20,000 nucleotides of DNA. Source: Perkinsus olseni (lineage: Eukaryota). Below the pieces are notes generated by a model, which ran no database searches, was not told the DNA's origin, and saw only the letters and a list, made by a program, of their open reading frames with translations. Position 1 is the first letter of the stretch. Each line of letters begins with the position of its first letter. A program made the position numbers and the translations under genes. This document shows, one piece after another, positions 1 through 20,000 of the stretch. Location of the stretch: assembly GCA_013115125.1 (NCBI GenBank), contig JABANN010000115.1:49788-69787 (forward strand), read 5' to 3'.

Positions 1-108
1 ATCTCGTGAGACCGAACCCATAGAGTAAAATCGCGGACGGAGAAGCGGTGACCGCTAGGCTATTCTCAGTAGCAATTTTTTTCGATAGAAAAGCAGCCGA
101 CGACGGTA

Positions 109-3100
109 CTAGGGTCGGTTGTCAACCCCTCCAGGCACCACTCGACAGCCCCGATACGAGCGCGTTAATCCCATCACAAAAAACCTTTGAACTTGTAATG
201 GCCCCTGCTGTCGTGACGCGTACCAAACTCCACCAAACTCACCGCCTCATAGCCTCCCCACATAACCGCCAGGAGCTGAGCATCCCAATAGGAGCCACAA
301 ACTATCCCCTCCTCCTCAACATGAGCATACACCCTCGAGGATGCAGCCATGTAGCAGCTTGCAGAGACGCGGTAACGGCCATCTCCCTCCTTGGCAGGAG
401 GGGCTCGGACTGGGTCGCAGGCCATGGTCCGAGCCTGACCTCCCTTCTCTCCCCAGGGCGACACCTGCAGGCACAAGTCCGCCGTCGAGAACTGGGCCGA
501 GAGTTTCACTCACGGATAGGCCGCGGTTGTCGAAGAGGAAGTTGGCGATGTGCTGAGGCATGTGGTTCGGGCCGGACAGGGGAATCATCTCCTGGCAGCT
601 TCCAAGGAACGACTGACGAGAGCAACGATCGCCGAAGCGCTGCATATCACTTCGCACCCTCTGAGTGGTGGTAGTGGTCGTCGGGGTGGTGGTCGTGGTA
701 GTAGTCGTCGTAGTGGTCGTGACGACCTGAGGCAGGTATCTTACAGAAGGCTGCGCGGCAAGGGTAACCTACTGTTGTGAACCCTGACCAGGCGAAGTGC
801 TTGAACTGGTACCACCACGAGCGCGTCGTCGGGGCCGGCGTTGTGGTAGTGGTTGTTGGCGTGGTCGTTGTAGTCGTGGAGGCCCTTACCTCCTCCTTAT
901 GGTACATCACAACATGCTGGAACCATCCCGAGGAGTGCGAGGACCTCGCCCCGCTGGGAACTGGGCCGGCCCCCACCCCGCCCTGAGGGACCGATAGAGG
1001 AGGAGAAACCAGTAACACAGGCTTACTTGGAAGCCGCCCCAGGCCCTCGCCAAGACCTCAGCATCACCGCGATTGCCGCATACCACAACTCCCCCACCCG
1101 ATCGGCCGTGACCTAGCAGAATTCCATACCGCAAATCTCCCAAATCTCCTTCAGACCCACCATCATAATCCCGACAGTCCACACGGACCAGCCAGGTAGC
1201 TCCCTTGCCCTCCGGAGGCACCTCTACTGGCTGGCACCTCAACTGCAGTGGATGTATCATCTGTGGTGGGAGGACCTGCTTCAGGAAACTCAGTCCCACA
1301 CAATACTAAGCCTCGGTTCTACTGTGAGTTCCCGCTTTCGATCGTCGAAGTCGATGATATCATCTGCCTGTCCCTTCGAAAAGTCCGCTATGAGTTTGTT
1401 GCAGGACTGAAGAAGGACTACAGGTGGGAGCCCACCAACACTCACTAAGAGCAATGAGAGAGCAACTTGCTGCTGTCCCTTAGCGAGTTTCGATCAGCAT
1501 ATTGAAATATACAACGACGCCATTTACGGGTGAACCGCCCACGCTCTCCTCTCACCTCCGCTGCCGGTAGACCGGCCGACGGCTGCGATTTCGCCCCCTG
1601 AGAGACAGAGAGGGTGAGCTAAATAAGATCGTCTCCATCCTTACGGTGGCGTGGTGGCCCCAGGAGCCTCCAGCGTAGGTGTACCACGACCCGCTGCTGC
1701 TGGCTTCCACCCCATCCGGTAACCGCATGCCGTTACCAACCATACCAGGGAGTGAATATGGGCCAGGGACCCAAGAGGGATCCTGGACAAAAAGCAGGCT
1801 CCGAGGATCGAACCCGGGACCTCGCTAGCTCACATCGAAGCCGCCCCACAGCTTGGCGAGTGTCCTAGCCTCGTACTCCGAGTCGCACCGAATCTTCCCC
1901 TCCACTGTCTCGACGCCACCGATGCCAATGATGTTGCACTTCACCGGAATGAGCCAGTCGTTTAGGTCAGCCCGGTGCTTCGGTCGCGTGACCACCTCCT
2001 CGCAAGCTGCTACTTCGGGCTCTCCTTTGTACTGGCGTCGAACCTGCCCTGCCAGAGTCAGGCCCACCCGATGAGGAAGACTGACCTTAAACCTCCTCCC
2101 CGAGGTATCAAAGGCGGTGATCTTGCCGTATTTATAGCTGTGGCGCGGGCGAAACTCCCGACAGGTACCAAAGCCAGCCTGAGCACCATCCAATGCTCGA
2201 CCGCCGCGCCGAATGGCAGCAGTCTATTACTTCATCAGTGGGCACGAACGAACCGCCACTCCCCTCAGAAGGAGATGGGCCGAACGCTTCCTCAGACTAA
2301 CATTCGACCGTTAGGCATGGTTATCGCACTGCGGCAATTCTTACCTCTGTACTATGCTCTTCTTCTGACGAGTCGAGCAGGCCCTCTTCCTCACCCTCCT
2401 CGACCGCAGCGGTGTCGGCCTCTTGCTCATCACTACTGTGTGCTTCATCATCGAAGGAGGTCTGACCGATGGGAGCCGTGACGAAGGACCCCGACTGCGG
2501 CAGGGGCTGCTTATGACTTTCCACCCACCTTGTAGCGGTCGACCCTATTATCCTCCGAAAAATGCCTCACCTCGGGCTCCCCGTGACCAGAGCTCTCCTA
2601 CAGGACCACCATCGCTGGAAAGGCGATCGCTCGAAAGACTCACCTCATCTCCCGGAGAGAACCCCTCCCCGATTCCCGATGAGAGTCTCGCGAGATGGTG
2701 AACCTGAGGTCTTCCATACTACGGCTACAGAGCCCACGCTACGAATTCCTCGACGAATCATCGTTGGCATATAGCTGCCATGCCGGCCCCAAGAGAACCC
2801 TCACGTCCTGGCCGGTGGTTACCTCATCTGCGTCCTCAAAACTCGGCAGGTCCTCTGGGACACCGTCCTCCTCCTCATCCTCTTGATCGCCGCTATCGCT
2901 GTTATAGCCTCGCAGCGAGGAAGCCTCAGGCTCGGTAGCAGCTACCTCGGGCGCCTGATTGAGAAGAAACATGAGAGCCCCCTCGAGACCTCCGCAGGAC
3001 GACCAGACGCTCATTGCGCCAGCAACTGGCAACAATCACAACGGACCGCAATGACCGGGGAATGGCTGGCGACCCATCGGCAATTGACGAAAAAAGGCGA

Positions 3101-4775
3101 TCGAAGTTGGAGCCGACATCAAAGCTCCACCAGGCAGGACAACCTCGGCAGCGGCAGCACGAACCAGTCTACCTCGTCGTCGTAACGCGGACTCTCTCCT
3201 AAAGAATCTTCCAGCTCATCTTCGTCACTATCCAGGGCTCGTTCGCCATGGCCATCCTCCTCGGAATTGACCAGCCCGTCAGCGGCAGGGAAGGTCGGTG
3301 GCAGCGGCGCCTGATGAGCCGTATAGTCGACAACCATGACTGTCGCCTTCCCCAAGGTGGCTCACCTCAGGATACTTCTCCGAAGTGCTTCGCTGAGCCG
3401 AAGCCGATGAGGGCTGGTCGATAGAGTCACCCTCATCACCCTTTGGCGGAGGAGTGTCCTCGAAGCCCTCAACGCTCGGTCCCTGGCAGAACGGGCTATA
3501 ATTGAGCGCACGTTTCCTCCAGTGAGCCCGCATGGCAAGTAAGTGGATCGATACGATAACGAGACGCTCCGGGAGGGGTACTCACACTGCGACCTACTGT
3601 ACCTCTTCCGAAGAATCCTCAACAGTATTGGACTCATCCTTCGGCTCCTCTGTACCCTCCTCCTCGTCGTCGTCGTCGCCACCTTCAGTTTCCTCCTCAT
3701 CCCCCTCCGAGTAGCCCTCAGTCGCACCGCCTTCACGGTTATCCTCAGAAGTCTGGTTCTTCGAGCCCTCCCCAGCGGCATCCTCATCACCAACCGTATC
3801 GTCCTCATCGCCGCTGCTACTCTCATCAGGAGTATCGTCGGTCGCCTTAATGCTCGTTGGTTCACCCTGCCCATCGGCAGCAGGCTTACTCTCTGAGTCC
3901 TCGCCAGTCCCTTCCTCCTTCCCTGCACCACTAACATCATCCTCGCTCCCCTCGGGCGTCACCACATCTTCGCTATCGCCCGACTCGGTGCTCCCCTCGT
4001 CTGGGGTATCGTCGATCGCCTCAACACCCGCTGGCTCATCCTGCTCATTGTCAGCCATGCTAGTCCCTTCTTTCTCCCTCTCACTTTCGCTGCCATTCTC
4101 GTTCCCCTCAGGTGTCACCTCGCCTTTAGACTCGGTACTCCCCTCGTCGAGCAGCCCACCCGACTCCAGGACTTTCGTTTCGGGAGCTTCATCCGCCACC
4201 GCCTCGGACCCGGAAGTGGAAGCTTCACCGCTGCTGCCATCCGCCGAAGGACCCAGAGCGCTGGTAGCACTGCTATCCTCAGTATTACCCGTCTCCGACT
4301 CCAGCCTCGGCGGAGCGATGCTGCCCCCTGCTGAGCTATCATTACTCGCTCGATAGCTCGACTCGAGTGCAGCACCAGTCCTTCCCTTCTTCAAGGCCTT
4401 CACGCTTCCCACTGCGAAAGGCGCTCCCCAACTCTCAGCGAAGTAAACTGCATCGCCCTGCGCATCAAAGTGCAGGACGAACAGAAACTTTTTCTTCGGC
4501 TCCTCTGGCCTCGCGCACTTAGCGTCTATGAAAGTCCCCCACGGCTTAGAGACAATATCGTCGCAGTAGAAGGTCTCCTGCAGGTCCCAAAGGTTGGCCT
4601 TCTGCTCCACGAGCTTCAACAACCGCACGCCGGCCTTTTCGTCCCGGTAAGCGTGCGTCGCAACGAACTTGTCCCCATCTGAACCGACCCGGACGTACTT
4701 CACTGGGCCCGCGTAGTTTACCTGAGATGATTGGAGGAGATTGCCTTTCCCCGAAAATTGCGCTGTAACGAACAA
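109..4775 (-). CDS. Large multi-exon protein: one type-A 'DA..FA..WG' domain, a long Asp/Glu/Ser-rich spacer, then three type-B Cys-containing 'A..LA..WGG' domains with Thr-rich linkers (may be two genes; both ends uncertain)
   Basis: Short minus-strand ORFs join through canonical phase-0 GT..AG introns, e.g. 2085-2044, 1833-1783, 1322-1276, 1026-983, 513-465 and a donor at 242. The spliced product reads VNYAGPVKYVRVG...HFDAQGDAVYFAESWG, acidic region, AGFGTCREF...EARTLAKLWGGFD, LLQSCNKL...DAEVLARAWGGFQ, poly-Thr, FLGSCQEM...DAQLLAVMWGGYEA. The start codon is not identified and the stop at 111-109 is tentative. Confidence 0.6.
661..880 (-). repeat. Two poly-Thr/Pro mucin-like coding tracts (ACN repeats)
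   Basis: STTTTTTPTTTTTTPAPTT (~826-880) and VVTTTTTTTTTTTTPTTTTTT (~665-727) are read on the minus strand between domain copies B2 and B3. Confidence 0.8.
1789..1825 (-). other. tRNA-like 3' half (variable loop, T-arm/B-box, 7 nt, T5) inside a 51-nt intron; not a full tRNA
   Basis: The minus strand reads GCGAGGTC CCGGG TTCGATC CTCGG AGCCTGC TTTTT, giving a 5-bp T-stem with one G-U pair and a canonical TTCGA loop. No A-box, D-arm or 7-nt anticodon loop is present upstream. Confidence 0.45.
3600..4148 (-). repeat. Degenerate acidic tandem protein repeat (49- and 58-aa units plus a partial third)
   Basis: Units start at 4148 (DEGSTES..VTPEG..EGT..DDTP), 4001 (DEGSTES..VTPEG..EGT..DDTP) and 3827 (DESSSG...). 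Confidence 0.75.
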
Positions 4776-4952
4776 AATGCAGCATGCAAAATTGAGGCCA
4801 CTATGCCATCACTATGTATAGTGATGAATTTTGATATACATCAACAATTGCAGAGCGATAGGACACTACATTATCCATACAATATCGACCGCCGTTCTCG
4901 CGCCACGTGGCATAGTGGTCTCACTTTTGTGGATTGCATTTTTTCGTTACAG
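4763..4952. mobile_element. MITE-like 190-bp element with imperfect ~46-bp terminal inverted repeats
   Basis: The reverse complement of 4763-4808 (TGGCATAGTGGCCTCAATTTTGCATGCTGCATTTTGTTCGTTACAG) matches 4908-4952 (TGGCATAGTGGTCTCACTTTTGTGGATTGCATTTTTTCGTTACAG) at 38/46 aligned positions. The interior is AT-rich and there is no clear TSD. Confidence 0.65.
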
Positions 4953-5018
4953 ACTGTATAGCAGTAGTACAACACAGAATATTGCAACTCCCACAGTACA
5001 GGGAAGAGTCGTTCAACT

Positions 5019-5712
5019 CTACGGTAGTGCGCAAGTCAATTCACCAAGAGTATGAGAAGGGAAACCTTGACCAATAGAAGCCATATAAAACCCACCACAC
5101 CCTACCACTCCATCAGCTTCGACAACTTTCGACCTCGTCCTGTTCAGTACCGCCTCCCAATCCTCGCGGACTTGCTGATCATCCGGTATCTCCTTGGTCA
5201 GTTCCACCGGCGTCTTATGCCGATGAACATTCCCCCAGAGCTCCGCGAACTCCACCGCGTCTTCATGCGTCGGAAAGTGGAAGTACACCGAGCGCTTGTC
5301 AGCTGCTTTCCCGCCAGGCTTGGTACATATCGTGGCAGCAATCGTCGAACCTTCCGGTGGCCTTCGTTGCACCATACTGCAGTAGTAGGGCCGGAGAATC
5401 TTCTTCGTAAAGGAGCTCCTTATCTTCACTCGCATCGCTCGACTGGCTCCCCGCTTGAAGGCAGTGAGAACCTCCCACTTCATCGGGTCATCACCGATGT
5501 GAGCGTACAACACTTTAGTCGCCAGATTCGGCGGGTCCAACTTAGCTCGTACCTGAGCAAGCGAAGACCGCATAATACAGCTTCTACAAGCTATGCATGG
5601 GGAATACAGTACAGATCCATCTAAAAATCGACGTGGCGATACCACATCTTACCCCACTCGTCAAGCTGAGAAGGGCCATCACGAGGGCCCGCAGGCCAGG
5701 TGACGTCAGCAT
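5019..5712 (-). CDS. Putative secreted protein with a type-A 'DA..FA..WG' domain (copy A2)
   Basis: Exon 1 (5712-5653) encodes the signal-peptide-like MLTSPGLRALVMALLSLTSG. A GTAAG..CTCAG intron spans 5652-5553. Exon 2 reads VRAKLDPPNLATKVLYAHIG...YYC...TIC...FHFPTHEDAVEFAELWG. The 3' end is uncertain because of a possible phase-0 donor at 5105. Confidence 0.7.
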
Positions 5713-6068
5713 TCACAGGGCCGACCAAATTAGACAAAACAACTTCGCAAGGACAGACGAGTCAGTGGCCGAGGCCGAGCGGCATCCCACTGCATTCGGC
5801 CGAGGCTCCGGCGCGGGTCGAGAAGAACTCCTGGTGATTGACGAACGCCACAGCAACAGATGGAGACATCACACAAGGGACAGCGCGAACACCGTGCATA
5901 ACATTAACGCACGCTACCACTTGAACGTGTAAGAGGCCTGCTCGGTAATGCCACAGAGAGCTTTGTGGACGGGCCGCTATGAGAGGCCGAGCCTGGGTTA
6001 CACCAGACACTCCTTAGCGGAAAATCCCCCCTGGGAGTTGCCAGAGTCTTCCAGCGCACCGTCGGCTT

Positions 6069-6533
6069 TTACCACTCAACGCCGACCTTCGGGCGCGCCG
6101 CCGGTAGCGCTGAAACCTGAGACATAGCGAGACTGAGTAACGGCAATGGCAGCAGTCTGAGACTCACCTCCTCGGAAACATCTCTTTTCGAATAAGGCAG
6201 GACCAGCTTAGGAGGAGCCGAACTTCCCGCCGGTAGAGGCCCTCCCCACTTTCCTTCAAATTTGTGCGCATCCTCTACGGTCTCAAAGTGGAAGGTCAGT
6301 GTAACCGCATCCCGGGCAGCCCATCCCTCCGGTATGCACCGGGCCGTGACCAGCCCGCCCACCTCAAGGCTAACGTCAACACAGGTGTAATCTTCCCTTA
6401 CGTCCCACAGCCAAGGACGGTGTCTCACCAGCCGAGCTATCCGCGTGTTTGCTAAGCGGTATGCTCGGGTGAGGATAAAGATATCTTTTGAAGCTCAAAT
6501 TGTCACGTACTTGACGGTTGAACCGAGATTAAT
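6069..6533 (-). pseudogene. Type-A domain paralog (copy A3) with an in-frame TGA at 6497-6495; probable pseudogene
   Basis: INLGSTVKYVTI*ASKDIFILTRAYR...LWDVREDYTC...TARC...FHFETVEDAHKFEGKWGG aligns by eye with copy A1 (VNYAGPVKYVRVGSDGDKFVATHAYR...LWDLQETFYC...DAKC...LHFDAQGDAVYFAESWG). A 51-nt GTGAGT..CAG intron follows VSEE. A possible first exon MLTSGVRRLL starts at 6716. Confidence 0.55.
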
Positions 6534-7621
6534 CTGAAATGGTTTTTGGTGAAACCACAGTCCCGAAAATTGATTCAATACCAGAATTTCCGTAACTCAA
6601 TGGGAACCGACAAGTACCACGAAATCTTACAACGCATAGCGAATGCCAGATCCAGAGCAGCGAGTCATGGTGCTCTGCTGCAGTTGGAGGAGTCGCCTCA
6701 CGCCACTGGTCAGCATATTACAGAGATGAGAGAGCAAGCCGACGGAGCGATGCGAAACAGACGCATCTCACCTCATCATTGGCCTCAGCAAATTTGACCC
6801 TATTTTCCTCGAGGAGCTCCTCCCAGTTTTTCCGCTTTTGCCTCCCTACCGCGTCGACTGGCACGTCAGTTGCCAACGCCCAAGGAGTGTGGAAATTGCG
6901 GTAATCACCCCAGACATTTTGCGAAGGTCATCTCCTCCACGTGGTTAATAAAATAGAACAAAATAGAACCCTAGCGTGCTCTTCAACAGCAAGCCTTGGT
7001 CGGGCGAACTGCATGCTGCTTCAACCACGGTCTCTTCGGGGACCGGGGCTGCCAGGACCTCCTTCAGGGGCCTCCTTCGGACCTCCTTCGTGCTCTTCAG
7101 GGGCGCAGGAGAGAGTGAGCCTCTCAGCCGATGCTGAGGCGTGCCTCGTGCTCCATCTCGTCAACACGACAAAGCGGCTCTGCAGACGCCGGAGGAGCCC
7201 AGTCGGGCGAATAGCGCTTCGCTGCCAAGGTTGGGGGGGCTCCAATGGGAGACGCTCCGGACTGCCAGGCCGAGACGAGGCCGAGGACCTTCCCAGGGCC
7301 CCTCCGGACTGAGCCGCCACCATCAGCCACCACGATGATGTTTAGCATGCCCAAAAGCGAAAGTGGCCCGGCAACAGCGTCGAGAACTACAGGGTGCGTC
7401 TCTCAAATTTCAGGAGCGCTCCCAGAATGAAACTTAACGAGTAGAAGACGACCCTGCGAGCGCTCCTGAAGCTCAGGACAGGCCTATTGAACACCCGGGC
7501 ATCTTCGCACTGTGATTGACAGTAACGCAAGGACCTGCGTGTACTCGAACATCGTCTTGAACATGCATGGAGACACATAAAATATTGTAATGGTAGTAAA
7601 CTTCTAATGCCATGCTCGTTT

Positions 7622-8761
7622 CTATTCCTGCGCACTGAAGACGCTGCCGTAGACCGTGAAGCGGTCGCCCACGCCAAAGACGTCGGCGGCCTTCTTTCGT
7701 GTCTTGTAGGGCTCCCGGCTGACCAAGCGTGGTACGATCTCTGCCGCCGCCGCCGCCCGATCGATAGATTGTGGTGATGCCGGAGGCGAGGCTGCAAAGA
7801 GCTCCGGATGCGGCTTCGAGTGGATCCAAATGACGACCATCAGCTGGGCGCCGTTCAAGAACACACCAACGAGGTTGGGGATCAGGTACGGCAAGGAGTG
7901 CATGAGGATGCTGCACTGCGCCCAAAGGCAACAGGATATGAAGCCCGCCACCGTCAATGCTGTAGGGTATCCCTCCAACGACTTCGACCGGACCACCGTG
8001 ACGATCTGGGGCGTCGGAGCTGCACAGAGGATGATACTGAGAGTCGTGGCACTGTAAGCGAAAACCTGGACCTTGAGCTTGGTGTCAGAAAGGCTGGTGT
8101 TGCAGATGAGAGCACCAACAACCACTGCCATCACCGACAGCAGCGTAGCGGCTTTGCTCACAACATGGCCGTCGTAGGAGGCGAAAACGGCGACGTAAAA
8201 AGCCGAGATGAACACCGTTAGGAGGTTGATGTGGACGATATCCCAGTGGGCCGTCAGGTAGCCGTACCACACCCACAAGTACGCCTGAGAAAGTCGACAA
8301 AAATATCGCAAAAACCCGGGGGCATTGCCGACCTGCGTGAACAGGGTCGAGTAGGGCAACGCGGATCCCTTCGCTCGCTTAGCTCGGAGCATCTCTATGA
8401 AGTCTGGCAGAGGAGATAGCACCGATAGCGCTGAAAGCGCCATGGCCATGTACCTGTATATTCGACCAAGCAGCGGAAGCACAGCAGAGCAGCATTCTCA
8501 CGTCAGAGTTCGTAGCCAGTCTAGACCGCCCAAGTCGTCATGGTGATGGTAATGATGCTGCTGCTGGGCTCCGAGAGCAGCAAGGTCGGCGGGCTGATGG
8601 TGATGATGAGTGGCAGAAGCCTGACGACACTCACGGACTGCGTTGTGGGTACAGAGGGAGAGGCTTACCGTGTCACCGCTATTGAAGAGGCTCAACAGCA
8701 GCTGGCGCCCAGGGTCGTAGTATCTACTTTCCACTACTGCACAATCTAAGTTTCTTTTCAT
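7622..8761 (-). CDS. SWEET: SWEET (MtN3/saliva) family sugar transporter, 7 TM, with a His-rich N-terminal extension
   Basis: Two MtN3 repeats: SPLPDF...ALPYSTLFTQ|AYLWVWYG...HINLL and APTPQIVTVVRSKSLEGYP...LW...LIPNLVG...QL. Three 48-nt GT..AG introns lie at 8668-8621, 8501-8454 and 8332-8285. The ATG at 8761 is tentative. Confidence 0.9.
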
Positions 8762-8803
8762 AGACTTAATATATACATATATACATTGATGCATATCATA
8801 CTA

Positions 8804-8842
8804 AAATTTTCAGGAAATTTTCAGAAATTTTCAGAAATTTTT
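8804..8842. repeat. Short tandem repeat (AAATTTTCAG) x ~3.7 in the AT-rich region upstream of SWEET
   Basis: The sequence reads AAATTTTCAG-G-AAATTTTCAG-AAATTTTCAG-AAATTTTT. Confidence 0.8.
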
Positions 8843-9366
8843 GGGATTTTGTCTGAGCCAGAAAATTTATTCCAGACTCTTACACGCAGTAGGCGCTGAG
8901 ATGTACTGGCATCAGTGATTTGCATATCAAGTTGGAACAGGTTGTATGCTTACCGTGGACCCTCAGCCATGATGCTTGTCACTCTTTTCCGCGAACGAGG
9001 AGGCCGATCCCGAAAAAGGAAATGAACTGCAATGGCAGTCCCCCCCCGGTGATTGACAAGCCCAAGCCATCAGTCTGTACACATGAAACTCCATGGTGTT
9101 ACTGTCCATCCGCGACTTTGTCACGCGCCACGAAATTACAAAAGTACTAATAATGGAGGCGCTCACAGCAGGAGAAGGATGATGGCAACAGCCGCACAGT
9201 CACCGACTTGCACAACAGAGCAAGACGGGCCGATGGTTACTTTATAGTGAAAAAACGCTAACACCTATATACTGAGGAGTAGCATACCTTTTCGAAAACA
9301 ACTGTGGGCGTAGCGATAAGAGACGACACGAGAAAGAAAACTTATTCTCATCAATAGGGACGAGCC

Positions 9367-11342
9367 TCAGCGTCTTCTGGTGATATCATACTTGCATATT
9401 GGGCAGCGATGATTCACTCGAAGCCAATGGTCGATGCTGAAGAGGAACTAGGAATAGTAACGTATCTTTCTCACTCATCATGGCTCATGGTCAAGCTAAG
9501 ATATGTAGCAGTAGTTGCACACGCACGCGCAAGATGACACAAGAAGTCCAGCCGCAGTCCCAGTAGCAGCAGCAGGCTACCATTTAGTGTGGAAGGTGTG
9601 GAGACACGGCAGACCCTTGACGAGGTCTCCACTCCTGAGCTCATCCATGCATATTGAGCATTTCACGCCACCGATGTCGCTGTAGTATCTGAAAACCCGC
9701 TACTGAGATACAGAAGTACGATAACTCCCTTGAAGTGCCGCGAGATTTGACGGCATATTTCCTAGAGAATTCAGTGCCTCGATCTCAGCTGATAGGCTTC
9801 TATCCACACGAGACGCTTGAGAGTATCTTAGGTTCAAGGTTGACCTATTCCGTAAGGTTGCATTGCGGCAAGATACGCCAACCTATCCCCACCCCACATA
9901 ACTGCTCTGACCCAGTCAGGAACAGCGCTCCAATATAAAACCACGCGCGAACGACGAGAAGATACCAAAAATTCCGCAAATCACCTGTGGCTAACAATAG
10001 CATCTATTCTGTAGTTATCAAGTCCCTTCTTGGAGCTCCTGTCCGTATCAGCCTCCAGAATCTCAATCAGTGATTTCAAGCCGGCGGTCAGCTGCACGCC
10101 GGAGGCTTCGAAGGGCACAGAACTCTCTGGCACTCGGCCAGTCGTCGGTGCACCAACCTCGCTACCCTCGCTCCTTTTGTCTCCAGTACCTGTCGTAACC
10201 ACTGGCGACGGCAGCACGCTCCGAGAAAGGGCGTTGAATCCCCCTACACCATATGTCAGCAACAAGCTCCTCACTATTATCGTCGTTCTTCCGACCCCTC
10301 AGACGATACTGCATGAATGTCCCACACAGACGGCAGCCACAAGCATCTGCGGGAGGAAACATGATCGCCGGTGACCTCGAGCGTAGAAAATATACCGGCC
10401 AATGCCTCTTCCCCTTCTATCTTGATACTATCCCTTCTGTTAGCCTGCTCGCTTACAGCGCCTCCCTTGTGCACTACTTCTACGACGAAGGTCCCTCAAC
10501 CTAGTTGGCTGCGTACCTTACCTCCACCTGCGGACGACGCGAGCAGGTCGCCGCTCCTTACTCCCTTCACTGAGCTTCCTGAAAACTGATCCACGGAGGG
10601 TAACTTATGTTGACCGGCGGGAGACATACTTGATTGCTCTTCCAAGCATCCCTTCTATCACGATAGCCACCATAAGCAGCCAGCAGCTGCTTCACTCCCC
10701 CTCCACGAAGGCTCGATCGAATACTCGAAGCCCTCCCCTGGGGAAAACCACCTATCCATACCACACCACGCTGAACTCTCATTCAAATAAGTGTAACGGT
10801 ATTCCCTTAATTGCCCATCATCGTTCTCTCCTTAGCGGAGCGATGCCCCATCACCCCTGCACGTACCGAAGATGCCCCGCTCTTGGTCATAGCAATGCTA
10901 GGAGACACTATACTTGAGGATGATGACGAGAAGCTTCCCAGACTGCCCCGCCCCCTGCTGACCGCATCGGAGGGAGTTCTGTCGAAAAAGCCGGCCTGAA
11001 AGGCTGATAATCTTCCAGTCTAACAACAAAGGGGCCATTACGGTTCTGCCATGCTTGCTGAAGTACGGCGTCGAGTACACCCCCGAGCTCAGGGACGAAC
11101 GTGACCGGGATCGACCGAAGCGATCAAGGTCGGGAGACCGAGAGCTTTGCTGAGTTGCAGGGGGCGTATCCAACGTCGAAGGGCGCCTTTCCTACACCCA
11201 CCGTCCATTCCGCAGAATACCCTGTTTCCTCCCGGCGCGTCGATGGGTAGACTAAAAAGACCCCCCGTTCCCCTATACCACTTAAAGGTCTACACAGACC
11301 CTCATTAGCCTCTGCATGCCGACGTTGCTGCACCATCCACAT
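9367..11342 (-). CDS. RING-H2 (C3H2C3) zinc-finger E3 ubiquitin ligase with a long Ser-rich N-terminal region; 5' extent uncertain
   Basis: The RING domain is absent from the ORF track. The spliced exons are ...KKGLDNYRIDAIVSHR (ends 9985), intron 9984-9689, exon 9688-9581 YYSDIGGVKCSICMDELRSGDLVKGLPCLHTFHTKC, intron 9580-9437, and exon 9436-9367 IDHWLRVNHRCPICKYDITRRR*. This gives the full C-x2-C...C-x-H-x2-H-x2-C...W...C-x2-C pattern. Upstream exons to ~11340 are inferred from splice signals only. Confidence 0.85.
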
Positions 11343-11349
11343 GTAGTTT

Positions 11350-12629
11350 GGCGAGTGGACCTTCGACCCCCTCTCCTGATCGTCAAGGGCTGCCCGACAC
11401 CCGAGGGCGGATCAAGTCTCACCAGATTCGCGGACAGACCAAATTCGTCCAGAAGGGAGGTGTCCTGAACACGGCCATTGCCCTAAAATGCAGTACCGCG
11501 TCTAAGCCTTACCATGATTCTCTTGTACTTGTTACTACTACTACTACTGCCACCACCGACGAGAGTCCTTCCTGAGAGAGAACTAACGGAGCCTCCCCCC
11601 GGCCCTCAACTACCCTCCTTCTCATCAGACAGACGACCGAGGTCCTGCTGTGACATTCTATGGGTGAAAACACTGCAGCTGGTCTTCACCGCGGTTCTCA
11701 ACGCCCTCAGGCCCCACACGATGGAGGGCAACCCTCCTTGCTGTCAAAAACAGCGCTTCGACGCGTCTTGTACTGCTCAGATGCAAACGACTTCTCCTGG
11801 CGAGAATGAGGCGGTTGGAGCGAGGATACGATGGGCCTTTACGGTGATCTTGAAGCGGGGGTTGAGACGAAGGAAATGTCCCCGATGCTATTCCCAGCGG
11901 AATCGTCAGCCGCGCTCGAGCAATCTTGCTCACTTACCATTCCTCAACGCTAGACTCGCCGTTCTGCGCGCGCGTTGTGGTGAGGCTCTGATACAGTGTC
12001 TTCGTTAGTGCTGTAAAGTCGAAGGGGCAGCTCAGCATACGGAGGGTAGAAAGCGCTAGTTGGACCGCTTATATTTTTCCCACTACTCTTGTGGCAGTGT
12101 AGGGCGTTCACCTCCCCCAAAGGCGAGAAAAATGGGATACCTTTCTCGTAGAAAAGATCTACATCGTTGGTGGAAATGTGGTACTCAGCATTGGAAGGGC
12201 GGGCAAGGCTGCCATTGACAATCCTGCGTGCCTGCTGGTGACCCATGCCAGGTTTCGTTGATGTATCACCACGGATCGGAGGTAGAGGGCAGCCCCTCCA
12301 ATGGAGGGCCTCCATCGCTCTCAGATGACCCTCTCGGTTGTCTCGCTTATGTCGACCCGCGTGGTCGGAATACGCCAATAGTGTCACACTAGCAACAGCG
12401 TCTATAAGAGTTCTAGTGCCGCAGAGTCACCACCCATGTTAGTTTTATTCCTTCTATTATGACATCCTCCTCTTCCCCGCAGGACGATGACGAAGGGAAG
12501 TCCTGCATGCCCGTTCCTGGCTTCTGGAATTCCCTTACCGACTGGCTTGGTGGCATGTGCGTTGAACACCGAGAGGTACAATTTCGTGGCGCGTGACGGG
12601 TTCTCGGTGGTCAGGAGTAATTTTGGCAT
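11350..12629 (-). CDS. Probable further minus-strand exons (5' part of the RING gene or a separate hypothetical gene)
   Basis: Recurring minus-strand GTRAG donors and YAG acceptors flank low-complexity ORF pieces such as GGGSSSSSNKYKRIM and ORF 11950-12387. No family is recognisable. Confidence 0.3.
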
Positions 12630-12875
12630 ACTAGACAGTCTTCAAAGCCGTTTCACGACGGAAATAGTAACGTCGTGAGGTTTGGTTATGACGATAAATC
12701 TGGTCTCGCTCAAGACGCGGTGGATGTAGCAAATTTGACTGCCATCATATCCGCCGTTTAATTATGATCTGGGCGAAGTTTGGTAGTGTGCGAGGTGATG
12801 ATGGACTTGAGTAATGGGCCATTCCTGAAGGCTCTATCGTGGCGGATGGTAGTACTAGAGTGAGGCGACTGAAAG

Positions 12876-13404
12876 TGTGGCTTTGACGATCATCTTGGTT
12901 GGGTCAAAAAAATTCCATCACCTACGACCATTCAGGTCGGAGTGGAGAACCGTTACTACTTCGACGAGAGCAGCAAAACCTGGGAATTACGTGGTGGCGA
13001 GACTGAGGAGGACCGACAGGCCAATCTTGCCATACAGACGGGCGCCCAAGGTAGGCTGCATCTGATTTTTCTGGTCATCCTTTCTCTCCGTCCCATCTTG
13101 TGTTCCCTCTGTGATTTTTTACTCAGGTGAGCTCCCTGGAGAGCGGCCTGCCTGGCGTACTGGAGCCCCAATGGCTGACGAGAAGGACTTAGCTCCCCCG
13201 CCTACCGACATTCCCGTTTGCACGCGGCAATACAATCAGACGCCCTCTAAGAAGTTACCTTCTGACGAGTTCCTCGAGCATCCGGTGTATGCTCCCAAAT
13301 CCTTCGCGGTGCGGGAGGATCTCACGGATCCGCGACCAGTTCATGACCTGCCTCCCCAGCCAAAGCCAAACGTTTACTCTAACCCGTTCGGAGCCGCCTC
13401 GTAG
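12876..13404 (+). CDS. Small Pro-rich protein with a Sec16 C-terminal-like motif and a terminal NPF; start uncertain
   Basis: GWVKKIPSPTTIQVGVENRYYFDESSKTWELRG resembles the Sec16 C-terminal 'LGEEN.FYYD..LKRWV' motif as recalled, followed by APPP. A phase-1 intron at 13051-13126 (GTAGG..pyrimidine tract..CAG) joins ORFs 12942 and 13111. The protein ends VYSNPFGAAS*. Confidence 0.6.
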
Positions 13405-13733
13405 CCGTTGTCTCATAGTCTTAGGAGATCTCCTCTCCTTCTCTTCCGCCAACAATAGATTTTGTATTCAACTGGTATCGTTCTACAGTGTATACAATTT
13501 ACGCTCCACCCTCGATGTTTTGTTCCTAGTGCAACCGAGACGTCCGCTTCTGGTCGAGAGACGTCTCGAGATGGATATCATTCTTATGGAGTCCGTCTAT
13601 CGTTTTGGGCGGAAATGGAGTGGGAGCGACTTAGAGACGCAAATTGCTGACGAAATGAAAGGCGCCGACAGAAGCTTGTGAGGAAATCGTATCAGAGACA
13701 GGTGTGTTGTTCCAAACACCGAGCCCGCCAAGT

Positions 13734-13797
13734 CGCTCGGAGACTTCCCTGATGAAGTTCGACAGGCCCTGTAGTACTTCATCAGGGAAGACCAGCG
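13734..13797. other. Long foldback hairpin with a perfect 15-bp core stem
   Basis: CTTCCCTGATGAAGT (13744-13758) is the exact reverse complement of ACTTCATCAGGGAAG (13776-13790). Inner ACAG/CTGT and outer CGCT..GG/CC..AGCG pairing extend the stem. Confidence 0.85.
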
Positions 13798-15099
13798 GAT
13801 CACTCCGAAAGGGGAGGGGACGACAGAGAGAGTCCGCAACCCGATCCCCATCCTGGAGAGATCCGGGGGCGTGCCCTTCGGCACATGGCAAGAGGTGACA
13901 ACCGACAGAGGTGTCCTGAGTCGCGTAGTCTTGAAGCGTCACCTAGCCTCAGTACAGGCTTTGTAGTACAGGGTCTTTCGATATGATATGCAAACGAGTA
14001 GAACTAGCTCATCTCAGCACATACTGCGTGTTCAAGTCTGAAGCTTTAGTATCGCTGATCGTTCAACCGGCGTGGAACGCCGGTTCCGGCTTAGACTCCT
14101 GCCGATTTGCACAATTGTAGACTTTCTGTAGCGTTGGCATGCAGCGCAATCAGACAGATTGTCAAGAAGTTTCCCCTATCTGTAGCGCTGTGGGTGGTGG
14201 CCCTTCCCCGACTCGGAAACTCAAACTCTCCGGAACTTCACATCGATCGATAAAGGAGGACATCGTAACGTGGGTACATCTCCGGGATAGTGAATCCCGG
14301 TGGAAAGTGAATGATGAAGACACTTGACGTGTGCTACCAACGCCCGGCATTCGGAGTCATATTCGCGGGGAGATGAAACCCCCCGGTTTGGAAGGGCATG
14401 TAGGGATGTGATCAGAACGGGCATGCGGGAGAGAATCAACCAGCGTGAAATGGGACGGGACCACTCGACCAGGTAGACGTTAACATGCAGTACGCTCCTA
14501 TACACTCTGAAAATACCACAGAGCTACAAATTGGTCTGGAATAAAGTCAACGTTGATTTGACTCTCAACTACTGAGAGTTTGAACCAGATTCGTTGTCAC
14601 TCAATTTACCAACCGAAAGTTATCTCTTGTACTAAAATTTACTGAATTTTATCCCCCAGCCAGCAACGTAGGTAACAGCATCACCAAACCCTCCCCTTCT
14701 TCGAATTTTGGTCCAAGCTCATTCGCGATGGAACTCGCTGATTCACGAGCCCAACAGTGGAGAGTAAAATCCGCCAGTATTCTTACTGATCGTGGGCTGC
14801 GGCTGCCATGAGCTTGGCGTGAAGGGTAGGGGGACTCCGATGGTCGCCCTCGTAAGGGGCGGGGGTAGGCTGCGGATAGAGTAGGCAGGAGGGGGAGGAG
14901 GAGCATATGCCTGAGCGGGAGACCCACGTACATTACACAGCCGCCGCAGAATGGCGACTAAGCTATTGATTCCTTGGTTTGATGACAGGGTCCATTCAAC
15001 ATGCTACACTGATCCACCACACAGAGGTACATCGGTGCTAGTCTAACTAAGCCGTAATGCTTCAAACTCACACACGCACTTGGCGGGCAGCAGGCTTTA

Positions 15100-17437
15100 A
15101 TGATCCCAACCCTTGCAAAATTCTTCCCTTCAGAGAGAATCCCCACATCCTATCACACGCAAGACTATGCTCACCTGGGCAACATTAATATTCCTTTGGC
15201 CCTCGCTCTTCACAGATTCTCGCTGTAGCCGAGAAGGCTGCTGCTGCTGGTTGCTCGTCGCGGCTGCGCGAATCGACGCCCTGCCGTCCTGTAACAAGAA
15301 GTACCCCATGGCACTCCTCTCGACCCAGCCGTGTCCAAGCTCGTCTCCCCAGCCTACCCGATGTGATCGGTTACCAACCTCTTCAGAGACAGGGGCTGCT
15401 GACCTAGCGGCCGATGCTTCGGTCGGATCCAACAGGGAACTGCGCCTCCGTCGGGCCTTCTCGACCGACTTAGCCTGAGGGGAGCATTGTTGTCCCTTTC
15501 ATGAGAACTAACGTGAAGGTGGTATCGAGTGAATCCTTGAAAATTTCCAAAATCATAAAATGAAAAAACAGCATTTCCTTCTTTATCTCCATTAATGACT
15601 GACATGGCTCCCACTCTCCGGAGCACTCCTTCCAATAGCGATTCTCTCCCACTGCGAATTTGATGCCCCTTCAAAGGGTGTCTATATCGATTGCTCGATC
15701 GATTAGCACTCAGGAACTCTCCAGCTTAGTGCTTTAATGGGAATTATGGGAGAATTCCGTTACGGGATTTCCGTATCGTACCCTAACGCTAATAGCAGTG
15801 TTTGCATGAACTAGTGAGGAATCGCCTCTTTCCCTCAGCACCTCTATCGTGGACTGTATCCGAGGGCACCAGAGCCCGGCTGACTGTAAGCAGTCAGCAG
15901 CTGAGTTGAGCTGTGGTAATGTGACGGCCCTTGAACTCGCCAGGCAGGTGGCCAAGGCCATGTAGCGATGGAGTATCTGGGAAAAGGGAAATCGACCGCA
16001 GGCGTCTGCATCCCCCCCCCACCAATCCCTTATCCATATTAAATTTACAGGCAATCGGCAGAAGCCGCTTCCGTAACCGAACCGTGTACTGGGCGAAAGA
16101 ACGTTTTATCTGACGGGAAGGGAAATGATCGTGAAAAGTCATCAAAGGAGACACGTCATCACCTCGGCCTCCTTCTTTGCATGAGTATCAACACGAAGTT
16201 TCTCGACCTCCGCATGCACTCGCTTCTCAGCCAGCATCTTGTCACGTTCATACTTGGCTGAAAAGGCAGTCATCGAGTAGGGCAGGCCAAGTGCTTGATC
16301 ACCGATAGACGGAACTGGACTCACTTCTCTTCAGGTCGTTGCTGGTCTCCTCTTTAATAGTCCGAACTTCGGCCAGTTCTAAGGACCAAGATATGACCAC
16401 AGCGAGGTGGCTGCCAGCGATCTTACTCGCTTGAACTCTTTCTCGGCTGCGTACCCTTCTCTCCTTGCGCAGCTGCGATCGTTCGAACCACCCTACTCGT
16501 TCCTTTTCTTCCAAATCATCCGCCTCCAAGGCCATCCGCACCCACATGGTCTGCGGACAGCATTCCTGTCTTTCGCGAGCCGCTACGGGCGTGTCACTCA
16601 CATGAACCTCGCTGCTCCGTTTGAGAGCTTCCTTCAGCTTCTGTTGCTTCACGAGCTCGGCGGATCCATGCCACTCAGCGAAACGGGACTCCGGCACGTA
16701 CCTGACGCAGGTTGCCCAAGGGAAATCTCCTTCTGTCACTAACATCGAGATTTTCTTCCTTCGACTTCGGCTCGGGGATGCTGAGCGTGAGCGCTCGAGC
16801 GAACTGTTGTCGAAGGCCACACGTCTGTAGGAGCGGTTGATCTGACAGCAGGCAGGGGTCCCTGCGACTTTGATGGGCAGCAGCCGCCACCCTCACGAAG
16901 ATAAGGCATGCCTCACCTCAGCCAGGCCGTCCCGAAGGACTCTGTCTTCGGTCTCCTTATGATACCGCCTAGCGTTTGCAGTAATGCCCTCCACGTATCT
17001 ATGCATGAACAACATTGTAGAATCGCTCGAAAAAAATTTCCATCTTACCCCACGCTGATGGCCATGAGCGGTCGCTCTAAGGCTTCCAATTTGTCGGCCG
17101 CCTTAGCACGGAGTTGCTTGAGTCTTTGCCTTCCCTAAGACCACAGCAGATCAGGCGAAGCGAAGGCCTGCTACCGCTGACGACCTCACCGTTCCGCCAG
17201 GATCTCTCGACAGAATCAGCCTGTAGAGGTAAAACCGAACCTGACATGCATGCGTACGAGACAATTGGCTGCTGGGAAGAAGGCAGACTTCTTGTCCCGA
17301 TCATGCTGCCGAGAGAGCGGCTTACGTAATGCATTTCATGGAGACGGCAGAGCTCCGACTGCCGTATGGGCCTCTCGCTGCCGCCCTCAACGCCGAAATT
17401 GAGCAGCATCGCTCGGCACAGCACCTGCAGTCACCGT

Positions 17438-17468
<31 letters not shown>

Positions 17469-17950
17469 AGGATGATGATTACGCATCGAGAGACGTCTGC
17501 CTGGACGGTCAATAGCTTCTGGGGTATCTTGAATCTGTTGATGTCGAAGAAAGGTGCCTGGTCGAGGACCCAGCTCGAGTCCTTCATATAATAAGACAAG
17601 ACCGATATACCTTCAGTAGGGCTTCTGACAGCTGTGGTCCGACGACTTCCTCATCATCGTCGTTATCATCCTCTCGTGCCTGCCAAGAAAGGGCTATGGC
17701 GTTACCCAACTCCTCCGGGAAATAGCTGTGCGTCAACAAGCGACAACAAGACGCGTAGGTTTGCGGCATCCGCACGCTAAGTAGCTGCTTCAACCACAGT
17801 CCAACCTTCGGAAGGGAAGGGAGCATACCCAGCCAGGGAGTGAGTGGTAGCTCAGTGACTTCTGCCCTTCTGCCGCCAAATCCTTCATCACCGCCTTCCC
17901 TCCATCTTCCGCCACATCACGCGGAGCCGATTCAGGATGGACAACCTCGG
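15100..17950 (-). CDS. Multi-exon hypothetical protein with charged coiled-coil-like segments; boundaries approximate
   Basis: A chain of short exons is linked by GT..AG introns, e.g. 17482-17425 and 17325-17272. Segments include QRLKQLRAKAADKLEALE, QQKLKEALKR, ALEADDLEEKER and KYERDKMLAEKRVHAEVEKLR. No family is recognised. Confidence 0.55.
17438..17466. repeat. (GCA)9 microsatellite, intronic
   Basis: A perfect GCA run lies inside intron 17482-17425. It explains the spurious poly-Cys in ORF 17387-17599. Confidence 0.9.
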
Positions 17951-18719
17951 GAGCTGCCTGTGACGGTCCCTGCGGCGCGTTCTACAAGAGAGCCGTAAAG
18001 ACGTGAACTTCGGATTTTCATCCACCTACTTGTGGCGGGAGGAAGGATATCCTATCCATCGATGGTCGTGTTGCTGTAGATAGTAGCATAACTCAACATC
18101 AAGAAGCTGATGGGTTTGATATGCGTGCAGAACGAAGCTTACTACGAGGTGCCTTACTGCAGTGTCCAGCCGGACTAGAGCTTTCGATTGGTGTACGTTA
18201 CAACTGCCAACTCGTTTACTCGAAAAATTCATGAGGGGTGGTCGGCACCCTGTATGAGCATCACATGATCTCAGAAAATGGATCAATAGGAGCCCTATTA
18301 TACTCCCACCTAAGGAATAATAAAGACCCACCATCAATGGACCTATTATAGGGCAATTCAAAATCATGCCTTTAATTTTGATGTTACGATTTTACGTGAG
18401 TAAAGACGAGAGTCTCGGCCAAATGTTCAGGGTGACACCGATCAGATGAGCGGTCCTGTTTCCTGGTGAGTTGTTTGAGCTCAACGACCGCCTGGACGAG
18501 AGAGGCCGCCCTTGAGTCATAATCGAATGGGCGAATAATGTGCCCTAGTCATAATGGGCGAACAGGTCGCTTGTGATGCGCGCGACGACTGGAGAGCGAA
18601 CAGATGAGGACTACTGCGCTGGCAATCTAGGAGAGAATCAATTGACAAGACAATGCAGCAATATCCTTGCATAGAAAAGCACGAAAAAAAATTATCAAAA
18701 TTCCTCATAGTAGTGAAGG

Positions 18720-20000
18720 CTATGTCAGATTCATGGTCACGTCTTTGTCCTTCGTGTAGAAGCTCATAGAGTAGTCGCCCCCTTCCCGACCCATGCCACT
18801 AAGAATGATAATGTCATCCGACGGTGGCTTGCCTCTCTCGGTACCTTTGCTTCACCCCACCGAATGGTGTATTCAGATCGCGCTCCATCCATGTGTTGAC
18901 CCAGAGCATGCCAGTATCGATATCTCGAGCTAGCCGGTGGGCCACCGCGAAATCTGAGAGAGATCACCGTGCTGCTCCGAGGTCGTATCGCCCAGAAAGA
19001 GCAACCGCTATGCTGGGTCAATGCAAATCTGAATAGTGTCATTCATCCGTCCTGAGTTCATCCTAACTCAAGCGCTACCGTGCTGCTAGGCCGCGGTTCA
19101 ACAACAGCAGCAGCAGCAGCAGTAGCGGCAACGGGTTGAGTGGGCGTACGGGTACGGGAGCTGATGTGCTGATCCGATATCCGCCACACAGGACGCCAGT
19201 GACTGGAGCAGGTATCACTGACTGCTCTTGGCACCATAACAAGTAGACTCCATTTTTCCATGACGCTACTCATAGGGCTGTGCCACAATCAATACCATAA
19301 ATTTGCGAACCTCCGCTCCCATACTCTACTAAGACGAAGAATATCCCATTCACTCTTACCCTGTATCCATAAGGAGCCTGCCAGCCCATAGCAAGATGCA
19401 TTTGCAAGCCCAATGCACTCCTCCTCAGACGAGAACTTGTGCAGGGACACCACTGGGCCGAAGAACTCCTGAGTGCGCGATACGTCAGCAACACGCAGAC
19501 ACCGGGCGTGCAGTAGTCACCTTGTTCGCCACAAAATCATGATCTACACCCTCCAGAATAGTAATAGGGTAGCATGCCGTACCTGCTTCAACGTAGGCAA
19601 GTGATGATGGTGACGCTACGATATTACCATCATATTTCTCAGGACCGCCGAGAAGCACTCTCGCCGCTGGGTTGGCGTGGAGCGACCAGAGGACGAAGTT
19701 GTGCACACGCCAGGCATGCTCTCGGGAGACTAACGGGCCTGACGAGAAGGAAACTGTCGCTTCTTGATCACGAATCGTGAACCGGGGGCGTCAAATTGGC
19801 GTGGCAGCCGGCGATGCCCTTTGTGCTGATCGACGAGGCAATCTTACCATGTACAGCACGATGTATAAAAGAAGATTCTATCGAGCCGGGTCTGGAGTTG
19901 GGTTGTCTCAATGAGTGGTGATGGTATACTATACCATTCAGAAATCTATTTGGCGGATAAGGCCGCCTATTTGGGGGTCGAGGATTTCACGTTAGCGTTT
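18720..20000 (-). CDS. Aldehyde dehydrogenase, 3' half (ALDH8A1 / 2-amino- or 2-hydroxymuconic semialdehyde dehydrogenase-like); 5' end probably beyond the window
   Basis: The spliced product reads GPLVSREHAWRVHNFV...ARVLLGG...PITILEGVDHDFVANK | EFFGPVVSLHKFSSEEECIGLANASCYGLAGSLWIQ | DFAVAHRLARDIDTGMLWVNTWMERDLNTPFGGVKQ | SGMGREGGDYSMSFYTKDKDVTMNLT*. Introns are at 19847-19739, a 45-nt in-frame intron near 19600, 19520-19469, 19359-18954 and 18844-18799. Confidence 0.92.

Follow-up and report, generated by a model that had tools for sequence, protein, structure and literature searches.

A probable mosaic gene for a putatively secreted protein with two types of cysteine-containing domains in Perkinsus olseni

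Genomic Organization of the Locus

The 20,000-nucleotide stretch of Perkinsus olseni DNA analyzed here (the window) carries six look-alike segments, and the observation of them in the original prediction is confirmed. A regular expression for their shared ending, [DE]A..[FL]A..WG, matched exactly six times in all six frames of the window, always on the minus strand (Table 1); the peptides quoted originally are all found at these positions, the rest of the window contains none of them, and the ending is absent from the plus strand and beyond position 6533. The copies form two families, three of type A (A1-A3; a domain of ~105 aa with two Cys) and three of type B (B1-B3; ~100 aa with four Cys, five in B3). 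Spaced Cys precede the ending in all six copies, as had been noted: there are two in each A copy, while in the B copies the ending itself holds one Cys, two more lie before that, and the fourth is at the N-terminus. Pairwise BLASTP against a database of eight sequences only gave E-values of 2e-14 to 3e-6 within type A (A1 and A3 being 36% identical, E 2e-14) and of 7e-7 to 6e-5 within type B. As judged from these alignments, the likeness of the six copies is beyond chance motif resemblance. When profile HMMs of the two trios were run on 639 six-frame pieces of the window, each recovered its own trio and nothing else, a circular result as far as these members are concerned; the best non-member pieces had E-values of 0.54 and 2.5, so that no seventh copy exists within the window. 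Of the expected "six or more" copies, six lie in the window, and there may be more, as the gene runs past its left end.

Table 1. Features of the locus (positions in the window)
Feature	Position	Strand	Comment
Shared ending, six matches	6243-6272, 5232-5261, 4425-4454, 1843-1872, 1036-1065, 255-284	-	regular expression
A1, degenerate first exon	6631-6716	-	aligns at the DNA level with the signal-peptide exon of A2
A1 exon, type A	6168-6533	-	domain proper 6219-6533
Exon 1	5653-5712	-	20-residue signal peptide, then GT donor; tblastn; N-terminus as in P0001/P0004
Exon 2	5106-5552	-	A2 (domain 5208-5543; net charge +10, pI 10.0) and short linker
Exon 3	3603-4721	-	A3 (4401-4721), then start of the acidic, probably disordered region
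Six small acidic exons, phase 0	2345-3482 (3482-3366, 3310-3173, 2954-2823, 2703-2644, 2597-2529, 2461-2345)	-	GT-AG boundaries; colinear with P0004 residues ~543-754
B1, two exons	1834-2223 (2223 or 2178 to 2086, 2043-1834)	-	42-nt in-frame intron, 2044-2085
Two linker exons	1556-1782 (1782-1645, Trp/Gly-rich; 1597-1556)	-	putative; open frames, GT-AG, phase 0
B2, two exons	1027-1406 (1406-1323, 1275-1027)	-	47-nt intron; same junction in P0006
Linker exon	773-982	-	poly-Thr/Pro runs and Trp-rich motif
B3 and poly-Thr run, two exons	243-726 (726-514, 464-243)	-	49-nt intron

Five of the copies (A2, A3, B1, B2, and B3) probably belong to one long mosaic gene running on the minus strand from 5712 to below 243, and the sixth, A1, is a probable pseudogene, rather than the six forming an array of six genes. 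We regard this reading as a whole, one secreted mosaic gene with a decayed paralogue just upstream, as moderately probable. The gene model comprises at least 18 exons and at least 1,255 aa; all 18 exons are multiples of three in length, all 17 introns are GT-AG, and there are no stops in the 1,255 codons. As a GT donor is present at 242-241, the gene extends beyond the left end of the window. In the predicted order, a cleavable signal peptide would be followed by A2 and A3, then by 477 aa of acidic sequence and by at least three B domains with Thr/Pro/Trp-rich linkers. Both the acidic and the poly-Thr separators anticipated between the copies were seen, and the copies are split by introns, which mask the pattern.

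On alignment evidence, exons 1-9 (5712-2345) are demonstrated; they are colinear with the P. olseni hypothetical proteins P0001 (589 aa) and P0004 (754 aa), and the P. olseni "hypothetical proteins" are 75-93% identical to the window. Exons 10-18 and the join of exon 9 to B1 are inferred from GT-AG sites that we chose. In this part, P0005 matches 2046-1828 (B1) with 84% identity (tblastn), and residues 143-173 of P0006 match 877-788 (a linker exon) with 55% identity. An intron of 42-49 nt occupies one common position in B1, B2, and B3, and its junction is also present in the independently found P0006.

The A1 exon has an in-frame TGA at 6495-6497, where A2 and A3 conserve Gly, and is therefore a probable pseudogene or a nonsense allele. 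Its degenerate first exon retains an A2-like start-codon context, and a hydrophobic signal peptide is not encoded there in frame. Thus, A1 is probably a decayed single-domain duplicate without a usable signal peptide; alternatively, the stop may reflect allelic variation or faulty sequencing.

Type A and Type B Domains

None of the copies matched a Pfam family, so the domains are unrecognised, as had been supposed. Their predicted folds were modeled from alignments of four sequences only. The AlphaFold2 model of A3 (mean pLDDT 85.8, pTM 0.76) contains six DSSP strands (7-12, 18-27, 32-39, 48-58, 64-71, and a long last one, 74-85) followed by a helix (88-98), and agrees with the PH-like architecture, in which some seven antiparallel strands form a beta-sandwich that a C-terminal helix closes at one end. 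In a Foldseek search of the PDB with A3, PH, EVH1 or Ran-binding entries occupied eight of the ten top rows (TMq 0.45-0.55, probability up to 0.98); the lowest E-value for A was 0.046 (TMq 0.51-0.55), and none of the 500 matches counted reached E<=0.001. RanBP1, WH1, and Rpn13 were among the neighbours of the ESM Atlas model of P0001. The Pfam families PH (PF00169), WH1/EVH1 (PF00568), and Ran_BP1 (PF00638) gave no match at E 10 to the A copies, P0001, P0003, or P0004. In the A3 model C53 and C69 are symmetric about the turn 59-63, and each A pair of Cys would be placed for a cross-strand disulfide.

The type B model has a C-terminal half with pLDDT of 80-92 and an N-terminal half with 50-60. 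Foldseek found no match to it in the PDB (best probability 0.16), and Pfam contained no family for it. The earlier guess of an EVH1/PH-like fold holds for the predicted fold of type A. In an exhaustive search of 1.84 billion proteins, which yielded four hits, the only true relatives of B were P0005 and P0006, both of them fragments with B only. The proposed restriction to one lineage agrees with the finding of relatives in Perkinsus-like records only; for A it is a weak statement, since its relatives were sought by a word-index search only.

Secretion and Proposed Role

The signal peptide predicted for one copy is encoded ahead of A2, with the same start in the two P. olseni models P0001 and P0004. 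It was judged by eye: a basic n-region leads into a hydrophobic core, and the residues preceding the cleavage site are small. There is no other hydrophobic stretch in the gene model. All Cys are confined to the domains (positions 78, 96, 222, and 238, then 4+4+5), their number being even in A2, A3, B1, and B2, and five in B3. With its N-terminal signal peptide and domain-confined, mostly even Cys the protein looks secreted, in line with the original prediction.

The 477-residue acidic stretch (32% D+E, net charge -125) is probably disordered. The net charge is +10 in A2 and +5 in B1. The linker before B3 has 34 Thr in 103 residues; Thr/Pro/Trp-rich linkers of this kind are typically O-glycosylated. 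The most likely role would be structural or adhesive, as a glycoprotein in the wall or surface coat of the parasite; the adhesin- or effector-like role suggested originally is hypothetical. Its folded modules could bind partners, with the poly-Thr segments serving as presumably glycosylated spacers; the acidic stretch would be a carrier of charge and might pair with A2 and B1, which are basic.

Relationship between the Domain Types and Alternative Readings

The shared ending is the last strand-to-helix junction in both A and B, and it had been taken to mark a single domain family with two subtypes. By significance in every sequence test, A and B appear to be separate families: the best cross-type BLASTP E-value was 0.15, over 13 residues, the A and B HMMs produced no cross-type match at E<10, and hhalign gave A-B probabilities of 2-17%. 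The predicted N-terminal halves also differ, with three strands in A and a helix in B, where this half is of low confidence, while the C-terminal strand-strand-strand-helix order is common to both models. In hhalign the four-sequence A and B profiles scored 24.5 over 53 columns (P 0.0015), a score reached by none of 200 column shuffles, although tests that include the ending are biased, because the B copies were chosen by it. With the ending removed, the A-B global alignment collapses, but the Cys-hairpin segments align with a score of 15.4 over 22 columns, which one of 150 shuffles reached. The C-terminal halves (Cys hairpin, strand, and helix) may thus be of common ancestry. The profile comparison and fold prediction proposed originally gave no significant A-B match, with similarity above the level of shuffles in the C-terminal half only, and the original interpretation is partly supported overall. 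That all six copies form one domain family that arose by tandem duplication, B being an A domain that was remodelled and kept its fold throughout, is doubtful, if quite conceivable: the common ending, the similar spacing of the Cys pair, the presence of five copies in one gene, the shuffle results, and the shared C-terminal order of elements argue for it, whereas the non-significant sequence comparisons, the failure of the global alignment without the ending, the selection of the B copies, the different N-terminal halves, and the introns, absent inside A and single inside every B, argue against. Moreover, the strand-helix motif has local matches elsewhere, in NDUFS4 for A and in SRCR repeats for B, and is accordingly weak evidence of kinship when taken alone. 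Judging by these local matches, folds without any relation can contain similar short motifs, and the ending could have arisen in unrelated A and B domains as a convergent helix-start motif after a buried strand. This is a serious possibility, with somewhat less than an even chance. The absence of any significant cross-type comparison speaks for it, as do the match of the A profile to the NDUFS4 strand-helix (E 0.0025), a protein not among the 50 Foldseek rows listed, and 39 weak matches of the B profile to the SRCR first strand in P0007; yet the likeness also takes in the Cys hairpin outside the ending, with order and register preserved, and both types occur in the same gene. A further, speculative and rather improbable, proposal would make A and B extracellular, disulfide-stapled PH-derived modules of the Perkinsus lineage, B having exchanged its first strands for a helix and gained a second disulfide, which on acidic and mucin-like spacers would build a wall or host-contact surface.

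The gene model itself competes with an arrangement of two genes, one with two A domains and the acidic region ending near 2345, and an independent mucin-like gene of B repeats downstream. The P0001 and P0004 models end before B1, none of 227 candidate proteins of 232-2000 aa contained B1, and P0005 and P0006 are B fragments. Nevertheless, this arrangement is unlikely, though it deserves some weight, as both P0001 and P0004 carry a partial annotation, the P0004 model breaks off with exon 9, on a GT donor without a stop codon, the interval 2345-2166 lacks a start codon with a signal peptide, and an in-phase AG acceptor (2224 or 2179) lets exon 9 run into B1 with no stop. Compared to the secreted mosaic protein that we favor, an ordinary unsecreted cytosolic adaptor of the PH, EVH1 or Ran-binding type is very improbable. 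The nearest folds do all belong to cytosolic domain classes, but the N-terminal signal-like peptide is conserved in two P. olseni models, the Cys are paired and domain-confined, the linkers are poly-Thr, and Pfam PH, WH1, and Ran_BP1 remain unmatched even at E 10.

Significance

Perkinsus species cause major oyster and clam losses, and, to our knowledge, their wall and surface proteins have barely been described. A discussion in PMC8062965 lists only a handful of extracellular proteins. From this locus come two domain families so far without annotation, both in a large, probably secreted protein, and a gene model that corrects database entries listed solely as partial "hypothetical proteins." If confirmed, the A fold would be an unusual extracellular, disulfide-bonded PH-like fold, and, were both A and B PH-derived modules, they would represent a rare extracellular binding use of a normally cytosolic PH-like fold. 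In practice the gain is modest: the protein is a candidate marker of the wall or surface, and its domain boundaries may guide structural studies; the locus has no bearing on a long-standing open question.

Comparison with Known Systems

The PH-like entries closest to type A are the apicomplexan APH PH domains 6f8e and 6f24, the EVH1/WH1 domains 1i7a and 2iyb, and the Ran-binding domains 7mo0 and 9b62, which share with it the beta-sandwich and a single C-terminal helix (Foldseek probability 0.85-0.98). The PH, EVH1, and Ran-binding families are cytosolic or nuclear, while A lies behind a signal peptide, has a disulfide-suited Cys pair, and shows no sequence or Pfam match to them, with Foldseek E-values of at least 0.046. 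The last strand and helix of the A profile also align, among PDB sequences, with the corresponding segment of NDUFS4 (NDUS4, PF04800), the 18-kDa subunit of complex I (20.9 bits over 40 of 190 profile positions); NDUFS4 identity was rejected, as Pfam NDUS4 scored 13.2 bits against a cut-off of 31.9, for P0003 only and for none of the window copies. In type B the Cys-bearing strand that leads into the closing helix is similar to the one with which SRCR repeats begin, each of the local matches to the SRCR-repeat protein P0007 having 2.6-5.4 bits over 22-33 of 84 positions. However, SRCR repeats run ~80 residues past the point where B ends, and SRCR identity was rejected in view of the lack of a Pfam match and of four Cys in ~100 residues as against six to eight in ~110. 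Modular mucin-like surface and wall glycoproteins are found in parasitic protists and, although the modules encoded here belong to no described family, the predicted protein would resemble such Thr-rich glycoproteins in its signal peptide, small Cys modules, and poly-Thr/Pro spacers.

Domain Copies

A pattern search of the six frames of the 20-kb window recovered the shared ending [DE]A..[FL]A..WG six times, always on the minus strand (255-6272), with no further occurrence elsewhere in the window; the six peptides quoted in the original prediction were all present exactly as quoted. The copy region has a GC content of 0.52-0.59 and is interrupted by numerous short introns, as seen in the frame prints. 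The three upstream copies (type A) align over ~105 residues with 27-34% identity and 11 invariant columns, including two Cys, and B1, B2 and B3, the downstream trio (type B, ~100 aa with four Cys), are mutually alignable, also with 11 invariant columns. In a database of eight sequences, BLASTP pairs within type A had E-values of 2e-14 to 3e-6 and those within type B of 7e-7 to 6e-5, whereas the best A-to-B match covered 13 residues at E 0.15. When run against 639 pieces from the six frames of the window, the type-wise HMMs matched their own three members only (matches that are circular), with no matches between the types and with the best non-member pieces at E 0.54 and 2.5. As no further member was recovered among these pieces, the expected "six or more" copies come to six within the window.

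Features of the copy region in window coordinates
Feature	Position	Strand	Type or evidence
A1	6219-6494, plus 6495-6533 preceding in-frame stop	-	type A, upstream
A2	5208-5543	-	type A, upstream
A3	4401-4721	-	type A, upstream
Signal-peptide exon, 20 residues	5712-5653	-	P0001, P0004
A2 exon	5552-5106	-	P0001, P0004
A3 exon and start of acidic region	4721-3603	-	P0001, P0004
Six small acidic exons	down to 2345	-	P0004, tblastn

Database Matches and Gene Structure

The A3 open frame was matched by three of 211 candidate database proteins. The best matches, P0001 (589 aa) and P0002, are both annotated as 'hypothetical protein, partial [Perkinsus olseni]' and are 91-93% identical to the frame; P0003, an unnamed 237-aa paralogue, is 71% identical. 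Another partial P. olseni model, P0004 (754 aa), was added by profile search and is colinear with the window from 5712 to 2345, its long pieces being 75-87% identical (tblastn). These matches identify the window as Perkinsus, and the identity levels indicate a source genome or haplotype that differs somewhat from the P. olseni records.

According to P0001 and P0004, the exons from 5712 to 2345 form one gene, in which a signal-peptide exon lies ahead of A2, as expected for one of the copies. P0001 stops in exon 5 and P0004 after exon 9, and both are annotated as partial; the final position of P0004 is a GT donor, without a stop codon. Downstream of 2345 we infer nine more exons (exons 10-18) and the junction between exon 9 and B1. 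In the resulting model, a coordinate check shows every one of the 18 exons to have a length divisible by three, and all 17 introns are GT-AG and 42-384 nt long, nine of them only 42-55 nt; the joined frame has no stops in 1,255 codons. Since the model ends at a GT donor (242-241), the gene continues past the window. Every exon of the model (243-5712, minus strand) is in phase 0, a symmetry that facilitates the duplication and shuffling of modules. Longer proteins containing B1 were not found among 227 candidates; the partial state of the public models may be the reason why the B part is absent from longer annotated proteins.

Every B domain contains one intron (42, 47 or 49 nt), placed at a common position after the first 28-46 codons, and the same junction is carried by P0006, a relative of the B family. 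The intron is required for the frame in B2 and B3; in B1 it is in frame and is therefore concealed within an open frame. Introns do interrupt the copies, as had been suspected. Of the tandem array, likewise predicted, all six copies lie on the minus strand, but A2, A3 and B1-B3 belong to one gene model (exons 10-18 by inference) and A1 is separate.

A1 is a probable decayed paralogue, i.e., a pseudogene. The acceptor of its exon is at the same place as that of A3, but its codon 13 is an in-frame TGA (6495-6497, minus strand; translated as X), in place of the conserved Gly of A2 and A3. In its upstream exon (6716-6631) the start codon still has the context found in the A2 gene, but the hydrophobic leader is gone. 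The TGA could possibly be a sequencing error or a nonsense change confined to one allele.

The next gene upstream (7622-8497, minus strand) has a 291-codon open frame matching the Pfam family MtN3_slv (SWEET sugar transporters) in two stretches (E 9e-16). Between 8500 and 20000, none of seven further long open frames tested had a Pfam match, and any genes in this part would be intron-split.

Predicted Fold of the Type A Domain

Pfam searches covered 12 ORF pieces together with every domain piece and returned only sub-threshold noise (GGGtGRT, New_glue, DUF3439, MbhD, SSP160, and a holin). Thus no Pfam family was found for either the A or the B copies, in line with the new family that had been proposed. 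DUF5093 (PF17011) was dismissed, as it was hit by P0003 only, at E 0.0065 and with 17.2 bits where the cut-off is 27, and by no copy of the window.

The AlphaFold2 model of A3, built on an alignment of four sequences, has a mean pLDDT of 85.8 and a pTM of 0.76 and shows six strands with a closing helix at the C-terminus. Cys 53 and Cys 69 are symmetric about the turn at 59-63 in the secondary structure of the model, a placement that would suit a cross-strand disulfide between them. None of 500 counted Foldseek matches of this model to the PDB reached E<=0.001. Eight of the ten top rows had the PH-like superfold (TMq 0.45-0.55, probability 0.77-0.98), represented by the PH domains of TgAPH and PfAPH, the EVH1 domains of Homer and Mena, the Ran-binding domains of RanBP2 and NUP50, and the DH-PH of Tiam1; the other two were beta-lactoglobulin and trypsin. 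In the ESM Atlas, the neighbours of a low-confidence model of P0001 were RanBP1, WH1, and Rpn13 (TM 0.25-0.37). As these neighbours are PH-like, while the Pfam families PH, WH1 and Ran_BP1 gave no match to the A copies and their relatives even at E 10, the models suggest that A resembles the PH-like fold, yet stands outside every described family. The original prediction of an EVH1/PH-like ending therefore applies to A at the level of fold neighbours, but is backed by no Pfam match, by no Foldseek E-value at or below 0.001, and by no fold match for B.

The C-terminal strand and helix of A (e.g., 4425-4480) also gave a local match to the complex I subunit NDUFS4 among PDB sequences (E 0.0025). 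NDUFS4 was rejected as the family of A, as the likeness is a local motif alone and none of the 50 listed Foldseek rows is an NDUFS4 entry. P0003 also has a sub-threshold match to Pfam NDUS4 (E 0.11).

The Type B Domain and its Possible Relation to Type A

An exhaustive profile search with B over 1.84 billion representative proteins yielded four proteins at E<=0.001. P0005 is a mis-modelled fragment that shares 84% identity with B1, and P0006 is a fragment of 274 aa that carries a poly-Thr run, a full B domain, a linker, and a partial second B domain. The SRCR-repeat protein P0007 and the bacterial repeat protein P0008 were set aside, as each score adds up numerous weak local hits. P0007 is a giant (4054 aa) with 39 weak local B-profile matches that fall on the opening strand of its repeats, just ahead of the helix; this likeness is a motif resemblance only.

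The fold of B was modelled on P0006. In the AlphaFold2 model, the C-terminal half (pLDDT 80-92) is built of three or four strands plus a helix, and the N-terminal half (pLDDT 50-60) is drawn as helix. Foldseek gave no credible match to this model (best probability 0.16), the ESM Atlas no usable match to P0006, and Pfam no match to B; against PDB sequences the B profile matched Cas2 alone, at E 0.34, and a wider alignment matched nothing. B is an orphan domain.

Comparison of A with B by hhalign gave a probability of 2.4%, or 0.5-2.6% with spliced B copies; alignments with the N-terminal B exon pieces as separate rows were dropped because the rows were misaligned. With P0006 added, the probability was 17% (score 24.5, P 0.0015, 53 columns), and none of 200 shuffles of B columns reached this score (mean 10.8, maximum 19.5), in a test that includes the motif by which the copies were selected. 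On its own, the ending is weak evidence of kinship, since a similar strand and helix occur in NDUFS4 for A and at the start of the SRCR repeat for B. When it was cut from both alignments, the global A-B alignment collapsed, but the Cys-hairpin segments still aligned (score 15.4, 22 columns), a result matched by one of 150 shuffles. Judged by these alignments, the C-terminal halves may plausibly share an ancestor; a single fold over the entire domain does not follow from them. The proposal of one domain with two subtypes thus keeps C-terminal halves that score above shuffles, but not the rest, given the BLASTP result, the lack of HMM cross matches, and hhalign probabilities of at most 17%.

Predicted Protein and Possible Role

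All 17 Cys of the conceptual protein are within the domains (A2, 2; A3, 2; B1, 4; B2, 4; B3, 5). The interval between A3 and B1 comprises 477 residues, 32% of them Asp or Glu, with a net charge of -125 and neither Cys nor Trp, and Thr accounts for 34 of the 103 residues of the linker that precedes B3; acidic and poly-Thr linkers are therefore present as described. Of the modules, A2 is basic, with a net charge of +10 and a pI of 10.0, and B1 is mildly basic (net +5). The N-terminal signal peptide is the sole hydrophobic stretch in the part of the gene within the window. A Trp-rich linker motif follows B domains at 788-877 and 1645-1700 (minus strand) and at residues 143-173 of P0006; it is 55% identical between the window and P0006 over 31 residues and may be a small conserved element in its own right.

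Judged from architecture, the signal peptide, Cys modules, extremely acidic stretch and poly-Thr spacers, and the lack of a membrane segment within the window, suggest that the product is a glycoprotein secreted to the wall, matrix or surface. In such a protein the modules might bind partners, the poly-Thr spacers might be O-glycosylated, and the basic modules might pair by charge with the acidic stretch. The few extracellular Perkinsus proteins reported are named in PMC8062965, and no account of these domains was found among the papers searched on Perkinsus cell wall proteins, secretome, secreted PH-like proteins and mucin, and on DUF5093. Taken together, our analysis suggests a lineage-restricted secreted mosaic protein, which combines an orphan four-Cys family with a new domain family of PH-like fold.
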